A stretch of 64,000 nt of DNA from an uncultured Actinomycetes bacterium (GTDB lineage: Bacteria > Actinomycetota > Thermoleophilia > UBA2241): the NCBI GenBank assembly GCA_963725665.1, contig CAVRZA010000004.1, positions 320,001 through 384,000 on the forward strand. The letters run 5' to 3'. Below, one piece after another: positions 1 through 64,000 of the stretch. Below the pieces are notes generated by a model that saw nothing but the letters and a program-made list of their open reading frames with translations, made no database searches and was not told the DNA's origin. A program made the position numbers and the translations under genes. Position 1 is the first letter of the stretch; the number at the start of each line of letters is the position of its first letter.

Positions 1-2
1 TC

Positions 3-200
3 TCGCTCTCGATCGTGGGCGACCTCACCTCGCTTTACCTGGCGCTGCTGTACGGCATCGATCCGGCCGCCATCGAGGCCATCACCTGGCTCAAACGGCG
101 CATGGCCGGTGAGGAGCTGCCCCCGCCGTCCCTGGACGGCTCGGCAGCGCCGAGGCGGGTGTCGGTGGACGTCGCCGGCATTGAGACCGAGAAGGCCTGA
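3..200 (+). CDS. 3' part of bifunctional phosphoglucose/phosphomannose isomerase (SIS family), cut by window edge
   Basis: C-terminal motif GDLTSLYLALLYGIDPAAIEAITWLK typical of bifunctional PGI/PMI. Confidence 0.7.
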   Translation, partial: SLSIVGDLTSLYLALLYGIDPAAIEAITWLKRRMAGEELPPPSLDGSAAPRRVSVDVAGIETEKA

Positions 201-220
201 CACCTACGGAGGCGCAGCCG

Positions 221-2160
<1,940 letters not shown>

Positions 2161-2173
2161 GAGGACGGAACCC

Positions 2174-3259
<1,086 letters not shown>

Positions 3260-3278
3260 GGCGGGAGGACGGTACGTC

Positions 3279-4460
3279 ATGAGCGGCTCGGTGAGACGGC
3301 CCGACGAGCGGTCGGGTCGCGCGGGCGACGAAGCCCCGCGCCACGACCCGCCGCTGGCCATGATCATGGCCGCCGGTCTCGGCACGCGCTTGTGGCCGCT
3401 CACCGACCAGACGGCCAAGCCCATGGTGCCGGTCCTCAACCGGCCGGTCATGGAACACATCGTGAGGCTGCTCGCCAAGCACGGCATCACGAAGGTGTGC
3501 GCGAACCTGCACCACCACCCCGATGCGATCGTCGAGCGCTTCGGCGACGGCAGCGCGTTCGGTGTCGAGATCGCCTTCCGCTTTGAGGAGGAGCTTCTCG
3601 GCACGGCCGGCGGCGTCGGCAACTTTCGCGACGTGCTGGGCGAGGAGACCTTCCTCGTCATGAGTGCCGACAGCCTCACCGACATCGACCTCAGTGCGTT
3701 CCTGGCTCACCATCGCGCCTGCGGAGGCATCGCCACCATGGCCGTGAAGCGGGTCTCCGACCCGTCGCTGTACGGCGTCGTCGTCAACGACTTCGCCGAC
3801 CGCGTCACCGGCTTCCAGGAGAAGCCCGCCGCGCGCGAGGCTCTCTCCGACCTCTGCAACTGCGGCATCTACGCCTTCGAGCCGGCCATCTTCGACTACG
3901 TGCCGCCGGCGGTCTTCGTCGACTGGGCCAAGGACGTCTTCCCGCGGCTGCTGGCCGACGAGATGCCCTTCTACGTCTGGTCCCTCGAGGGGTACTGGAA
4001 CGACGTGGGCAGTATCGACGCCTACCGCGAGGGCAACTTCGACGCGCTCTGCCGGCGCGTCGCCATCGACATGCCGGGACGCGAGGTTCGCCCCGGCGTG
4101 TGGATCGGCGCCGGCACGGTGCTCCCCGACACGGTCGCGGTCGCGCCCCCGGTGCTGCTTGGCGAGGACTGCGTCGTGCAGCCCGGCGTGACGCTCACCG
4201 GACCGCTCATCGTCGGCGACCGTTGTATAATCGAATCGGGCGCGGTCTTAGAGGGCGTGATCCATTGGGATGGGTGTAAGACCGGGCGGAACGCCAACCA
4301 CGCCGGCGCTATCGTCGGCAGCGGCGTTCACGTTCACAACGACGCTCAGGTGCACGAGGGCGCCGTCATCGGTGAGGGCAGCGTCATCGATGCGGGGGCC
4401 ACGGTCCCTGCCGACGCTCGCATCGAGGCCGGGCGCCACGTGCCCGCCACCGCCGCGTGA
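3279..4460 (+). CDS. NDP-sugar pyrophosphorylase (mannose-1-phosphate guanylyltransferase-like) with left-handed beta-helix tail
   Basis: MAAGLGTRLWPLT..KPMVP, LLGTAGG, FQEKP, YWNDVGS, hexapeptide repeats. Confidence 0.9.
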   Translation: MSGSVRRPDERSGRAGDEAPRHDPPLAMIMAAGLGTRLWPLTDQTAKPMVPVLNRPVMEHIVRLLAKHGITKVCANLHHHPDAIVERFGDGSAFGVEIAFRFEEELLGTAGGVGNFRDVLGEETFLVMSADSLTDIDLSAFLAHHRACGGIATMAVKRVSDPSLYGVVVNDFADRVTGFQEKPAAREALSDLCNCGIYAFEPAIFDYVPPAVFVDWAKDVFPRLLADEMPFYVWSLEGYWNDVGSIDAYREGNFDALCRRVAIDMPGREVRPGVWIGAGTVLPDTVAVAPPVLLGEDCVVQPGVTLTGPLIVGDRCIIESGAVLEGVIHWDGCKTGRNANHAGAIVGSGVHVHNDAQVHEGAVIGEGSVIDAGATVPADARIEAGRHVPATAA

Positions 4461-5233
4461 GCCCCGCCATAGGGCAGCTCGCCGACGGGCTCCTCGACCT
4501 CTTCCTTCCCAAACGGTGCGTGCAGTGCGGCGCGCCCGGCCGCTGGTTGTGCGCGGCGTGCGCGCGCGGCTTGCGGCCCCTCGAGGGGCCCTGCTGCGCG
4601 CGCTGCGGGAGGCCCGCCTCGGTGCCGAGCTCGGAGTGTCCCGAGTGTCGCCAACGCGACCTGGGCTTCGTCTCGGCGCGCGCCGCTTTCGCTTACGAGG
4701 GGCCGGCGCGCAAGCTCGTGACGGCCTGCAAGTTCCGCTCGCTGCACTCGCTGGGCGTCGAGATGGCCGAGCTCGCGCAGGCGGCGTTCCGCGCGGCGAT
4801 GCTCGATGGCCCCGGCGGCGCCGATGCGGTGACATGCGTGCCGGTGCACCGCGACCGGCGCCTCGAAAGGGGCTTCAACCAGGCCGAGCTGCTGGCGCGC
4901 GAGCTGGCACGGCAGTCGGGCCTGCCGTTTCTGGCGGCGCTCGAGCGGCCGCGCCAGGGTGCGCGCCAGAGCGAGCTGAGCGGGGCCGCGCGGGCCGCCA
5001 ACGTCGCGGGAGCGTTCGCCGTCGTCCCTCGCACGGCCCCGCTTGTCGCGCCGTTCAAGAGGGTAGTAATCGTTGACGACGTCTATACGACAGGTGAGAC
5101 GTTGAGCCAGTGCTCCAGAGCGCTCGGAGACGGGGCCCGCGAGGTACGGGCCTTCACCTTCGCGCGCGCCGTGCGTCGTCACCTGTACGCGGGGTCGGCT
5201 GAAACCTCGTCCGCAAAGGAGCAGCGCCGATGA
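4457..5233 (+). CDS. comF: ComF family double zinc ribbon/phosphoribosyltransferase
   Basis: CxxC pairs, RGFNQA, VDDVYTTGET; conserved comF-hpf-secA order. Confidence 0.9.
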   Translation: MSPAIGQLADGLLDLFLPKRCVQCGAPGRWLCAACARGLRPLEGPCCARCGRPASVPSSECPECRQRDLGFVSARAAFAYEGPARKLVTACKFRSLHSLGVEMAELAQAAFRAAMLDGPGGADAVTCVPVHRDRRLERGFNQAELLARELARQSGLPFLAALERPRQGARQSELSGAARAANVAGAFAVVPRTAPLVAPFKRVVIVDDVYTTGETLSQCSRALGDGAREVRAFTFARAVRRHLYAGSAETSSAKEQRR

Positions 5234-5844
5234 AGATCCAGATCAGGGGCCGCAACGTGATTGTCACCGACGCCCTGCACGAGTACGCGGAAGAGAAGCT
5301 GTCGCGATTGCAGCGCTACCTCCAGGAGCACCACACCGACGAGGTCAGTCGTGTCGAGCTCGAGCTCATGGTCGAGAAGAACAAGAGCATCGCGAACCCG
5401 CAGGTGGCCGAGGCGACCGTCTTCACGCGCGGCCCCGTGATCCGCGCCAAGGAGTCGTCGACCGACATGTACGCGTCGATCGACCTCGTGGCCGACAAGC
5501 TGCAGCGGCAGGTCAAGAGATACCGCGACCGCACCCAGCGCAAAGCGGAGCGCCACGCGCCCCCCGTCACGCAGGCGGTGCCGGCGGTCACGAACGATGA
5601 GGCGGTGCGGCGCGAGTCGGCTGCGGCCGGCACCGACCGGGACGGCGGCGACCATCCCGTCCCCGGCATCGTGAAGACGAAGCAGTTCATCATCAAGCCC
5701 ATGTCCGCCGAGGAGGCGGCCATGCAGATGGAGCTCGTGGGGCACGATTTCTTCGTGTTCAGGAACGCCGAGACCAACGATACCAACGTCGTCTACAGGC
5801 GCCGCGACGGCCAGTACGGCGTCATAGAGCCGTCCCGCGAGTAG
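5230..5844 (+). CDS. hpf: Ribosome hibernation promoting factor (long HPF/RaiA)
   Basis: DMYASIDLVADKL and C-terminal KPMSAEEAAMQMELVGHDFFVF..VVYRRRDGQYG. Confidence 0.93.
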   Translation: MKIQIRGRNVIVTDALHEYAEEKLSRLQRYLQEHHTDEVSRVELELMVEKNKSIANPQVAEATVFTRGPVIRAKESSTDMYASIDLVADKLQRQVKRYRDRTQRKAERHAPPVTQAVPAVTNDEAVRRESAAAGTDRDGGDHPVPGIVKTKQFIIKPMSAEEAAMQMELVGHDFFVFRNAETNDTNVVYRRRDGQYGVIEPSRE

Positions 5845-5938
5845 CAGGTGCGCCGCGCGGAGCCGCGAAGAGTGACGAACGAGCGGAGGCCGAGCGCCCC
5901 GACGGGCGCCCGGCCCCGGAGAGGACCGTAGGATCCAG

Positions 5939-8572
5939 ATGAGCATCGTCGACAAGCTCCTTCGCGCGGGCGAGGGTAAACGACTCAAGACGCTCGAACG
6001 GCAGGTGGGCGAGATCACCGCCCTCGAGCCAGAGATCGGCGCGCTGAGCGACGACGAACTGCGCGCCAAGACCGACGAGTTCAGGGAGCGTCTCGCCGAC
6101 GGCGAGACGCTCGACGACATCATGGCCGAGGCCTTCGCGGTCGTTCGCGAGGCGAGCAAGCGCGTGCTCGGCATGCGCCCCTTCGATGTGCAGGTCATGG
6201 GCGGCATCGTCCTGCATGAGGGCGACATCGCCGAGATGAAGACCGGCGAGGGCAAGACCCTCGCGGCGGTCATGCCGATGTACCTGAACGCGCTCGACGG
6301 CCGGGGCGCCCACCTGGTGACGGTCAACGACTACCTCGCCAAGCGCGACTCCGAGTGGATGGGGCCGATCTACGAGTCCCTCGGTCTCCGCGTCGGGCTG
6401 ATCCAGGCGATGATGGACCCGCCGGCGCGCCAGGAGGCTTACGGTGCCGACCTGACTTACGGCACCAACACCGAGTTCGGCTTCGATTACCTGCGCGACA
6501 ACATGGCGATGCGCCTCGACCACTGCGTGCAGCGGGGGCATCACTACTGCATCGTCGACGAGGTCGACTCCATCCTCGTCGACGAGGCGCGCACGCCGCT
6601 CATCATCAGCGGCGCCCCGGAGACGGCGGCCGACACGTACCGTCAGTTCGCGCGCATCGTCCCGCGGCTTCGTGCGGGCGAAGACTACGAGGTCGACGAG
6701 AAGCAGCGCACCGCGGCCGTCACGGAGTCCGGCGTGGCCAAGGTCGAGAAGGCGCTCGACGTCGACAACCTCTACAAGGACGGGCAGCTCGTCAACCATC
6801 TCGTGCAGGCGCTGCGCGCCGAGGCTCTCTACCACAAGGACGTCGAGTACGTGGTGAAGAACGGCGAGGTGCTGATCGTCGACGAGTTCACGGGGCGCAT
6901 CCTCGAGGGGCGGCGCTACTCCGAGGGCCTGCACCAGGCGATCGAGGCCAAGGAGCGCGTGCCCATCCGCGAAGAGAACCAGACCCTGGCGACGATCACG
7001 CTGCAGAACTACTTCCGCCTCTACGAGAAGCTCGCCGGCATGACCGGTACGGCCAAGACTGAGGAGGACGAGCTTCGCACGATCTACGGCCTCGACGTCG
7101 TGCAGATCCCGACCAACGTGCCCATGGTCCGCGGCGACAAGAACGACTTCATCTTCAAGACCAAGAAGGAGAAGTTCGCGGCCGTCGTGGCCGACATCAA
7201 GGAGCGCTACGACAACGGTCAGCCGGTGCTCGTCGGCTCGGTCTCGGTCGAGGTGAGTGAGATGCTCTCGGGCATGCTCGCGCGGCACGGCATCGAGCAC
7301 AACGTCCTCAACGCCAAGCAGCACGAGCGCGAGGCCGAGGTCATCAAGGACGCCGGGCTTCCCGGCGCCGTGACCATCGCCACCAACATGGCCGGCCGCG
7401 GCGTCGATATCAAGCTCGGCCCACGCGTCCCCGAGCTCGGCGGCCTCTACGTGCTGGGCACCGAGCGCCACGAGAGCCGGCGCATCGACAACCAGCTGCG
7501 CGGCCGCTCGGGGCGTCAGGGCGACCCCGGCGAGAGCCGCTTCTACCTCTCGGCAGAGGACGACCTCATCCGTCTGTTCGCTGGCGACCGCATGTACAAG
7601 GTGCTCGATCGGCTGGGGCCGGAGGAGGGTCTGCCGATCGAGCACAAGATGCTCTCCGGGGTCGTCGAGCGCGCGCAGAAGAAGGTCGAGGAGCTCAACT
7701 TCATGCGCCGCAAGAACGTGCTCAAGTACGACGAGGTCATGAACGAGCAACGGCGCGTCGTCTACGACCAGCGCGAACGCATCATCGCGGGCGAGGACTT
7801 CGGGGAGCAGGTGCAGGAGATGACCGAGGAGGTCGTCACGGCGGTCATCGAGGGCGGGCTCGAGGGTGAGTACCCCGAGGAGTGGGACCTCGACGGCCTC
7901 TTCGTGGGCCTCAGGAACGTGTACGACCCGACCTTCGGACCCGACGATCTCGAGATAACGTCGCTGACGCGGGCCGACCTCGAGGAACGCGCCGTCGACG
8001 ACGCCCTCGCGGCCTACTTCAAACGCGAGGAGATCATCGGCGAGGAGCAGATGCGTTCCGTCGAGCGGGCGGTGATGCTACAGGTGATCGACGGGCGCTG
8101 GAAGGACCACCTGCTCGACATGGACTATCTGCAGGAGGGCATCCATCTGCGCGCCCTGGGCCAGCGTGACCCGCTGGCGGAGTACAAGCACGAGGGCTAC
8201 GAGCTCTTCCAAGACATGCTCGGCGGCTTCAAGCAGAGCGTCGTCACAACGTTGCTCAAGAACAGCCCCGAGGACTTGGCCATCTTCGCCGCCATCACCC
8301 TCGAGCAGCCGATGACGGCGCTCAACTACTCGAGCGGCGAGGATCTCGCCTACCAGACGTCGTTCGCGGGCGCGGCGGCGGCCGCCGTGCCCGAGGCCGC
8401 CTACGAGCCGCAGGACGATGGCTACGGCGGCGCCGCGCCGGCGCCGCAGAACATACCCGGGGAGGTCGGGGCGGTCGCCGTCAAGCAGCGCGTCGTCACC
8501 GAGAAGGTGGGGCGCAACGACCCCTGTCCCTGCGGGAGCGGCAAGAAGTACAAGAAGTGTCACGGGGCGTGA
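5939..8572 (+). CDS. secA: Preprotein translocase ATPase SecA
   Basis: [40 protein letters not shown]-terminal [19 protein letters not shown]. Confidence 0.99.
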
Positions 8573-8599
8573 AGCGACTTCGTTTCACGCCGCGTGACG
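8559..8599 (+). terminator. Hairpin overlapping secA stop, possible terminator
   Basis: GTCACGGGGCGTGAAGCGA..TCGTTTCACGCCGCGTGAC imperfect inverted repeat. Confidence 0.45.
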
Positions 8600-8739
8600 A
8601 TGCCTTCGGCTCGCCGCCTACGGCAGCGAGGTTGAGGCGTTGTCACGAGGCCCGGCGGCTACGGCCGCGGGCCTCGTGTGATGCCGTCGCCTACGGCCGT
8701 CTCATCCCGCGGTGTGTGGCTGATACACTGGACAATGAC

Positions 8740-9910
8740 ATGACGATTTCCGCTTCTGAAGCACTCGTCCACCTGGACTCGCTCCGCGAGCGGCTCAAGG
8801 ACGCCTCCGAGCGTCTGAGCTGGCTGCGGAGCTATCTTTGACCCCCCCAAGGTAGAAGCCGACATCGCGGCCCTCGAGGAGCGCATGCGCGCGCCCGACT
8901 TCTGGGAGGACCAGGAGCGCGCCTCGCGGGCCTCGGCCGAGTACAGCCGGCTAAAACGGCGTCTCGCGGAGTTCACGGAACTCGAGGACCAGCTCGGCGA
9001 CCTTGAGACAACGGAGGAGATGGTGCGCGAGGAGCTCGCCGGCGACTCCGTCGACGGCGAGCTCCTCGCCGAGCTCGAGACGGGGCTGCGCGATCTGGCG
9101 CGCAAGCTCGAGCGCAGCGAGGAGCAGCGCTTCTTCAGCGGCACCTACGACGAGGGCGGGGCCATCGTCACCATCCACCCGGGGGCCGGCGGCACCGAGT
9201 CGCAGGACTGGGCCGAGATGCTTCTGCGCATGTACCTGCGCTGGTTCGAGCGCCGCGGCTTCAAGGTCGAGATCAACGACACGCAGGAGGGCGACGAGGC
9301 CGGCCTCAAGAGCGCCACCATCACCGTCGAGGGCGAGAACGTCTACGGGCTGCTGGCCTCGGAGAAGGGCGTCCACCGGCTCGTTCGCCTCAGCCCGTTC
9401 GACTCGGCCAACCGCCGCCACACGAGCTTCGCCGCCGTCGAGGTGAGCCCGCTCGTCTCGGACGACGTCGAGATCGACGTCAACGAGGACGACCTGCGTA
9501 TCGATACATACCGCTCGAGCGGCGCCGGCGGCCAGCACGTCAACAAGACCAGCTCGGCGGTGCGCATCACCCATCTGCCCACGGGCATCGTCGTGCAGTG
9601 CCAGAACGAGCGCTCGCAGATCTCCAACCGGGCGACGGCCATGCGCATGCTGAAGTCACGTCTGCTCGAGCTCGAGGAGCGCAAGCGCGCCGAGGAGCTC
9701 GCCCGGGAACGCGGCGTGCAGATGGACGTCAACTTCGGCAGCCAGATCCGCAGCTACGTGTTGCACCCCTACCAGATGGTGAAGGACCTGCGCACCGGCC
9801 ACGAGACCGGCAACGCGCAGGCCGTGCTCGACGGCGACCTCGACCCGTTCGTGCACGAGTACCTCGTCTGGCGCTCGAAGAACGGCGTGGCCGACGGCCG
9901 CAGCGGCTAG
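8740..9910 (+). CDS. prfB: Peptide chain release factor 2 with programmed +1 frameshift
   Basis: GGAGCTAT-CTT-TGA-C slippery site (CTT 8836-8838, TGA 8839-8841) joining a short 5' ORF to the frame carrying SPF and GGQ motifs. Confidence 0.96.
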
Positions 9911-9988
9911 CGTCGCCGGTCGCGCCACAATGGCCGTCACGGTCGTGGAAGACACGCGGCGCGTGGCGACCGGCCGCCCGATGTGTCG

Positions 9989-10501
9989 ATGACGACGCCA
10001 AAGCAACCGACTCTGAAAGGCGCCGGTCTGCTCCTGCGCCCGGCGACCCAGGCTGATTCGCCCGTCATGCAGGGCATCCTCAACGAGCCCGAGGTGTCCG
10101 AGTGGTGGGGCCGGACGCGCTGGGACGAGATAGGCCCCCAGTGGGGCGAGGTCGGCTTCGTCATCGAGGTCGACGGCGATGCCGCGGGTTACATCCAGTA
10201 CCTGGCCAACCTCGACCCCTGCTACCTGTTCGCGTCGCTAGACATCTTCGTCTCGGCTCTGTTTCAGGGGCGTGGCGTCGGCAGCGAGGCCATGCGAACG
10301 CTCATCGTCTATCTCTTCGATGAGCTCGGGCTACACCGGCTCACGATCGATCCCGCGGCGACCAACGAGCGCGCCATCCACCTGTACGAGAAGCTGGGCT
10401 TCAGGCGGGTGGGCATCATGCGCCGCTACGAACGCGTCGAAGGCGGACCGTGGCATGACGGCGTCCTCATGGAGCTCCTCGAGGAGGAATGGACGGGATG
10501 A
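9989..10501 (+). CDS. GNAT N-acetyltransferase (AAC(6')/RimJ-like)
   Basis: QGRGVGS, TIDPAATNERAIHLYEKLGF. Confidence 0.85.
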   Translation: MTTPKQPTLKGAGLLLRPATQADSPVMQGILNEPEVSEWWGRTRWDEIGPQWGEVGFVIEVDGDAAGYIQYLANLDPCYLFASLDIFVSALFQGRGVGSEAMRTLIVYLFDELGLHRLTIDPAATNERAIHLYEKLGFRRVGIMRRYERVEGGPWHDGVLMELLEEEWTG

Positions 10502-10579
10502 CCAGAGGGCAGGCCCGATCAGCGCGTCATCTCGGAGGCGGTGGTCTGGACGCAGCGCCCAGGGCGCCCTCGGGAACGG

Positions 10580-11351
10580 TCAGTAGCCGTTGGCCGAGAA
10601 GTGCTGGTAGTCCTTGAGGGAGTGCCAGTCGCCGCCCCACTTCCAGCCCGCGGTGGCGAAGGCCCGTACGACGACGTCCCCGGCGTGGATCATCCCTTTG
10701 ACCCTCTGAGACCTGTCCACGTACGGGGCGGCCTGCGGCGGGTCGACCACGCCGTTGGCGATCTCCGGGTTCTCCAGGGGGTTGACGTCGATCGCTCGCC
10801 CGTAGGCGTGCTGCGACCAGGTGTCGGTGCCCGGCACCTTGCGGCCGTTGAAGGCCGAGGTGTTGTCGGCCCTCATGGAGCGCTCGTCGTCGGCGCCGTA
10901 GCGGTCGACGAGCTCCATGCGGCGGATCGGGAAGCGGGCGGCATAGAGCCTGCGCAGAGCCGAGACGATCGCCGCCGCGGCGTCGCGGTTGACGACGAGC
11001 CGGCCGATGTGCGGCGCGGCGGTCGAAGCCCCAGTAGCTCACGGAGACCAGGCGCAGCTCGTCGAGGCCGACGGGGCAGCCTGGCTGCCAGGTCCCGGCC
11101 GCGATCATCGACCGGCGCGTCGCCTCGTCGAGCTTGCTCACGGTGGCGTGGAAGGCGGCCTCCGGCGCGGCGGAGTGAGACGGAGAGGCGGTGGGGGAGG
11201 GAGCGGCGGTCGGCGAGGCAACGAAGGTCGTGGCGGCCGGCTGCGGCGAGGACGACGGCTGCGCCGTCGAGCCGCCGCAGCCGGCGGTCACCGAAGCGGA
11301 GACGACGAGCGCGGTGAGAGCGAGGCGGCGGATGACGCGCGGGTCCTTCAC
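10580..11351 (-). CDS. M15 family D-Ala-D-Ala carboxypeptidase-like lipoprotein, frameshift near 11015
   Basis: Lipobox-like VTAGC, WQPGCPVGLDELRLVSVSYWGFD in one frame; DNTSAFN..SQHAYGRAIDVNP..WGGDW..KDYQHFS in another. Confidence 0.8.
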
Positions 11352-11445
11352 GGCGCCTAGTCTACGCCGGTCCCGGCACACACCTGGATGGGGCAGCGGC
11401 GTTGTCGAACGCGTCGCCGCGCGACTCGTCCGCGCGCGGCCGAGC

Positions 11446-12363
11446 CTAGAGCGGCACGCCCTCGACGCGGGCCGGGCGGGTGGTAGTTGTGACGGCGAGC
11501 GTCCGGCACTCCGTGCCGGCCGCGCGCAGCGTGTCGGCCATGGCCTCGCCGGCGGCCGCGGCTGACGGGCGCGAGGGCGCGAAGGCGATCAGGCTGGGGC
11601 CCGAGCCCGATAGGGCTACGGCCCCAGCCCCCGCTTCGCGCCCCGCGCCCAGCGCCGCACTTGCCCCCGGGATCATCCGCAGGCGTCTCTCCTGGTGGAG
11701 ACGATCGTCCATCACACGACCGAGAAGGCCGAGATCGCCCGAGCGCAGCGCTTCGACGACGAGCGCAGCGCGCCCGATGTTGTAGACCGCGTCGGCCAGA
11801 GGCACGACGTCCGGCAGGCTTTCCCTCGACTGGCGGGTGCTGGCGGCCACGGCCGGGATGACCACCGTCACGTGGGTGCGAGGCACGTCGAAACGGCGCA
11901 CCAGGAGCACGTCTTCGCGCTCGACGACGACGACGAGGCCGCCGTACAGGGCTGCCGCGACGTTGTCGGGGTGGCCTTCATGGCGCACGGCGCGCGCCAG
12001 GAGCTCGTCGGCGGTGAGCGGCCCGCCGAGCAGAGTGTTGGCGGCGATCAGACCGGCCAGCACCGCCGTGGCACTCGAACCCAGGCCGGAGGCCGGCGGC
12101 ACGCTGTTGCGACACGCGACGCGCAGCCCTCGTGGGCGCGCTGAGCGCTCTTCCAGGAGGTCGAGGGCCGCTCTGACGATCGGGTTTGACTCGTCGTCAG
12201 GCAGGAGGCCCGCCCCTTCGCCCTCGACGCTTATGTGCAGGCCGTCGACCCCAAGGGTGACCGTGACCTCGTTCCAGATATCGAGGGTCAGCCCCAAGCA
12301 GTCGAAGCCCGGGCCGAGATTCGCGGTCGTGGCGGGGACCGCCACGGTCACGACCCTAAGCAT
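11446..12363 (-). CDS. thrB: Homoserine kinase
   Basis: VPATTANLGPGFDCLG, GLGSSA, EGHPDNVAAA, LSGSGPS. Confidence 0.95.
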   Translation of the reverse strand: MLRVVTVAVPATTANLGPGFDCLGLTLDIWNEVTVTLGVDGLHISVEGEGAGLLPDDESNPIVRAALDLLEERSARPRGLRVACRNSVPPASGLGSSATAVLAGLIAANTLLGGPLTADELLARAVRHEGHPDNVAAALYGGLVVVVEREDVLLVRRFDVPRTHVTVVIPAVAASTRQSRESLPDVVPLADAVYNIGRAALVVEALRSGDLGLLGRVMDDRLHQERRLRMIPGASAALGAGREAGAGAVALSGSGPSLIAFAPSRPSAAAAGEAMADTLRAAGTECRTLAVTTTTRPARVEGVPL

Positions 12364-12539
12364 GGTCCGTTCATGCACGAGCTGCTCCTGACCGCCGCTC
12401 CTTCGCCGCCGCAACGACGCGGCCTAGCATACACGAGCGGGACGGCCGCCCTCGTGAAGCGCCGTGGCATCGGTGGCCCGCGGAGAGTAGGGAGGAGTCT
12501 ACGGCCTGCCGAACAGCCCCTGCCGGCGCCGATACCCTT

Positions 12540-12548
12540 TGCTATACT
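12540..12548 (+). promoter_or_regulatory. Extended -10 promoter element for tRNA-Val
   Basis: TGCTATACT 13 nt upstream of the tRNA. Confidence 0.55.
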
Positions 12549-12561
12549 TGCTAGCTCCGAT

Positions 12562-12637
12562 GGGCGGCTAGCTCAGATGGGAGAGCGCCAGCTCGACAAG
12601 CTGGAGGTCGTTGGTTCGATTCCAACGTCGCCCACCA
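12562..12637 (+). tRNA. tRNA-Val(GAC)
   Basis: Cloverleaf: GGGCGGC acceptor arm, anticodon stem CCAGC/GCTGG with GAC, GGTTCGATTCC T-arm, encoded CCA. Confidence 0.95.
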
Positions 12638-12693
12638 CCCCCTCGCCTGAGCAGGGACGGCCAGGTCTGGTCGCCCGGGCCACCCTCACAGTG

Positions 12694-13257
12694 CTAGCTC
12701 TCGGCGAGCTCGTGCGCCAGGGCGTGATACTTCTCGTGCACGCCGGCGCCGGTCTCCTCTTCCTCGATGCGCTCGAACTCCTCGGCCAGGCGGGCCTTGT
12801 CGCCGGCGGAGAGCGTGCGCTCGGCGAAGGGGAAGAGGACCTGGTTCTCCTTCTCGATGTGCGCCCGCAGCAGCTCGGCATAGCCCGCGAGGTTGTCGGC
12901 GACCACCGCGGCAGCGGCGGCATCGCCGGCGGCCGCCTGCGGCAGCGCTGCGGTTATCGCGCGACCGTGTCCTCGCCCCTGTTCGTGCTCGCGGAGCATC
13001 ACCGTGACCGGGCCAGAGGCCGCCGGACTGAGCTCCTGCAGCGTGGGGAAGAGGATCTTCTCCTCCTTGTTGTGGTGGCACCCGTCGGTGAACTCGCGCA
13101 TGAAGGCGACCATCTTCGTCACCTCATCGGGACGCACCGGCGCGCCGCCCCTGATCGCCTGCGCCTCACGGTCCATCGCGTCCACGACCAACAGGACGAC
13201 GGTGTGCTCGTGCTTGAGGATGTCGGTCGGTGCGAGCTGCTCGTCTGATTCGCTCAT
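12694..13257 (-). CDS. Hemerythrin domain protein
   Basis: LKHEH, HHNKEE..LFP, MLREHEQGR, HIEKENQVLFP. Confidence 0.9.
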   Translation of the reverse strand: MSESDEQLAPTDILKHEHTVVLLVVDAMDREAQAIRGGAPVRPDEVTKMVAFMREFTDGCHHNKEEKILFPTLQELSPAASGPVTVMLREHEQGRGHGRAITAALPQAAAGDAAAAAVVADNLAGYAELLRAHIEKENQVLFPFAERTLSAGDKARLAEEFERIEEEETGAGVHEKYHALAHELAES

Positions 13258-13273
13258 CGCGCGCTCCTTCGGG

Positions 13274-13603
13274 TCACTTGGCCGCGTTCGGGCTGGGCGT
13301 CCTGACGATCAAGATGCGCACCGCTGCGTCGCCGTCGTTGCTGAACCCGTGCAGATGCCCGGCGCTGCTCGGGATGAGCGTCTGCGGACTCACCCGCTGC
13401 GACTCCTCCTCGATCTGGACGACGGGGGATCCCTCGATGACGAAGAAGGCGACGTCGACGGGGGCGGCGTGCGGAGGGACCGCCTCACCGGGCTCGAGGG
13501 TGAGCATGGACATCATCACGTGCGGCGTCTCGTGCAGGTGACGGACGCTGAGACCCATCGGGTTCTGCGCCATGGGCATCTCGTGGGGGACGATCGTCTG
13601 CAT
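13274..13603 (-). CDS. Cupin domain protein
   Basis: LEPGEAVPPH..FFVIEG..HLHGFSN. Confidence 0.8.
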   Translation of the reverse strand: MQTIVPHEMPMAQNPMGLSVRHLHETPHVMMSMLTLEPGEAVPPHAAPVDVAFFVIEGSPVVQIEEESQRVSPQTLIPSSAGHLHGFSNDGDAAVRILIVRTPSPNAAK

Positions 13604-13710
13604 GGGACCTCCGTTGGTCTCGCGTGTCTCGGTCGGGATCAGCGCCGGTGTCGACGAAGTCGGCCGCCGGCGCTCACGCTCGCATTCCCCTGCGGGCCGC
13701 ATCCGCTAGC

Positions 13711-13783
13711 TTGACGTTGGTCAAGTCACGCGGCCCGGGGTTCTTTCCGCGGGCTGACGTTGGTCAAGTCACGCGGCCCGGGG
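13711..13783. promoter_or_regulatory. Duplicated FNR/CRP-family-like box upstream of cupin-hemerythrin
   Basis: Palindrome TTGAC-GTTG-GTCAA at 13711-13724 inside a 29-bp direct repeat with 43-bp period. Confidence 0.6.
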
Positions 13784-13798
13784 GGCGTTCTGTGGCCG

Positions 13799-14497
13799 TC
13801 AGTCCCGCTCGACCACGAGGCGCACGTTGAAGATGGCCGTGCCGGTGGCTCCCCAAAGGCGCAGCCAGAACGGCATGTACATCTCGGTCCCCCGCGAGGA
13901 GGTGATATCGCCGAGGTCGGTCACCCGCGTCCACCCCAGCCACTCGCGCAAGAACTGCTGCGCTACCCACTCCTTCGCCTCGGCGTCGTTGCCCGCGACG
14001 AACATGTCCGTCTCTTCGGCCAAGCGCCCGGGGTCTACCATGAGTGCGGCGGTGACGGTGCACAACGTCTTCACGACGCGCGTCTCGGGAAAGGCCGCCT
14101 GGATCTGCTCGGCCAGCGAGTCGGTGTTGCAGACGGTCAAGGTGGGCGGCATACCCCGTGAGAAGTCGAGGGGCTGGGAAACGTCGACGAGGATCTTGCC
14201 GCGCAGGTTCTCGGCGCCGGCGGCGTGCAGCGCCGCGAGCGAGGCGGCCCCGAGCGTGGCGTTGATCACGAACTCGCCTGAGGCGGCGGCGGCGGCGAAG
14301 CCAGCCGCGGCCGCCTCGTGTCCTTTGCCGCACTGCTCGGCCGCCCAGTCGTCGGCCGAGGGGACGATCCCCATCGGGCCGCGGTCCTTGGCTTGGCTCG
14401 TGTCGCGTGAGCTGATGGTCACGTTGTGGCCTACCTCGACGAGTTTCGTCGCGAGCGTCTGTGCCACTGTGCTCGAGCCGATGATTCCGATCTTCAT
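13799..14497 (-). CDS. NADP oxidoreductase, F420-dependent (F420_oxidored) family
   Basis: KIGIIGS Rossmann start, GKILVDVSQPLDFS, SLAEQIQAAFPETRVVKTL, DLGDITSSRGTEMY. Confidence 0.85.
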   Translation of the reverse strand: MKIGIIGSSTVAQTLATKLVEVGHNVTISSRDTSQAKDRGPMGIVPSADDWAAEQCGKGHEAAAAGFAAAAASGEFVINATLGAASLAALHAAGAENLRGKILVDVSQPLDFSRGMPPTLTVCNTDSLAEQIQAAFPETRVVKTLCTVTAALMVDPGRLAEETDMFVAGNDAEAKEWVAQQFLREWLGWTRVTDLGDITSSRGTEMYMPFWLRLWGATGTAIFNVRLVVERD

Positions 14498-14611
14498 GGT
14501 CACCCTCCTGCGATGAATACCGTGTCTTCACCGAGCCCATGCGACAACCGGCGCGGATGTGTCACTCTTCCCGCAAACGGAGGCGCCGACGCCGAATCGC
14601 GTGGGTGGTCC

Positions 14612-15226
14612 ATGGGATCTGTCATGTCCATCGCGACGATCGTAGGGATCGCGGCCTCCGTCGGCCTCGGACTGACCGCCCAGCTCGTGACGCCGGGCCA
14701 CAATGCGCTCAGCATGGGAGCGAGCGCGCTGGCCGTCGGCCGCCACGGCTGGCTCATGAAGCTCGCTTTCGTGGCGCGCGGTCTCGCTGCCCTGACCCTC
14801 GTCGCGGCCGTGGTCGTCGTCGTGCCCGGGTCGGGACGTTCCGGGTGGGGTCTGACGCTGATCGCCGTCTGGGGGGTGGGGGCCTTCCTGCTGGCGTTCT
14901 TCGCCACCGACATGCCCGATGGCCCGCCCACGGCGCACGGGGCGATCCACGCCCTTGTGGCAGCTATCGTCTACGTCGCCGTGGCAGTGGGCGAGTTGCT
15001 GGTGTCGCTCGATCTCGGCCACGAGAGCGCCTGGCGCTCGCTGTCGCACCTCGCGACGCCGCTCGCCGTCGCCGTGCTGGTGGCCCTCGTCGCGCAGTTC
15101 GCCGGCTTCCGCGCCGCCATGCGCAGCATGGACGAGGGGCTGGGCCGCTACTCCGGTCTCGTGCAGCGCGTGTTCCTGGCCCTCGTGCTGCTCTGGATGC
15201 TCATCGTCGCGGCCGGCCTGCTCTAG
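14612..15226 (+). CDS. DUF998-like membrane protein
   Basis: About 5 TM helices, SALAVGRHGW, FATD..HGAIH, GLVQRVF. Confidence 0.7.
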   Translation: MGSVMSIATIVGIAASVGLGLTAQLVTPGHNALSMGASALAVGRHGWLMKLAFVARGLAALTLVAAVVVVVPGSGRSGWGLTLIAVWGVGAFLLAFFATDMPDGPPTAHGAIHALVAAIVYVAVAVGELLVSLDLGHESAWRSLSHLATPLAVAVLVALVAQFAGFRAAMRSMDEGLGRYSGLVQRVFLALVLLWMLIVAAGLL

Positions 15227-15810
15227 CCGAGGTCGACCCACTCGGGGCGCGGTCGCTCGTCAACGAACCACTCGCTTTCGTCCATGCCCTCCTCGGCGAT
15301 GTCCTCGAGGCGCATCTTGAGGTACTTGCCTTTGGCCTCGACGGCGACGCCGCCGTTGTCGAGGAGGATCTCGCTGCTGCCCTCGAACAGTCGCGAGCCG
15401 TCGCGGGTGATCCGTCCCAGCACCCGCAGCTCGCGGTCGAGCCGCAATGGCTGACGGTAGCGCGCGATCAGCTCGATGGTGACGCCCCACGTCTCGGGAT
15501 GGGCGATGACGATCGCCCTTCCGATGGTCTCGTCGAGGGCCTCGACGGCGACGCCGCCGTGGAGCCGGCCGGGATAGCTCTGGTGCTCGTCCCGCGGCGT
15601 GAACACTCCCAGGAGTTCACAGCAGCCGGAGGCCCGCGTCTGCCCCGGCTCGACGGCTTCGTCACCCGGGGGCGCCAGCTCGAAGAACCGGCTCCGCAAG
15701 CCGAAGGCGTTCTCGGGTCCGCAGACCAGGCACATGCGACTCACGTTCTGCGCCGCCAGCACCCGCCGCGGTGATGTGGTCGCTTGCTCGTCGCTGTGGC
15801 CCTGGCGCAT
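15223..15810 (-). CDS. PaaI/hotdog thioesterase
   Basis: CLVCGPENAFGL, HQSYPGRLHGG..LDETIG. Confidence 0.85.
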   Translation of the reverse strand: MRQGHSDEQATTSPRRVLAAQNVSRMCLVCGPENAFGLRSRFFELAPPGDEAVEPGQTRASGCCELLGVFTPRDEHQSYPGRLHGGVAVEALDETIGRAIVIAHPETWGVTIELIARYRQPLRLDRELRVLGRITRDGSRLFEGSSEILLDNGGVAVEAKGKYLKMRLEDIAEEGMDESEWFVDERPRPEWVDLG

Positions 15811-16029
15811 GGCGATCCCCTTCTGCCGGCCCGCTCTGGTCTCGTCGCGGATGATACGCCGCGGGAGGGCCGCCTCGGAGCGATCGGCACACATCGTTCG
15901 TCCCGCTCTCGACGTTCGGGAGAGCATCGACGCGACGGCAGGAAGGGCGAGGGGCGCGGCCGCCCTCGGCGGCCGCGCCCCTCGCATCGTCTCATGTCGC
16001 ATCCTGTCGTCGTCATTCGCCTCTCTCGT

Positions 16030-16539
16030 CTAGTCGTCGTGCTCTCCGCCCGCGTTGGCGATGAGACCGCCGTTGGCGGCCGCGTGGCTGGCCAGCGAGG
16101 CGTTCGCCCCGCCCGTGGCGGCGATCTTGTCGATGGCCGCCTGCAGGGAGGTCGCATAGGCCTGGCTCGTGTAGGTGGCGCCCGAGATCGCGTGGATGGG
16201 GCCGCCATTGGTGGCCATCGTCTGCTGGATCAGGTTCGGGATCACACTGCCCGAGATCTGTCCCGATTGCGGTCCGTGCACGTTGAGCTTGGCCAGGCCG
16301 ACACTCGTGATCTTGCCGTTCTGGGCGCTCACGCGCACCTGGACGTCGCCGAGCCCGCCTGCGAGCGGCTGGTCGGTGCCGACGGCCGTGACACCGGGGC
16401 CGCTGCCCGAGCTCGCTCCCACGCTGAGGTTGGAGGGCAGGCCCGAGGCGCCGCTGCCTGTGGGATGGAACCCGACGACGAACCCCACGCCCACCGCCGT
16501 GGCCGTCAGGGCCGCCGCCGTTACTGCTGTGCGCTTCAT
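16030..16539 (-). CDS. Secreted FMN-binding domain protein
   Basis: Signal/TM peptide, GDVQVRV, flavinylation-like AISGATYTS motif. Confidence 0.8.
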   Translation of the reverse strand: MKRTAVTAAALTATAVGVGFVVGFHPTGSGASGLPSNLSVGASSGSGPGVTAVGTDQPLAGGLGDVQVRVSAQNGKITSVGLAKLNVHGPQSGQISGSVIPNLIQQTMATNGGPIHAISGATYTSQAYATSLQAAIDKIAATGGANASLASHAAANGGLIANAGGEHDD

Positions 16540-16669
16540 GACGAGCCCCTTTCAGGCGCGAGGGTCCCTGCGACGGCCCGCGTCCCGCGGGCCGTCGCAC
16601 CGCCGGTCAGGGTCGGGTTGCGGACTCTGTCTTGAACTGTCGTTGTCATCGTCAGTCATCTCCTCGTGT

Positions 16670-18079
16670 TCAGAACGCGAAGTCCTCGTAGTGGATGCGC
16701 CTGTCGGGAACACCCAACGACCGTGCCGTCGCGATCAGGTGCTCCATAAAGCCACCCGGACCGCAGACGTAGAGGTCACGATCGACGATGTCGGGCACCA
16801 GCCGGCGCAGGTGAGCCGCGTCGAGCGGCGCCTGCGAGCGCGGTCCGACGACTTCGTGAAGTCGTCCGCCGCGCTCGTCCACGAGCCGTGCGATCTCCTC
16901 CCGAAGGACGAGGTCGTGCTTGGTGGAGCCACGCAGCACGACGACGAGGTCGACGTGATCGGGCAGGTCGTCGAGCATGGCCCGCACCGGGGTCGACCCG
17001 ACGCCGGCGCCGACGAGCAGCACCCTGTCTGTATCACGCATGTGATGGGTGAAAGCGCCGTAGGGTCCTTCGATCGCGACCCGCGTGCCCGGCTTGAGCT
17101 CTGCCAGGGCCGAGCTGTGGTCGCCGACCGACTTGACCGTGATGCGCATCTCGTTCCCCGCCGGCAGAGCCGACAGCGAGTAGGGGTGCGCCTGCAACCA
17201 CATGCCGCGCTTCAAGAAGCGCCAGTGCAGGAACTGCCCGCCCGAGACCGGCAACCGGTCGAGGTTGCGCCCCCGAGTGACGACCGACACGACGCCGGGC
17301 GCCTCGTGTTCGACGCGCACGACCTTGAGCCGATGCCCGAGGCTGCGCACGATCGGCAGGGCGAAACGGTAGCTCAACACGACGCCGGCGGTCAGCAGCC
17401 ACACGCTGATCCAGTAGGCCCGCGCCCAGGGATGACCCAGGAACGGAGCTCCGGTAGCGAGCTGGTGCGTGAACGACAGCGCCGCTGCTAGGTACGTGTA
17501 GAGGTGGACGGCCCACCAGGTCTCGTAGCGCATCTTCTTGCGCACGTTGCGATACGAGGTCGCACCGGCCAGGAAGAACAGACCGAGCGCGGCGGCCGCG
17601 CCGAGCATCCCGGGGAAGGTCGTGACGAGGACGCCGATCTCATGCATGGCGCCGGTCGCGACTCCCTGGGCGTAGCCGAGGGTGATGAAGAGCGCGTGGG
17701 CGGCGATCAGGATGATGATCCAGGGCCCGAGCCGCCTGTGCCAGCGCACGAGCTTGTCTTGCCCGAGCGCCTGTTCGACCGCCGGTATGCGGCCGATCAT
17801 GAGGATGGTCACCAGCATCAGGTACGTGCCGAGCAGACCCGCGACGCGGCCGGCGAAGGTGAGCATGCCGCCCGGCGCGGCCAAATCGTGCGCCGTCGTG
17901 ACGGGCACGACGAGAGCGACGCTGACCGCCGCTCCCAGCCACGTCATCGTGTTGAAGAGGCGTGCCCATAGCTTGTTCGGCCGTGTCGCCTCGGCCCGAG
18001 CCCGGGAGCGCTCACGCGGCCTCCATCGGATCAGTTCGCCGGCGACCTCGGCGGCGCCGGCTTCCGACTCAATGTTCAC
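16670..18079 (-). CDS. Ferric reductase-like transmembrane protein fused to FAD/NAD(P)H-binding ferredoxin reductase domain
   Basis: TM His residues (WHR, AHA, HLY, HQL), HPYSLS, EGPYGAF, GAGVGSTP, YVCGP, HYEDF; GTG after AAGGGAG. Confidence 0.88.
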   Translation of the reverse strand: MNIESEAGAAEVAGELIRWRPRERSRARAEATRPNKLWARLFNTMTWLGAAVSVALVVPVTTAHDLAAPGGMLTFAGRVAGLLGTYLMLVTILMIGRIPAVEQALGQDKLVRWHRRLGPWIIILIAAHALFITLGYAQGVATGAMHEIGVLVTTFPGMLGAAAALGLFFLAGATSYRNVRKKMRYETWWAVHLYTYLAAALSFTHQLATGAPFLGHPWARAYWISVWLLTAGVVLSYRFALPIVRSLGHRLKVVRVEHEAPGVVSVVTRGRNLDRLPVSGGQFLHWRFLKRGMWLQAHPYSLSALPAGNEMRITVKSVGDHSSALAELKPGTRVAIEGPYGAFTHHMRDTDRVLLVGAGVGSTPVRAMLDDLPDHVDLVVVLRGSTKHDLVLREEIARLVDERGGRLHEVVGPRSQAPLDAAHLRRLVPDIVDRDLYVCGPGGFMEHLIATARSLGVPDRRIHYEDFAF

Positions 18080-18169
18080 TGGCCTCAACTCCCTTGTGCG
18101 CGGCGGGGTCGGGACGACCCCGCCGCGCGTCTCTCGTTCACAGGGCTGCGGGGGAGTGTAGCCGGGCAA

Positions 18170-18188
18170 GATGAAGCGAGGATGAAGC
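18170..18188. promoter_or_regulatory. Direct repeat, OmpR/PhoB-type operator candidate
   Basis: GATGAAGC twice with 11-bp period upstream of the reductase. Confidence 0.4.
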
Positions 18189-18397
18189 AGCGGTCTCGCG
18201 TTGGCAGTTCAGCGGACTCCGGCCTCCGCCCGTAAGCGCCGCAGCCCAGCTCTCACAGACTGCCCATGACTCCCGCCCAGCCTGGTGCTGATATGGAAGG
18301 ACCTGCTGTCAAGAAGGCAGGCGCAATCGACCTTGCCGGGGGCAGAGGATGGGTGGAGTATGGCGACGGCGGGGGGAGCGCGCCGGGCTCTGTCGTC

Positions 18398-18530
18398 GAC
18401 GCGCGGTCCAAGCTGATATGCGCGGGTTTGGTCATCCGCATGACCGTCTCTGCGTCGGGAGCTGCCGCTTCTCTAAGGTCGAGCGTGGCCCGTGCGCGGG
18501 TTGCTCAATAGCACCAACGCGGATGCTCCT
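18398..18530 (-). ncRNA. Predicted IS110 bridge RNA (target- and donor-binding loops)
   Basis: Two stem-enclosed internal loops; guides TGGTGCTA and GACCTTAG match the empty target, CATATCAG matches the donor junction; RNA ends approximate. Confidence 0.75.
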
Positions 18531-18576
18531 CGCGCGCCCGGCGCGCTCGCCTCGCCGCCTTCCTGCCGACGGTGCT

Positions 18577-19653
18577 CTAGCTCTCCATCACCGCCAGGCT
18601 CCAGCACCAGCCGGCGAGCTCGCGGGCGACCGCCACGGCGGCGACCTTGGAACACTTGCCACGCTCATCGAAGCGCCGCCGGCGACGCTGCAGGCGACGC
18701 TCCGCAAGTCGCGCCCGCTCGCGCACCGTGCCCGCGGCGGCGGCGCGCGCGCGCTGCACGCGCACGCTTCTGCCCGGTGGCCGGCGCTGCTGCCAGGCGG
18801 CCTCGATGAGCAGGCGCCGCGCGTGGCCGTTGCCGGTCTTGGTGATCGCCCCCTGACGCCGCCTCGTCCCGGAGGACTGCTCGCAGGGCACAAGGCCGAG
18901 GAAGGGGCCCAGGCTGCGGCCAGAAAAGCGCTGCCAGTCGCCGATCTCGACGGTGAGCGCGAACGCGGTCAGCGTCGAGATGCCACGCAGACAGGTCAGG
19001 CGCCCGACGACCGGCGCCCAGGGCTCCTTGAGCGCCTCCGCGGCGATCGCCGCGTCGAGGGCGTCACGGCGATCGCGCGCGGCGCACATCGCCGCCAGCC
19101 CCTCCTCATAGGCGACCTGCAATGACGGCTCGCAGAAACGCTGGCGGGCGAGCCACAGCTCGTGTGTCTGTGTCCAGCTGTGCTCCTCCCAGACGATGCC
19201 CCGACGCAAAAGCAGCTTGGCGAGGCGGTGACGGTGGCGCATCAGGTCGCAGCGCGCGTCCTCGCGGGCGCGCACCAGGTCGCGGGCGGCCTCCTCGGCG
19301 AGATCGGGCACCCGTACCGCGACCAGCTCCTCGAGGCGCAGCAGGCGGGCCAGCCGCAGCGCGTCGCGGCGATCGGTCTTGACGCGCTCGCCGGGTGCGC
19401 GCGGGATGCGCGAGAGGGCCGCCACGAGGCAGCGTATCCCGGCCTCGCTCAGAGCGCGGGCCAGGACGTAGCCGGTTGGTCCGGCCTCGCAGGCGACCGC
19501 CTGCGGGCCGGGCTGCGCGCGCACCCAGCCGACAAGCTCCTTGGCGGGCACCGGTGCGGCGAGGCTGCGCACCTCGCCGCTAAGCCCGTCGAGCACTCCC
19601 GCCTGGACCGAGCGGGCGTGCACGTCCAGGCCGATGAACGAACGCTCATGCAC
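18577..19653 (-). CDS. IS110 family transposase (bridge recombinase)
   Basis: IGLDVH, EAGPTG, KTDRRDA (DEDD) and GLVPCEQSSG, ITKTGN. Confidence 0.95.
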   Translation of the reverse strand: MHERSFIGLDVHARSVQAGVLDGLSGEVRSLAAPVPAKELVGWVRAQPGPQAVACEAGPTGYVLARALSEAGIRCLVAALSRIPRAPGERVKTDRRDALRLARLLRLEELVAVRVPDLAEEAARDLVRAREDARCDLMRHRHRLAKLLLRRGIVWEEHSWTQTHELWLARQRFCEPSLQVAYEEGLAAMCAARDRRDALDAAIAAEALKEPWAPVVGRLTCLRGISTLTAFALTVEIGDWQRFSGRSLGPFLGLVPCEQSSGTRRRQGAITKTGNGHARRLLIEAAWQQRRPPGRSVRVQRARAAAAGTVRERARLAERRLQRRRRRFDERGKCSKVAAVAVARELAGWCWSLAVMES

Positions 19654-19782
19654 ACCGTCGCCTCCTTACGGCCGCGGTCTGCCGTCGCGCCAGCCGCAAC
19701 GGCGACCCGCGCCAGACTATGCACCGGGGGCGACGGGCCGTTCCATATGGTCTAGGGTCCTCTGCAGAAGCAGGCAGTCTGT

Positions 19783-19821
19783 GCCGAACATCATCTACAG
19801 ACTGTTTAATCCTTGTTAGGC
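19783..19821 (+). other. Possible attI-like site / core site opening the cassette array
   Basis: GTTAGGC (GTTRRRY) at 19815-19821 after an AT-rich stretch, 9 nt before the first cassette ORF; too short for attC. Confidence 0.35.
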
Positions 19822-19830
19822 GGGGTAACC

Positions 19831-20298
19831 GTGGGGATCTCACTCCGGCCCGTCGCGGCAGGCGACCAACCGAGCATCGACCGCTGGGCGGCGGTGGCGG
19901 CCGACCACATGTCGCGCACACGTCCCTACGCCGAGGGCGCGGACCGTCACGACCCGGACCGCGGTCTCTTCTGGTATGTGATCGCCGACGGCGGCCGCGA
20001 CCTTGGCACCGTGTGGATTGAGCTGCCTCCGGGCTCCGACGAAGCGGTCCTGGGTGTGTTCCTCGGCGATGCGACGTTCTTCGGTCGCGGCATCGGCGCG
20101 GCGGCCATCGAGCTCGCCGTCGCCGAGTTCCGCGGCGCCCATCCGCAGTTGCCGGTCTCGCTGCGGGTGCGCCGCACGAACCAGCGTGCCATCGCCTGCT
20201 ACCGCCGTGTCGGCTTCGCGGTCACCGGCAGCGGCACCAAGTCGCTGCCCTCTGGCGAGGCCGTCCCCTACTACCGCATGGTCCTCGCGCCGTGCTGA
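19831..20298 (+). CDS. GNAT acetyltransferase, integron-type cassette
   Basis: GRGIG, NQRAIACYRRVGF; bounded by GTTAGGCGG and CCGCCTAGC. Confidence 0.8.
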   Translation: MGISLRPVAAGDQPSIDRWAAVAADHMSRTRPYAEGADRHDPDRGLFWYVIADGGRDLGTVWIELPPGSDEAVLGVFLGDATFFGRGIGAAAIELAVAEFRGAHPQLPVSLRVRRTNQRAIACYRRVGFAVTGSGTKSLPSGEAVPYYRMVLAPC

Positions 20299-20325
20299 GC
20301 TACCCCTCGCGGTGTGCTCCGACCC

Positions 20326-20342
20326 GCCTAGCAAGCGCATCA
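20326..20342 (+). other. Left arm of an attC-like site interrupted by IS110
   Basis: GCCTAGC-AAGCGCATCA resembles the left arms of the other attC sites and complements the upstream core GTTAGGC. Confidence 0.6.
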
Positions 20343-21045
20343 TTGGTGTCAGTCTCTCCCCGTGGGATCCCCTGGCACTCGTCAGGTAGCCTCGGACCCG
20401 ACGGCGGAGTGACCCAAAGCGTTTCTGTCGCCCCCGAGGGGCGGACCGTCAGCTGTATTGTCCCCCGCCGCCGGGATCCGAGGGGTCGCCGACGTGACCT
20501 GATAGGAGCCTGGCCGGAAGGCCCCAGCCAAGGCGTGTCCGCCGGCGGTCCCACTGAGATCGGCTGCAACCGACCAAGGGGGACTGAAGTGATCGTAATC
20601 GGGATCGACCCGCATATGAAGACCCATACCGCCGTGGCCGTCGACGCTGCGAGCGGGCGGACGCTCGCCGAGAAGACGGTGAGCAGCGACCCGCGCGGGC
20701 ACGAGGAGCTGCTTCTATGGGCACGCGCTCTCGGTCCCGAGCGCTGCTTTGCCATCGAGGACTGCCGCCACGTCTCCAGCCGGCTTGAGCGCCACCTGCT
20801 GCCCCGCGGCGAGCGCCTAGTGCGCGTGCCGCCGAAGCTGATGGCGGGCGCGCGCTCCTCGGCGCGCACTTACGGCAAGTCCGACCCCATCGATGCGGCC
20901 TGTGTGGCGCGTGCCGCGCTGCGCGAGCCCGACCTTCCGAAGGCCAGCCTCGCCGGGCCCGAGCAGGACGTGCGCCTGCTCGTCGACCACCGCGACGACC
21001 TCGTCGGTGAGCGCCAGCGCATCCAGAAACGCCTGCGCTGGAACC
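20343..21045 (+). mobile_element. Truncated IS110 element: structured 5' noncoding region plus N-terminal half of transposase (GTG 20589)
   Basis: IGIDPH..HTAVAVD, AIED, KSDPIDA; similarity ends near RLRWNL. Confidence 0.8.
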
Positions 21046-21425
21046 TGCAGAATGGCGCTATGTGTTTGCGTGGCATTATCCGCACGGATGAAGTTGGTGA
21101 CTATCGCTTCCGTAGTATCAAGCCAGCAAGCTACCCGATCACCGATGATGGGCCTGTCGGGGGATTGCTGCGAAAACTAGGCCGACATCCTTACCGTCCG
21201 GCCCATATCCACTTTATCGTCTCAGCCGAAGGTTATCGGCCAATCGTCACTCAGATCTTCGCGGAAGGCGATGAGTATTTGGAGTCGGATACCGTGTTCG
21301 GGGTCAAAGACTCGCTCGTGGCAGAGTTTGTTCGGGTGGATTCGGCTGAAGAGGCATCCCATTATGGGTTCCAGCCGCCGTTCTACAAAGTGGAATTCAA
21401 CTTCATCTTGGATAGAGCCAGCTGA
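21046..21425 (+). pseudogene. C-terminal fragment of intradiol ring-cleavage dioxygenase, in frame with the IS110 remnant
   Basis: LRGIIRTDEVGDYRFRSIKPASYPI, RPAHIHF, TQIF, SDTVFGVK; visibly lower GC. Confidence 0.8.
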
Positions 21426-21442
21426 GGTCTTGGGTGCAGGCC

Positions 21443-21512
21443 GCCGAACCAGCGCACGCAGTTGACCGCGCTCCGCTTCGCTCCGTGCGGCAACTGATGC
21501 GCGCCGTTCGGC
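21443..21512 (+). repeat. attC-like recombination site (70 bp)
   Basis: GCCGAAC...GTTCGGC with imperfect internal palindrome GCGCA..CAGTTG..CAACTG.TGCGC and unpaired bases. Confidence 0.85.
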
Positions 21513-21545
21513 AGCCACCTGACCGAGGGCCGCGGTGAAAGCTGG

Positions 21546-22268
21546 ATGACTGGCTACTACACGAACAAGCTGTCCGGCAGCCGGCTGGAGCGCTGCTACG
21601 AGGTGGCGCCTACGCGCGTGAGGCAGTATCTCGAGGCGGAGATCCGCCACGTTCTTGAACGACTTCGGTCCACGGACTCCGTCCTCGAGCTGGGGTGCGG
21701 GTATGGACGAATCGCTCGGAGGCTCGCGACAGTTGCCCACCATGTCGTCGGGATCGACACGGCATCCGAGAGCCTCGAGCTCGCTCGGCGAATGCTAGAG
21801 CCCGGGGCATGGTGCGAGTTCATGCAGATGGACGCGCTCGATCTACGCTTTCCTGACTGCGCGTTTGATGCAGTCGTGTGTCTTCAGAACGGGATATGCG
21901 CTTTCGGAGTCGACCAGGAGGCTCTTCTTCGGGAGGCCCTCCGCGTGACACGTGAAGGCGGGATGGTGCTGTTTTCCACGTACACCGATGGGATCTGGCC
22001 CGAGCGCCTGGCGTGGTTTGAGGCTCAGGCGGCCGAGGGGCTGGTCGGGGCCATCGACTACACGGCGTCCCACAACGGCGTCATCGTCTGCGACGACGGC
22101 TTTCGTGCGGGACGAATGACCGCCGGAGACTTCCGCTCCCTCTGTTCTGAGATCGGTGTGGCACCGATGATTGCTGAGGTGGACGGATCGATTCTCTTCT
22201 GCGAGATCATCAAGCCGGGTGCTGCCCAACAGGGCGATGCATCTGACCGCGCAACGCGCTGCAGGTGA
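21546..22268 (+). CDS. Class I SAM-dependent methyltransferase cassette
   Basis: VLELGCGYGR, VVGID, FDAVVC; flanked by attC sites. Confidence 0.88.
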   Translation: MTGYYTNKLSGSRLERCYEVAPTRVRQYLEAEIRHVLERLRSTDSVLELGCGYGRIARRLATVAHHVVGIDTASESLELARRMLEPGAWCEFMQMDALDLRFPDCAFDAVVCLQNGICAFGVDQEALLREALRVTREGGMVLFSTYTDGIWPERLAWFEAQAAEGLVGAIDYTASHNGVIVCDDGFRAGRMTAGDFRSLCSEIGVAPMIAEVDGSILFCEIIKPGAAQQGDASDRATRCR

Positions 22269-22285
22269 TCGCCAGAGCGTTCGCC
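22224..22285 (+). repeat. attC-like site (62 bp) overlapping the methyltransferase 3' end
   Basis: GCCCAAC...GTTCGCC, inner palindrome GGCGAT.CATCTG..CAGGTG.ATCGCC. Confidence 0.8.
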
Positions 22286-22301
22286 CTGACTCGCCCCACG
22301 A

Positions 22302-22338
22302 TTGACTTAGGCCCACTTTGAGGTACGCTATAGCGTAC
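22302..22338 (+). promoter_or_regulatory. TA promoter with overlapping operator palindrome
   Basis: TTGACT-N16-TACGCT; perfect palindrome GTACGCTATAGCGTAC at 22323-22338. Confidence 0.7.
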
Positions 22339-22357
22339 GGTTTGCAGGAGGACCCTC

Positions 22358-22600
22358 ATGACCAGTCTCACGGCGACAGAAGCGCGCAAGATCCTCTACC
22401 GGCTTCTCGACGAGGTGTCTGAGTCTCACGAGCCAGTCCAGATCACCGGCAAGCGCGGCAACGCCGTACTCGTGGGCGAGGATGATTGGCGAGCCGTCCA
22501 AGAAACGCTGCACCTGCTCTCAATCCCCGGCATGCGCGAGTCCATCCGGGAGGGCATGGCCACCCCGATCGATGAGCTCGACGAGAAGCCTGGTTGGTGA
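22358..22600 (+). CDS. yefM: Phd/YefM antitoxin
   Basis: TATEARKILYRLLDEV..HEPVQITGKRGNAVLV..ETLHLL. Confidence 0.92.
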   Translation: MTSLTATEARKILYRLLDEVSESHEPVQITGKRGNAVLVGEDDWRAVQETLHLLSIPGMRESIREGMATPIDELDEKPGW

Positions 22601-22860
22601 GCTGGCGTCTCTTCTACACGAAGCAGGCGCAGCGGGATGCAAGGAAGCTCGCCGCCGCTGGCCTGAGGCCGAAGGTGCAGGTGCTCCTCGATCTCCTCGC
22701 CGAGAACCCCTATCAGGCACCGCCGCCCTTCGAGAAGCTGGTCGGCGACCTGTCCGGTGCGTACTCGCGGCGAATCACCATCCAGCACCGGCTCGTCTAC
22801 CAGGTCCTGGACGACGAGCGAGCGGTGAAGGTTCTGAGGATGTGGACGCATTACGAGTAG
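22597..22860 (+). CDS. yoeB: Txe/YoeB toxin
   Basis: PPFEKLVGDLSGAYSRRITIQHRLVY..MWTHYE. Confidence 0.93.
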   Translation: MSWRLFYTKQAQRDARKLAAAGLRPKVQVLLDLLAENPYQAPPPFEKLVGDLSGAYSRRITIQHRLVYQVLDDERAVKVLRMWTHYE

Positions 22861-22926
22861 GGCGAGCAGGCGCATCGCGCAGATGCCGCGCTGCGCGCGG
22901 CACAGTTCACGCGCAACACGTTGGCC
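22861..22926 (+). repeat. attC-like site (66 bp)
   Basis: GGCGAGC...GTTGGCC, central TGCCGCGC.GCGCGGCA hairpin; begins right after the yoeB stop. Confidence 0.7.
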
Positions 22927-22995
22927 GCACTAGTGAGCACCGTGCCGAAGGCTTCAGTGCTAGGCTGATGGACGTCGACGCGAAAGGGGCCTTTC

Positions 22996-23535
22996 ATGTC
23001 TGACTCCGCGAAACGAATCGTCGCTGGCGCGTCGATTGTCCTAGCGGCCGTCGCTGCCGCCATCGCCGCGGCCATGGCGTGGGAGTTCCTCACCTCGCCA
23101 CTCAACGATGACACACTGTCGTCGGCCAGCGCCATCCAGAGCTTTTCAGGAGACGCCATCTTCGTCGCCCTTGTGGCTGCCGGCCTGAGCGCGCTGGTGA
23201 TCGCTTCGGCCCTGGCAGCTTGGAGCGACCGGCTGCGGCTTGTCGTCCGCCTGGCGGCGGGAAGCATCATGGCCCTCGCGGGATGCGCTTCCGCGCTCGT
23301 GCTCGACCCGGCCAGCGCGAGCCTCCAGGCACGATTCATGGTCTACCCCCACGGCGAAGGCGTGACCGTCACAGCGCGGCTGTTCACGTTCTGGATCGAA
23401 CGCCTTTCAACGCTGTCGTGGCTCTATACGGCTTGCGCCGCCGGGATCGTGCTCACCACGGTCGTCGCGATCGTCCTGAGCAGAGGCACGTTACGGCGGC
23501 ATCGGTCGTGCTCTGCTGCGACGCCGGTCGGGTGA
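22996..23535 (+). CDS. Hypothetical membrane protein (probable last cassette)
   Basis: About 4 hydrophobic helices; follows the attC core GTTGGCC. Confidence 0.55.
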   Translation: MSDSAKRIVAGASIVLAAVAAAIAAAMAWEFLTSPLNDDTLSSASAIQSFSGDAIFVALVAAGLSALVIASALAAWSDRLRLVVRLAAGSIMALAGCASALVLDPASASLQARFMVYPHGEGVTVTARLFTFWIERLSTLSWLYTACAAGIVLTTVVAIVLSRGTLRRHRSCSAATPVG

Positions 23536-23558
23536 CGATCCGGCCTGCAGTGAGGAGA

Positions 23559-24191
23559 GTGTCAAAGGGCCTGACCGCGACCGCAGCTGCGGCCGGAACC
23601 TCGGCAGTGGTCCACCGCCTCGCCCGCCGCTCGGGCGTGACCGCCGAGGAGGCGAGGCGCCCGTTGCCCGGCGATGAAGTCGTCGCTCACCCGCTCTGGA
23701 CATCGACGCGCGGCATCACCATCGACGCCCCGCCGGCGGCGGTGTGGCCCTGGATCGTGCAGATGGGTTACCCGACCTTCCGCGCCGGCTGGTACACGCC
23801 GCATTGGCTGGACGAACTCATGTGGGGCAAACGGCCGCGCAGCGCCGACACGATCGTCCCCGAGTTGCAGGACCTCAAGCTCGGCGACAAGGTGCCCGAC
23901 AGCGCCGATTTCGGCATGTACTACACGGTCGCTGAGATCGAAAGGCCCGGCCGCCTCGTCCTGCACTCGACTAGGCACGTCGTGCCGCCACTGCGCACGG
24001 TCGACTTCAGCTGGGTGTTCGTGCTCTTGCCCCTGCCGGAGGAGCGTACCCGGCTTCTCGTGCGCGCCCGTGTCGCGTTTGCGCCGGTCTGGCCGTTCCC
24101 CTTGGTGGAGGCCGTCGTCGGCCTCGGCGACTTCTTCAACGCCACGGTGATGCTCAGGGGCATCCGCTCGCGAGTCACTACTTGGCGATGA
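23559..24191 (+). CDS. SRPBCC-like protein
   Basis: LPGDEVV..TRGITIDAPPAAVWPWIVQMG..RAGWY. Confidence 0.75.
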   Translation: MSKGLTATAAAAGTSAVVHRLARRSGVTAEEARRPLPGDEVVAHPLWTSTRGITIDAPPAAVWPWIVQMGYPTFRAGWYTPHWLDELMWGKRPRSADTIVPELQDLKLGDKVPDSADFGMYYTVAEIERPGRLVLHSTRHVVPPLRTVDFSWVFVLLPLPEERTRLLVRARVAFAPVWPFPLVEAVVGLGDFFNATVMLRGIRSRVTTWR

Positions 24192-24456
24192 GGAAGACCT
24201 CGTCGTGCAGCATCGAGACGCGCACCTTGTCGCGCACCTCGAGCGACCTGATCGCCTTTGCTATCGCCGAGCGCACCGTCTCCGGTTTGCGGCCTATCTT
24301 GGTGACGTTCACTTCCATGGCGGCCTCACCGGATTCCATGAAGGCCTTGACCAGGTCTGGGTAGAAAGTCGATGCCTCACGACCTCGACGCGTGGCCAGC
24401 GTCGAGATATCCCGCGGCTTCAGGTAGTCGGCTGGGTTCCATTTCTTCACTGCCAT
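24178..24456 (-). CDS. Small basic hypothetical protein
   Basis: Good RBS (AAAGGGAGG) and codon pattern; 92 aa. Confidence 0.6.
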   Translation of the reverse strand: MAVKKWNPADYLKPRDISTLATRRGREASTFYPDLVKAFMESGEAAMEVNVTKIGRKPETVRSAIAKAIRSLEVRDKVRVSMLHDEVFLIAK

Positions 24457-24741
24457 CACTGTCCTCCCTTTGTGTGCGACGTACATCGCCGTCTAGAGTT
24501 CCCGGTTGCGATTCCCAGTATAACCCTCGTTGCATGCAGCCGGCGTTTCAGCTTTCGGCATGTTCCAGTCAAGTGGACCATCGCATGCGCGCTACGGAAG
24601 TCCTCTACGCTCTCGGAACCACCGCCGAGGTGTCGCTCCGGCTGGGAACGCGTCGATGTGATGATCGGCGTCGAAACGGGCACCATTCACGACGTCTTAC
24701 AAAGAACCGGCTGCAACAGCCGTATTTCGAGGAGCTGCCAT

Positions 24742-25224
24742 ATGGACACTCGCTCCAGAGGCGCCAATTGGGTGATGTTCTCCGCGATCGTACTGTTCGT
24801 CGCGGGGGTGTTCGCCGTCATCGACGGTCTTGTCGCCGTCTACAAGTCGACCTTTTTCACGCAGAACGCCGTCTACGTGTTCAGCGATCTGAACACGTGG
24901 GGCTGGATCGTCTTCGGTCTCGGCGTCGCAGGTATCGCCGCGGGTCTCGCCGTGTTCACAGGCCGCGAATGGGCCCGCTGGACCGGCATCATCGTGGCCG
25001 GCCTGGGCGCCGTGGGTCAGCTGCTGTTCGCCCAGGCGTATCCGCTCTGGTCTCTCATGATCATGGGTCTCAACGTCCTGGTGATCTACGGTCTGGCCGC
25101 CTATGGCGGTCGCGATTACGCGGCCAGCGAGAGCTCCGGCTACTACGAGTCGACTGAGTCGCGCACCTCGCCGCGTTCCGGGAGCGCGAGCGACGAGACC
25201 ACGCGGGATCGGCGCGCCGCGTAG
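24742..25224 (+). CDS. Four-helix actinobacterial membrane protein (DUF7144-like)
   Basis: WGWI, WARWTGI, AYPLWSL, VIYGLA. Confidence 0.7.
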   Translation: MDTRSRGANWVMFSAIVLFVAGVFAVIDGLVAVYKSTFFTQNAVYVFSDLNTWGWIVFGLGVAGIAAGLAVFTGREWARWTGIIVAGLGAVGQLLFAQAYPLWSLMIMGLNVLVIYGLAAYGGRDYAASESSGYYESTESRTSPRSGSASDETTRDRRAA

Positions 25225-25427
25225 TCACTCGTTTCAGTCTGCCTCCCGGCGGGCGGGACGTAGTCACGGGGCGGCGGGTGCGGCACAGCCGCACCCGCCG
25301 CCCCATACACAAGTCCGGTCTATGGCACGGGATCGGGTCGCGCCTGAGGAGCGCCGCGCCATCGGTACCTCGACCAGACCGAGCAGGGGTAGTATGAGAC
25401 TGCTTGGCGGCTGCGGCGAGGCACGCG

Positions 25428-26298
25428 GTGACCCTGGTGGATCGCTCTGATATCGGCATCTCGACCGGCGCGTACGCGGCGCTGCCCCTGGCTGAGGCGC
25501 TCTCGCGCATCGCCGAGATCGCGTCCGCGGCCGAGGTGTGTTCCTGGGGTCGCCACTCGCTGCTCGAGTCCGAAAACGCGCGTGCCCTCACCGTCGCCGG
25601 CCTGCCTTTCACGGTGCACGGACCGTTCACACACGACGGGCTCGGCAGCCGTCTCTCGTCGAAGCGACGCGCGGCCGTCGATCTGCATCGGCGGCACTTG
25701 TGGGCCGCCGCCGAGCTCGGAGCGACGCTCTACGTGCTACACCCCGACCTGCGGCATCGCAAGAGACCGAGGAGCTCACGGGTGGCGGCGTCGCTCGAGC
25801 GCTCGTTCGCGGAGCTTCGTGCCCTGCAGGACGAACTCGGCGTGACCGTCGTCGTCGAGAACATGCCCTTCAGCGGGCGCTCGCACTTCACCGCGCCCGG
25901 TGATCTCGACCTGCAAGGCCTCGGCATAGCGTTGGACGTCGGCCACGCCGCCATCGCGGGTACGCTCGGCGCCTGGCTCGCCAACCCTCGCGGGACGGTC
26001 CGCCACGTGCACCTGCACGACAACCACGGCAGCCGGGGGTCATGATCTGCACCACTCGTTGGGGACGGGAGTGGTCGACGTCGCCCCTGCTCTCACGCTG
26101 GCGCGCGCCGTCGGCGCCACGATCGTTCTCGAGCACATCGTCGAGGCCCACGTCGGCACGAGCCTCGAGCATCTACGGGCTCGCGGGTTGATCGCCCGGG
26201 CCGATTCGGCCGACGGGAAGGTCGATGACGACCTCGCCCGCAGAGGACGTCGAGTCGGCCGTCTGTGGGTAGGGCGGCTCGGAACGGGCCTACCTTGA
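25428..26298 (+). CDS. Sugar phosphate isomerase/epimerase TIM barrel, frameshift near 26040
   Basis: VENMP, LDVGHA, HVHLHDNHG then DLHHSLGTG in a shifted frame. Confidence 0.75.
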
Positions 26299-28130
26299 CC
26301 GCGCAGCAGACGGACGACGCGAAGCACCTCAGGGCGAGGGCGCGCTTCCTCGCCCGCCACGAGCTCTTCAAGTCGCTGACACCCCGCGAGCTCGAGCGGA
26401 CTGCTGCCTCGATCGTGGAGCGTGTGGCGTCGGCGGGGGAAGCGGTGCTGGTCGAGGGCGGCCCGCCGGGCACGGAGCTCTTCGTGGTGCGCGAGGGCAC
26501 CTTCGAGCTCATCCACGAGCAGGTCGTCGTCGACATCATGACCGGATGCCAGGTGTTCGGCCACCCGACGCTGCTGACCGGTCTGGCGCCGGAGTTCACT
26601 GTCCGCGCCCGCGAGGACTCGCTTCTCTACTGCATTCCCAAGGACATCGCTCTCGAGCTGCTCACGCGGCCCGAGGGGGTGGCGTTCGTGGCGCGCACGG
26701 GACGCGACCGCCTGATCCAGGCGGCGCGCACCATGCGCGCCCTGCCCGACATCCGCACGCAGCCGGTCACCTCACTGGTGCGCAGCGCACCGCTGTTCTG
26801 CGAGCCCGACACGACCGTGCGCGAGGCGGCTCGACTGATGGCCGCCGAGGGCAGGTCCGCCCTGCTCGTCGAGACGCGCGACGGCCTTGGCATCGTCACC
26901 GACGTCGACCTGCGCGACCGGGTCGTCGCCGGCGCCGTGTCACGCGACGCGCCGGTGAGCGCCGTGATGACGGCGCCGGTAAAGACGGTGAGCGCCGAGG
27001 TCACGGCGCCCGAGGCGAGCATCGAGATGATGGCCGCGGGCGTCAACCACCTGCCGGTGGTCGACGCCCGCGGCCGAGTCGTGGGCATCCTGTCGGCGAG
27101 CAGCCTCATGACGCTCGACGCGCGCAGCCCGTTCGCGCTGCGCCGCACGATCCTCGCGGCGCGCTCCGACGACGACGTCGTGAGGGCCGCCGGCGACATG
27201 CCGAAGCTCTTCGTCGACCTTGTCGACGTTCACCTCGAAGCGCCGGCGCTGACGCGCATCCTCACCCTGCTGCAGGATGCCATGACGTCGCGTCTGCTGG
27301 AGCTCGCTGTGCAGCGTCGCGGAGAGCCGCCCGTTCCCTACGCCTGGCTCGCCTTCGGCAGCGCCGGCCGCAGCGAGCTCACCCTCGCCTCCGACCAGGA
27401 CAACGGTCTCGCCTACGCCGACAGCGACGATCCCGCCGTCGACGAGTACTTCCGCGTACTCGCCCTCGATGTCAACTCCGGCTTGCGCCGCTGCGGCTTC
27501 GGCCTCGATCCCCACGGCACCGTGGCGAGCAACTCCCAGTGGCGCCTGTCGCTCTCGACGTGGCGTTACGTCCTCGAGCGCAGCCTGCAGGGCGTCGATC
27601 TCGATCGCCTCGCGCGCGCCAGCGTCTCCTTCGACTTCCGCCAGGTGGCCGGCGAGCTCGACGTAGTGCCATCCCTGACCGATGTCATCCGCGAAGCGCC
27701 CCAGCACCCGCGTTTCCTGCGTGCCATGTCGCGCCTGGCGACCCATGCCCCCTTGCCGCTCGGGTTCCGCCATCGGCTCCTCGGCTTGGTCGACATCAAG
27801 AAGGACGGGCTGCTGCCCATCCAGAGCCTCGCGCGCTACCTCGCTCTCTCCAGGAGGATCACGGCGGCGGCGACGCTCGAACGTCTTGCCGCCCTGCGTG
27901 AGGCGGACGTGCTCGATGCCGATCGCGCGCGGTCGCTGCGCGAAGCCTTCATCGCCATGGCCCACCTTCAGCTCCGCCACCACGCCAACGCCGTCCGCGC
28001 CGGCCGGACACCCGACAACCTCCTCACCGTAGACCGCCTGCGACCGCTGACCCGGGTCACCCTGCAGGAGGCGCTGCGAGAGGTCGCCGACGCGCAGAAG
28101 CACGTGCCCCGGACAGTCGTTCCGCGCTAG
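26295..28130 (+). CDS. cNMP-binding + CBS + DUF294 nucleotidyltransferase-like protein
   Basis: cNMP domain, GIVTDVDLRDRV, FGSAGRSE..SDQDNGL, DIKKDGLLPI. Confidence 0.88.
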   Translation: MTAQQTDDAKHLRARARFLARHELFKSLTPRELERTAASIVERVASAGEAVLVEGGPPGTELFVVREGTFELIHEQVVVDIMTGCQVFGHPTLLTGLAPEFTVRAREDSLLYCIPKDIALELLTRPEGVAFVARTGRDRLIQAARTMRALPDIRTQPVTSLVRSAPLFCEPDTTVREAARLMAAEGRSALLVETRDGLGIVTDVDLRDRVVAGAVSRDAPVSAVMTAPVKTVSAEVTAPEASIEMMAAGVNHLPVVDARGRVVGILSASSLMTLDARSPFALRRTILAARSDDDVVRAAGDMPKLFVDLVDVHLEAPALTRILTLLQDAMTSRLLELAVQRRGEPPVPYAWLAFGSAGRSELTLASDQDNGLAYADSDDPAVDEYFRVLALDVNSGLRRCGFGLDPHGTVASNSQWRLSLSTWRYVLERSLQGVDLDRLARASVSFDFRQVAGELDVVPSLTDVIREAPQHPRFLRAMSRLATHAPLPLGFRHRLLGLVDIKKDGLLPIQSLARYLALSRRITAAATLERLAALREADVLDADRARSLREAFIAMAHLQLRHHANAVRAGRTPDNLLTVDRLRPLTRVTLQEALREVADAQKHVPRTVVPR

Positions 28131-28213
28131 GGCTCGGCAATCGGCGCTACGGGGAGCCGGGTCGATTCGGGGGCGGCGGCGCCGGTCGGCCCCGTGCGAC
28201 AGGGTTCAGCCGT

Positions 28214-28498
28214 TCAGTACTCCCTGCTCTCGATCGCCTCGACGATACGCACCTTTGGGTCCGTCATGATCTGTCCCTCGACGTGCCCCCAGAGCTCGCG
28301 CAATGCCGTCCGCATGGCCTCGGCCTGGCTTTCGCTGTCGAACTCGAGCTCGACGATCGCGTAGCGCGCATCGTCGACGGGGCGCATCACGCGGTAGCGC
28401 CGGACCCCCGACTGCTCGCGATGCACCGGGTCGCTGTCGAAGGCGCGCTTCCAGGCGTCGAAGTCGGGCACCGGATGTTCTATCTGCAGGATGTGCAT
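28214..28498 (-). CDS. Small ferredoxin-like fold hypothetical protein
   Basis: IEHPVPDFDAWKRAFDSDP..GVRRYRV. Confidence 0.7.
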   Translation of the reverse strand: MHILQIEHPVPDFDAWKRAFDSDPVHREQSGVRRYRVMRPVDDARYAIVELEFDSESQAEAMRTALRELWGHVEGQIMTDPKVRIVEAIESREY

Positions 28499-28683
28499 GG
28501 GCTTCCTTTCGGTCCGGATGTAACGGGCGGGTCAGCTCCTCACGGATGGATTCCCCGCCGAGAGCACCCGTCTCGCCGTTTGCCCTGGCCCTAGGCCCGC
28601 CGCTCAGCCTCAGGGTCCCGGTCGGTCCGGTCCTATAGTATTCGGTGCGGGAGCTCGAGACTGACCGTGGGCTCGACCGCTGG

Positions 28684-29910
28684 ATGAGAGAGGGGGCGAC
28701 GATCGTGGCGGCCGGTGCGCGAGACAAGCCGTTGGCTTCGCAGCGCTGGGTCTTCACTATGACGGTTGCCTTCCTGTACGCGGCAACCGTGCTGCGGTCG
28801 CTGCTCGCGTTCGACGGCGAGCAGCGCGTCCTTGCCGTCACGCTGCTGCTCGTCTGGCTCGTCCTGCTGCTCACCGAGCCGCGACTGTCCCGCCTGTGGC
28901 GTCCTTACTTCGGCGTGTACGTCGCGCTGCAGAGCGCCGTCGTCGCCATCCTTCTTCCTCAGTCGGATTCCAGCGACTTCTTCGCCATCCTCTTGGCGGT
29001 GACGAGCATGCAGGCCATGCAACGGTGGCAGCCCAGGACGGCCGCGGTCGTCATCGGGCTCTTTGCCGTGCTGACGGGGCTTTCACTGACCGATGAGTAC
29101 GGCCCCGCCCAGGCCGTCACCTTCGCTGCCATCTACACCGCCGCCAACCTCTTCCTGGGCACGTTCGCACTGGCGACGAAGCGGGCTACTGAGGCCAGGT
29201 TGCGGAACGAGGCGCTGGTGATCGATCTGCAGGAGGCGAACCGGCAAACGACCGACTATGCGCGGCGCGCGGAGCGCCTGGCGGGCGCGCGGGAGCGGCA
29301 GCGACTGGCTCGCGACCTGCACGACTCTGTGACGCAGACGCTCTTCAGCATGACGCTCACCGCGCGGTCGGCTCTGCTGCTCCTCCAGCGACATCCCGAC
29401 CAGGTGAAGGCCCAGGTCGACCAGATCGACCACCTCGCGCACAGCGCCCTCTCGGAGATGACCGTGCTGAGCGCCGAGTTGCCGTCGTCGCCGCCCACCG
29501 AGGGGGGGCTGGTCGCAAGTCTGCAGCGTCATCTGGCCGACCGCCCGCTCCAGGACGGGTTGTTGGTCTCTATGGAGGTGGAGGCCGACGGCGTGCTGCC
29601 GCCTCTTGAGGAGCAGGCTCTCCTGCGCATCGTCCAGGAGGCGCTCAACAACATCGTCAAGCACGCGGGAGAATCGCGCGCGGTCGTCCGGTTACGTTTG
29701 CGACAGCCGTTCCGGATCGAGATCGAGGATCAGGGCCGGGGCTTCGACCCGGCTCAGACCGATACCGGAGGTGTGGGCTTGATCAGCATGAGGGAGCGGG
29801 CGGCCGAGATCGGGTGGAGCTTGACGGTCGACAGCTCCCCGGGTGCGGGTACGCGGGTCGTGGCCGAAGAGGTGCTGAGCCAGGAGGGAGGAAGCGATGC
29901 CGGAGAGTGA
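28684..29910 (+). CDS. Membrane sensor histidine kinase (HisKA_3)
   Basis: ERQRLARDLHDSVTQ, QEALNNIVKHA, EDQGRGF, GLISMRERA, GTRV; start approximate. Confidence 0.92.
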   Translation: MREGATIVAAGARDKPLASQRWVFTMTVAFLYAATVLRSLLAFDGEQRVLAVTLLLVWLVLLLTEPRLSRLWRPYFGVYVALQSAVVAILLPQSDSSDFFAILLAVTSMQAMQRWQPRTAAVVIGLFAVLTGLSLTDEYGPAQAVTFAAIYTAANLFLGTFALATKRATEARLRNEALVIDLQEANRQTTDYARRAERLAGARERQRLARDLHDSVTQTLFSMTLTARSALLLLQRHPDQVKAQVDQIDHLAHSALSEMTVLSAELPSSPPTEGGLVASLQRHLADRPLQDGLLVSMEVEADGVLPPLEEQALLRIVQEALNNIVKHAGESRAVVRLRLRQPFRIEIEDQGRGFDPAQTDTGGVGLISMRERAAEIGWSLTVDSSPGAGTRVVAEEVLSQEGGSDAGE

Positions 29911-30607
29911 AACGATCAAGGTGCTGATCGTCGACGACCATCAGGTCGTGCGTCGAGGCCTGCGGACCTTCCTCGACCTACAGGAGGATATCGTCGTCGT
30001 CGGCGAGGCGGCCGATGGACTGGCGGCGGTGGACCTTGCCGTTCAGCTCGGGCCGGACATCGTGCTGATGGATATCGTGATGCCAAAGCTGGACGGGATC
30101 GAGGCCACGCGCAGGATCAAGGAGCTCGGCGTCGGCATCGGCGTGATCGTCCTCACCAGCTTCGCCGGAGACGAGCAGGTCATGCCGGCTATCGAGGCAG
30201 GCGCCTCGAGCTACTTGCTGAAGGACGTCACTCCTGAGGATCTGGTCGAGGCTGTCCGCGCTGTCTACCGAGGCGAGCCTCGCCTGCACCCCGATGCCTT
30301 GCGCAAGGTCATGGATGCGGCCAAGGCGGCGCGGCCAGGCGACGCCCACCCCGAGCCTGGTGCGCCGCCCGGCGACCTCACCGAACGCGAGCTCGAGGTG
30401 ATCCGCCTGGTGGCGGAGGGACGCAGCAACCGCGAGATCGCCGACGAGTTCGTGATCAGCGAAAAGACCGTCAAGACGCACATCAGCCACGTCCTGGCCA
30501 AACTGGAACTGAAGGACCGCACCCAGCTCGCCATCTACGCCCTCAAGCACGGCCTCGCCGACCAGGCGGACGCGCAAGGCCAATCCGACGTCACCCGTGG
30601 CGGGTAG
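29897..30607 (+). CDS. NarL/LuxR family response regulator
   Basis: VDDH, LMDIVMP, LTERELEV..SNREIA..TVKTH. Confidence 0.95.
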   Translation: MPESETIKVLIVDDHQVVRRGLRTFLDLQEDIVVVGEAADGLAAVDLAVQLGPDIVLMDIVMPKLDGIEATRRIKELGVGIGVIVLTSFAGDEQVMPAIEAGASSYLLKDVTPEDLVEAVRAVYRGEPRLHPDALRKVMDAAKAARPGDAHPEPGAPPGDLTERELEVIRLVAEGRSNREIADEFVISEKTVKTHISHVLAKLELKDRTQLAIYALKHGLADQADAQGQSDVTRGG

Positions 30608-31460
30608 GGAAGGAGCTTCGCTCGTGCTGGGGTCGGGCGACGGTGTGAGCGGCGTCAACGGCGGCGAAAGGCCCAGTCGTATCGGCTTGGCAGCCACGGT
30701 AGTCGTGTGGGCCGCCGTGTTGGCGCGCGTGCTCACACTCACGACGGACACCGGCCTGCGGCTGTGGTACGCGGCGGGCCTCTCGGCCTTTCTTGTCATC
30801 CTCATCATCGTGCTGTGGCGCCGACCCCTCTCGACGGGACTGCTGCACGTCGCGTTCGCGCTCCAGTCTGCCATCGTGCTGCTGCTGCTGGCGCTGAACC
30901 CCGAGCGGGATTTCCTGACGACACTGTTCGTGCTCCAGTGCTACCAAGCCGCCATCGTCTTCACGGGTCGCACGCGCCTGGTCTGGGTAGCCCTGCTCGT
31001 GACGCTGATCGGCGCCTCGCTGGCGCTGCAACTGGGCCTGCTGCGCGGCCTTGCGCTGGCGCTGGTCCCTATGGCGGCCGGCGTCGTGTTGTCGACCTAC
31101 GTAATCGTGAATCGTGAGCTCGAGGCGGCTCGGGCGACAAGCGAACGCATGGTCGCCGACCTGCAGGTGGCCCAGCAGCAGCTGAAGCGGTACGCCAGCC
31201 AGGTCGACGAGCTCGTCAGCATCGAAGAGCGCTCCAAACTGGCTCGCGAACTGCAGGAGTCCGTGTCGCAGACGCTGTCGGCCATCCTTTCGGTCACTGG
31301 TGCGGCAGGGGAGGTGCTGGATCATCCCGACAGAGCCGGTGGGCAGCTCGAGCACCTGCAGGCGCTGACCCAACAGGCGCTCGCGCAGATGCGTGCCATC
31401 ATCAGCGAGCTGCGCCCTGCGGCTCCGGACGTCGCTGCCGACGCCGCAAGCGACGACTGA
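30597..31460 (+). CDS. Histidine kinase-like membrane protein without phospho-His and ATPase domain
   Basis: TM region then ERSKLARELQESVSQ; stops after the dimerisation helices. Confidence 0.8.
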   Translation: MAGREGASLVLGSGDGVSGVNGGERPSRIGLAATVVVWAAVLARVLTLTTDTGLRLWYAAGLSAFLVILIIVLWRRPLSTGLLHVAFALQSAIVLLLLALNPERDFLTTLFVLQCYQAAIVFTGRTRLVWVALLVTLIGASLALQLGLLRGLALALVPMAAGVVLSTYVIVNRELEAARATSERMVADLQVAQQQLKRYASQVDELVSIEERSKLARELQESVSQTLSAILSVTGAAGEVLDHPDRAGGQLEHLQALTQQALAQMRAIISELRPAAPDVAADAASDD

Positions 31461-31665
31461 GCCAGGAGCCCCGTCGGACCTGAGACGTAGGCGTCTCCTC
31501 CTCAGGTCGCAGTCACAGATACGCCCTCCGAGCCCGCGAAAATCGTTCGCGCGGTCGATGTGCGCACATCCGCGCGGCGCGATGATCTTCCCGTGGATAT
31601 CAACAGGGATGAGCAGCCGTCGGAGGCAAGTCCGGGGCGGCGATCCAGGGGCAGAAGGAGGGACC

Positions 31666-32946
31666 ATGAGCGCTGAGGCAAAGACCAGGGTGCGAACCTT
31701 GACGGCCGGCACGGTGACGGGCGGCTTCCTCGCCGTGGGGCGGGCCGATGCTCGTTTCGTCCGCAGGCACGATATCGACTGGCTGCGGGTTCTCGCCGTG
31801 CTGCTGCTCTTCCCCTTCCACGTGTCGAGGGTCTTCAACGCCGACGACCCCTTCTACGTGAAGGCCGACAGCCTGTCTGTCCCGCTCAGCTACGCTCTTG
31901 GCTTCATCTCCGTCTGGCATATGCAGCTGCTCTTCGTGCTTGCCGGCGCCTCCACCTACTTCGCGCTCGGCAAGCGCAGCTCGCGCCAGTACATTCTGGA
32001 GCGTGTCAAGCGCCTGGCCGTGCCGTTCATGTTCGGCTTCCTCGTGCTGATCCCGCCGCAGACGTGGTACGGCGGCCGCTTCAACTCGGGCTACGCGGCT
32101 TCGTTCTGGCACTACATCGTGAGCGGCGACTTCCTGCAGATGAACGTCAAGGACGGGGGCGACTACTACGGCGGCTTCGGGATCGGCCACCTCTGGTTCA
32201 TCTTCGTGCTGCTGTTCGTCGCGATCATTGCGCTGCCGTTGTTCAGGTGGGGCAGGACCGAGAGAGGCGCCGCGCTCCTGCGAAGCATCTCGCGGCGCCT
32301 CGCGCATCCGGCCTCGTGGCCGCTGGCGGTCTTGTTCATCATGGTCGGCGATGCCATGCCGGAAGCCGGCCTGCAGCCCTTCTACTACCTGGCGTTCTTC
32401 GTGCTCGGCTACGTCGTGGTGTGCGACGGGGAGTTCGTCAAGACGGCGGAGCGGCTTCGCTGGAAGGCTCTCGCGGCAGGTTCGGCGCTTGCGCTGTGGT
32501 GGGTCATGAGCGGCGACCTGCGGGATTCTCTGCCCGACCCGTCGTTCCAGCGTGCCGGGCTGACGTTCCTGGGGATACTCGGGTCGTGGCTCGTCATCGT
32601 CGGGCTGCTGGGGTGCGGCAAACGGTATCTCGATCGCACGTCGCCGACCCTGCGCTACCTGGCGGAGGCATCGTATCCCGTCTACATCCTGCACCAGACG
32701 GTGATCGTGGTGGCTGCCTTCTACATCGTCGGCCTGCCGGCCGCTGAGCCCCTGCAGTGGCTCACGCTGCTCGTGGTCTCGGTGGCGTTCACGTTCGCGC
32801 TCTACGAGGTCGTGCGCCGGTTCGCGACCCCGCGGTTCCTGTTCGGCATGCGACCTCTCAAGAGGCAGGATCGCACTGTGTCGGTGCCGGTGGAGGTAGG
32901 AACCACCGCTCGGCCCTCTACCGTCAGCGCGGCACGGGCGCGGTGA
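31666..32946 (+). CDS. Acyltransferase family 3 (OpgC-like) membrane protein
   Basis: RRHDIDWLR, HLWF, ASYPVYILHQ. Confidence 0.9.
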   Translation: MSAEAKTRVRTLTAGTVTGGFLAVGRADARFVRRHDIDWLRVLAVLLLFPFHVSRVFNADDPFYVKADSLSVPLSYALGFISVWHMQLLFVLAGASTYFALGKRSSRQYILERVKRLAVPFMFGFLVLIPPQTWYGGRFNSGYAASFWHYIVSGDFLQMNVKDGGDYYGGFGIGHLWFIFVLLFVAIIALPLFRWGRTERGAALLRSISRRLAHPASWPLAVLFIMVGDAMPEAGLQPFYYLAFFVLGYVVVCDGEFVKTAERLRWKALAAGSALALWWVMSGDLRDSLPDPSFQRAGLTFLGILGSWLVIVGLLGCGKRYLDRTSPTLRYLAEASYPVYILHQTVIVVAAFYIVGLPAAEPLQWLTLLVVSVAFTFALYEVVRRFATPRFLFGMRPLKRQDRTVSVPVEVGTTARPSTVSAARAR

Positions 32947-32970
32947 GGTCGTCGCGCAGACGGCAGGAGA

Positions 32971-33059
32971 GGGAGGCCGGCGGGGCGGCGAATGCCGCCC
33001 CGCCGGCCTCCCGCGATGGGGTGTGGGGCGCTTCGGAGAAGCGCCCCACACCCCATCGC
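32971..33059. repeat. Two abutting perfect hairpins (19-bp and 22-bp stems)
   Basis: 32971-33012 with loop GAAT and 33013-33059 with loop GGA. Confidence 0.85.
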
Positions 33060-33122
33060 TGTTGAGCAGGCCGTGTCCGCGCCCGTTGTAGACTGCCGGA
33101 CGGCGACGAATACGGGGGGCGA

Positions 33123-33815
33123 ATGGCGCGAGACGTCACAACAATCGGATTGAGCGGTGTCAACTGCTACCTTCTGCCCGCCGGCGAGGGGTTCGTCCTC
33201 ATCGACACGGGGCTGGCGACGAAGCGCGACGCGCTCGAGCGCGCGCTTGCCCGGGCCGGCTGCACGTCTGGCAGGCTGAGACTGGTCGTGTTGACGCACG
33301 GCGATGTCGACCACGCCGGAAACGCGGCGTGCCTTCGCGCGAAGTACGGTGCCCGGATTGCGATGCACGCCGACGACAAAGGGATGGTCGAGCGCGGCGA
33401 CACGACCTGGAACCGCAAGGCGAAGCCGGACTTCGTGACCGTGACCGGCCGTTTCATCATGGTCGCCGGTACCCTGATGGAGCGCTTCCGCAGGTCGGGC
33501 TCCTTCGAGGTGTTCGAGCCCGACCTGCTCGTCGAGGACGGCTTCGAGCTGAGCGAGTACGGACTCGACGCGCGTGTGCTCCATCTGCCCGGACACTCCA
33601 AGGGGTCGATCGGCATCCTTACGGCCGACGGTGACCTCTTCTGCGGCGATCTGCTCTACAACTGGCGCAGACCGAGCACCCCGATCGTGGACGACCTTGC
33701 CGACCACACAGCCAGTCTCCAAAAGCTGCGCGCCGTCCGAGTCGAAACGGTCTACCCGGGGCACGGCAAGCCGTTTCGTTGGGCGGAGCTGCCCTCAGGC
33801 GGCGCGCCTCCTTGA
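33123..33815 (+). CDS. MBL-fold metallo-hydrolase
   Basis: LIDTG, THGDVDHAG, PGHSKG, GDLL, YPGHG. Confidence 0.88.
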   Translation: MARDVTTIGLSGVNCYLLPAGEGFVLIDTGLATKRDALERALARAGCTSGRLRLVVLTHGDVDHAGNAACLRAKYGARIAMHADDKGMVERGDTTWNRKAKPDFVTVTGRFIMVAGTLMERFRRSGSFEVFEPDLLVEDGFELSEYGLDARVLHLPGHSKGSIGILTADGDLFCGDLLYNWRRPSTPIVDDLADHTASLQKLRAVRVETVYPGHGKPFRWAELPSGGAPP

Positions 33816-33844
33816 TACCGATATGACGCCCGGTCTGCGCTAGG

Positions 33845-34687
33845 ATGACGCGCATGAGCGACGACCTCATCGGTCCCTTTGAAGAGCTGCCCTTCGTGCC
33901 CTCGCGCATTGCCGGCCTCGACATCCTCGATCTGGCCAAGGCCAAGCACTACGTGCCCGTCCTCCTCGAGATCGATGTGACCGAGGCGCGGGCCGCCATT
34001 CGCCGGCACAAACAGGAGGGGGAGGACATCTCGTTCACGGCCTGGGCGGTGAGATGCGTGGCGCAGGCGGCCAGCGAGCACAAGCGCGTGCACGCGCTGC
34101 GACACGGGTGGCGCACGCTGGTGCTCTTCGAGGACGTCGACGTTGCCATCGCCGTCTACCGGCGTATCGCCGACGAGAGCCTGGACGAGCGCCTGCCGAT
34201 GCCCTTCGTGCTGCGCAAGGCCAACGAGAGGAGCGTGGGGGAGATCAGCACCGAGGTGCGCCGCGCACAGAGTCTGCCGCTTGCCCCCGGCGAGCAGTGG
34301 CTCGAGCCACAAGGCATCGTACCACCGTCATGGCTGCTGCCCTTGGCCTTCAGGTTGCCCCGCCGCTTACGCCGCTGGTTCTACTGGGACCGAGTGCTCA
34401 GCAACCCTTGGCGGGTCAAGAAGACGATGGGGACGGTGGTGGTGACCTCGGTGCCGCTGACGAGCAGGTCGGGCGGCGGGGGCTGGGGGATCCCGATCGC
34501 CGTCCATCCGCTCGTCGTGGCGCTCGGCGCCGTCGGCCGAAGGCCGCGCCTCACCGACGGCAACGTCGAGCCGCGCGAGATCCTCAGCGCCACCATCATG
34601 TTCGACCACGAGGTGGTCGACGGCGTGCCGGTGGCGCTCTTCCTGCGGCGCCTGATGGAGCTCATGGAAGGGGCGTTCGGGCTGTAA
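33845..34687 (+). CDS. Stand-alone 2-oxoacid dehydrogenase acyltransferase catalytic domain protein
   Basis: EIDVTEAR, FDHEVVDG; no lipoyl domain. Confidence 0.82.
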   Translation: MTRMSDDLIGPFEELPFVPSRIAGLDILDLAKAKHYVPVLLEIDVTEARAAIRRHKQEGEDISFTAWAVRCVAQAASEHKRVHALRHGWRTLVLFEDVDVAIAVYRRIADESLDERLPMPFVLRKANERSVGEISTEVRRAQSLPLAPGEQWLEPQGIVPPSWLLPLAFRLPRRLRRWFYWDRVLSNPWRVKKTMGTVVVTSVPLTSRSGGGGWGIPIAVHPLVVALGAVGRRPRLTDGNVEPREILSATIMFDHEVVDGVPVALFLRRLMELMEGAFGL

Positions 34688-34711
34688 GACCGGGCGCTCT
34701 GGCTGGGAGAC

Positions 34712-35221
34712 CTACCCCGCCAGCGTCTTGCGGATGTCCTTCATCAGCATGACGAGATGTTGGGGATTCGTGGGCGACGGCTCGAAGCCGAACTTCGTGT
34801 AGAACTGCCGGGCTCGCTCGTGCTTGGCGTGCACGAGCACCGCACGGGCGCCGATCGTGTCCGCCGCGTGGGCGCATCTGCCTAGGGCCTCAACGAGCAG
34901 CGCCCCGCCGAGGCCGCGTCGCTGCTCGGATCGGTCGACGGCCAGACGAGCGAGAAGAACGACCGGGATGGCCTGCCGGCCCTGCCCCCTGGCCCTCCGC
35001 TCTGTGGTCTTTTCGGGGTTGACACTTCCCGCGGCGAGACTGAAGAAGGCCACAACTCGGCAGCCTTGGCACGCGACGTACGTGCGTGACTTCTCGGCAC
35101 GCTGGTCGGTTAGGGCGCGCTTGGTCAGGTACTCGTTGAGGGCAGCGTCGCCGCAGTCGAACGCGAGAACCTCGTGCGAGGCATTGAGCGGCTCGATCTC
35201 GAGGCGTAGGTCAGCGCTCAC
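34712..35221 (-). CDS. GNAT toxin (TacT/AtaT-like)
   Basis: FDCGDAALNEYL, PVVLLARLAVD..GLG, VHAK..FYTKFGF. Confidence 0.88.
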   Translation of the reverse strand: MSADLRLEIEPLNASHEVLAFDCGDAALNEYLTKRALTDQRAEKSRTYVACQGCRVVAFFSLAAGSVNPEKTTERRARGQGRQAIPVVLLARLAVDRSEQRRGLGGALLVEALGRCAHAADTIGARAVLVHAKHERARQFYTKFGFEPSPTNPQHLVMLMKDIRKTLAG

Positions 35222-35507
35222 CGAAGGGGCTTGGCTTCGACGCCGCTTCTCTCAGTGCGGGAACCACGCGTGCTGGACGGTCAAGCAGCGCGACAAACTC
35301 ATCCCACTCGGCTGCCGGCAGGGTGAATACCGTCTGGTCCGCGAGGACCGCTTCGGCTGAACGCAGCGCGGCCTGGAGCACGAACTGGCTGGACTTCACG
35401 CGACTTAGGCGAGCCGCTTGTTCGACCAGTGCCTTCTCTGCCTTCGTGGCGCGGATATTGAAGCGTTCGACCTTGTTGTCACTCGGGATCGGCATGCTCA
35501 TCGGCAC
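35211..35507 (-). CDS. DUF1778 antitoxin (TacA-like)
   Basis: RFNIRAT..LVEQAA..SQFVL..LLDRP; overlaps the toxin start. Confidence 0.88.
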   Translation of the reverse strand: MPMSMPIPSDNKVERFNIRATKAEKALVEQAARLSRVKSSQFVLQAALRSAEAVLADQTVFTLPAAEWDEFVALLDRPARVVPALREAASKPSPFGER

Positions 35508-35685
35508 CTCTCAGGAACCTCTAGATGTGAGCACATTGTACCCACAAGTCGTCGCCATGTACACCCATTGTATGTACACAATGCGACTGGAGCCGCGCTA
35601 GCGAGGCTAAACTGGACCGCCCGGGCGGAGAAGATGACGACTGGGAAGGAGGGGTTGCGATCAGCCGCGGCCGCGGTTCACGGCG

Positions 35686-36696
35686 TCAGTCGGCGTCGCT
35701 CGCGTTCAGCACCCGCAGAGCCTTCAGCGTGACCCAGCGGCTGGGCTGCCCCTTGGTCTCGATGTCGACGATGAAGCGGCCGTTGAAGGTCTGCTGGAGA
35801 ATCCAGCGACCCTCGGGATCGGCCTTGGAGGCGACGAGCGCGCGCGCCTCGCGCGCGCGCTCGTCGCCCGCCCGTCCGAGCTTCGCCAGGATCCCCAGGA
35901 TCTCGAGTGCGTCGGTCTGGTACATGAGCGGGAAGCTGAGGCGCTTCCATCCCGGCTTGGAGTCCCGCTTTGGGTCGTGGCTGCGCTTGTGGACGTGGTG
36001 CCTGAGGATGAACTCCGTCCCTTCATCGAGCGTGTGCCATACCGCGGGAGTGCGGCGCTCCGGAGGGATCTCCGTCAGCGCCTTGAGTGCTTTGACGACG
36101 CCCATGTGGCAGGTGTGGCGCCCCCAGCACATCTCCAAGCGGTCGTAGGGCCAGCCGGTGGGCGCCTCGCCGTCGCCGTCGTCGAAACGCATGTAGGTGG
36201 TGAGCCAGTCGACGCCGGCCTGTACACGCGGGTCGTCGAGCATACCCAGGCGGATGAGGCTGAAGACGAGGTTGCCGGTCAGGCAGGGGATGACCTCACT
36301 GCGTCGGCCGCCGCCCTCCCTGCACGCGTGCATCGCGAAGCCGCCGGATCGGCGGTCCTGCGCGTCGCGCAGGACCGCCTCACACCCCCGCCGCACGCGC
36401 TCGTCGCCGCCGTCGGCGCCGAGCTCGGCGAGGATGATGAGCGTCCACACCGTGCCGCGGTACTTGGCCGTGTAGAAGCGGTCGCGACCCTCCCAGTGGC
36501 CGTCCTCGCCCTGAGCGTCGAGGATGCGCGGCACGGCGCCCTTGGTCATGATCTCGCGCCGTGCCGCCGCCGCATCGGGCGAGTCGGGCGACGACCCGAG
36601 CAGCTCGGTCAGCGCGTAGAAGCGCACCGACGGTTCGTCGCCGTCGAGGAGCCAGGCGGTCGCATCGGCCTGCCGCGTTGTTGTCCCATCCCCCAC
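35686..36696 (-). CDS. Prenyltransferase/squalene oxidase repeat (alpha-alpha toroid) protein
   Basis: WLL..EPSVR, Q.EDGHW, YTAKYRGT.W, PSRWVT. Confidence 0.7.
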   Translation of the reverse strand: MGDGTTTRQADATAWLLDGDEPSVRFYALTELLGSSPDSPDAAAARREIMTKGAVPRILDAQGEDGHWEGRDRFYTAKYRGTVWTLIILAELGADGGDERVRRGCEAVLRDAQDRRSGGFAMHACREGGGRRSEVIPCLTGNLVFSLIRLGMLDDPRVQAGVDWLTTYMRFDDGDGEAPTGWPYDRLEMCWGRHTCHMGVVKALKALTEIPPERRTPAVWHTLDEGTEFILRHHVHKRSHDPKRDSKPGWKRLSFPLMYQTDALEILGILAKLGRAGDERAREARALVASKADPEGRWILQQTFNGRFIVDIETKGQPSRWVTLKALRVLNASDAD

Positions 36697-36804
36697 GATC
36701 CCACATTGTACGGCCGTCTCGATCGCGACGCCCGTTCTTCAGGGCGAGGTGACCCACCTCCGTCGACTCGCTCCACCGTCACTCTCCGGTGCTATGCTGC
36801 AGCC

Positions 36805-37020
36805 ATGATCGCCAAGCCGCGTCCCAATCATCAGATCTATCTGCAGGCGCTGCTCCGGCTTACGCCGGAGCAGCGCCTGCTCAAGGCGTTCGAGCTTACC
36901 GACCTGTCTCGGGCGCTCTTCCGCGACGGCCTTCGGCAGCGCTTTCCAGAGGCGGCCGAAGATGAGCTCCAGCGCATCTACCTTCAGCGCTTCGACCTAT
37001 GTCACAACAGGCGCTCCTGA
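36805..37020 (+). CDS. Small hypothetical protein, probable antitoxin partner (leaderless)
   Basis: LTPEQRL..RDGLRQRFP; TGCTATGCT 6 nt before ATG; overlaps next gene. Confidence 0.6.
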   Translation: MIAKPRPNHQIYLQALLRLTPEQRLLKAFELTDLSRALFRDGLRQRFPEAAEDELQRIYLQRFDLCHNRRS

Positions 37021-37568
37021 CGCGTATCGTCGAGGCCCTTGGCGTCGCCGACATCGCGTACATGCTCACGGGATCGTTGGCGTCGAGTCTGCAAGGAGAG
37101 CCCAGGGCGACACACGACGTCGACCTGGTCATCGAGATCGGCGAGCCCGACGTGCCTCGACTGCTGCAGGCTCTGGCCGCGCCCGACCTCTACCTCGAAG
37201 GGTCGGCCGTCGCCGAAGCGGTCCGGGAGCGCACGGTGTTCAACCTTATTCAACCCTCGACTGGCGACAAGGTCGACTTCTGGCCGCTGACCGAGGATGC
37301 ATTCGACGTCGCGCGGTTCTCGCGCCGCCAGTGGGTCGACGCGCTCGGCTTGCGACTCGCCGTGTCGGCGCCAGAGGACACGATCCTCATGAAGCTACGT
37401 TGGGCGCGTGAATCGGGCGGCAGCGAGAAGCAGTTCACCGACGCTCTGCGTGTCTACGAGCTGCAGGCGACGGCTCTTGACGCCGGCTACCTGGACGAGT
37501 GGGCGCATCGACTCGAAGTCGCCGACCTTCTTGCCAGACTTCGGGCACAAGCGGAGCCGCTCGCCTAG
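36999..37568 (+). CDS. Nucleotidyltransferase-fold protein, putative TA toxin
   Basis: YMLTGSLA..GEPRATHDVDLV, KVDF, APEDTILMKL.W. Confidence 0.75.
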   Translation: MSQQALLTRIVEALGVADIAYMLTGSLASSLQGEPRATHDVDLVIEIGEPDVPRLLQALAAPDLYLEGSAVAEAVRERTVFNLIQPSTGDKVDFWPLTEDAFDVARFSRRQWVDALGLRLAVSAPEDTILMKLRWARESGGSEKQFTDALRVYELQATALDAGYLDEWAHRLEVADLLARLRAQAEPLA

Positions 37569-37793
37569 CAGCTGGCACCGTGCGGCTAGGATGCGCGCCA
37601 CCGCGCCTCTGATCATGATTTCACCTCGCGCGGCCGCCGCGTCAAGGGCGCCGGCCGACAAGACGACCTCCATAGAACCCGACTTGAAGAAGGTCTACTC
37701 TTGACATGATCTTCGGCTGAGAGGCCGCCGTCGCAGGCGTCCCCACCGGAAGAGCGTGATCGAGGTGGTTGTCGACTGCGCCGGCGCAAGAGC

Positions 37794-38628
37794 ATGCGGC
37801 GCGAAGGGAGGGCCATCACGAGACCGGGTGGTGTCCATCGGTGGATCGCGGCGACTGCGCTGCCGCTCCTCCTCGTCCTGGCCGCGGGCTGCTCAACAGT
37901 CCCCGGCACCGGTGGCCAGGTCAGCGGCTCGGGCAACCCAGCGACCAAGCACTACGACTACAGCGGCTTCACCGGTCTGCGCGTGGACAACGCCTTCGCC
38001 GCCACCGTGACCTGCGGCGACGCCTTCGCCGTCTCGGTCACCGTGGACGACAACCTCGTCAAGTACCTGCGTGTCGAGCTCGATGGAGACACGCTGCACA
38101 TCGGCCTTGATCCCAGCATGAGCTATCAGAACACGACACTGAAGGCGGAGGTGACGCTGCCGAGCCTGCGAGCGCTGGAGGTCACCGGCGCCTCCACGGC
38201 CGACGTGGCGGGGTTCGTTTCGCAGGACGCGCTCGATCTGCGGCTCTCGGGCGCCGGTGGGGTGGACCTCACAAGCATGCGGCGCCGACAAGGTCACCAT
38301 CGACGTCTCCGGTGGGGCTCAGCTGTCCGGCGGGCTCGAGGCGCAGGAGGTCAGCGGACAGGTCTCAGGCGCCGGCCGGGTGTCGCTCGAGGGCTCGGCC
38401 TCACACGCGCAGCTCGAGGCCTCCGGGGCCGGGAAGCTTGACCTGGGAAGCTTCACCCTGCGGGACGCGGACCTGCAGCTCTCGGGTGGCGCGAGTGGCA
38501 CGGTGCGTGTCACCGGCACGCTCAAGGTCGAGGCCAGCGGCGGCGCCCACCTCGACTACTACGGCTCGCCGAAGTCGGTCCAGACGAACGTCTCCGGGGG
38601 CGCGCAGGTCAACCGCGCCGGCGGCTAG
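37794..38628 (+). CDS. DUF2807/GIN-domain lipoprotein, frameshift near 38280
   Basis: Lipobox LAAGC, GSGN, VDDNL, repeated SGA/SGG turns across two frames. Confidence 0.75.
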
Positions 38629-38776
38629 GTCCTCAGGCCCACGGTTGCGGCCGGGCGCCTCGTCGCCGCAGGCGTCAACGCGCGGACTGACATCGTCGCG
38701 CAGATTGCAGCCGCGGCCCGCGGCCATGGGGCCGCCGTACCGGCCCACCACCGCCGCGCCGGCGATCTGCGCTGAG

Positions 38777-40231
38777 TCAGCCCGCCCTCATCCGCCGCTC
38801 CGCCTCGGCCACGATCGCCGCCAGCTCGTCCTCGCAGGGCAGCGGTTCGGGGCGGGGCGCCGCGTCGAGGAGCTCCTCGACGCGGCGCCCCGCCCGCTCG
38901 GCCAGACTAGTGCCGCCGCCGGCGGTCCACGCCTCGCGTGTGGCGCGCTCGAAGAGCGTCGGGTAGTAGAGCTCGCGGCAGTGCTTCGCGGTGTGGCTCC
39001 TCGCCAGGAACTGACCGTCGGGTCCGACCTCGTCGATGAGGTCGAGAGCCAGGGCCTCGTCGCTCGTGTCGAGGGGTGCCTTGAGGTGGCGCAGCCAGGC
39101 CACGATCTCGTCGCAGATCGCAAGCTGGGCCAGCGAGCCCGTGAGACCCGATTCGAGGTAGCCGAGGTCGTGCACGATGTCGGGTCCGGAAAGCGACTCG
39201 ACGGCGAGGCTGAGGGCCGCCTCGGCGACCGCCTGCTGATCGACCGTCTTGGCGTCGCTCGCGCCGGCCAGTGAGAAGCTGGGCAGACCCACATGCCGGG
39301 CGAGGGCGATAGCGGTGGCCCGCTGGTCGGGGCTCGCGTAGCCGTAGACCATGGTCTTCATGTCGAGGCCGCCGCCGCCCCAGCCCTTGGCGACGAACGG
39401 CGCGCCTTCGCGGACAAGCTGCGAGATGACGAGGCCGGTAAGCACCCCGGCCCAGAACATGGCGATCGTCCCAGCCGGCGTGGCCGGGCCGGTGACGCCG
39501 GCTTGAGAGCCAGGGATGTAGAGCACCGGCACGCTGCGTTCCGCCAGGAAGATCAGCTTCTCGAGGGCGTCGGCATTGTGCAGTAAGCCGGTCGCGGCGT
39601 TGACGTAGCAGGCCAGGAACGGCCTGGCCGCCAGAGCGTCGGCACCGCCGGCGACGATCTCGGCCATGGCGACGGCGTCGTAGCAGCCCGAGGCGTCGTA
39701 GGTAACGAAGACGATCGGCCTGCGCGTGCGCGTCAGCATGAGACGCATCTGGTGGCGGTCGGCGATGCGGCTGTCCACATCCGCGGGTAGGAACATGGAC
39801 ATTACGTAGTCGACGTCGGTGAGGGCGTCGGCCAGGCCGACACCCTCGCCGACGTCCGCCATGGTGGGCGCTCGTCGCTCGCCGCTGCGGTGGTCGAGGA
39901 TGTTGAGGCAGTCGGAGCCGGGGCCGTAGTATGTGCGCGTCCCGTCGAGCACCATGGCCGGCTCGCCGTCACGGTCGTAGATCGTGAAGCTGCGCGGCAC
40001 GCGTTCCAGAGCCCAGTCGACGAGCGTGGCGGGGATGTGCACGATGCCGTCGCCGTCCACGGCGCAGTCGGCGCCGCGCAGCAGCTCGACGGCGCGAGGC
40101 AGTTCGAGTCGCACGCCCGTCCGCTGCAGGATCGTGACGGCTGCCTCGTGGAGCCGCTCGCATTGCCCGGCTGTGATGCGCCGGTACGGCCAAGCCGCTG
40201 ATGCCCGGTCGTGCGGCACGTCGGTGGACAC
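38777..40231 (-). CDS. Trimethylamine methyltransferase (MttB) superfamily protein, non-pyrrolysine
   Basis: GVTGPATPAG, DAKTVDQQA..E, GYLESGL, DEVGPDGQFL..HT; no in-frame stop. Confidence 0.88.
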   Translation of the reverse strand: MSTDVPHDRASAAWPYRRITAGQCERLHEAAVTILQRTGVRLELPRAVELLRGADCAVDGDGIVHIPATLVDWALERVPRSFTIYDRDGEPAMVLDGTRTYYGPGSDCLNILDHRSGERRAPTMADVGEGVGLADALTDVDYVMSMFLPADVDSRIADRHQMRLMLTRTRRPIVFVTYDASGCYDAVAMAEIVAGGADALAARPFLACYVNAATGLLHNADALEKLIFLAERSVPVLYIPGSQAGVTGPATPAGTIAMFWAGVLTGLVISQLVREGAPFVAKGWGGGGLDMKTMVYGYASPDQRATAIALARHVGLPSFSLAGASDAKTVDQQAVAEAALSLAVESLSGPDIVHDLGYLESGLTGSLAQLAICDEIVAWLRHLKAPLDTSDEALALDLIDEVGPDGQFLARSHTAKHCRELYYPTLFERATREAWTAGGGTSLAERAGRRVEELLDAAPRPEPLPCEDELAAIVAEAERRMRAG

Positions 40232-40459
40232 CGTTGCCTCCCGTCTCGCGTCCGGCGGCGCGGCGCTTGGCGCCGCCCCGCCCCCGTCCCCGAACCCTAC
40301 AGCGTCCCACTGGGGTCAGCGACCGGTCGTGGACCGGGACCCGGGTCGAGGCTCGCGATCAAGATCGGATGATCCACTCCGACGGGCGTGGATCGTCGGT
40401 GCTCCGAGGTTGCGACCCCGGGGTCTTCGCGCATCTGGGGGTCGATTGGCACGGCGCCG

Positions 40460-40584
40460 CGGCGCTGTCGTGGCGCGCTAGCAAGGCCCTGCCTAAGGGC
40501 GTGTACCTCACCTGGAAGGTGCGGGGCAGCAACTCGAGCGGCATCGGCTCGTTCAGCACCGCGCTCAAGTTCAAGATCACGTAA
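40460..40584 (+). pseudogene. Orphan C-terminal fragment of a secreted beta-sandwich protein
   Basis: ASKALPKGVYLTWKVRGSNSSGIGSFSTALKFKIT-stop with typical codon usage but no matching 5' part. Confidence 0.4.
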
Positions 40585-40887
40585 CAGGGGTGGGGCGCGC
40601 GGCCCTGCGGGACGCTCGCCCCTGCGTTGCCGGCGACGTGCCTCCTATGGCGGCGCCGTCTGGACGTTGCAGCTTGCATCTCACTGCGTGTTTCCTAGGC
40701 ATCCGGCCGGGTACACCCTGGACCACGAGGACGCCGACGCGGCGCGCTGGTCAAGCAGCGCGACGGGCCACGTCGGGGTGCTTGTAGTCGACGTAGTTGT
40801 CAAGGATGAGGTTGACAGCCAACCCCTTGGGCACGTTGGCGTCTGGGCTTAACTCAATCCGGGGATCCGATGGAAAGGACACGGGAG

Positions 40888-41500
40888 ATGAGAAGGCTGA
40901 TCGTGAGCACCTTCATGACCCTCGACGGGGTCATGCAGGCCCCGGGCGGACCTGGAGAGGACGACAGCGGCGGCTTCGCGCACGGTGGCTGGTCGGTGAA
41001 CTATTGGGACGAGCAGATGGCTCAGGTCATGGGCGAGGCGATGAGCACGCCGTTCGACCTCCTTCTCGGACACAAGACGTACGACATCTTCGCCGCATAT
41101 TGGCCGACGCGCCGCGGACGATGCCGGCGCCAAGCCGTTGAACGACGCCACCAAGTACGTGGCGTCGAGGAGTCATCCCACGCTGGAGTGGAGCCCCTCG
41201 GTCCTGATCGAGGGTGACGCGGCCGAAGGCATCGCGGCGCTCAAGCAGGGAAGATGGGCCGGAGCTGCAGGTGCATGGCAGCGGGAATCTGATCCAGACG
41301 CTCCTGCGCCACCACCTCGTCGACCAGTACCGCCTGTGGGTATTCCCCTCGTCATCGGGTCGGGGAAACGCCTGTTCTCGGACGGCACCATCCCCGCCGC
41401 GCTGAAGCTCGTCGACAGCAAGGTCTCCACCACCGGAGTCGTGATCGGTACGTACGAGCCGGCAGGCGAGATCGTCACAGGATCGTTCGCGCTGGACTGA
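40888..41500 (+). CDS. Dihydrofolate reductase/RibD C-terminal family protein, several frameshifts
   Basis: TLDGVMQAPGGPGED..GGW; KYVASRS; VHGSGNLIQTL; GSGKRLF spread over frames. Confidence 0.8.
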
Positions 41501-41539
41501 CCGCGCTCGGAAACACTCGCTGAGCATATCAACACACGA

Positions 41540-43539
41540 CTAGGTGGAAGCGAGCGCGCGAACTCCACACTCCTGCAGCCACGCCGCCGTCTCGTCGAGC
41601 TCCCTCATCGGGGGGACGTAGATGACAGCGCACTCACGGCCGCGGGTCAGCAACACGCGGTAGGCGTTCAGGCGCAGTTGGAACGGATCGCGAACGTGCG
41701 CCGACCGTGCGTGCCGCTTCGCCCAAGCGTTCGACCACCTGTTGTCTCGTCGCACAAGGTCCGTGCCCCAGGCGAGCAGCACGCCGTCGAGCTCGAGCCC
41801 CTGAGCGCCGAACTCCGTAACGCAGTCGCGCAGATGGCGGCACGAGTGGTGACTGTCTCGCTTGCCGTCGCCATACCAGGGACCGAGCTGCACGCGTCGT
41901 GTCGAGTGCCAGTCGTTGAACACACCCCAGTCAGGCAGAGCCTTATCCCGTGAGGAGGCGACGAGGCCGAAGCGGGCGTCGGGCACATCCGCGTAGCGGT
42001 CGCGAAGATACGCGCGCGCAGTCCCGAGATCGCGCGTCATGCGCAGGTGGTAGGCCTGCCTCTCCAGTCGGTCGGAGAGCTCTCGACAGTGCACCGAAAT
42101 GCGATTCGCCTCTCTGTCGCTGACCTCGTCGGGCCAGCCGCGGTCGTCAGCCAGCACCCCGTCGACCCACGCATCGAGATCTGAGCAGAGTGGAAGCGCA
42201 GCTCGACCTGGAGGTCGAGCTGCGCGCATGCCTCGAGCGGCACCGCAGGACGTGCCCGTCGTCGTCGGGGCCAGCGAAGACCTCATCGAGCACGCGCTGC
42301 GCGGCGTGCACCGTCCAGCCGTCAGTTTGGTCGGCCTCAGCCAGCGCCCGGCGCCACTGGCTCAGGCCGGCCTCCTCACCGACGTGGATCTCCTGTCCTG
42401 AGCCTATGAGCCCGACAAGCACACACCACTCTGGGATGCGCTGCCGAACTCGATGAAGGCCTCAGGCTCCGACATCGGTGTGGAGAAGGCATGCTTCGCG
42501 GCCACCTGCTCCACGTCCCAGGCGCGCTGCGCCTCGTCGTAGACGATCACGTGCTGCGGCGGCACCGCCGCCCTGTCGCCGAGGTACTGCTTGACGTAGT
42601 TCTGACGTCGCGGACGAAGGGTCTTGCCGCCACCGCCGGCGTCACGCAGCTCGTACTGCAGCACCTCCACCAGCGGGCCCTTCCCAGAAAGGAAGATGGC
42701 GGGCGCCGGCGGCTTGCCGCCGGCGCGATCCACCGCGAGATCGTCGAGCGCCGGGTTGTGGACTGCGCTCAGACCGACGAGCGTCTTGCCTGATCCCGGC
42801 ACGCCCGTGACCAGCACGAGATGCCGTGAGCGCGTGAGCGCAGCCTCGTGGGCGATGCGCGCTATCTCATCGATTGCGGGTTGCGTCGCTGCACGGGCAC
42901 GGTGGATGGGCCGGATCTCGTTGTGCAGGAACAGCTCCCGTGCCGCCTGAACGAGCGTGGGGAGGGGGCAGTAGGCATCGCGAGCGAGAAACTGGTCAGC
43001 GGTGAGCGGACCGTCGGCCCAAGGTCGCTGCAACTGCTGGATGAGTTGGTGCAGCGAGTCGGGGCCGCACACGCGCACGCCGTCGCGCGTCCCGACGAAT
43101 CCGTGCGCGCGCGTCGGTACAACCACGGCGTGTACCTCGCGCTCGGCGCAGTGTTTGTGGTAGCAGCGCAGGTCGCGCGCGTATGCAGCCGCCTGGTCGA
43201 GATCGGCCTGGTCGGGCTCTTCCTTGCCCTTGAGTTCGAGGCATACAACGGCACCGCTGACGAGCAGGACGACGTGGGTCGTCGAGACTCCAGCGGTAGT
43301 TCGTACTCGAGGATCGCGGTGTATGTGTCGGCGAGGTCGTCGAGGACGACGACCTCGCCGACCTCATGCTGCAGCTTGGGAATCGAGTCCTTCCAGGCGA
43401 AGACTTGAGATTCGCTCACGTCGGCGAGGAACTCCTCGAGCGAGATCCGGACGACTTCCGGCTTGGTTTCGGAGAAGGTTGGGAAGTCGCTCTCCCAACC
43501 GCAGCGGGCGCGGACCGAGTCGTTCGGCCTGATCACCAT
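41540..43539 (-). CDS. PD-(D/E)xK-like nuclease + DUF2075 SF1-type helicase/ATPase, multiple frameshifts
   Basis: LEYELPLESRR(P)DVVLL..LELKG..AYARDLR; Walker A GVPGSGKT; DEAQRA; TEFGAQGLELD; NAYRVLLTRGR. Confidence 0.8.
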
Positions 43540-43767
43540 GCCGCTGCGGCTGTCGCTGCCCTGATCACGAAGAAGATACTAGGTGACGATACGGGGCGAT
43601 GCTACCGCGCCTGTGAGCGAGTCGATCAACACGCCATCGGCGACCTTGAGGTTGCCGAAATAGGGTGGCAGGTCGCTGGAGTGTAACTCGTCAATGCATT
43701 GGGCTACACTCTCCCGGTCAACAGCCCCCGCAAGGTGCGCGGGCGCGAAGCAGAGGACCGGTGCAGC

Positions 43768-45804
43768 ATGCCCCTTCACGTCATCCTTCCCGACGGCTCC
43801 CCGCTCGAACTCGTCGACGGCGCCACTGCGCTTGACGCCGCGCTGGCGATCGGGCCGCGACTGGCGAAGGCCGCGGTCGCGGCCCGGATTGCGCGCAACG
43901 GCGTCGAGCGCACGACTGATGATGAAGGCCGCCTCGTCGATCTGAACTCCCCACTCCACGAGGGCGACCAGGTCGCCATCGTCACGCCGGCCAGCCCCGA
44001 AGGCCTCGACGTCATCCGCCACTCGACCAGCCACGCGCTCGCCCAGGCGGTCCTGCGCCTCTGGCCGGGCGCCGAGTACGCCATCGGGCCGACCATCGAG
44101 AACGGCTTCTACTACGACTTCCTCCTGCCGCAGCCGATCTCGGACGCGGACCTGGCGCGCATCGAGGAGGAGATGGCCAAGATTGTCGCCGAGGACGAAG
44201 CGGTCACTCGCTTCGAGGTCCCAGTCGACGAGGCGCTGGCCGTCTTCGGGGCCGGCGCAGCCGGCCGCACGGCCAACGACCTGCCGACCGGGCTCGACCA
44301 GCCGTTCAAGGTCGAGCTCGTCGAAGACCTCGTCTCGGCGGCGCAAGAGGCCGGCGAGGCCGTCCCGACCATCAGCATCTACACCCAGGGAGAATTCGTC
44401 GACCTCTGCCGCGGACCCCACGTGCCCTCGACAGCCAAGATTGGCAAGGGCACCTTCAAGCTGACCTCCCTGGCCGGCGCCTACTGGCGCGGTGACGAGC
44501 GTAACCCGATGCTCACGCGCATCTACGGCACCGCCTGGGCGAGCAAGGAGGAGCTGGCGGCGTATCTCGAGGCACTCGAGATGGCCCGCCAGCGCGATCA
44601 CCGCCGCCTGGGCCGCGACCTCGACCTCTTCAGCTTCCACGAGGAGGGCCCCGGCTTTCCCTTCTTCCACGCCAAGGGCATGCGCCTCTGGAACGCCATC
44701 ATCGACTACTGGCGCGACGAGCACGTCGAAGGCCGGCTACGAGGAGGTGCGCACGCCGCAGATCCTGCGCCGCGAGCTCTGGGAGATGTCGGGCCACTGG
44801 GAGAACTACAAGGAAAACATGTACTTCACCGAGATCGACGGGCAGCCGTTCGCCGTCAAGCCGATGAACTGCCCCGGCGGCCTGCTCATCTACAAGTCGC
44901 GACGGCGCAGCTACCGCGACCTGCCGCTGCGCATGGCGGAGCTCGGTCAGGTGCACCGCCACGAGCTCTCCGGCGTGCTGCACGGGCTCTTCCGCGTGCG
45001 CTACTTCACCCAGGACGACGCCCACATCTACTGCACCCCCGAGCAGCTCGAGGACGAGGTTCGCGGCGTGCTTGCACTTCATGCTGCACATCTACGCCGC
45101 CTTCGGCTTCACCGACACCGACGTGCGCATCGAGCTCTCCACCCGCGGCGAGAAGTCGATCGGCTCCGACGAGATGTGGGAGCGCGCCGAGGGCGCCCTG
45201 CGCCACGTGCTCGAGAGCGAGGGGACCGACTTCCAGCTCGAACCCCGGCGACGCCGCCTTCTACGGGCCCAAGATCGACTTCCACATCCGCGATGTGATG
45301 GGACGGAGCTGGCAGTGCGGCACCATCCAGGTCGACTTCGCCATGCCCGAGCGCCTCGACATCACCTACACCGGCGCCGACAACGAGGAGCACCGGCCGG
45401 TGATGATCCACCGCGCCATGCTGGGCGCGATCGAGCGCTTCATGGGCATCCTGCTGGAGCACTACGGCGGCAACCTGCCGACCTGGCTGGCGCCGGTGCA
45501 GGCGCTGGTGCTGCCGGTGGCCGACCGCCACGCCGGCTACGCCGTCGGCGTCATGGAGGCGCTCAGGGTGGCCGGCCTGCGCGCCGAGGTCGACGATCGC
45601 TCCGAGAGCGTGGGGAAGAGGATCCGCGACGGCCAGCTCCAGAAGGTGCCCTACCTGCTCGTAGTCGGCGATCGGGAGGAGGGCGCGCGCGCCGTCAGCG
45701 TGCGCGCGCGGGGGGAGGAGAAGGGCAGCGTGCCGATCGAGGAGTTCGTGCGCGAACTGCGTGAAGAGGTCGCGGAGCGGCGGCTGCCGGCGGCGGCGGG
45801 GTAG
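43768..45804 (+). CDS. thrS: Threonine--tRNA ligase, three apparent single-base insertions (about 44730, 45070, 45240)
   Basis: TGS domain, [52 protein letters not shown]. Confidence 0.96.
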
Positions 45805-45842
45805 CGGGACTGCCGACCACGGCGACTCGCGAGGGAGGTCTA

Positions 45843-46064
45843 GTGGGCAAGGACGAGGACTATCCGCCAGCCGGCGTCAAGTGTCTTCGCTGCGGAGCGG
45901 ATCTGTACGAGCTCGGCCCGGCAGAGTTCCGGGTCGGCGGGACGAGCGGCGGCTGGAAGCTCTTCTTCGGGGAGTGGGCCGAGCTGGGCGAGGACATGAT
46001 CAGCTTCGAGCTGCTCGGCTGCAAAGAGTGCCGTCACGTCGAGTTGCGGCTGCCGCCCGAGTAG
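45843..46064 (+). CDS. Small zinc-ribbon protein
   Basis: CLRCG...CKECRHVEL; RBS GGGAGG. Confidence 0.7.
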   Translation: MGKDEDYPPAGVKCLRCGADLYELGPAEFRVGGTSGGWKLFFGEWAELGEDMISFELLGCKECRHVELRLPPE

Positions 46065-46093
46065 CTGTAGACGGGCTTCTGTATCGGAGGTTC

Positions 46094-46637
46094 ATGGCGG
46101 CGACCGTGTATCGCGTGTATCCGTGGAGCAGCGTGGCGCTGTACAACGGCGCCACGCTGCTCCACTTCGGCCTCGGCACGGCGGGCCTGATCATCGCCTA
46201 CGACCGCTGGCCCGCGCTCGCCCTGGCCGTCGGCGGTGCGTACCTCGTCTTCGCGCTCGCGCAGATGTACCTGATGATGCCGCTCGTCGTCTGCCCGTCG
46301 TGCGTGTACCGCACGATGAGCGGCGCGCGCTGCGTCTCGGCGATGAACATCCTCTCGGCGCGCATCGCGGCGACGAGGCCGCTCGAGGAGTTCCCCCGCC
46401 GGGGCAGCGGCATCCTCTGCCACAACAACCTGTATCTCGGCTCGTTGATCGCCCCCATCCCGCTCATGGTGCCCGGGCTCGTCGTCAACTTCGCGCTCGT
46501 CGGTCTGGCGTTGCTCCTCACCGTAACCGCGTTCCTGCTCGCCTTCCGCTTCTTCGTCGTCTTCAAGCGCACCGCGTGCCCGCACTGCGCGGCCAAGGGG
46601 CGCTGCCCCAACGCGCAGGGCGATGGGGATCGGGTAG
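46094..46637 (+). CDS. Cys-rich four-helix membrane protein, 3' end needs one indel
   Basis: VCPSCVY..RC and ACPHCAAKGRCP; RBS GGAGG. Confidence 0.6.
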
Positions 46638-46725
46638 GGTCGCACCGCTGGCGGCGAGGCCTGCCGCTGCCGCCGCCGGCTCGGGTGCGTACGTGCGGGC
46701 CCAAACGTCGTAAGCTCCCGGCCCG

Positions 46726-46760
46726 TTGTCATCTTGACCACTTCTGGTCATACTGTGACC
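46726..46760 (+). promoter_or_regulatory. Leaderless TA promoter with operator palindrome
   Basis: TTGTCA-N17-CATACT, 6 nt before ATG 46761; TGACCA-cttc-TGGTCA overlaps it. Confidence 0.65.
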
Positions 46761-47031
46761 ATGGATCGCGTGACCGTCGCCGAGCTCAAGGCCAGACTGA
46801 GCCACTACCTACGCGAGGTACGTGCCGGCAAGTCGTTCACGGTCTCAGCCGCGACATCCCGTCGCCAGGCTGGGGCCCTACGACCCCGATGAGATCGACG
46901 ACCTCGTCGTCATCGAGCCGACCGAAGACCCGGCCACCTGGGGTCAGATCGACCTGCCGCCGCTGGGGCGCGAGATCGATGTCGTGGCTTTGATCCGCGA
47001 GGATCGCGACGACTCGCGACGCCGGCTCTGA
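46761..47031 (+). CDS. Phd/YefM-type antitoxin, frameshifted
   Basis: MDRVTVAELKARLSHYLREVRAG..RDIPVARLGP. Confidence 0.75.
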
Positions 47032-47091
47032 CGCCATCATGCGCGGGTCGCGGAGACCGGCCATGGCCGTCACGAAGGCCGCGGGCGACGA

Positions 47092-47508
47092 ATGATCGCC
47101 TACGTCGATTCGTCTGTTCTACTTCGCTTCATTCTCGATCAGCCGGACAGGCTCGTCGAGCTCACACTCTTTGACGAACGTTTCACGTCGGCGGTCACCG
47201 AGGTGGAGTGTCTCCGCGCGGTCGACGCTTCACGGGTGAGTGGCCTACTCACGGACGAGGAGTTGGTCAGCCGGCGTTCGCTCGTGTTCGCTCAGTTGCG
47301 CCGCATGCGTCGCCTCGGGGTCTCGCGCTCTGTCCTGACGCGGGCTGGTGAGTCCTTGACATGCTGGTGCAACACACCTCGACGCCATCCATCTCGCGAC
47401 GGCCTTGCAGTGGCGTGAACGCCGCGCTCCCGACCTTGTGTTCGCGACCCACGATCGCCGGCTCGGTCGCGCCGCCCGGCGCTGGGGTTTCCGGTCGTCG
47501 GCGTGTAA
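47092..47508 (+). CDS. PIN-domain VapC toxin, frameshifted
   Basis: AYVDSS, TEVE, LDAIHLATA, THDRRL. Confidence 0.78.
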
Positions 47509-47672
47509 GGACGCTGCAGGCAGGAGGCCGCCCTCGCTGGGCCGGTGCGTGACCGGGCTCAGCCGCGGCTCACCGCGCGGTACTTCGGCGATTCCATCTA
47601 AAGTCGGTGGTATTAGTTCACCGCTGCCGAGGTTACGTTCGCTCCCCACCTGGGCAGAACGACGTATGAATG

Positions 47673-47695
47673 AGTTTCTTATCTATTAGGAAACT
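47673..47695. promoter_or_regulatory. AT-rich palindrome, MarR operator candidate
   Basis: AGTTTCTTA-TCTAT-TAGGAAACT (8/9 inverted match). Confidence 0.55.
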
Positions 47696-47711
47696 TGTCA
47701 TCGAGGCGAAG

Positions 47712-48233
47712 GTGTCGTCATCGAGAGGGGAGCAAGGCCGCACCACCCGTCTGCCCCGACAGCCGAGGAGTTGAGCGAGGCTACGCGCAGGCTAGACGTC
47801 GCCCTGGTGAAGCTCAACGCGGCCCTCGCCGCCGGCTGCACCTGAGCCAGCCCGAGCTGATGGCGATCACGCACGTCAGCTCCGAAGGGGTCCTCGGACC
47901 GAGCGAGCTCGCGCACCGCATCGACGTCACCACGGGCGCGGTCACGGCGCTCGTCGACAGGCTGGCCGAGCGGGGTCACCTCGAACGCCAGCCGCATCCC
48001 GCCGATCGACGCAAGCTGCTGCTCACGGTGACCCCGCACGCACTCGACGAGGTGCTGCGTCACGTGTTGCCGCTTGCCGACGACGTCCGCGCTCTCGCGA
48101 AGACGTTCAACGACGAGGAGCGAACGCCGCGCATCGGCCGTTTCCTCGAGGAGCTCATAGTCGATCATCGAACGACACGCCGAAGAGGAACCCGCGGGCG
48201 GGAGAGCGACCTCGACGACCGAGCCTCCACTGA
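47712..48233 (+). CDS. MarR family regulator, frameshifted, ends approximate
   Basis: GPSELAHRIDVTTGAVTALVDRLAERGHLERQPHPADRR. Confidence 0.75.
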
Positions 48234-48262
48234 CGACCAGGGAGGATCAAGGAGGGATATCA

Positions 48263-49066
48263 ATGTCAGATACGACCACCACGTTCGGTCGTGACGTCGC
48301 ATCCACGGTGCACTCCGACGTCGACCGGCGCCTCGACCGGCTGCGCTGGTGGAACGTCATCGTCGGGCTGGTCCTCGCCGTGCAGGCGGCGATGATCGCC
48401 GTGCTGACCAGCAACTTCTCGCTGCCTGTGACGGCGACGTTCATGGACGGCCCGCCCGGCACGGCGGCCAAGCTGCATCACCTGTTCGATATCGCCACCG
48501 GCTGGGGCGTGTTCGCGTTCCTCGCCATCTCGGCGGGAGCCCTTCTGATCATCGCCTCGCCACTGGCCTTCGGCTGGTACAAGCGCAACCTGTTGAAGAG
48601 CCGCAACTACGGGCGCTGGATCGAGTACTTCTTCAGCTCCTCGCTCATGATCGTGCTCATCTCGCAGCTCGTCGGCATCAGCGACATCGCCGCGCTGCTG
48701 GCCATCTTCGGCATCAACGCCAGCATGATCCTCTTCGGGCTGCTGATGGAGAAGTACGAGACCCCGGGCAAGGCGAACTGGCTGGCCTATTGGTTCGGCT
48801 GCTTTGCCGGTATCATCCCGTGGCTGGCCGTCGTCATCTACACGTGGGCACCGGGCATCAACGCCAACCCGCCGGCGTTCGTCTACGGGATAATCGTCTC
48901 GCTGTTCATCTTCTTCAACTGCTTCGCCGTGAACATGGTGTTGCAGTACAAGCAGGTCGGACCGTGGCGCGACTACCTGTTCGGGGAGAAGGTGTACATC
49001 CTGCTCAGCTTGACCGCGAAGGCGCTGCTGGCGTGGCAGGTGTTCTTCCCGGTGCTCATGAAGTAG
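48263..49066 (+). CDS. heR: Heliorhodopsin
   Basis: 7 TM; RNYGRWIEYFFSSSLM; GEKVYILLSLTAKALLAW (SxxxK retinal lysine). Confidence 0.93.
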   Translation: MSDTTTTFGRDVASTVHSDVDRRLDRLRWWNVIVGLVLAVQAAMIAVLTSNFSLPVTATFMDGPPGTAAKLHHLFDIATGWGVFAFLAISAGALLIIASPLAFGWYKRNLLKSRNYGRWIEYFFSSSLMIVLISQLVGISDIAALLAIFGINASMILFGLLMEKYETPGKANWLAYWFGCFAGIIPWLAVVIYTWAPGINANPPAFVYGIIVSLFIFFNCFAVNMVLQYKQVGPWRDYLFGEKVYILLSLTAKALLAWQVFFPVLMK

Positions 49067-49087
49067 TCGGCAAACGATGAGGTGACG

Positions 49088-49579
49088 ATGCCCGCTCCGA
49101 CGAGCGCTGGCCTGCTCATGTACCGCCGCCGTGGCGGGCGTCTCGAGGTGCTCCTGGTCCACCCGGGCGGACCGTACTTCGCCAAGAAGGACCGTGGCGC
49201 GTGGAGCATCCCCAAGGGCCTCGTCGACAGCGGCGAGGACCTCCTTGCGGCGGCGCGGCGAGAGTTCACCGAGGAGACGGGCTTCGTGGCGCAGGGTCCG
49301 TTCACGCCGCTCGGCGGAGTCAAGCGGCGCACCCACAAGATCGTCTATGCCTGGGCCTTCGAGGGTGATTGCGACCCCGAGGACCTGGCGAGCAACACCT
49401 TCGAGATGGAGTGGCCGCCCCGAACGGGGCGGCCACTCCAGGTCCCCGAGGTCGACCGGGCGGCGTTCTTCGACCTGGAGAAGGCGCGCGAGGCCATCGT
49501 CGGTTACCAGCGTCGCTTCATCGATGAGCTCGAGGGCATCGTGGTAGAGCGAGGAGCCGGTGTCGAGCCCGGTCGATGA
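49088..49579 (+). CDS. NUDIX hydrolase
   Basis: SAGLLMYR, HPGGP, WSIPKG..AARREFTEETG, PEVDR. Confidence 0.9.
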   Translation: MPAPTSAGLLMYRRRGGRLEVLLVHPGGPYFAKKDRGAWSIPKGLVDSGEDLLAAARREFTEETGFVAQGPFTPLGGVKRRTHKIVYAWAFEGDCDPEDLASNTFEMEWPPRTGRPLQVPEVDRAAFFDLEKAREAIVGYQRRFIDELEGIVVERGAGVEPGR

Positions 49580-49708
49580 GGATCCGGGGCTCGTTTCGTC
49601 CAAGGTCACGAGAGGGTCAAGGCCTCCTATGGTGGTCGGAGGCGGCCTGTTCCTAGAGAATGCATCCTCGAATCGTCAGAAGGACCCGATTCCGAGCCAG
49701 GAGGAGCC

Positions 49709-50905
49709 ATGGTGAAACGGATGATAGGCGGCCCTGGGAGAGGCCGCTTCTTGCTGCTGGTGGTGGTGACACTGGCGCTGCTCACTCTGTTTGCGATAGG
49801 CGCTCAGTCGGCGCTGGCCTACATGGGCTGGGTCCACTCGGCGGCAAACACCTGCGCCTCTTGCCACCCCGGCGGCAACACCGGCGTGCCGGGAACCAAC
49901 GCGGCCTGTCAGGGTTGTCACCCGGGCCCGTCGGTGCGCACCGGCTACGACTGTTGGTCGTGCCACAAGCCCGGCGCTGCCGTGGTGGCCAGCCCCTGCA
50001 ACGGCTGCCACCTCTACGCGGGCGATAACCCGCCGACCTACACCACCGCGCACTCGCACCCGGCGCACGTGGGCTCCAACCTCAAGGTGTGCACCACGTG
50101 CCACAATCTCACGGTCGACAACCCTCACCACTCGACAGCAGCTGTGGCGGCGCCGACGTGCACCACCTGTCACGCGGCCACGCCGGTGGACGGCGCGCCC
50201 GTCCCGCACGGGACCTACGTCGTGGGTGTGGTCTGCTCGACCTGCCACAAGGGCGTCGACCCGAACCATCCGCTGAGCGCGGCCGTCAAGACGCCGACGC
50301 TCACCTTCACGGCGACGCAGCCCCTTGGTAACCCCGACGTGACGCTGAAGGGCACCCTGAAGAACGGCACGACGGCCCTTGCCGGCGCTCTCGTCTACCT
50401 GCAGTCGACGCCCGACGGGACGACCTTCACCGACGTTACCTCGGTGACGACGACCGCCACGGGCGCCTTCACCCACACGGTGGTGGCGGCCACCGCCGGT
50501 CTGCAGTATCGCGCCGTCGCGCAGGGCGTGGCCGGTCCGCCGGTGGTGTTGCCGGTCAAGAAGCTGATGCCGGTCACGATCCCGGTGGTCAAGGAGACCA
50601 TCACGCTCAAGCTGAACGGCAGGACGACGATCTTCACGATTCTGCTAGGCAGAAGCGTGACCGCGAAGGGTGTCATCGCGCCGAAGCTCACCCTCTCTCA
50701 GGTCGTGAAGCTGACGGTGCAGAAGCGGCGCGCCAACGGCACCTGGGCGCCGGTCAAGACGCTCAGCACCGTCAAGGTGACCAGTGCCTACAGCAAGATC
50801 TACAAACCGGGTAGCCGCGGCACGTTCCGGATGCGCGCCGTTCTCGCCAAGACGGCGACACACACGGCGGCGACCAGTGTCTGGCGTACGTTCAAGGTGA
50901 AGTAG
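49709..50905 (+). CDS. Secreted multiheme c-type cytochrome (7 CxxCH) with C-terminal beta-rich domains
   Basis: Signal peptide; CASCH, CQGCH, CWSCH, CNGCH, CTTCH x2, CSTCH. Confidence 0.88.
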   Translation: MVKRMIGGPGRGRFLLLVVVTLALLTLFAIGAQSALAYMGWVHSAANTCASCHPGGNTGVPGTNAACQGCHPGPSVRTGYDCWSCHKPGAAVVASPCNGCHLYAGDNPPTYTTAHSHPAHVGSNLKVCTTCHNLTVDNPHHSTAAVAAPTCTTCHAATPVDGAPVPHGTYVVGVVCSTCHKGVDPNHPLSAAVKTPTLTFTATQPLGNPDVTLKGTLKNGTTALAGALVYLQSTPDGTTFTDVTSVTTTATGAFTHTVVAATAGLQYRAVAQGVAGPPVVLPVKKLMPVTIPVVKETITLKLNGRTTIFTILLGRSVTAKGVIAPKLTLSQVVKLTVQKRRANGTWAPVKTLSTVKVTSAYSKIYKPGSRGTFRMRAVLAKTATHTAATSVWRTFKVK

Positions 50906-50959
50906 ACCCAGCGATTGACTGTGCCGGGCGCGTGTAGCAGCAGACCCGGCAGCAGGCAA

Positions 50960-50997
50960 GCCAGGGGCGGCGGTTGGCAAGAGCCGCCGCCCCTGGC
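50960..50997 (+). terminator. GC-rich hairpin after the cytochrome gene
   Basis: GCCAGGGGCGGCGG / CCGCCGCCCCTGGC. Confidence 0.55.
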
Positions 50998-51078
50998 CGC
51001 TTCTGGGCAGTCGCGCGCGAGTGGAGAGCCGATCGAGTCCGTGCCTGCGCACGTGCCTTTGGCAACGACGCCAGCCTG

Positions 51079-51107
51079 TCGACTCCCCTTGCGGCGTCGT
51101 GTATACT
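51079..51107 (+). promoter_or_regulatory. Sigma70-type promoter of the infC operon
   Basis: TCGACT-N17-TATACT. Confidence 0.6.
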
Positions 51108-51120
51108 CCCACCTCGCATA

Positions 51121-51220
51121 TGAGCAGAAGCCGCAGCTTCTCACCCTGCGCCCGTAGGCCGGCCGACAGGGTCACGAACGGAAGGAGAACCGAGGGTTCG
51201 CTTTAGCGTTCCCTTTTTGT
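51121..51220 (+). ncRNA. L20 ribosomal protein leader-like RNA
   Basis: AGCAGAAGC..GCTTCTCACCCTG..CAGGGT, then hairpin and T-run, upstream of infC-rpmI-rplT. Confidence 0.65.
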
Positions 51221-51778
51221 ATGGGAAAGCCATTCACGCCACGAGATAGGGACAGGAGGGACCGGGGGCCCGACACCCGGATCCGCATCAACGACGGCAT
51301 CACGACCGACCAGGTGAGACTGGTCGACGAGAAGGGCCAGCAGCTCGGCATCAAGCCGCTGCGCGTGGCCCTCGATTATGCCGCCGAGCAGAACCTAGAC
51401 CTCGTCGAGGTCGCCCCTCAAGCCAATCCACCGGTCTGCCGCGTCATGAACTTCAGCAAGTACCGCTACGAGCTGGAGCTCAAGGCGAAGCAGGCGCGCA
51501 AGCACCAGAGCGCTGTGGTCGTCAAGGAGATCAAGTTCCGGCCCAAGATCGACGCCCACGACTACGGGACCAAGAGGGGTCACGTGGTGCGCTTCCTGGA
51601 ACACAAGGACAAAGTGAAGGTGACGATCATGTTCCGCGGCCGGGAGCTCGTGCACCCGGAGCGCGGGGAGCAGCTCCTCATGCGACTGGCGGAGGACGTC
51701 AAAGAGCTCGCGACCATCGAGTCGATGCCCAACCTCGACGGCCGCAACATGGTGATGATGCTGGCACCGGTCAAGTAG
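51221..51778 (+). CDS. infC: Translation initiation factor IF-3
   Basis: RINDGI..VRLVD, LDLVEVAP..PPVCR, KEIKFRPKID, IMFRGRE. Confidence 0.97.
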   Translation: MGKPFTPRDRDRRDRGPDTRIRINDGITTDQVRLVDEKGQQLGIKPLRVALDYAAEQNLDLVEVAPQANPPVCRVMNFSKYRYELELKAKQARKHQSAVVVKEIKFRPKIDAHDYGTKRGHVVRFLEHKDKVKVTIMFRGRELVHPERGEQLLMRLAEDVKELATIESMPNLDGRNMVMMLAPVK

Positions 51779-51796
51779 CTCGAGGAGAGGGTGCGT

Positions 51797-51994
51797 ATGC
51801 CGAAGATGAAGACTCACAGCGCGGCGAAGAAGCGCTTCAGCCTGACCGGCAGCGGCAAGCTGCGGCGCAACCGCGCCTTCAGGAGCCACCTGCTCGAGCA
51901 CAAGAGTCCTAAGCGCAAGCGCCATCTGCGCAAGGGCACCGGCGTGAGCGACAGCGACGCTCGCGGGGTGCTGCGCCTGCTCGGGCGCCGCTAG
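51797..51994 (+). CDS. rpmI: 50S ribosomal protein L35
   Basis: MPKMKTHSAAKKRF. Confidence 0.97.
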   Translation: MPKMKTHSAAKKRFSLTGSGKLRRNRAFRSHLLEHKSPKRKRHLRKGTGVSDSDARGVLRLLGRR

Positions 51995-52064
51995 AACATG
52001 ATGTAGCGCGGGTCGTGCCGCCGAGAGCCGGCGAAGACCCGCGGACGGTTTCAAGGAGAACACG

Positions 52065-52439
52065 ATGCCCCGAGTGAAGCGAAGCGTCCACGCGCGCAAG
52101 AAGCGCCGCAAGATACTCGAAGAGGCCAAGGGCTACCGCGGTACCAAGCACGCGAGCTACAAGCGCGCCAAGGAGCAGGTCCAACGCAGCCTCAAGTACG
52201 CCTACCGCGACCGCCGCGTGCGCAAGCGCGAGTTCCGCAAGCTGTGGATCGTGCGCATCAACGCTGGCGCGCGCGAGAACGGCCTCTCCTACAACCAGTT
52301 CATCCACGGATTGAAGCTGGCCGAGATCGAGCTCGACCGCAAGGTCCTCGCTGAGCTCGCCGTGAGCGACCCGGCGTTCTTCACTTCACTGGCCGACAAG
52401 GCGCGCGCCGCGCTGGCCGACGCGAGTCAGGCAGCCTAG
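52065..52439 (+). CDS. rplT: 50S ribosomal protein L20
   Basis: [27 protein letters not shown]. Confidence 0.98.
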
Positions 52440-52459
52440 GGCGGCGACCGCGTGGGGTT

Positions 52460-53314
52460 TTAAGCACACCGCTCTCAAGCCTCGAGAACTCGCTCGTCAA
52501 GCGGGCGGCTTCTCTTGCGCTGCGCAAGCATCGCGAGGCTGAGCGCGCGTTCCTCGCCGAGGGCGCCGATGTCGTGGCCGCTGCGCTCGCAGCCGGATGG
52601 CGGCCGCAGGCCGTGTTCTTGACCGAAGGGAGCGAGGCCGCCGCGGCCGCCGAGAGCGACCCCGGACTTGCCGGTCTCGAAGTCCATCTTGTGACTCGCC
52701 GCGTCGCCGAGAAGCTCACGACGCTGCAGACGCCGCCCGAGGTCATGGCGGTCTTTCCCTTGACCGAGCCCTCGCCCCTCGAGTCGCTGCGCCACGCCGA
52801 CCTTCTCGCCGTGTACGCCGACCGCGTGGCCGATCCCGGCAACATGGGCACGTTGGTGCGCGCGGCGGCCGCTTTCGCGGCCGCCGCGCTGATCGCCTCT
52901 CCAGGGTGCGTCGACCTCTACTCGCCCAAGGTGGTGCGCGGCAGCATGGGCGCCGTCTTCGGCCTACCGCTCTACCGCGAGGTGCAGCTCGGCGAGGCGG
53001 CGCGCGAGCTCGGTGCGACGAGAGTCTACGGTCTCGTCGCGCACGACGGCGCGCCTCTGTGGTCGGTCGAGCTCGCGCGTCCGGCGCTCATCTGCGTCGG
53101 CGCCGAACGCGCCGGCCTCGGCGAGCTGGTGTTGCGCCAGGTCAGCGACCGCGTGACCATCCCCCTGGCTGAAGGCGGGTCGGCTGGGGTAGAGTCGCTC
53201 AACGCCGGCGTCGCCGGAGCGGTCGCCCTCTACGAGTTCGCCCGGCGCGCCGCGACGAGGGTCGCGCCCCCGTCGCGGCCAAGCCGCCGGCGCCCGGCCG
53301 AAGACAAGGAGTGA
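52460..53314 (+). CDS. TrmH/SpoU family RNA methyltransferase (true start unresolved)
   Basis: SSLENSLVK..FLAEG, DPGNMGTLVR, VGAERAGL, ESLNAGVA. Confidence 0.88.
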   Translation, partial: LSTPLSSLENSLVKRAASLALRKHREAERAFLAEGADVVAAALAAGWRPQAVFLTEGSEAAAAAESDPGLAGLEVHLVTRRVAEKLTTLQTPPEVMAVFPLTEPSPLESLRHADLLAVYADRVADPGNMGTLVRAAAAFAAAALIASPGCVDLYSPKVVRGSMGAVFGLPLYREVQLGEAARELGATRVYGLVAHDGAPLWSVELARPALICVGAERAGLGELVLRQVSDRVTIPLAEGGSAGVESLNAGVAGAVALYEFARRAATRVAPPSRPSRRRPAEDKE

Positions 53315-53316
53315 CG

Positions 53317-54408
53317 ATGGACGACGCGCGGGTGCGCGAGCTGCAGAGCGTGACCCCCGAGCTGGCTGCGCTCTACTTCGAGGGCTCGGGCGCGATCGCC
53401 GACGCCGCCGACGAGGAGGCGCTCGAAGAGGTCCGCGTGCGTCTTCTCGGCCGCAAGAGCCCGCTCACCCAGGTCCTGCGCTCGATCCCTACGCTTCCCC
53501 CGGAGCAGCGTCCGCTGGTGGGGCGTCTGGGCAACCTCGTGCGCGCCGAGCTCGAGAAGCTCGCCGACGAGCGCCGCGAGGCGCTCAAACGAGCCGCGCT
53601 CAGCGCTTCGCTCGCCGGGGAGCGCATCGACGTCACGCTCCCCGGCCTGCCGTTCCCGGCCGGCCACGAGCACCTCATCAGCCAGACGATGCGTGAGGTC
53701 GAGGACATCTTCATCGGCCTCGGCTACCGCATCGCCGAGGGACCCGAGATCGAGCTCGACTACTACAACTTCACGGCGCTCAACACGCCGCCCGGCCACC
53801 CCGCCCGTTCCTCCCACGACACGTTCTGGGTGGAGGAGCCGCGCGAGACCATGCCCGAGGCCGTGGTCGACGCCGACCGGGGCGTGCTGCTGCGCACCCA
53901 CACCTCCCCCGTTCAGGTGCGCGTCATGGAGTCGCAGCGCCCGCCTGTGTACATCGTCTGCCTGGGCAAGGTCTACCGTCGCGACTCAGACGCCACGCAC
54001 ACGCCGATGTTCCACCAGGTCGAGGGCCTCGTCGTCGACGAGGGCATCACGCTGGCCGATCTCAAGGGCACCGTGGCGCACTTCACGCGCGAGTTCTTCG
54101 GACCCGAGCGCTCGATCCGCGTGCGGCCGCACTTCTTCCCGTTCACCGAGCCGAGCATCGAGGTCGACGTGAGCTGCGGGCTTTGCGGCGGCGCGGGCTG
54201 TCGCTCGTGCAAGCACTCGGGCTGGCTCGAGATCATGGGCGCCGGCATGGTGGACCCCAACGTCTACGGCTTCGTCGATTACGATGCCGAGACGGTCAGC
54301 GGCTTCGCCTTCGGCATGGGCGTGGAGCGCATGGCGATGCTCAAGCACGGCATCCCCGACCTGCGCCTCTTCTACGACAACGACGTCCGCTTCCTGCGGC
54401 AGTTCTAA
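53317..54408 (+). CDS. pheS: Phenylalanine--tRNA ligase alpha subunit
   Basis: HPARSSHDTF, LLRTHTSPVQ, HTPMFHQVEG, FPFTEPS, GFAFGMGVER. Confidence 0.98.
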   Translation: MDDARVRELQSVTPELAALYFEGSGAIADAADEEALEEVRVRLLGRKSPLTQVLRSIPTLPPEQRPLVGRLGNLVRAELEKLADERREALKRAALSASLAGERIDVTLPGLPFPAGHEHLISQTMREVEDIFIGLGYRIAEGPEIELDYYNFTALNTPPGHPARSSHDTFWVEEPRETMPEAVVDADRGVLLRTHTSPVQVRVMESQRPPVYIVCLGKVYRRDSDATHTPMFHQVEGLVVDEGITLADLKGTVAHFTREFFGPERSIRVRPHFFPFTEPSIEVDVSCGLCGGAGCRSCKHSGWLEIMGAGMVDPNVYGFVDYDAETVSGFAFGMGVERMAMLKHGIPDLRLFYDNDVRFLRQF

Positions 54409-54420
54409 GGGGAGGCGGAG

Positions 54421-56934
54421 ATGCGTGTACCGTTCGGTTGGATCAAGGACTACGTGAACTGGCGCGGCACGGTCGAGGAGCTCGCCGAGGTGCTCACCAT
54501 GTCGGGCACCGAGGTCGAGGGCATCGACCGGGTCGGCGCGCCGCGCGACGGCGACAACCTGAGCCGCTTCGTGGTGGGCAAGGTGCTGACCAAGGAGCAG
54601 CACCCCAACGCCGACAAGTTGAGCTTATGCACAGTCGACGTGGGCGATGCGAACGGCGGTGTGAAGCAGATCGTGTGCGGCGCCGCCAACTTCGCCGCCG
54701 GCGACACCGTCGCCGTCGCGCTCAGCGGCGCCGTGCTCGAGAACGGCCTCAAGCTCAAGAAGGCCAACCTGCGCGGCGTCGAGAGCGACGGCATGATGCT
54801 AAGCGAGCAGGAGCTCGGCTTCGAGGAGAAGAGCCCGGGTATCGCCGTGCTCCCGGACGACTGCGTCGTGGGCGCGCCGCTGGGGGACTACCTGCCGGTC
54901 AGCGAGGCGGTGCTGGAGCTGGAGCTCACCTCGAACCGGCCCGACTGCTTCAGCATGTACGGCATCGCGCGCGAGGTCGCCGCCGCGGCCCGTCTGGAGC
55001 TGGCGCCGCCGCCCACCGCCGAAGCGGCGGTCTTCGGTGGCGCCCCCGCCGCCGAGTCCATCGCCGTCGAGGTCGCCGACGCCGACCTCTGCCCGCGCTA
55101 CGCGGCGCGGGTCATCCGCGCCGTCGAGGTCGGCGAATCGCCGGTGTGGCTCAAGGCGCGTCTCACGCACGCCGGCATGCGCCCCATCAACAACGTCGTC
55201 GACGTCACCAACTACGCGATGCTCGGCTGGGGCCAGCCGCTGCACGCCTTCGATGCCGGCAAGATCCACGGCGACAAGCTGATCGCGCGGCGCGCAAAGG
55301 ACGGTGAGAGGATCGTCACCTTGGACGAGGTCGAGCGCGTTCTCGATGCCGAGATGCTGGTCATCGCCGACGTGCAGCGGCCGCTGGTCATCGCCGGGGT
55401 GTTCGGCAGCGTCGACGCCGAGGTGGACGACCTAACCACCGACCTGGTGCTGGAGGCGGCTAACTTCAGCGGCCCCAGCATCCTGCGCACCGAGATGCAC
55501 ACCGGCATCCGCAGCGAGGCCAGCAACCGCTTTGAGAAAGGGCTCGACGTGAACCTCGTGCCCGGCTCGCTGGCCTATGCCTCGCGGCTGCTTGCCGAGC
55601 TCTGCGAGGGCACGGTCGCGCCTGGCACGGTCGATGTGATGAGCGTGCCGCCCGCACCGCCGCGCGTGCGCTACCGGCCGGCGAAGTGCGACGGCCTGCT
55701 CGGCTACGCCGTCCCGGCAGCCGAGCAGGCCGCGACGCTGCGCCTTCTGGAGTGCGACGTCGACGAGGGGAGTGACTCGGCCGCCGTCTCCTCTCCATCG
55801 TCGGCGACGGAGTGGACGGTGACGCCGCCGAGCTTCCGCCTCGACCTGGAGCGCGAGGTCGACCTCATCGAAGAAGTGGGGCGCATCGCCGGCTACGGAC
55901 TGGCGCCCGAGACACTGCCGTGTCACCGCACCGCCGGCAGGCTCACGAGGCCGCAGCAGGTGCGCCGTGCCGTACGGCGCGCGCTGGCCGGCTGCGGCCT
56001 CGACGAGGTCATCACCTATGCGTTCGTGGCACCGGACGCCCTCGCTCCGCTCGGGCTGCCCGAGGGTGACGTGCGCCTCCACCCGGTGAGGCTGAGCAAT
56101 CCGATGAGCGTCGAGCAGTCGGTCATGCGCACCATGCTGCTGCCGGGGCTGTTATCGGCGGTGCGCGACAACGTGGATCACCTCAACGACCCGCCCGACC
56201 TGTTCGAGCTGGGGAGCGTCTACCTGTGGGACGACGAGGTGGTGGCCGCGCCGGCGCACGCCGCCGAGCCCGGCGCGGTGCTCCCGCACGAGCCCGAGGC
56301 CCTGGGTATCGTGCTCGGCGGCCCGCTGCAGGCAGAGGACTGGACGCGCGCAGGACGCCCGACGGACTTCTATACCCTAAAGGGCATCGTCGAGAGTGTG
56401 CTGCGGACGCTGCGGCTCGACGGCCACTTCGCGCCGCTCGACGACGCCGCCGCCATGTTCCCGTACCTGCATCCCGGCAAGGCGGCGCTCGTCGGCGTGG
56501 CTCCCGGCGTCGGTGTGGGCGTGCTGGGCATGCTGCGGCCCGACGTGGCCGCGGCCTACGGCATCGAGGACCTCGAGCTCTACGTGGCCTCACTCAACCT
56601 GGAGCGCCTCGCGCAGGTTGCGCTGCACGTCAGGGCGTTCGAAGACCTCGGGACCTACCCGCCCGCTGCCCAGGATCTCGCGGTCGTGATCGGTCGCGAC
56701 GTGCCGGCGGCCGAGGTGGTGGCGATCGCCCGCAAGGCGGGCGGCAAGCTCATCCGCGACGTGCGCGTCTTCGACGTCTACGAGGGCGACCAGGTGCCTG
56801 CCGGCAAGCGCTCGCTGGCGTTGCGCCTCGTCATGCGCTCTCCGGAACGCACCCTGACCGACAAGGACATCACGGAGGTGCGGCGCAGGGTCCTGCAGGC
56901 GCTCGAGAGGGAGCTCGGGGCCACGCTGCGCTGA
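54421..56934 (+). CDS. pheT: Phenylalanine--tRNA ligase beta subunit
   Basis: HPNADKL, IVCGA.N, NRPDC, INNVVDVTNY, DLIEEVGRI.GY, FDVYEG. Confidence 0.98.
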   Translation: MRVPFGWIKDYVNWRGTVEELAEVLTMSGTEVEGIDRVGAPRDGDNLSRFVVGKVLTKEQHPNADKLSLCTVDVGDANGGVKQIVCGAANFAAGDTVAVALSGAVLENGLKLKKANLRGVESDGMMLSEQELGFEEKSPGIAVLPDDCVVGAPLGDYLPVSEAVLELELTSNRPDCFSMYGIAREVAAAARLELAPPPTAEAAVFGGAPAAESIAVEVADADLCPRYAARVIRAVEVGESPVWLKARLTHAGMRPINNVVDVTNYAMLGWGQPLHAFDAGKIHGDKLIARRAKDGERIVTLDEVERVLDAEMLVIADVQRPLVIAGVFGSVDAEVDDLTTDLVLEAANFSGPSILRTEMHTGIRSEASNRFEKGLDVNLVPGSLAYASRLLAELCEGTVAPGTVDVMSVPPAPPRVRYRPAKCDGLLGYAVPAAEQAATLRLLECDVDEGSDSAAVSSPSSATEWTVTPPSFRLDLEREVDLIEEVGRIAGYGLAPETLPCHRTAGRLTRPQQVRRAVRRALAGCGLDEVITYAFVAPDALAPLGLPEGDVRLHPVRLSNPMSVEQSVMRTMLLPGLLSAVRDNVDHLNDPPDLFELGSVYLWDDEVVAAPAHAAEPGAVLPHEPEALGIVLGGPLQAEDWTRAGRPTDFYTLKGIVESVLRTLRLDGHFAPLDDAAAMFPYLHPGKAALVGVAPGVGVGVLGMLRPDVAAAYGIEDLELYVASLNLERLAQVALHVRAFEDLGTYPPAAQDLAVVIGRDVPAAEVVAIARKAGGKLIRDVRVFDVYEGDQVPAGKRSLALRLVMRSPERTLTDKDITEVRRRVLQALERELGATLR

Positions 56935-57065
56935 ACGGCGCCTGGACTCGCAGACGTCGCCGTTGCCCGGCGAGGATCGGCGGCTGGGCGGGGTCGGCGA
57001 CTGAGCGAAGACTGACAGCCGCGCACCTTTTCTGAATACGACTCTAAGTCTGATAGAGCGACGCT

Positions 57066-57079
57066 TGCATAAGACAGCA
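57066..57079. promoter_or_regulatory. ARG box candidate
   Basis: TGCATAAGACAGCA versus TGCATAnnnATGCA, upstream of the arg cluster. Confidence 0.5.
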
Positions 57080-57234
57080 TCTTTCTTGTATCCTCCGCGC
57101 ATCATGGCCGTGCCCTTCGAGAGAGCGGAGCGTTCGCGGTGTCGGCGAGGCCGACGCCGCGGTGGTCGTCCCTGACCCACCCGCACCCGGCGGCCACCAG
57201 CGCCGCGCCTACCACTCCGAAGGAGCGAGACCGA

Positions 57235-58026
57235 ATGACAGCCCGTCAGCAGCAGACCGTACAGACCCTCCTAGAGGCCCTTCCCTACATCCGCCGCTTC
57301 AGCGGCTGCACCATGGTCGTCGAGATCGCCGGGGCGACCCTCTGGTCGCCCGGTCTCAAGGCGAGCTTCGCCGGCGACATCGCCCTGCTGCAGCTCGTGG
57401 GGATGAAGCCCATCGTCGTCCACCCGGCCACCGATGTGCCGACGCACCGCGGGCTGGTCGGCCTGATCGGCCTCCACGGCGGTGCGGGTGTCGGTCTGGA
57501 GACTCGCGCCGACGCCGCCTGGCTCAGCGACGGCGAGGCGCACGCGGGCGGGGAGATGCTGGAGCTGACCCCGGACTCGCTCGCTCACGACGTGAAGCTC
57601 GCCGTCGCCGACCTGCTCGCCAAGGGCTCCATCCCTGTGGTCGCCTGCGAGGGCGACGGCAAGCCGGCGAGCGAGGCTGCCGACACGCTCGCCGGCGGGC
57701 TCGCCGTCGCCCTCGCCGCCGAGAAGGTCCTCATACTGTCCGACGCCGGTGGCCTCTACGACAACGACCCCTACGAGCCGCGCATCGTCAGCGAGTGCGA
57801 CCTCGCCTACGTGGGCCTGCTGCAGGCCGCCGGCGTCATCGAGCCCGACATGATGGCGGCCGTAGGCGCCGTGCGTGTGGCGCTCGAGGCGGGAGTGGCG
57901 AGCGCGCACATCATCGACGGCCGCGTCGAGCACGCTCTGCTCCTCGAGATCCTCACCGACGCAGGGTGCGGCACCAAGATCACCCTGCAGGGCAAGGCTG
58001 AAGAAAAGGTCTTGCATATTCCGTGA
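57235..58026 (+). CDS. Degenerate acetylglutamate kinase (ArgB)-like protein
   Basis: LLEALPYIRRF, PIVVH, ADTLAG..AEK..LSD, AHIIDGRVEHALLLEILTDAGCGT; catalytic motifs missing. Confidence 0.8.
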   Translation: MTARQQQTVQTLLEALPYIRRFSGCTMVVEIAGATLWSPGLKASFAGDIALLQLVGMKPIVVHPATDVPTHRGLVGLIGLHGGAGVGLETRADAAWLSDGEAHAGGEMLELTPDSLAHDVKLAVADLLAKGSIPVVACEGDGKPASEAADTLAGGLAVALAAEKVLILSDAGGLYDNDPYEPRIVSECDLAYVGLLQAAGVIEPDMMAAVGAVRVALEAGVASAHIIDGRVEHALLLEILTDAGCGTKITLQGKAEEKVLHIP

Positions 58027-58048
58027 AGACTTGACGTATTATATGCAA
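58012..58048. promoter_or_regulatory. Tandem ARG box candidates upstream of argR
   Basis: TTGCATATT.. and CGTATTATATGCA in an AT-rich patch. Confidence 0.55.
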
Positions 58049-58129
58049 ACCCGCGTCGAGACGGCGACCCCACTCCGTGGGTCGGTGCGATCCGCGACCG
58101 CGGCGGGTCCGTCGTCGGAGAGGTACGGG

Positions 58130-58588
58130 ATGACCAAGGCAGAGCGCCACAGGCTGGTCCTGACACTGGTCCAGCAGCACGAGCTGGGCACCCAGCGCGA
58201 GCTGGTCCACGCTCTGAGGGCGCTCGGCTGTACGGTCACGCAGGCCACCGTCTCGCGCGACATCCGCGAGCTCGACCTGCAGAAGGTGCGTACGCACCTG
58301 GGGCGCGCGAAGTACGTCCTCTCGGCTCGGGAGCGGCCGAGAGACCCGGAGCAGGCCGCGAGCCACGTGCTGCGCGACTTCGCGCGCTCGACGGCCGTCG
58401 CCCAGAACATCGTCGTCGTGCACTCCGAGATAGGCACCGCCAACACCGTTGCGCGGGCCATTGACAATCTGAATCACTCCGACATCGTCGGCACCCTGGC
58501 CGGCGACGATACCTTCCTCATCATCCTCAAGGACGCGCCGACGGCGGTCGAGATGCAGCGCTATGTCGACCGCCTCCGAGAGGCCTAG
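58130..58588 (+). CDS. argR: Arginine repressor
   Basis: TQRELV..VTQATVSRDIREL, GTLAGDDT. Confidence 0.96.
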   Translation: MTKAERHRLVLTLVQQHELGTQRELVHALRALGCTVTQATVSRDIRELDLQKVRTHLGRAKYVLSARERPRDPEQAASHVLRDFARSTAVAQNIVVVHSEIGTANTVARAIDNLNHSDIVGTLAGDDTFLIILKDAPTAVEMQRYVDRLREA

Positions 58589-58718
58589 CGCGCAGGCACC
58601 CCGCGGCGCGCACTCCAGCCTCGCGTGAGGCCGGCACGCGGACTCCGCCCGTGCGGTCCCCGTGCTCCCTTCGTCACGCGGCGGTCTCGACGGCCGCCGA
58701 GAAAGGATCCCTGCGTCC

Positions 58719-59945
58719 ATGAGCTCCGAGAAGGTCGTCCTTGCTTACTCAGGCGGTCTCGACACATCCTGTCTGATCCCCTGGCTCAACGAGAAGTACG
58801 GCTACGACGTCGTCGCCTGTTTGGTCGACGCCGGCCGTGTGAAGAACATCCCGCACATCATGGAGCGCGCGCGAGCCTCCGGCGCCGTCGCGGCCGTGGC
58901 CGTCGACGCCAAGGACGAGTTCGCCGAGCACTACTGCCTGCCGGCGCTCATGGCCAACGCGCTCTACGAGGACAAGTACCCGCTGGTGAGCTCGCTCTCG
59001 CGGCCGCTGATCGCCCACAAGCTTGTGGACACCGCGCACGAGTACGGCGCCGCGGCGGTCGCCCACGGCTGCACGGGCAAGGGCAACGACCAGGTGCGCA
59101 TCGACGTCGGCGTACGCAGTCAGGACCCCAGCCTGCAGATCATCGCCCCCGCTCGCGGCGCCGATTGGCCGAGCCGCGAGGAGTTGCTCGACTACGCAGC
59201 CGCCCACGACATCCCCCTGCCGCTCTCGAAGAAGAGCCCCTACTCCATCGACGAGAACCTCTGGGGACGCAGCAACGAGTGCGGCGTGCTCGAGGACCCC
59301 TGGGTGGCGCCGCCCGAAGACGCCTTTCAGTTCGTCGTCGCTGTCAAGGACGCCCCCGACGAGGCGCAGAGCGTCGTCGTGACGTTCGAGCAGGGCAGGC
59401 CGGTCGCCATCGACGGCGTGCCGATGGGTCTGGTCGAGCTCATCGAGACGATCGACGGCATCGCCAACAGGCACGGCTTCGGCCGCGTCGACATGATCGA
59501 GAACCGGCTGGTGGGCATCAAGAGCCGCGAGGTCTACGAGGTCGGCGGCGCGCTGGCGCTGATCACGGCGCACCGCGAGCTCGAGGATCTGGTGCTTACG
59601 CGCGACCTGCTGCACTTCAAGCGCACCATCGAGAGCAAGCTGGCCGACATGATCTACGAGGGACAGTGGTTCGATCCGCTGACGGACGCCTGCAAGGCGT
59701 TCCTGTTCCAGAGCCAGGAGCGGGTCAGCGGCGACATCCGCCTCAAGTTCTTCAAGGGTTCGTGCACGCCTGAGGGCCGGCGCAGCGATTTCACGCTCTA
59801 CAGCTACAAGCTGGCCACCTACACCAGCGAGGACGAGTTCTCGCACGAGGCGGCGGCCGGCTTCATCCAGCTCTGGGGGCTGCCCATCGAGGTGTGGGCG
59901 CGCGTGGGCAAGGAGCACCACATGATGAAGGAACTCGAGGACTGA
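58719..59945 (+). CDS. argG: Argininosuccinate synthase
   Basis: VLAYSGGLDTS, HGCTGKGNDQVR, ENRLVGIKSREVYE. Confidence 0.98.
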   Translation: MSSEKVVLAYSGGLDTSCLIPWLNEKYGYDVVACLVDAGRVKNIPHIMERARASGAVAAVAVDAKDEFAEHYCLPALMANALYEDKYPLVSSLSRPLIAHKLVDTAHEYGAAAVAHGCTGKGNDQVRIDVGVRSQDPSLQIIAPARGADWPSREELLDYAAAHDIPLPLSKKSPYSIDENLWGRSNECGVLEDPWVAPPEDAFQFVVAVKDAPDEAQSVVVTFEQGRPVAIDGVPMGLVELIETIDGIANRHGFGRVDMIENRLVGIKSREVYEVGGALALITAHRELEDLVLTRDLLHFKRTIESKLADMIYEGQWFDPLTDACKAFLFQSQERVSGDIRLKFFKGSCTPEGRRSDFTLYSYKLATYTSEDEFSHEAAAGFIQLWGLPIEVWARVGKEHHMMKELED

Positions 59946-60052
59946 CGCGGCTCGTCGCGCGGCGCGTATGATGGCCGCATGACGGCGAGACGACCTGTGA
60001 CAATGGCGGGACGACCTGTGACGACGGCGGCGACGAACGCTGGGCGGGTCCG

Positions 60053-61420
60053 GTGACGGTCGCGCGCTCCGGCAGGTTTGGCGAGGAGCGCGCGCCGGCC
60101 TTCGTGCGCCTCAACTCGTCGCTCGCTCTCGACTGGCGTCTGTGGCGCGAGGACATCGAGGGCTCGGTGGGCCACGCCCGCGCGCTGATGCGCGCGGGCG
60201 TCCTCACCGAGCCGGAGCTGGCGGCGATCGAGAAGGGCCTCTCGGGCGTGGCGGCCGAGATCGAGACGGGCGCGTTCACGCCCGACGACGCCGACGAAGA
60301 CGTGCACATGGCGATCGAGCGACGCCTGACCGAGCTCATCGGCGAGCCCGGCGCCAAGCTGCACACGGGCCGCAGCCGCAACGACCAGGTCGTCACCGAC
60401 GTGCGCCTGCACCTGCGGCGCGTGATCGAGCGGCAAGACCAGCGGCTACGGGGCTTGCAGGAGACGCTGCTCGGGCGCGCCGGCGAGCACGTCAAGACGG
60501 TCATGCCGGCCTACACCCACCTGCAGCGCGCCCAGGTGAGCTCGCTGGCGCAGCACCTGCTGGCGTGGTTCTGGATGCTGGCGCGCGACCGAGCGCGGCT
60601 CGGTCGCGCGCGCGAGGCTTGTCTGGTGTCGCCGCTGGGCTCCGGCGCCGCGGTCGGGGTCGCATACGACATCGACCGCGGCGCCGAGGCGGACGACCTC
60701 GGCTTCGCCTCGGTCACCCCGAACTCCCTCGACGCGGTCGCGGAGCGTGACTTCGTGCTCGACTACCTCTACGCGGCGAGCGTCCTCGGTTCGCACCTAT
60801 CACGCGTTGGCGCCGAGCTCGTTCTCTGGTCGACGACGGAGTTCGGCTTCGTGCGCCTGCCCGAGGCCTACAGCGGCGGCTCGAGCATCATGCCGCAGAA
60901 GGTCAACCCCGACGCGGCCGAGCTCATGCGCGCCGCCGCGCCGCGCCTGGCCGCCGACCTGCAGGGCCTCCTCGGAGTAGTACACGGGTTGCCGCTCGCC
61001 TACGCCACCGACCTGCGCGAGGACAAGCGCTACCTCTTCGACGCCGTCGACTGCCTCGGCGAGCTGCTGCCTGTGGTCGCGGGGCTGCTCGAAGGGGCGG
61101 CCTTCGACGTCGCACGGCTCGCCGCTGCGTGCGACGTCTGGCTGTTCGCCACCGACATCGCCGACTACCTGGTCGGCCGCGGCCTCGCCTTCAGGGAGGC
61201 CCACCGCGCGAGCGGCGCTCTCGTGCGCCACTGCCTGGAGCGCTGTATCGGACCGGCGGATCTCACCAGGGAAGAGCTGGCGTCGTTCTCACCCGCCTTC
61301 GACAACGCCTACTATGGCCTCTTCTCGCCCCAGGCCTCGCTGGCGAGCAAGCGGTCGCCCGGAGGCGTTGCGCCCGGCCGCGTCCGCGAGCAGCTCGCCG
61401 TGGCGCGCGCGGCCCTCTGA
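60053..61420 (+). CDS. argH: Argininosuccinate lyase
   Basis: EDVH, HTGRSRNDQV, YTHLQRAQ, SSIMPQKVNPD. Confidence 0.97.
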   Translation: MTVARSGRFGEERAPAFVRLNSSLALDWRLWREDIEGSVGHARALMRAGVLTEPELAAIEKGLSGVAAEIETGAFTPDDADEDVHMAIERRLTELIGEPGAKLHTGRSRNDQVVTDVRLHLRRVIERQDQRLRGLQETLLGRAGEHVKTVMPAYTHLQRAQVSSLAQHLLAWFWMLARDRARLGRAREACLVSPLGSGAAVGVAYDIDRGAEADDLGFASVTPNSLDAVAERDFVLDYLYAASVLGSHLSRVGAELVLWSTTEFGFVRLPEAYSGGSSIMPQKVNPDAAELMRAAAPRLAADLQGLLGVVHGLPLAYATDLREDKRYLFDAVDCLGELLPVVAGLLEGAAFDVARLAAACDVWLFATDIADYLVGRGLAFREAHRASGALVRHCLERCIGPADLTREELASFSPAFDNAYYGLFSPQASLASKRSPGGVAPGRVREQLAVARAAL

Positions 61421-61514
61421 CGTCGCCGCGCGCGGCCGTCTGACGCGATCACGCCCGCGGCCCGGGGCCGTCTGACACCCGCGCACAGGCGCGCGGCCGG
61501 GTACAATCCCGGCG

Positions 61515-62180
61515 ATGAGCCCGGCGACCAGTAGCCCGAGCGACCGCGACGCCCGCGTGCCGCTGCCGCGCGCCTTCTTCGCGCGCCCGGTGCTCGAAGT
61601 CGCACCCGATCTCGTCGGCTGCGTCTTTCTCTTCGGCGGCGTCGGCGGCCGCCTGGTCGAAGTCGAGGCCTACCGCAGCGACGATCCGGCGAGCCACTCC
61701 TACCGCGGCCCGACGCCGCGCAACGCGGTCATGTTCGGTCCGCCCGGCCAACTGTACGTGTACTTCACCATGGGCCGGCACTTCTGCTGCAACATCGTCT
61801 GCCAGCCGCAGGGACAGGGGGCCGCCGTGTTGCTGCGGGCCCTCGAACCACACGAGGGCGTCGCTCTGATGGCGGAACGCCGGGGCACCGATGATCGACG
61901 AGAGCTCTGCAGCGGGCCGGCGAAGCTCACCCAGGCGCTCGCCATCGCGCGTGAGCAGAACGGCCTCGCCTTAGGCAGCGCGGGCATGCACGTGCTCTCG
62001 CGCCCCGGCCTCACGGAGCACGATGTCGAAGATCCCGCCGTCTGGTCGCGCGGCGCGCCGCCCATCGCGGCGACGGGGCGCATCGGCATTTCCAGCGCGA
62101 AGGAGCAGCCTTGGCGCTTCGTCGATGCCGGAAGTCCCTTCCTCTCACGGCGCCTGCCGGCGGCGCCGCGGTCCCGGTGA
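61515..62180 (+). CDS. DNA-3-methyladenine glycosylase (MPG/AAG family)
   Basis: VEVEAY..DPASHSYRG.TPRN..MFGPPG, AVLLRALEP, GPAKL, RIGIS. Confidence 0.92.
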   Translation: MSPATSSPSDRDARVPLPRAFFARPVLEVAPDLVGCVFLFGGVGGRLVEVEAYRSDDPASHSYRGPTPRNAVMFGPPGQLYVYFTMGRHFCCNIVCQPQGQGAAVLLRALEPHEGVALMAERRGTDDRRELCSGPAKLTQALAIAREQNGLALGSAGMHVLSRPGLTEHDVEDPAVWSRGAPPIAATGRIGISSAKEQPWRFVDAGSPFLSRRLPAAPRSR

Positions 62181-62381
62181 CCTGGGAAGACGGAGGAACC
62201 TCCACCGGACACACGCGCCGTCCTGTTCTGCGGCGCCGCGGCTTCTTTGAGCCACAAGCGCGGGAATGATAGAACTGGCCTCTGCGATCTGAGTAAGACC
62301 GCCGAGCGGCTGCGGCGCCGCTTTCGCGCGTCCGCGCGCCGGCGCCGCAGCCGCTCGTCACAACGAACGAAAGGACACCTC

Positions 62382-63365
62382 GTGAAGCTGCACGAGATCT
62401 ACGACACCGCCATCAAGATGGGCATCGACGCCGATCCGCGGGGCCGCAAGGGGGTCGGAGAGTTCCTCGAGGTCACCAAGCGGCGTTACGAACAGCTCCC
62501 CGACTATCAGAAGGCCGTCTTTGACGAAGAGGAGCTGACCAATCCCTACGTCGACACGCGCATCTACGTCGGCGACCCCGACCTTGAGGTGTCGAGGCTC
62601 ATCGGCGGCATCGACATGAACGTGGGCGAGGTGCTCCTCACCGACAGGCTGCGCGAGAAGGGCGAGAGGATCGACGCCATGTACACGCATCACCCCGAGG
62701 GCATGGCGCTGGCCAAGCTCGACAAGGTGATGGAGATGCAGGCCGACATCTGGCAGAGCTTCGGCGTGCCCATCAACGTGGGCGAGTCCGTGCTCGACGT
62801 CCGCCGCACCGAGGTCAGGCGCCGCTTCATGCCTATGAACACCGATCAGGCCATCGACGCGGCCCGTCTGCTCGGCGTCCCCTTCTTCAGCGCCCACACG
62901 CCGACCGACAACCTCGTGACACAGTTCCTCGCGCGCTACTTCGAGGAACGCTCCCCGATCATCATCGACGACGTCTACCGGCTCCTCTACGAGATCCCGG
63001 AGTACCGTATCGCCGCCGAACGCGGCGCCGGTCCCTACATCAAGGAGACCATCGCCGACAAGCGGGCGGGCAGGATCTTCGTCGACATGACGGGCGGCAC
63101 CGAGGGTCCCGTCCCGGTGATGGAGAAGCTGGCCGACAACGGCGTGGGCACCATCGTCGGCATGCACATGAGCCCCGACCTGCGCAAGGCGGCCGAAGAG
63201 AACCACATCCATGTCGTCATCGCGGGGCACATCTCGAGCGACTCGCTCGGCATCAACGTGCTCATGGACGCCCTCGAGCGCAAGGGCGTAGACATCATCC
63301 CCGTGTCGGGCTACCTGCGCGTGCACCGCGACGAGCAGGGCAAGGTGGTCAAGGAGGGCGCCTGA
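62382..63365 (+). CDS. NIF3-like (NGG1p interacting factor) protein
   Basis: GID, HHPEG, HTPTDN, MTGGTEG, AGHISSDSLG. Confidence 0.85.
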   Translation: MKLHEIYDTAIKMGIDADPRGRKGVGEFLEVTKRRYEQLPDYQKAVFDEEELTNPYVDTRIYVGDPDLEVSRLIGGIDMNVGEVLLTDRLREKGERIDAMYTHHPEGMALAKLDKVMEMQADIWQSFGVPINVGESVLDVRRTEVRRRFMPMNTDQAIDAARLLGVPFFSAHTPTDNLVTQFLARYFEERSPIIIDDVYRLLYEIPEYRIAAERGAGPYIKETIADKRAGRIFVDMTGGTEGPVPVMEKLADNGVGTIVGMHMSPDLRKAAEENHIHVVIAGHISSDSLGINVLMDALERKGVDIIPVSGYLRVHRDEQGKVVKEGA

Positions 63366-63409
63366 CGACCGGCGCCCGCCGGCTGGACTGGCCGGGAAGG
63401 GACCGAGCG

Positions 63410-64000
63410 GTGAGCGAGAAAGCTGAACTTCTCGCGCCGGCCGGCGACGGTGCGGCCTTGCAGGCCGCGCTCTCGGCCGGCGCCGACGCTGTCTACCTGG
63501 GCCTCGAGCGTTGGAGTGCGCGCGCCTTCGCGCCCAACTTCGGCGCCGGAGCGCTGCTCGAGGCCGTCGACCGCGTGCATCTCTTCGGCGCTCGTCTCCA
63601 CCTCGCCCTCAACACGCTGCTCAAGGACGACGAGATCGAGCCCGCGCTCGCGGCGCTGGCCGCTCCGTACGGGGCCGGCCTCGACGCGCTCATCGTGGCC
63701 GACCTTGGCTTCGCGGGCCAGGTGCGCGTGCGCTACCCCGACCTCGCGCTGCACGCGAGCACGCAGCTCAACACCCACTCGAGCTCCCAGCTCGCCCTGC
63801 TGGCCGACCTTGGCTTCGAGCGGGCCATCCTCGCCCGCGAGCTGGCCCTCGACGAGATCGCCGCGCTCGACCCACACGGCCTCGACCTCGAGGTGTTTGC
63901 GCACGGCGCCCTCTGTTACGGCTACTCGGGCCTGTGTCTCTTCTCAAGCATGGTCGGCGGGCGCAGCGGCAACCGCGGGCGCTGCAGCCAGGCCTGCCGC
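63410..64000 (+). CDS. U32 family peptidase-like RNA hydroxylation protein, runs off window
   Basis: ELLAPAG..GADAVYLG, HASTQ, LAREL, HGALCYGYSGLC..RSGNRGRCSQACR. Confidence 0.92.
   Translation, partial: MSEKAELLAPAGDGAALQAALSAGADAVYLGLERWSARAFAPNFGAGALLEAVDRVHLFGARLHLALNTLLKDDEIEPALAALAAPYGAGLDALIVADLGFAGQVRVRYPDLALHASTQLNTHSSSQLALLADLGFERAILARELALDEIAALDPHGLDLEVFAHGALCYGYSGLCLFSSMVGGRSGNRGRCSQACR

Follow-up and report, generated by a model that had tools for sequence, protein, structure and literature searches.

The question raised by this locus is whether an insertion in the genome of a G+C-rich actinobacterium constitutes a complete mobile element, and whether the RNA apparently specified by its non-coding end can be read against both the site at which the element now resides and the junction formed when its two ends are joined. 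Within the window (the whole stretch of DNA that was analysed, 64,000 nucleotides) lies what we consider, with a probability of roughly 85%, to be a sequence-intact IS110-family element with the layout of the IS1111 group and a two-loop guide RNA encoded 3' of the recombinase gene. It belongs to a known RNA-guided class, described in 2024, of which it is an ordinary representative. We infer that its RNA is produced and, bound to the recombinase, directs recombination, and that the copy has kept its activity; by analogy with the rest of the family it may be reprogrammable. The features on which the description of the element rests are as follows.

18290-19751, minus strand (gene strand): insertion sequence proper, 1,462 bp, with flanks that adjoin one another at two empty paralogous sites
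18288-18289: CT core at the right-end (RE) junction, AG in the orientation of the element
19752-19753: CT core at the left-end (LE) junction
19654-19751, minus strand: left end, lying 5' of the gene and 98 nt long, beginning ACCATATGGAA
18577-19653, minus strand: recombinase gene, 358 aa, GTG start, with Pfam and NCBIfam matches
18290-18576, minus strand: right end, the long 3' non-coding region with the guide RNA inside it, 287 nt
18291-18298: RE arm of the subterminal inverted repeat, reading ATATGGAA on the plus strand, the reverse complement of 19741-19748
19741-19748: LE arm of the subterminal inverted repeat, reading TTCCATAT on the plus strand

The first-pass annotation had described a complete element bounded by CT, with CCTGGTG-CT-AGGGTC as the empty site, and both descriptions agree with what is found elsewhere in the same genome. 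A DNA search recovered the two flanks joined to one another at C11 and C2 (...ggCTGGTGCTAGGGTCttc... and ...aaCCTGGTGCTAGGGTCctc...), and the 14-mer CTGGTGCTAGGGTC occurs exactly at only two places in the 3.73-Mb assembly, C2:226941 and C11:457820. The insertion is of the dinucleotide type, with CT at both junctions, a single CT in each empty site and no longer duplication; counted with one shared copy of CT the element measures 1,464 bp, and its 8-bp subterminal inverted repeats are inset 1 and 3 nt from the ends. The same limits recur among relatives, in which C-AG forms the RE terminus in 61/61 cases with a defined RE and T-AG closes the LE flank in 70/70 with a defined LE, the lengths ranging from 288 to 492 nt (AG included) for the RE and from 88 to 152 nt for the LE.

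Relatives and sequencing reads had also been named as places in which an empty site might be sought, and the own genome supplied the two paralogous sites, but the genomes and contigs searched yielded no orthologous one. A search with the right flank covered 40 relatives and the own genome, and although some match was obtained in 20 of these 41 genomes, none was an orthologous empty site; the orthologues of the adjacent acetyltransferase-like gene in G023 (82%) and G020 (77%) are preceded by DNA unrelated to the locus. Contigs from four metagenome runs, compared over 17900-20150, contained no joint at the element ends, and thus neither an orthologous empty site nor a circle junction was seen in these runs. 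The five joints that were found all lie inside the gene, have short sides of 21-27 nt and were obtained at 90% likeness, for which reasons they are ascribed to relatives in other organisms. One contig, X5, is identical over 18281-18524, including 9 nt of the left flank, and as it may come from the source sample it does not count as independent.

The sequence interrupted by the insertion, and a motif near the right end, are set out below.

18215-18289, plus strand: left half of the target repeat, aligned with two intact copies of this promoter-like repeat of about 105 nt
19752-19815, plus strand: right half of the target repeat, just upstream of an acetyltransferase-like ORF at 19813-20298
18307-18312, minus strand: TTGACA, 25 nt from the right end, candidate -35 of a circle-junction promoter

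Under the actinobacterial -10 rule, TANNNT, the target repeat looks like a promoter composed of ATGACA, a spacer of 17 nt and TAGGGT, with TGc before TAGGGT, and the insertion looks as though it splits the apparent promoter of the acetyltransferase-like gene. A consensus scan for sigma-70-like promoters and intrinsic terminators returned none in the element and likewise no sites at C2, where the target is intact. The point of insertion would lie within an extended -10 (TGcTAGGGT) of a promoter-operator repeat that this genome has in three copies, one of them interrupted here. At the right end, TTGAC stands 24-25 nt from the terminus in 60 of 61 relatives and 33 nt from it in the remaining one. 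A -10 partner for TTGACA, which in a junction promoter would stand in the left end at the proper spacing after the ends have been joined, was sought by eye, and no TANNNT hexamer occurs 16-19 nt on in the left end. Right ends are described as supplying the -35 of the junction promoter, Pjunc, in the IS110/IS1111 family (PMC12288879).

The recombinase itself presents few difficulties. Its assignment to the IS110 family with an intact reading frame, made at first from the letters of the sequence, is upheld by Pfam matches to PF01548 (N-terminal RuvC-like DEDD domain; residues 7-149, E 8.8e-14) and PF02371 (C-terminal Transposase_20 domain; residues 219-290, E 3.9e-16) and by a score of 202.8 bits, against a cutoff of 140, for the NCBIfam model NF033542, 'IS110 family RNA-guided transposase'. 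When the protein is aligned with chain 8wt6 of IS621, a full DEDD/Ser catalytic set falls at D10, E56, D94, D97 and S261-G262, the last within GLVPCEQSSG, with the roles of these residues taken from IS621 (PMC11208158). D10, E56, D94, S261-G262 and the GL-P motif are kept in the proteins of 79/79 relatives, and D97 in 78/79, these counts resting on 81 elements minus 2 with internal stops in the protein.

Downstream of the gene, the predicted RNA and its putative guides occupy the following positions.

18376-18552, minus strand: predicted bridge/seek RNA scaffold, closing stem AGCG.../...CGCU, covariance-model match 18381-18545
18509-18517, minus strand: target loop 5' guide (U)UGGUG-CUA, the complement of TAG-CACCA, which is the target's top strand in the orientation of the element
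18473-18480, minus strand: target loop 3' guide GACCU-UAG, same-sense counterpart of GACCC-TAG in the target apart from a single G.U wobble
18443-18446, minus strand: donor loop 5' guide GGUC, pairing with the core G and the ACC of the left end
18413-18420, minus strand: donor loop 3' guide CAUAUCAG, agreeing with the right end and core at 8/8 positions

A covariance model of this scaffold, R1, built from 47 sequences, matches the RNA of the element at 100.7 bits (E 7e-24) and finds a counterpart downstream of the recombinase gene in the loci of 80/80 relatives (54-70% aa identity), 34 of which were outside the training set. Its other matches in the own genome are confined to a second element, 47% identical and present in two copies. 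A search of 17900-20300 against Rfam 15, with E up to 1, gave nothing relevant, only two chance-level matches on the opposite strand. The structure is upheld by comparison: the GGAGY/RCUCC stem of the target loop is paired in 98.7% of cases with compensatory changes in 5/5 pairs, the inner hairpin shows such changes in 4/4 pairs, and covariation across the whole structure was equalled in 0/500 shuffles, with overall pairing of 86.8% as against 26-42% when the partners are slid by 1-3 columns. The scaffold taken singly folds with z = -2.67, 3/200 shuffles being equally good, and the minimum-energy fold already contains loop 1 as an internal loop.

In loop 1, the strings TGGTGCTA (18509-18516) and GACCTTAG (18473-18480), both on the minus strand, had been proposed as an exact match to the target and as a match to its opposite strand with one G-U wobble, respectively; each lies where it had been placed, the former agreeing with the empty sites at 8/8 positions and the latter at 7/8 plus the wobble, and each covaries with the flanks among relatives. 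In the RNA they follow one another as UGGUGCUA (18516-18509) and then GACCUUAG (18480-18473). Over 43 unique guide-flank pairs from relatives, the 5' guide matches the right flank at 187 of 258 positions, a count reached in none of 10,000 permutations (mean 71.9, sd 7.7), with agreement of 0.98, 1.0 and 0.93 at the three core-adjacent positions; the 3' guide matches the left flank at 137 of 315 positions where 92.3 are expected (0/10,000), the significance of these and the other guide permutations being overstated because the relatives are not independent samples.

Whether this copy still moves is a separate matter, and it is possible, if unlikely, that a genuine member of the family has here become immobile, the insertion being fixed or in slow decay and its RNA unable to sustain transposition any longer. 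The element is present once in its genome and both perfect target sites stand empty, which fits low or no current activity. The target loop departs from the family consensus twice, in an extra U (CUAUUGAGCA as against CUAUGAGCA) and in the C-to-U change that makes the wobble, and variants in two metagenome runs lack one or both departures: contigs X2 and X6 carry 18476 A>G, which gives a perfect GACCCUAG, and X6 has in addition a one-base deletion at 18507. Wobbles of this kind nevertheless occur among relatives, 14 of the 43 guide-flank pairs having one G.U, and non-canonical pairs are tolerated in IS621 (PMC11208158). A further blemish is an A.C mismatch where the 5' donor guide faces base 4 of the left end. 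Of the relatives with a left end beginning ACCG, 9/10 pair there, but the same mismatch is found in 6/10 of those beginning ACGA, multi-copy Rhodococcus elements included. The R1 score is likewise among the lowest in the family, most relatives reaching 120-177 bits; yet L011, the closest relative, scores as low (103.3 bits), and the low value therefore points to a divergent sub-branch and not to decay. The ORF, moreover, is full length and every catalytic residue is present.

A complete copy that may still be mobile is the preferred reading. The proposal that the right end folds into two loops holds for loop 1 by folding and for both loops by comparison with relatives, but loop 2 is missing from the single-sequence minimum-energy fold, in which a GGUCAU/AUGACC hairpin is preferred, and was recovered only through the relatives. 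Its two proposed stems fare differently: the inner GCGG/CCGC stem, invariant in the relatives, is replaced compensatorily by GGGG/CCCC in the second element of the own genome, whereas the outer CGACGC/GCGTCG stem is 79% paired across relatives with no compensatory changes. A rival 3' hairpin, GUCG/CGAC, is better paired (95.7%), likewise without compensatory change. A flanking AGUC/GACU stem was considered as a general feature of loop 2 and rejected, being paired in only 48% of cases.

These weaknesses would suit an arrangement in which loop 1 alone guides, as a short seekRNA, and loop 2 is conserved for another reason, for instance as a DNA copy of the right end inside the element that offers an alternative end for recombination, or as a scaffold for protein binding. 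The abundant RNAs bound by the recombinases of ISEc11, ISPa11 and ISKpn4 are just 82-96 nt (PMC11187229), and ISPpu9 offers a precedent for internal alternative ends (PMC12288879). The 3' string of loop 2 at 18413-18420, which had been called an exact match to the donor, is in place and identical to the right end plus core; CATATCAG occurs twice on the two strands of the window (0.53 expected), one occurrence being that in loop 2 and the other lying at the end of the element itself. The string is invariant in the family, reading AUAUCAG or AUUUCAG, and so offers no covariation. On the 5' side a 5/7 match to the donor had been claimed for ACGGTCA; the string does lie at 18442-18448 (minus strand), but the effective pairing is confined to the 4 nt GGUC. 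Here covariation is found, a left end beginning ACC being accompanied by GGU in 10/11 relatives and one beginning ACG by CGU in 46/50 (36/10,000 permutations). Together with the compensatory change in the inner stem, the presence of the UGCGGUAUCCAACCCGCGAAUAUCAG segment in proteobacterial ISSso6 too, and the existence of exactly such a donor loop in IS621 (PMC11208158), this covariation makes it improbable that loop 1 alone guides.

That the agreement between guides and flanks is coincidence in G+C-rich sequence is scarcely conceivable and is refuted by the family-level permutations (0/10,000) and the R1 matches in 80/80 relatives, even though the whole non-coding end folds not significantly more stably than its shuffles (z = -1.77, 7/200), chance matches being unlikely since each 8-mer is expected only about 0.4-0.5 times per window on both strands (TGGTGCTA occurs once, inside the non-coding end, with 0.38 expected from shuffles) and yet both fall in an end of 287 nt.

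In the two-loop reading, the recombinase, which consists of a RuvC-like DEDD domain and a Tnp domain with the catalytic Ser, is encoded ahead of a predicted structured RNA that takes up about 170 nt of the RE. Loop 1 would read the target, with UGGUG-CUA paired to one strand on the right side of the crossover and GACCU-UAG to the other strand on its left; the two guides overlap on T-A-G. Loop 2 would read the joined ends, with CAUAUCAG corresponding to the right end plus core and GGUC to the core G and the three bases with which the left end opens. On the analogy of IS621, ISEc11, ISPa11 and ISKpn4, the element would be excised as a circle closed at the CT that its ends share (AG in the orientation of the element), for which the expected junction is ...CATATC-AG-ACCATATGG..., and an RNA-bound recombinase tetramer would exchange strands at the dinucleotide between this circle junction and CCTGGTG-CT-AGGGTC.

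The element leaves the understanding of the mechanism unchanged. It adds to the known diversity a G+C-rich actinobacterial clade with a scaffold unrecognised by Rfam 15, ties that scaffold to ISSso6 and ISEc45, and presents a case in which natural target reading is short on one side. Because RNA-guided recombinases of this family are under development for genome editing, natural examples for which the exact ends, the empty site and all four guides can be assigned are useful. At least 561 relatives passed tblastn in species-representative genomes, and one may ask whether they form a large, mostly actinobacterial lineage that is neither classical IS1111 nor IS621-like, with ISSso6 and ISEc45 as its proteobacterial kin. 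We regard such a separate lineage as doubtful; its distinguishing features would be the IS1111 layout, a recombinase about equidistant from both experimentally studied groups, a fixed (C)TAG-centred target and, in most members, a markedly asymmetric reading of the target that covers 4-6 nt on one side and 1-2 nt on the other. Were the lineage to prefer promoters of the kind interrupted here, the element could act as a natural, reversible promoter switch.

Among known systems the nearest named relatives are ISSso6 and ISEc45, names taken from the annotation of plasmids of Shigella and E. coli, to which the recombinase aligns over its full length with 39.4% and 38.1% identity. R1 matches just downstream of both genes, with scores of 46 and 24.6 bits (E 9e-10 and 2.8e-4, respectively), although neither element had been in the training set, and ISSso6 has the same donor-loop core, UGCGGUAUCCAACCCGCGAAUAUCAG; both differ in belonging to another phylum, in the target loop and in a much lower sequence identity. 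None of the titles listed for ISSso6 concerns a guide RNA, and the supplements of PMC11208160 and PMC11187229 may already classify it and its kin.

The organisation of the element is that of the IS1111 group, which is described as having a short LE, a long RE containing the RNA and subterminal inverted repeats of 7-17 bp (PMC11208160), and whose RNA carries the complement of the top strand 5' of the complement of the bottom strand (PMC11187229). The long downstream RE, the short LE, the 8-bp repeats and the strand order of the guides all follow this pattern. Downstream RNA, a short LE, overlap of the guides at the crossover and the GL-P----SG motif are shared with ISEc11, ISPa11 and ISKpn4 (Siddiquee et al. 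2024, PMC11187229; Durrant et al. 2024, PMC11208160), and the TTGAC of the RE sits at the position of their junction-promoter -35. The protein is a distant relative of theirs and has 358 aa as compared with the 330-350 aa given for IS1111-family transposases (PMC11187229); the only named IS1111-type gene among the matches, a plasmid gene of the ISKpn4 family, aligns over residues 215-284 alone (20% of the query, E 4e-7), whereas ISSso6 and ISEc45 align throughout. The host, a G+C-rich actinobacterium of wetland- or peat-type metagenomes, also differs from those of the IS1111-group examples.

With IS621 and ISCro4 (8wt6, 9t56) the element has in common the DEDD and Ser catalytic set, a two-loop RNA in which the target loop precedes the donor loop with one guide per strand, a 2-nt core common to donor and target, and a guide for the right-hand top strand that, in the donor loop, covers a single core base. 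The protein likeness is weak (E 7.6e-6 for IS621 and 2.5e-6 for ISCro4), the best stretch being the RuvC domain and the Tnp domain being less alike, and the core reads AG in the orientation of the element but CT in IS621. The IS621-type logic that the first-pass annotation had invoked, with an RNA of the downstream type, is accordingly retained as to the two loops and the downstream position and amended as to the order of the guides: the RNA lies downstream here and upstream in IS621 and ISCro4, and the guide strands follow one another in the IS1111-type order, the reverse of that in IS621.

It is clear that the window holds a complete IS110-family element with a guide RNA in its 3' end, as the first-pass annotation had observed; the interpretation placed on it is supported with refinements, and the function of the RNA is predicted. 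Removal of the element at the duplicated CT had been expected to restore a particular empty site, and this site is present, unoccupied, at two further places in the same genome (contigs C11 and C2), which read ...ggCTGGTGCTAGGGTCttc... and ...aaCCTGGTGCTAGGGTCctc..., have both flanks directly adjoining without the element, and within this genome are the only carriers of the exact 14-mer of the empty site. Because the flanks are contiguous there, the element comprises 18290-19751 plus one CT. It has a 98-nt left end, on the 5' side of the gene, and a 287-nt right end, with an 8-bp inverted repeat (ATATGGAA/TTCCATAT) inset from the ends by 1 and 3 nt. The C11 and C2 sites belong to a ~105-nt repeat and are paralogous, not orthologous, to the occupied site; none of the 40 relatives searched had an empty site at the orthologous locus, and metagenome contigs aligned with the locus had no joint at the element ends. 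DNA searches of the 3.73-Mb assembly place the full element at one place only, and this single copy, while two exact targets remain free, counts against activity.

The target repeat has three copies in the genome, each immediately preceding a gene of the same orientation:
window 18215-18289 and 19752-19815, copy interrupted by the element
C2:226913-227016, copy on contig C2
C11:457758-457861, copy on contig C11

The gene downstream of the window's copy is an acetyltransferase-like ORF (19813-20298). The repeat holds ATGAC(A/T), then 17 nt and TAGGGT preceded by TGc, a putative -10 under actinobacterial -10 rules, and it contains the 8-mer ACAGACTG three times in alternating orientation. Judged from these motifs, the repeat would be a putative promoter with operator sites, the crossover falling inside the putative -10 hexamer; a consensus scan made no promoter call in it. 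Similar repeat units occur in two related genera (G024, G010), and the target repeats may constitute a regulon of modest size, controlled by a single DNA-binding protein.

At 540 bp from the element, an ORF of 377 aa (20292-21425, plus strand) fuses PF01548 (residues 103-253), the N-terminal DEDD domain of a different IS110-family transposase, to PF00775 (residues 256-374), the C-terminal portion of a dioxygenase. No other copy of either half was found in the window's own genome, and the ORF looks like the remnant of an insertion and then a deletion.

A single ORF lies in 18288-19753:
18577-19653, minus strand, recombinase, 358 aa

Its Pfam domains, PF01548 (E 8.8e-14) and PF02371 (E 3.9e-16), are both typical of IS110-family recombinases, and its score with the NCBIfam model NF033542 ('IS110 family RNA-guided transposase', cutoff 140) is 202.8 bits. 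Despite weak protein similarity to the solved IS621 (E 7.6e-6) and ISCro4 (E 2.5e-6), alignment with these locates the catalytic residues at D10, E56, D94, D97 and S261-G262, the IS621 counterparts being given as D11, E60, D102, D105 and S241-G242 (PMC11208158). These positions are retained in 78-79 of 79 relatives' proteins, a set drawn from 81 elements with L057 and L079 left out because of internal stops in their reading frames.

The four guide strings of the first-pass annotation all lie where it had placed them. In element orientation the target reads GACCC-T-AG-CACCAGG and the joined ends ...CCATATC-AG-ACCATATGG..., and the guides are read against these as follows.

Guides of the window's element in RNA order
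Guide 1, target loop 5' side: UGGUG-CUA, complementary to TAG-CACCA
Guide 2, target loop 3' side: GACCU-UAG, same sense as GACCC-TAG, with one G.U wobble
Guide 3, donor loop 5' side: GGUC, pairs with G-ACC
Guide 4, donor loop 3' side: CAUAUCAG, same sense as CATATC-AG

On both strands of the 64-kb window, TGGTGCTA occurs once against 0.38 expected, and CATATCAG twice against 0.53 expected, in the element's own end and in loop 2. An extra U and the wobble in the target loop count against this copy. Variant contigs from two metagenome runs (X2 and X6) carry A>G at 18476, giving a 3' target guide that perfectly matches the target, and the X6 contig has one base fewer at 18507, restoring the family consensus CUAUGAGCA; these are versions of the same element that differ from the window's copy.

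A one-genome-per-species scan gave 593 pattern matches and 561 relatives confirmed by tblastn, and the best 80 of the 561 were retained (54-70% aa identity, nearly all Actinomycetota). Their 3' non-coding ends have a common scaffold, closed by AGCG/CGCU, with its parts in this order:
stem GGAGY/RCUCC, then stem CCGC/GCGG
variable 6 nt and CUAUGAGCA, then a variable hairpin
ACGCUCG, a variable 4-5 nt, then UAGA
second loop, (C/G)GUC(C/A)U-GCGG-UAACCAAC-CCGC-G.AUAUCAG

A covariance model of this scaffold (R1), trained on 47 of the relatives' sequences, actinobacterial only, matches just downstream of the gene in 80/80 loci, all at E 4e-18 or better and 34 of them outside the training set; in the window's own genome it matches nothing beyond the window's element and a second element present in two copies. 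At locus L088 a second match (2907-3066, 105 bits) lies ~20 nt past the element's right end and may represent an orphan guide RNA or what is left of an adjacent element; in the sister copy, L078, the model matches once.

In the 47-sequence alignment the hand-drawn structure is 86.8% paired, versus 26-42% with partners slid 1-3 columns, and both-sided changes occur in 13 of 34 pairs; the observed values were reached by 0/500 shuffles. Covariation support is concentrated in the target-loop half, where compensatory change is seen in 5/5 pairs of GGAGY/RCUCC (one of them 22 U-A vs 24 C-G) and in 4/4 pairs of the inner hairpin; the GAGC/GCUC and GCGG/CCGC stems are nearly invariant. The outer stem drawn earlier for loop 2 is 79% paired but lacks compensatory change, as does a competing GUCG/CGAC hairpin that is 95.7% paired and forms poorly in the window's copy. 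Of the two internal loops proposed, loop 1 is present in the single-sequence fold, which has a GGUCAU/AUGACC hairpin in place of loop 2; folded alone, the RNA region has z = -2.67. No promoter or terminator was found in the element by consensus scan.

Regular expressions for motifs and ends, applied to 81 elements (80 loci and the window), recovered the 5' target guide from 63 elements and the 3' target guide from 78; the donor loop was recovered from 69, and the right and left flanks from 58 and 70, respectively. The 5' target guide is complementary to the six bases that follow the right end at 187/258 positions (44 pairs, 43 unique), reached by 0/10,000 permutations (mean 71.9, sd 7.7), although this and the other permutation figures overstate independence because the relatives have common descent; the per-position match rises towards the core as 0.23, 0.47, 0.74, 0.98, 1.0 and 0.93. 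Between the 3' target guide and the five bases preceding the left-hand TAG, 137/315 positions match (64 pairs, 63 unique; permutation mean 92.3, sd 6.0; 0/10,000). This signal is confined to the last two positions (0.49, 0.95), so that left-side reading is very short in most members; in the window's copy, with GACC(C/U), it is longer than in the majority. The 5' donor guide proposed earlier (ACGGTCA, 5/7) does co-vary with the left-end start but pairs as GGUC with G-ACC. Left ends starting ACC go with GGU in 10/11 elements and those starting ACG with CGU in 46/50 (2 offset by one base, 2 CAU), and the observed match was reached by 36/10,000 permutations of 18 unique pairs. Covariation is uninformative for the 3' donor guide, since it and the right end are both invariant. 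The left flank ends T-AG in 70/70 and the right end C-AG in 61/61.

A further member of the clade, with its own guide RNA and a recombinase 47% identical to the window's, is present in the same genome as identical copies at two different insertion sites:
C6:246865-248230, second element (L094, L095 pair)
C8:216402-217887, second element

Its layout is that of the window's element, with ends CTAG|ACGCTATGG on the left and ...CTTGACA...CCATATCAG| on the right. The target loop (..CCGUA-CUA.., ..GUUCC-UAG..) matches both insertion sites next to the core, which read TAC.. on the right and ..CC-TAG and ..C-TAG on the left. The donor-loop inner stem, with zero variation within the 47-sequence set, is here GGGG/CCCC versus GCGG/CCGC elsewhere, a compensatory change.

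Several features of the ends were also observed. TTGAC(A), at window 18307-18312 (minus strand), is set in from the right end by 24-25 nt in 60/61 relatives with a defined end and by 33 nt in one, a fitting position for the -35 of a circle-junction promoter; no -10 partner was found at a workable spacing within the left end. The window's left end (19640-19751, minus strand) folds with CCCGUCGCC paired to GGCGACGG over the Shine-Dalgarno sequence and start codon, with z only -1.16, and by eye relatives' left ends contain a comparable pairing, CUGGGGCCUC...GAGGCCCCAG; the fold may limit translation of read-through transcripts. A lone 11-mer, TAGACCGTATG (C6:316850, minus strand), is identical to relatives' left-end junction and could be chance or a solo end.

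Parallels with known systems make the element, by layout, a candidate member of the IS1111 group, whose printed layout and guide order it has: in the group the left end is described as short, the right end as long and containing the RNA, and the subterminal inverted repeats as 7-17 bp (PMC11208160), and the top-strand-complementary segment precedes the bottom-strand segment in the RNA, an order opposite to that of IS110-type elements (PMC11187229). For IS621, the bottom strand is described as the partner of the left guides and the top strand as that of the right guides, with the right donor guide extending to the first core base only (PMC11208158); the window's donor loop resembles that of IS621 because GGUC covers one core base only. 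For an AG crossover in element orientation, ISPpu9 is a described precedent (PMC12288879). Among plasmid genes, alignment of the recombinase with an ISKpn4-family gene is limited to residues 215-284, whereas ISSso6-family (39.4% identity) and ISEc45-family (38.1%) genes align over the full length and have R1 matches just downstream (46 and 24.6 bits, respectively); the donor-loop core of ISSso6 is nearly letter-for-letter that of the window's clade. By sequence comparison, however, the clade's protein is far from both studied groups (IS1111-type and IS621-type). The window's element adds a well-resolved new member to a class described in 2024, and not a new mechanism.

Follow-up and report, generated by a model that had tools for sequence, protein, structure and literature searches.

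Clusters of attC sites that lack an integron integrase (CALINs) are reportedly recognised, as in IntegronFinder, by at least two clustered attC sites with the integrase absent nearby. Sedentary chromosomal integrons of inverted orientation have examples in Spirochaetota, the IS1111-attC group of IS110-family insertion sequences targets attC sites, and yefM-yoeB toxin-antitoxin cassettes are known from Vibrio superintegrons. A 2026 MAG study mentions the 'inverted' integrase orientation, i.e., intI and cassettes on the same strand, and a 'virtual absence' of integrons in Actinomycetota (PMC13323075). Isolate-based surveys give Actinobacteria as being without complete integrons (PMC9024848).

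We analysed a 64,000-nucleotide stretch (the window) of the genome of an uncultured Actinomycetes bacterium, in which the original prediction had placed, at 19783-23535, a CALIN of an Actinomycetota lineage with IntI lost or located elsewhere. This claim is supported by the attC matches, the lack of IntI in the assembly and SecA, and every sequence feature it listed was found where it had been placed. We consider it very probable that the region is a genuine integron cassette array of the sedentary chromosomal type, native to a Thermoleophilia-like actinobacterial family. Within 2.6 kb there are three intact attC sites and a truncated one, and no IntI was found in the assembly. As in described CALINs, co-oriented cassettes are parted by attC sites, intI is found neither nearby nor in the assembly, and the content (GNAT, methyltransferase, toxin-antitoxin) is typical. 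Unlike them, the array keeps an attI-like site at its head, and the genome carries at least four arrays of this kind. The actinobacterial assignment agrees with SecA: an uncultured Thermoleophilia MAG comes closest (74% identity), and the next relatives, at 50-62%, are other Actinomycetota.

attC sites and cassette boundaries

A covariance model, R1, was trained on 93 attC sites, all of them from IntI-adjacent arrays of 12 other, related genomes, and the window was searched on both strands with filters off. The search revealed three plus-strand sites at 22224-22285 (34.2 bits, E 5.8e-7), 22861-22926 (30.4 bits, E 5.9e-6) and 21443-21512 (26.6 bits, E 6.6e-5); the next-best match in the window had 19.9 bits. 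These top three coincide to the base with the three palindromes from which the array had been predicted. Two weaker minus-strand matches were rejected as attC sites, one (35356-35426) because it lies inside what reads as a TacA-like antitoxin gene, the other (31140-31221) because its L box is unpaired. The window sites run from an R'' box and 2 nt through two 6-bp stretches, each followed by a single bulged base, and a variable stem-loop to 6+6 bp, a 3-5 nt spacer and an R' box with GTT. The R1 alignments show two single-base bulges in the R''/L'' arm, separated by 6 bp, and the R''-L''-loop-L'-R' architecture, extrahelical bases and GTT crossover are present at all three sites. Among the 93 training sites, which were pre-selected for pairing, 9 of the 12 pairs of the L helix show changes in both partners. 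The paired share of cells is 90.5%, versus 22-33% with the partner column slid.

The window sites scored 26-34 bits with R1, whereas the relatives' best sites reach 70-85 bits, and two of the window's R'' cores read AGC instead of AAC. The low scores and AGC cores suggest that these attC sites are decaying. Bottom-strand folding, proposed earlier as a check, gave the canonical hairpin as the minimum-energy structure at 21443-21512 but not at the other two sites, and the z-scores (-1.92, -1.84 and -0.82) mean that the sites fold modestly better than shuffles. Because the z-scores were modest and only one site had the canonical minimum-energy hairpin, we relied on the covariance model instead. 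A gapless inverted-repeat search gave nothing but GC-rich chance pairs; the attC sites escaped it because of the bulges in their arms.

The cores at the cassette ends were predicted to match at 8 of 9 positions between each downstream inverse core and its own upstream core, which was reproduced for all three pairs (GTTAGGCGG/CCGCCTAGC, GTTCGGCAG/CTGCCCAAC and GTTCGCCCT/AGGGCGAGC). At the variable positions, six in each cassette, 17 of 18 bases are complementary in the window (6/6 for the GNAT, 5/6 for the methyltransferase and 6/6 for the yefM-yoeB cassette). This gives P = 1.4e-4 against a match rate of 0.52 per position, a conservative background derived from randomly paired R' and R'' boxes of the relatives' arrays. 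In those arrays, pairs from the same cassette match at a mean of 5.05 of 6 bases (n=77), compared with 3.22 for pairs from the same site (n=93) and 3.12 for pairs drawn at random. Bases 5' of a cassette's own AAC are complementary to those 3' of the upstream GTT, the circular-permutation signature. This signature suggests that the cassettes were inserted singly as circles by an IntI tyrosine recombinase via attI x attC recombination.

Imperfect hairpins are frequent in a GC-rich genome, and fold z-scores of just -0.8 to -1.9 would also suit REP-like or terminator-like repeats unrelated to integrons, with the core complementarity a coincidence. However, R1 was trained on IntI-adjacent sites of other genomes, the boundary signature has the low P value given above, and homologous cassettes occur in IntI-linked arrays. 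In Rfam, with 4227 families, no family attained its gathering score for the region; the six matches at E ≤ 10 all fell far short, the best having 20.9 bits where 42 would be needed. Repeats of this kind would occur genome-wide, yet the R1 search of the 3.73-Mb genome, in which 150 of 7940 candidates were scored, gave at least 10 matches at E ≤ 1, clustered as arrays in five loci; the third window site is missing from the matches among these scored candidates. We regard the repeat explanation as effectively refuted.

The attI-like site, the cassettes and two IS110-family elements

At the head of the array lies an element of about 105 nt that ends exactly at GTT. Its left part (18244-18289, plus strand), a possible promoter region, is contiguous with the sequence corresponding to 19748-19822 in uninterrupted copies, and its right part (19748-19817, plus strand), delimited by homology to other copies, ends ...CAGACTGTTTAATCCTT|GTT with the presumed crossover G|TT at 19815-19817. 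The genome carries three copies with different cassettes after each, two of them uninterrupted (G000:C11:457749-457871, minus strand, and C2:226913-227016). The right part is 88% and 81% identical to these two, and homology among the copies stops at GTT. In relatives, sequence homologous to the element lies immediately 3' of intI; this homology and the element's position suggest that it is attI-like. All three copies adjoin unrelated genes and have no intI remnant. A recombination-type origin of the left boundary of the orphan copies was rejected, as no GTT/AAC-type junction was found there. BLAST matches in G068 and G079 (L121-L131) were not counted as attI, since only the middle, promoter-like part is common; no attC was found in the approximately 400 nt of downstream sequence examined.

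A hexamer (TAGGGT/TAGCGT/TATGGT) is conserved about 60 nt before GTT in the attI alignment and was not detected by the consensus scan. The promoter and terminator scan of the region gave one promoter-like site versus 0.4 expected, an irrelevant one, and found neither Pc nor a toxin-antitoxin promoter. In the window, the hexamer is split by an IS110-family element on the minus strand (18290-19756, ends approximate; Pfam DEDD_Tnp_IS110 and Transposase_20) with a transposase ORF at 18577-19653. Comparison with the empty sites in the C11 and C2 copies places the insertion point within ...CTGGTGCT|AGGGTC..., and this element splits both the attI-like site and its possible promoter region. The attI-like site, this element and a second IS110 element, and the ORF fusion described below were absent from the original prediction.

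From the crossover GTT at 19815, the cassettes appear to follow in the order GNAT, dioxygenase remnant, methyltransferase and yefM-yoeB, all on the plus strand. The first (19816-20345) comprises a GNAT acetyltransferase ORF identified by Pfam (19813-20298) and the 5' part of its attC, in which the R'' box CCGCCTAGC at 20324-20332 is followed by AA, GCGCAT and C before the second IS110 element cuts it. GNAT homologues with 55-78% amino-acid identity are cassettes in the IntI-linked arrays L113, L109 and L110.

The second element (20346-21045, plus strand), recognised by PF01548 and its similarity to elements of relatives, is truncated: it has a non-coding left end of about 245 nt and the N-terminal DEDD domain of the transposase (PF01548 at residues 103-253 of ORF 20292-21425, 63.2 bits), and its 3' part is deleted. 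Copies with 79-85% identity occur in relatives. One of them, in the G012 integron, is 79% identical and inserted at the same position in the attC L'' arm (window 20346, L111 about 2925); these are two insertions only. As in the IS1111-attC group, a DEDD-transposase element thus sits in the L'' arm in one orientation and at the same position in two genomes. The window copy differs in being truncated and in its long non-coding stretch 5' of the transposase gene, which we take to be the layout of the IS110 subgroup and not of IS1111.

Next follows the dioxygenase remnant (21046-21512) with the intact attC at 21443-21512. Its C-terminal 125 codons match Dioxygenase_C profile positions 71-181 of 182 and are fused with the truncated IS110 transposase in ORF 20292-21425. 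The second element inserted into the attC of the GNAT cassette, and a subsequent deletion probably removed the 3' part of the element and, with it, the 5' part of the dioxygenase cassette. Both IS110-family elements have probably damaged the array since the cassettes were inserted.

The methyltransferase cassette (21507-22285) contains a SAM-dependent methyltransferase ORF (21546-22268; Pfam Methyltransf_25 and Methyltransf_11) and the R1-matched attC at 22224-22285. The next cassette (22280-22926) carries yefM (22358-22600), yoeB (22594-22860) and the R1-matched attC at 22861-22926. The yefM product is a PhdYeFM antitoxin (PF02604, 66.4 bits) and the yoeB product a YoeB/ParE-type toxin (PF06769, 39.1 bits; PF05016, 35.7 bits). 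The two ORFs overlap by 7 nt, so a Phd/YefM antitoxin is followed by an overlapping YoeB/ParE-fold toxin, as in the type II YefM-YoeB systems. Upstream, TTGACT (22302-22307) and TACGCT (22324-22329) hexamers overlap a perfect 16-nt palindrome at 22323-22338. Read by eye, the cassette appears to have its own putative promoter and operator; the promoter scan gave no match here. In G003 (twice), G014 and G094, homologues of yefM-yoeB are found between attC sites. As in the Vibrio cassettes, a two-gene module forms one cassette and has a putative promoter and palindromic operator; it recurs in several of the family's arrays. What differs is that the stabilising role is an inferred one here; the toxin-antitoxin cassette probably stabilises the remaining array.

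After the last attC, a membrane-protein ORF (22996-23535, in 22927-23535, plus strand) had no Pfam match and no homologue in the loci or genome searched. No R1 match was found downstream of it, so the ORF belongs either to flanking DNA or to a final cassette that lacks a site.

The 1-kb windows of the array have GC contents of 0.600 (21001-22000, which holds the dioxygenase remnant) and 0.637, compared with 0.66-0.75 in most others. GC3 is 0.73-0.86 in the cassette ORFs at 20292-22860 versus mostly 0.85-0.95 in flanking genes; that of the GNAT ORF (0.87) is not lowered. A cassette GC below that of the backbone, together with IS elements that flank and interrupt the array, would suit a fragment of a mobile plasmid or transposon integron recently acquired from a Gram-negative donor, and published surveys call actinobacterial cases probable recent acquisitions (PMC9024848). 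However, the attI and attC types are those of the family's own chromosomal integrons (attC in 10 of 11 genera, IntI at E ≤ 1e-30 in 8 of 11), chromosomal genes lie on both sides of the array, and Pfam revealed no Tn402-like transposition or resistance genes within it; the cassette ORFs scanned matched no drug-resistance family. A recent foreign origin is therefore highly improbable, and a native array remains our reading.

Integrase genes and arrays in the genome and its family

The assembly comprises 12 contigs (3.73 Mb, 97.5% complete). We counted a tyrosine recombinase as IntI if it has the additional domain specific to IntI and exceeds the TIGR02249 cut-off of 265 bits. None of the 14 TIGR02249 matches in the assembled genome reached it, the best piece scoring 85.9 bits, and no intI fragment was found on any contig or contig end. 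The two best tyrosine recombinases are of the Xer type (XerC/D-like), with 331 and 294 bits for NF001399 and 149 and 119 bits for TIGR02249. With intI absent from the assembled genome, the array is at present a CALIN headed by an orphan attI-like site. It is probably frozen as long as no integrase acts on it in trans, and recombination activity cannot be claimed for the host organism.

The label 'without integrase' given to the array thus holds for the assembly. It is incomplete in that the array keeps an attI-like site and the family commonly bears IntI: among 89 species genomes of the same family, 47 have IntI above the cut-off (e.g., 488 bits in G008) and 79 have attC sites. An even sample of the phylum gave IntI in 23 of 401 genomes, or 21 of 399 without the unpublished G177 and G240. 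At least 32 of the 89 family genomes have attC matches and no IntI above the cut-off, many of them being incomplete MAGs. The gene order around the array is not conserved in the manner that would have argued against cassettes: no attC was found at the syntenic locus in G015, G001 and G010, and GNAT and yefM-yoeB homologues are cassettes between attC sites in the arrays of other genera.

In relatives, the permissive version of an attC pattern scan was swamped by false positives, and the strict version was used. In all 12 loci downstream of IntI, its matches were mostly on the intI strand (114 versus 18 on the opposite strand). The relatives' attI lies about 100 nt 3' of intI, and arrays are large, G010 having at least 25 attC sites within 15 kb. 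In these three respects they resemble inverted-orientation integrons, from which the window differs in that its own genome has no integrase. As far as our searches show, the host phylum is new for this type, but supplementary taxon tables may list cases.

Five relatives with a single intI (G063, G005, G078, G081 and G073) carry additional attI-led sites elsewhere, with attC downstream of the orphan attI in G073, G078 and G005. These genomes, and the conservation of the window genome's three attI-like copies up to the crossover, would agree with an IntI encoded in the unassembled or unbinned 2.5% or so of the genome, which would make the array an active satellite served in trans. We consider this unlikely, because the contigs and their ends hold no intI fragment, the IS110-split attI, the IS110-destroyed attC and the low-scoring AGC-core sites look like decay and not maintenance, and attC without IntI above the cut-off is frequent in the family, although many of those MAGs are incomplete. 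A probably frozen array remains our reading.

Implications for integrons in Actinomycetota

We tentatively suggest, as a possibility that falls short of probable, that the family integron is a distributed system, in which one co-oriented intI serves dispersed attI-led satellite arrays in trans. The window genome would have lost its integrase and kept at least four frozen arrays, and IS110 elements specifically targeting attC and attI would be antagonists of the platform. If this is true, native integrons would be normal in a high-GC Gram-positive lineage, against the view that Actinomycetota are essentially without them. The window holds a bona fide array in a phylum deemed nearly integron-free, and the frequency of IntI and attC in the species genomes of its family makes this a natural system in which to study integron recombination against a high-GC Gram-positive background. 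It also offers IS110 elements with apparent attC and attI specificity, and its orphan attI-like sites provide a way into how arrays disperse.

attC sites and cassette genes

The array in the window is a real integron cassette array that has kept an attI-like site and has no integrase in the assembly. Its attC sites were not picked up by a gapless repeat finder, no Rfam family came close to its threshold in the array region, and free-energy folding gave a canonical hairpin solely for 21443-21512, with modest z-scores. Because these generic tools were uninformative, an independent covariance-model test was built. In 12 of the 47 IntI-positive genomes of the family (89 species genomes), a strict pattern scan of the sequence that follows intI located 114 attC-like sites on the strand of intI and 18 on the opposite one. 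We kept 93 of the 114 and aligned them (A1) to give the model R1, which contains no sequence from the window's own genome. In this training set, 9 of the 12 L-helix pairs have changes in both partners, and 90.5% of cells are paired, compared with 22-33% when the partner is slid, the sites being partly pre-chosen for pairing.

With filters off, R1 gave 25 matches in the window at E <= 10. The top three, all on the plus strand, lie at 22224-22285 (34.2 bits), 22861-22926 (30.4 bits) and 21443-21512 (26.6 bits); the attC-model search called for in the original prediction thus recovered its three palindromes at identical coordinates. They share the architecture of the relatives' sites: an R'' box of 7 nt and 2 further nt, then two 6-bp stretches, the first followed by a single bulged base and the second by a bulged A, a variable stem-loop, 6+6 bp and, after a spacer of 3-5 nt, GTT. 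A fourth, truncated attC starts at 20324 after the GNAT gene (CCGCCTAGC, AA, GCGCAT, C...) and is cut at ~22 nt by an IS110 fragment.

On insertion, the 3' part of a cassette's R' box comes to lie at the 5' end of that cassette. In the window, the six bases after the upstream GTT are complementary to the six that precede the AAC/AGC of the same cassette; the three cassettes match at 6, 5 and 6 of 6 positions. Own-cassette pairs in the relatives' arrays average 5.05/6 (n = 77), compared with 3.22 for same-site pairs (n = 93) and 3.12 at random. Against a conservative background from the relatives' pairs, the window total of 17/18 variable bases has P = 1.4e-4, in agreement with the core complementarity previously read as the signature of excisable cassettes.

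The original prediction placed a CALIN at 19783-23535, and the genes there read as it described. Pfam backs a GNAT ORF (19813-20298), an ORF whose C-terminal part matches the last 111 positions of Dioxygenase_C (20292-21425), a class I methyltransferase (21546-22268), a Phd/YefM antitoxin (22358-22600) and a YoeB/ParE-fold toxin (22594-22860), the last two with overlapping genes; the ORF at 22996-23535 matched no Pfam family. The term "dioxygenase fragment" holds for the C-terminal part of the second ORF, but the N-terminal part, as had been overlooked, comes from an IS110 transposase and comprises its DEDD domain. Upstream of yefM, a TACGCT hexamer lies 16 nt after TTGACT and is overlapped by a perfect 16-nt palindrome, GTACGCTATAGCGTAC (22323-22338); the stretch at 22302-22338 is a candidate autoregulated promoter and operator.

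Two lower-ranked R1 matches in the window were rejected. The fourth (19.9 bits) has an unpaired L box, and the weak one ranked next (35356-35426) is a false positive within an apparent TacA-like antitoxin ORF. By sequence reading, two adjoining ORFs at 34712-35507 (minus strand) resemble a TacA/TacT-type pair of a DUF1778-like antitoxin and a GNAT toxin. At 38777-40231 (minus strand), an ORF of the MttB family (trimethylamine methyltransferase) runs for 484 aa without interruption under table 11.

The attI-like site and the IS110 elements

Two insertions of IS110 elements and a deletion have damaged the array. A complete IS110-family element (~18290-19756; transposase at 18577-19653, minus strand, by Pfam), missed by the original prediction, lies just upstream. 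The window stretches 18244-18289 and 19748-19822 are contiguous at two other sites of the genome, C11:457749-457871(-) and C2:226913-227016, so the element sits within a conserved ~105-nt element. Homology among the three copies stops at ...AATCCTT^GTT (^, boundary), and different cassettes lie beyond the GTT (GTTAGGCGG, GTTGGGCGC and GTTCGGCAT). In relatives, the same conserved element, with the end CAGACTG(T/C)NTAAT..TT^GTT, follows intI immediately on its 3' side and on the intI strand; a motif search of 10 loci found it at three (L019, L023 and L025), and it is also present at L116, L117 and L140. By this position, the conserved element is thus the predicted attI region of the family. A TAGGGT-like hexamer is conserved ~60 nt before the crossover and may be a cassette promoter; a consensus promoter scan did not detect it as such. 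In the window, this putative promoter region is split by the IS110 element.

In two relatives, a dispersed ~60-80-nt repeat (L121-L131; eight matches in G068, five in G079) has in common only the middle, promoter-like stretch of attI (...CCATGACACCC...CTGCTGCTAGGGTC...) and lacks the AATCCTT^GTT end; no attC was found within the ~400 nt examined downstream. Both junctions of the complete IS110 element carry CT (GGTGCT^GATATGG ... ATATGGTCT^AGGGTC), its terminal inverted repeats are short (ATATGGAA / TTCCATAT), and its relatives elsewhere in the genome are only 66-67% identical.

The second, truncated IS110-family element (20346-21045) has 79% identity to an element in the integron of a relative, G012, inserted at the same attC point (...AAC AA GCNCAT C (A)TTGGTG^TCA...). 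This shared insertion point suggests attC-specific targeting by elements of this type. Insertion sequences of the IS1111-attC group target attC, and the elements of the window and G012 may be attC-specific like them. A subsequent deletion joined the window element to a lower-GC dioxygenase cassette, of which the C-terminal third remains.

Other arrays of the genome and the missing integrase

A whole-genome search with R1, in which 150 of the 7940 candidates were scored, gave ten sites at E <= 1. The window contributes two of its three sites; three follow the second attI on contig C11, where two show 9/9 boundary complementarity, and two follow the third attI on C2. C1 has two at 72.9-73.7 kb, and a solitary one lies at C1:545236. 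The sites are grouped at few places and are therefore clustered, not REP-like, an alternative that the original prediction had raised.

The second attI-led array (L017; C11:456016-457871, minus strand, three attC sites) contains a membrane-protein cassette, a 118-aa ORF cassette, an apparently disrupted GNAT paralogue and a minus-strand 121-aa ORF, and is seemingly truncated by an IS21-type helper (IstB-like) gene identified by sequence reading. Beside the third (L018; C2:226913-228061) lie genes that sequence reading assigns to a TetR-like regulator and to an MFS-type transporter; its two cassettes carry a small frameshifted ORF and a methyltransferase, and its second attC has no clear R' end. 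A fourth array (C1:72944-75340, minus strand), in which BLAST found no attI copy, has one R' core that is GTC, not GTT; the solitary attC-like site elsewhere on C1 spans 545236-545321. The attI-led arrays of the genome adjoin unrelated genes at several loci, with no intI remnant at any.

None of 14 matches to the integron integrase profile TIGR02249 in this genome exceeded the cut-off. The two best tyrosine recombinases are XerC/D-type (331 and 294 bits on NF001399) and score 149 and 119 bits on TIGR02249 (cut-off 265); a protein adjoining an array in a relative, G008, scores 488 bits. The lack of an integrase originally noted for the array thus extends to the assembly. With 12 contigs and 97.5% completeness, the assembly might lack an intI that is present in the genome.

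A family-wide integron system

The array, with an attI-like site and no assembled integrase, is part of a family-wide chromosomal integron system in a Thermoleophilia-like lineage. The actinobacterial assignment agrees with SecA: of the relatives in public genomes, one from an uncultured Thermoleophilia MAG ranks first (74% identity), followed by Thermoleophilia, Gaiellaceae and other Actinomycetota (50-62%). IntI above the TIGR02249 cut-off was found in 47 of the 89 family genomes and attC sites at E <= 1e-6 in 79, so at least 32 genomes have attC without an over-cut-off IntI. In the genus g2, all 12 genomes have attC and just two have an IntI match (E <= 1e-30). Incomplete MAGs are frequent among these genomes. 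Several relatives with a single intI carry additional attI copies elsewhere, and orphan attI with attC downstream occur in G073, G078 and G005. When the phylum was sampled evenly, IntI above the cut-off occurred in 23 of 401 genomes, which are concentrated in a few families and include the unpublished G177 and G240. A 2021 review names Actinobacteriota among integron-bearing phyla without detail (PMC8618304), and a 2026 permafrost study refers to a "virtual absence" of integrons in Actinomycetota (PMC13323075). No description of native integrons in Thermoleophilia was found in the main texts of the literature searched.

The flanking backbone genes, a ferric-reductase-like gene (16670-18169) and a gene at 24187-24456, are syntenic in G015, G001 and G010, where none of the three loci has attC; in G010 they are ~300 bp apart. 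Homologues of yefM-yoeB (72-85% amino-acid identity) lie between attC sites in G003 (twice), G014 and G094, and GNAT homologues (55-78%) directly after or between attC sites in IntI-linked arrays of G096, G008 and G010. A conserved gene order without cassette shuffling, envisaged as a counter-argument in the original prediction, was thus not found. The cassettes would have been inserted in the past by IntI, and the array is probably immobile at present, with the toxin-antitoxin cassette possibly acting as its stabiliser.

What the first reader, a model, noticed from the sequence alone, without database searches (positions are those of the whole stretch)
20326..21045. IS110 inserted in an attC, with an upstream bridge-RNA-like loop apparently programmed for attC
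Seen: the attC left arm GCCTAGC-AAGCGCATCA stops abruptly and a structured 5' noncoding region plus IS110 transposase follows. In that region an outer stem (about 20391-20407 with 20464-20482) and an inner hairpin enclose AAGCGTTTC (20417-20425) and CGTCAGCTG (20447-20455, reverse complement CAGCTGACG). Together these resemble the flank AAGCGCATC and the neighbouring attC arms CAGCGCACG-CAGTTGACC and AGGGCGATG-CATCTGACC. Known: attC-targeting elements are described in the IS1111 group, whose noncoding RNA lies downstream. Inference: an IS110-group bridge recombinase with upstream RNA that independently targets attC sites.
Basis: partly seen in the sequence, partly recalled or inferred. Interest (0 to 1): 0.82.

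Follow-up and report, generated by a model that had tools for sequence, protein, structure and literature searches.

The report
attC-targeting IS110 element with bridge RNA
A broken copy of a jumping gene sits inside an integron recombination site, and its many intact relatives show that the small RNA it encodes upstream is programmed to find such sites, a habit so far described only for a sister group that carries its RNA downstream.

Summary
At 20326-20341 an attC left arm (GCCTAGC + AAGCGCATC) is cut off by the left end (20343) of an IS110-family element. That end carries a 246-nt upstream non-coding region and a recombinase gene (GTG 20589). The gene stops being IS at 21049, so only the DEDD domain is left, fused in frame to a dioxygenase fragment. 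This copy is dead.

About 100 homologous elements were fetched. A second loop (20501-20533) matches the element's own right and left ends. This is the IS110/IS621 bridge-RNA layout.

In the close clade, insertion lies exactly between nt 9 and 10 after the R'' AAC of attC sites (ATC^CAG), in one orientation. All five relatives' genomes tested carry an integron integrase; in three it lies 2-6 kb from an insertion. The window's own genome has none, only a four-attC cluster.

My searches found no printed report of an attC-targeting IS110-group element; only IS1111-group ones are described. The crossover geometry and RNA expression remain untested.

The parts
19813..20298 (+). GNAT acetyltransferase ORF of the cassette whose attC is interrupted
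   Evidence: Pfam Acetyltransf_1 35.7 bits. GTTAGGC at 19815-19821 precedes it.
20326..20341 (+). Left arm of the interrupted attC: R''-like GCCTAGC (one mismatch to RYYYAAC) plus the 9-nt left target AAGCGCATC
   Evidence: 65 of 106 element calls have AAC 9-10 nt before the left end.
20342..20342 (+). Junction base N (A here), the variable 0-1 nt between the left target and TTGG
   Evidence: N is C in 32, G in 21, A in 3 and absent in 9 of 65.
20343..21049 (+). IS110-group element fragment: 707 of about 1344 bp, with the left end, bridge-RNA region and DEDD domain. The 3' half and right end are missing.
   Evidence: 93% identical to full-length L106 over 20326-21049, after which homology ends. 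Full elements are 1330-1357 bp.
20343..20351 (+). Right-donor TTGG (20343-20346) and sub-terminal repeat TGTCA (20347-20351), the inverse of TGACA in the right end of full copies
   Evidence: TTGG/TTAG/TTAA/TCAG/TCAA covary with CCAA/CTAA/TTAA/CTGA/TTGA in the RNA. In one search, columns 3/223 read AU in 33, GC in 16 and AC in 2.
20402..20470 (+). Target-binding loop: outer stem 20402-20413/20460-20470, left target guide 20417-20425, inner hairpin 20427-20446, right target guide 20447-20455
   Evidence: Consensus fold of 51 sequences. Guide-flank covariation.
20501..20533 (+). Donor-binding loop: left donor guide GATAGGAGC 20501-20509, inner hairpin 20510-20527, right donor guide CCAA(GG) 20528-20533
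   Evidence: the guide matches the right-end sequence CATAGGAGC. L082 carries AGAGGAGC in both places. Coordinates.
20576..20583 (+). Ribosome-binding-like AAGGGGGA before GTG 20589
   Evidence: Sequence; inference.
20589..21049 (+). Truncated recombinase CDS (153 codons): the DEDD/RuvC-like domain only. The Ser-bearing Tnp domain is lost.
   Evidence: PF01548 64.3 bits. NF033542 87.5 bits, below the cut-off of 140. Translation.
21050..21425 (+). C-terminal fragment of an intradiol dioxygenase, in frame with the IS fragment; lower G+C
   Evidence: PF00775, profile positions 71-181 of 182, 104.4 bits. G+C is 0.60 in 21001-22000 against about 0.70 around it.
21443..21512 (+). Intact attC
   Evidence: Model R1, 29.5 bits, E 2.2e-5.
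21546..22268 (+). Methyltransferase cassette ORF
   Evidence: Methyltransf_25 76.7 bits.
22224..22285 (+). Intact attC
   Evidence: Model R1, 33.5 bits, E 2.1e-6.
22358..22860 (+). PhD/YefM antitoxin plus YoeB/ParE-like toxin cassette
   Evidence: PF02604 66.4 bits; PF06769 39.1 bits.
22861..22926 (+). Intact attC, the last one found
   Evidence: Model R1, 29.4 bits, E 2.5e-5.

Best explanation
The region is a dead, 3'-truncated copy of an IS110-group insertion sequence. It entered the left arm of an attC site in an integrase-less cassette cluster of a high-G+C Coriobacteriia-like genome.

Intact members of its family are about 1.34 kb long, with a 359-aa DEDD/Ser recombinase. Between the left end and the gene they encode a bridge RNA with two internal loops.

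[quoted passage not shown] In the second loop, GAUAGGAGC pairs with the element's right end and CCAA with its first four bases.

The recombinase, held by this RNA, joins the circular element to the attC between nt 9 and 10 after AAC (ATC^CAG). Insertion goes in one orientation and leaves no visible target duplication.

What is shown: the anatomy, the covariation of guides with flanks, the insertion point, and the integron context. What is inferred by analogy with IS621 and ISEc21: the RNA itself, the circle, the promoter across the junction, and catalysis.

Each insertion separates R'' plus 9 nt from the rest of the attC. This should stop integrase-mediated excision at that site (inference).
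For: Anatomy. The DEDD domain is present and the C-terminal domain is lost. The full-length relative P0002 scores 182.5 bits on NF033542 'IS110 family RNA-guided transposase', cut-off 140. The left non-coding region is 246 nt and the right end is ..TTGACATAGGAGCAA, about 20 nt after the stop.

Guides. The comparison used 79 distinct sites, taken from 106 element calls. The block aligned to 20417-20425 matches its own left flank at 7.51 of 9 positions, against 5.23 for shuffled pairs (maximum 5.65 in 1000 shuffles). The block aligned to 20447-20455 matches the reverse complement of its own right flank at 6.43 of 9, against 5.15 (maximum 5.52). The signal also holds in the 26 sites without an attC-type flank: 6.85 against 4.32, and 5.96 against 4.14.

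Donor loop. The first four bases of the left end covary with the RNA: TTGG, TTAG, TTAA, TCAG and TCAA go with CCAA, CTAA, TTAA, CTGA and TTGA. In one search, 16 of 51 sequences carry a double change at columns 3/223.

Fold. The target-loop stems are kept in 51 sequences, with compensatory changes; for example, columns 111/125 read GC in 34 and AU in 12.

attC identity of the target. 65 of 106 calls have AAC 9-10 nt upstream. Of 50 such elements with at least 100 nt of right flank, 48 have a downstream GTT box. Of these, 29 meet both R''/R' and arm complementarity at 5 of 7 or better, giving rebuilt sites of 63-104 bp. 26 unoccupied attC sites in the same arrays read AAC + 9-mer + CAGC.GAC.

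Integron context. An integron integrase over the cut-off (397-473 bits against 265) is present in 5 of 5 relatives' genomes tested. It lies about 2-6 kb from an insertion in three of them (with locus coordinates). The window has 3 intact attC sites directly downstream.

Known mechanism. (passages read) describe the loop layout, the strand rules, the IS110 guide order, and insertion without duplication for ISEc21.
Against: The window copy has lost its right flank, so only the left guide can be compared in place. That match is 7 of 9, plus one wobble.

Within the attC clade, the right-guide signal is small: 6.66 against 6.15 shuffled, maximum 6.42. The sequences are related and so not independent.

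21 of 50 rebuilt sites fail the strict attC criteria. Some right flanks (L035, L115, L116, L137/L138) do not continue as an attC. L138 has a non-attC left flank with the same guides as L137.

The crossover is not resolved. The left-donor guide leaves the last AA of the right end unmatched. Under IS621 spacing, target and donor share no core dinucleotide (TC against AA). The junction base N varies between near-identical copies.

There is no evidence of transcription: nothing was found in Rfam, and no run held more than 21% of the sampled words. Four or five spurious left-end calls were left in the counts.
Confidence: 0.85

Rival explanations
1. Target choice needs the folded or cruciform attC structure, read by the protein, as well as RNA pairing (a sequence-plus-structure logic). 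The guides alone would then not define the target.
For: All close-clade targets lie inside an imperfect palindrome. The two target guides are partly complementary to each other in the MFE fold. A 2026 preprint abstract reports a 'sequence-structure dual-match logic' for an IS110 element, ISPpu10; I saw only the search listing.
Against: Sister-clade elements with the same RNA layout sit at sites that are not attC-like, and there too the guides match the flanks. IS621 and ISEc21 work on linear duplex targets.
Confidence: 0.1
2. The 16-17 nt attC-like arm is the conserved terminus of the element itself and not host target sequence.
For: BLAST similarity between relatives often starts at window 20321-20328, upstream of 20343.
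Against: The 9-mer differs between copies with identical interiors and covaries with an arm in the right flank. The same AAC + 9-mer is continuous with CAGCAGAC in unoccupied sites. Sister-clade elements share the ends but not the arm. Short contigs break at 20343 (L158, L146, L036).
Confidence: 0.02
3. The element is a passenger captured as, or within, a gene cassette by the integron integrase, and does not itself target attC.
For: It lies in cassette arrays, co-oriented with the cassettes.
Against: It splits a single attC at a fixed phosphodiester bond, with the two halves on either side, instead of being bounded by whole attC sites. Its guides match those halves.
Confidence: 0.02
4. The IS-dioxygenase junction at 21049/21050 is an assembly chimera of a metagenome-derived genome and not a real deletion. 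The element may be whole in the organism.
For: The genome has 12 contigs and 5% contamination. G+C drops at the junction. No contig of four public runs bridges 21036-21079. Repeats such as this IS often break assemblies; many relatives' contigs end at the IS.
Against: The junction lies inside a 654-kb contig and keeps an open frame. The same 278-aa fusion protein is on record from 2 contigs (P0001), though these may be the same assembly. The contigs laid cannot show absence.
Confidence: 0.2

Closest known systems
IS621 / IS110-group bridge recombinases (Durrant et al. 2024, Hiraizumi et al. 2024; passages read)
   Same: Both have a DEDD N-terminal domain. The tetrad spacing D7/E56/D98/D101 in the window protein equals IS621's 11/60/102/105 shifted by 4 (by inspection). 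The RNA is encoded in a long left end, with two internal loops. In each loop the 5' side (9 nt) is same-sense, pairing with the bottom strand, and the 3' side is complementary to the top strand. The right end carries a -35-like TTGACA. Nine nt lie between the sub-terminal repeat and the junction on the right end, and 5 nt on the left end.
   Different: The target is an attC arm. No core dinucleotide shared by target and donor is visible (TC against AA at positions 8-9). The left-donor guide stops 2 nt short of the end. The sub-terminal repeat is 5 bp (TGACA/TGTCA). The right target guide is 9 nt, against 4-7.
ISEc21 / ISMch6 (IS110 family, upstream non-coding region; Siddiquee et al. 2024; passages read)
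   Same: The non-coding region lies upstream. The bottom-strand match is 5' of the top-strand match. Insertion occurs without duplication of target bases. The C-terminal 150 aa of P0002 are 43-46% identical to plasmid genes annotated as ISEc21 or ISMch6 family.
   Different: ISEc21 targets a conserved stretch inside IS3-family transposase genes, not attC. Similarity was seen only over residues 190-340.
IS1111-attC group: ISKpn4, ISPst6, ISPa25 (Tetu & Holmes 2008; Post & Hall 2009; known here only through, since the original papers could not be read)
   Same: They insert site- and orientation-specifically into one end of attC sites of cassette arrays. Their recombinase is of the DEDD family and is guided by an element-encoded RNA with one match to each strand.
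   Different: Their RNA lies downstream of the gene, in a long right end, with the top-strand match 5' of the bottom-strand match. They have long sub-terminal repeats (7-17 bp). Here the right end is about 20 nt and the order is reversed. Whether the insertion point within attC is the same could not be checked.
Group IIC-attC introns (search listing only)
   Same: Another mobile element class specialised on attC sites.
   Different: They are retroelements with a ribozyme and are unrelated in mechanism.

Membership tests
IS110 family (DEDD RNA-guided transposases, NF033542) | N-terminal DEDD / RuvC-like domain (PF01548) | tested here: met
   Window aa 4-154, 64.3 bits against a cut-off of 29.
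IS110 family (DEDD RNA-guided transposases, NF033542) | C-terminal Tnp domain (PF02371) with the catalytic serine | tested here: not met
   It is absent from the window copy, where homology ends at 21049. It is present in full-length relatives: precomputed PF02371, and P0002 at 182.5 bits against 140 on NF033542. The family assignment therefore holds for the lineage, and this copy is a fragment.
IS110 group (as opposed to the IS1111 group) | Long non-coding left end and short right end, with the RNA encoded upstream of the gene | tested here: met
   246 nt from 20343 to 20588. In full copies the right end finishes about 20 nt after the stop.
IS110 group (as opposed to the IS1111 group) | Two internal loops; the bottom-strand (same-sense) guide 5' of the top-strand guide; target loop before donor loop | tested here: met
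.
IS110 group (as opposed to the IS1111 group) | Core dinucleotide shared by target and donor and covered by all four guides | tested here: inconclusive
   Unoccupied and occupied sites differ by 0-1 nt, not 2. Under IS621 spacing, positions 8-9 are TC in the target and AA in the donor. ISEc21 likewise shows no duplication.
IS110 group (as opposed to the IS1111 group) | Short sub-terminal inverted repeat (2-3 bp in the IS110 group, 7-17 bp in IS1111) | tested here: inconclusive
   TGACA / TGTCA is 5 bp, which is intermediate.
IS110 group (as opposed to the IS1111 group) | Circular intermediate whose RE-LE junction forms a promoter for the RNA | not testable with these tools
   TTGACA lies 9 nt from the right end. 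With a 17-nt spacer the -10 would be CACTCT, or CAGTCT in the window, which is weak. No circle junction was seen.
IS1111-attC group | Guide RNA and long non-coding region downstream of the gene, with long sub-terminal repeats | tested here: not met
   The right end is about 20 nt. It is therefore not a member, although it behaves like one towards attC.
IS1111-attC group | Orientation-specific insertion at a fixed point in attC | tested here: met
   All 65 attC-type left flanks carry R'' on the left of the gene's strand, with insertion after nt 9.
Integron cassette array without integrase (CALIN; definition recalled, from no call) | Two or more attC sites in series, with no integron integrase nearby | tested here: met
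   There are 3 intact attC sites plus 1 interrupted site within 20326-22926. The best TIGR02249 match in the whole genome scores 85.9 bits against a cut-off of 265. The genome is 97.5% complete.

The most novel reading that the evidence does not exclude
A whole clade of IS110-group bridge recombinases in Actinomycetota (Coriobacteriia and neighbours) has been naturally reprogrammed onto the attC sites of sedentary chromosomal integrons. This is convergent with the IS1111-attC group but uses the opposite RNA placement and guide order. The clade recombines without a core dinucleotide shared by donor and target. Its sister clade uses the same RNA scaffold to target -10 hexamer / leaderless start-codon junctions of actinobacterial genes.
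Probability: 0.45. Interest if true: 0.72.

Novelty: new variant of a known kind. Interest (0 to 1): 0.62.

Why it matters
Bridge-RNA recombinases are being developed as programmable genome-writing tools, so natural examples of retargeting show which positions of the scaffold tolerate change.

This family offers about 60 natural guide-target pairs on one scaffold. They include 9+9-nt target guides, use of wobble pairs, and an apparent lack of a shared core.

For integron biology, the family shows a second, independent lineage of RNA-guided elements that uses attC sites as a safe landing place. It occurs in a phylum (Actinomycetota) where integrons are little described. Each insertion splits an attC and should freeze the neighbouring cassettes in place.

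The window copy is itself only a relic. The value lies in the family it points to.

Tried and rejected
Rfam. The gathering-threshold scan of the whole window found only a tRNA, so no curated family covers this RNA.

Own genome. There is no second copy of the element and no protein relative above 28% identity. Ends and targets therefore had to come from other genomes.

Public runs. No run held more than 21% of the sampled words. Contigs of X1-X4 cover parts of the stretch, but none bridges 21036-21079. This says nothing either way about the junction or about expression.

Donor-loop fold. The consensus fold did not give a clean donor loop. The donor loop therefore rests on the guide matches and on the hairpin read by eye.

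Core dinucleotide. I tried several registers for a shared core (CC, TC, CA, single C) against the junctions. None fits all the data, so I left the question open.

Tree. The careful tree did not finish in 300 s, and the tree reported is the quick one with a midpoint root. No direction of evolution is claimed.

Literature. Three searches and a term search in one preprint found no IS110-group attC-targeting element. Tetu & Holmes 2008 is not held, and Post & Hall 2009 was not looked up. The insertion point of IS1111-attC elements within attC therefore could not be compared.

Full report
WHAT IS THERE

The window is part of a 654-kb contig of a 3.7-Mb, 12-contig genome with about 69% G+C. The closest protein relatives carry names such as 'Coriobacteriia bacterium'.

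Between 19813 and 22926 lies a short cassette cluster:
- a GNAT gene (19813-20298);
- an interrupted attC (20326-20341);
- the element studied here (20343-21049);
- a dioxygenase fragment (21050-21425), then attC 21443-21512;
- a methyltransferase gene, then attC 22224-22285;
- a PhD/YoeB-like pair, then attC 22861-22926.

The three intact attC sites are the only hits at E<=1 in 64 kb, on both strands, for a covariance model that I built from 21 of 26 unoccupied attC sites of other genomes. None of those sites came from the window. The genome has no integron integrase: the best TIGR02249 match scores 85.9 bits against a cut-off of 265.

THE ELEMENT IN THE WINDOW

After GCCTAGC AAGCGCATC A, the sequence TTGGTGTCAG begins at 20343. 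A 246-nt non-coding stretch follows, then GTG at 20589 behind AAGGGGGA.

The protein has the DEDD_Tnp_IS110 domain (aa 4-154) and no Transposase_20 domain. From aa 157 it is the last 111 profile positions of Dioxygenase_C.

DNA identity to full-length relatives (93% to L106) runs from 20326 to 21049 and stops there. So 707 of about 1344 bp remain, and the catalytic-serine domain, the right end and the rest of the attC are gone.

Whether this is a real deletion or an assembly join could not be settled. No contig of four public runs bridges the join.

RELATIVES AND ENDS

The N-terminal 152 aa find thousands of 359-aa proteins carrying PF01548 and PF02371.

With the 94%-identical P0002 I fetched 79 loci from species genomes and 79 from metagenomes. 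A further 15 came from the window's taxonomic neighbours, where 13 of 61 genomes have a match.

Pairing a left-end motif with a right-end motif 1250-1500 bp apart gave 112 element calls, of which 106 were distinct. About five are false second hits inside an element.

Full elements start with T[T/C][A/G][A/G]TGTCA. They end with TTGACATAGGAGCAA, about 20 nt after the stop codon.

THE TARGET IS AN attC ARM

In 65 of 106 calls, AAC lies 9-10 nt before the left end. Everything further upstream is unrelated between loci.

The right flanks of these elements start with CAGC.GAC or CACCTGAC. They run into an arm complementary to the left 9-mer, followed by GTTRRRY.

Of 50 such elements with at least 100 nt of right flank, 48 have a GTT box. 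Of those, 29 pass both complementarity tests at 5 of 7 or better, giving rebuilt sites of 63-104 bp. The other 21 are weaker or end in unrelated DNA.

In the same arrays, 26 unoccupied sites read AAC + 9-mer + CAGC.GAC without interruption. Insertion is therefore between nt 9 and 10 after AAC (ATC^CAG).

Occupied sites carry 0-1 extra base at the left junction: C in 32, G in 21, A in 3 and none in 9 of 65. No two-base duplication is present.

All five relatives' genomes that I tested hold an integron integrase over the cut-off (397-473 bits). In three of them it lies about 2-6 kb from an insertion, and in a fourth about 32 and 60 kb away (with coordinates). These distances assume that the contig numbers correspond to the record numbers, which is an inference.

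One genome has four copies within about 20 kb of its array (L046, L048, L049, L052).

THE RNA

A MAFFT alignment of the left ends shows four covarying relationships.

1. The block under window 20417-20425 is same-sense to the 9 nt left of the insertion.
   - In the attC clade: CCAGGTTTC with CCAGGTTTC in L154, CAGCGGCTC with CAGCGGCTC in L034.
   - At other targets: TTGGGTTGC in L014, TAGTGTGTC in L077, TAGACTCGG in L098.

2. The block under 20447-20455 is the reverse complement of the first 9 nt on the right. A sub-clade whose flank starts with G instead of C has the matching change.

   The comparison covered 79 distinct sites.

   | Guide | Own pairs (matches of 9) | Shuffled pairs, mean | Maximum in 1000 shuffles |
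   |---|---|---|---|
   | Left | 7.51 | 5.23 | 5.65 |
   | Right | 6.43 | 5.15 | 5.52 |

   Inside the attC clade alone the right-guide excess is small (6.66 against 6.15), because the targets are alike.

3. GATAGGAGC (20501-20509) repeats the right-end sequence CATAGGAGC. The single relative with AGAGGAGC in the right end (L082) has it in the RNA too.

4. CCAA (20528-20531) is the reverse complement of the first four bases of the element and changes with them in five variants. In the consensus fold this appears as 16 double changes at one column pair.

The consensus fold of 51 sequences keeps an outer stem (20402-20413 with 20460-20470) and an inner hairpin (20427-20446), which leave the two target segments as an internal loop. 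The second loop was not recovered cleanly by the program.

This layout is the one published for IS621. The first loop binds the target and the second the donor. In each loop the 5' side pairs with the bottom strand over 8-9 nt, and the 3' side pairs with the top strand. The guide order is the one reported for the IS110-type ISEc21 and is opposite to that of IS1111 members.

WHAT DOES NOT FIT

IS621 shares a CT core between target and donor, and all four guides cover it. No shared core is visible here.

Counting from the sub-terminal repeat (right end TGACA, left end TGTCA), there are 9 nt to the junction on the right end and 5 nt (N + TTGG) on the left. This matches IS621's 9 + 5 spacing. But positions 8-9 would then be TC in the target and AA in the donor, and the left-donor guide leaves that AA unmatched.

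The bases after the right target guide (UU, or UA in the window) could pair with the donor's AA. The GG after CCAA could pair with the target's C plus N = C. This resembles the 'handshake' positions described, but it is my reading and not a test.

ISEc21 also inserts without duplication.

Several junctions are irregular:
- L131 and L132 carry AAC instead of N.
- L120 has an odd left junction.
- L011 and L107 have a right-flank first base that their own guide does not predict.
- L138 has a non-attC left flank.

COMPARISON AND NOVELTY

The element is an IS110-family member by domain and by NCBIfam model. It is of the IS110 group by RNA placement and guide order.

It is not an IS1111-attC element, although it treats attC in the same way. 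The C-terminal third of P0002 is 43-46% identical to genes annotated as ISEc21 or ISMch6 family. Enterobacterial plasmid hits are about 32% identical over the whole length.

On a quick, midpoint-rooted tree of 82 distinct proteins (from 92), the elements at non-attC sites form one clade of 19 rows with support 99. The other 63 rows are attC-type, apart from three variants and seven with too little flank to judge.

Three literature searches found attC targeting described only for IS1111-family elements and group IIC introns. The supplements and two key older papers could not be read.

I therefore rate it a new variant of a known kind. The mechanism is known. The target class is new for this group, with some departures in geometry.

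VERDICT

The window copy is a non-functional relic. The family it belongs to is a well-supported, apparently undescribed attC-targeting lineage of bridge-RNA elements in actinobacterial integrons.

Noticed in passing
window 18290-19747 (- strand); flanks 19748-19822 and 18244-18289: A second, complete IS110-family element (358 aa, both domains). It has a short 5' region (94 nt) and a long 3' region (287 nt), which is the IS1111-like layout. It is inserted at GACCCTAG^CACCAG in a repeat of about 115 nt. Its 3' region holds TGGTGCT, the reverse complement of the right flank AGCACCA.
   Followed up: partly
window 19748-19822 + 18244-18289; G000 C11:457757-457871; C2 about 226900-227016: An unknown repeat of about 115 nt, present three times in the genome, with no Rfam family. 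It starts with GCCNAAC AAGGATT, which is R''-like, and in the window it abuts the first cassette with GTTAGGC (19815-19821). It could be an attI-like remnant or a small RNA gene; the C11 copy is followed by a terminator-like hairpin.
   Followed up: partly
loci L066, L076, L077, L083, L088-L091, L098, L099, L174 (junctions listed): The sister clade (50-66% identity) sits between a TANNNT-like hexamer and a GTG or ATG a few bases on, for example TAGCCT-CGCG|IS|ACC-ATG. Its left guides all start with TA. It looks like targeting of -10 box / leaderless start-codon junctions in Acidimicrobiia and other Actinomycetota.
   Followed up: partly
genomes G061-G064 (loci L194-L197 with L046, L056, L040, L027): Integron integrases scoring 459-473 bits in Coriobacteriia/Actinomycetota metagenome-derived genomes lie on the same strand as the cassettes and the IS, so the integrase gene reads towards the array and is not divergent from it. 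One array appears to extend at least 60 kb.
   Followed up: no
window 21111-21218, run X1 (tables 7-8): One 151-nt contig of another metagenome joins this part of the dioxygenase fragment (3 differences) directly to an attC-like left arm (..CAGAAC AAGCGCATG AACCTGACG). That is a different breakpoint, 61 nt from the window's, in the same cassette.
   Followed up: no
window 20589-21425: The IS fragment and the dioxygenase fragment form one open 278-aa frame. The identical protein is on record from 2 contigs (P0001). It is probably a meaningless fusion.
   Followed up: no
loci L036, L038: Two 1.35-kb contigs that consist only of this IS are binned in 'Gammaproteobacteria' metagenome-derived genomes. 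This is more likely mis-binning of a repeat than a true host.
   Followed up: no
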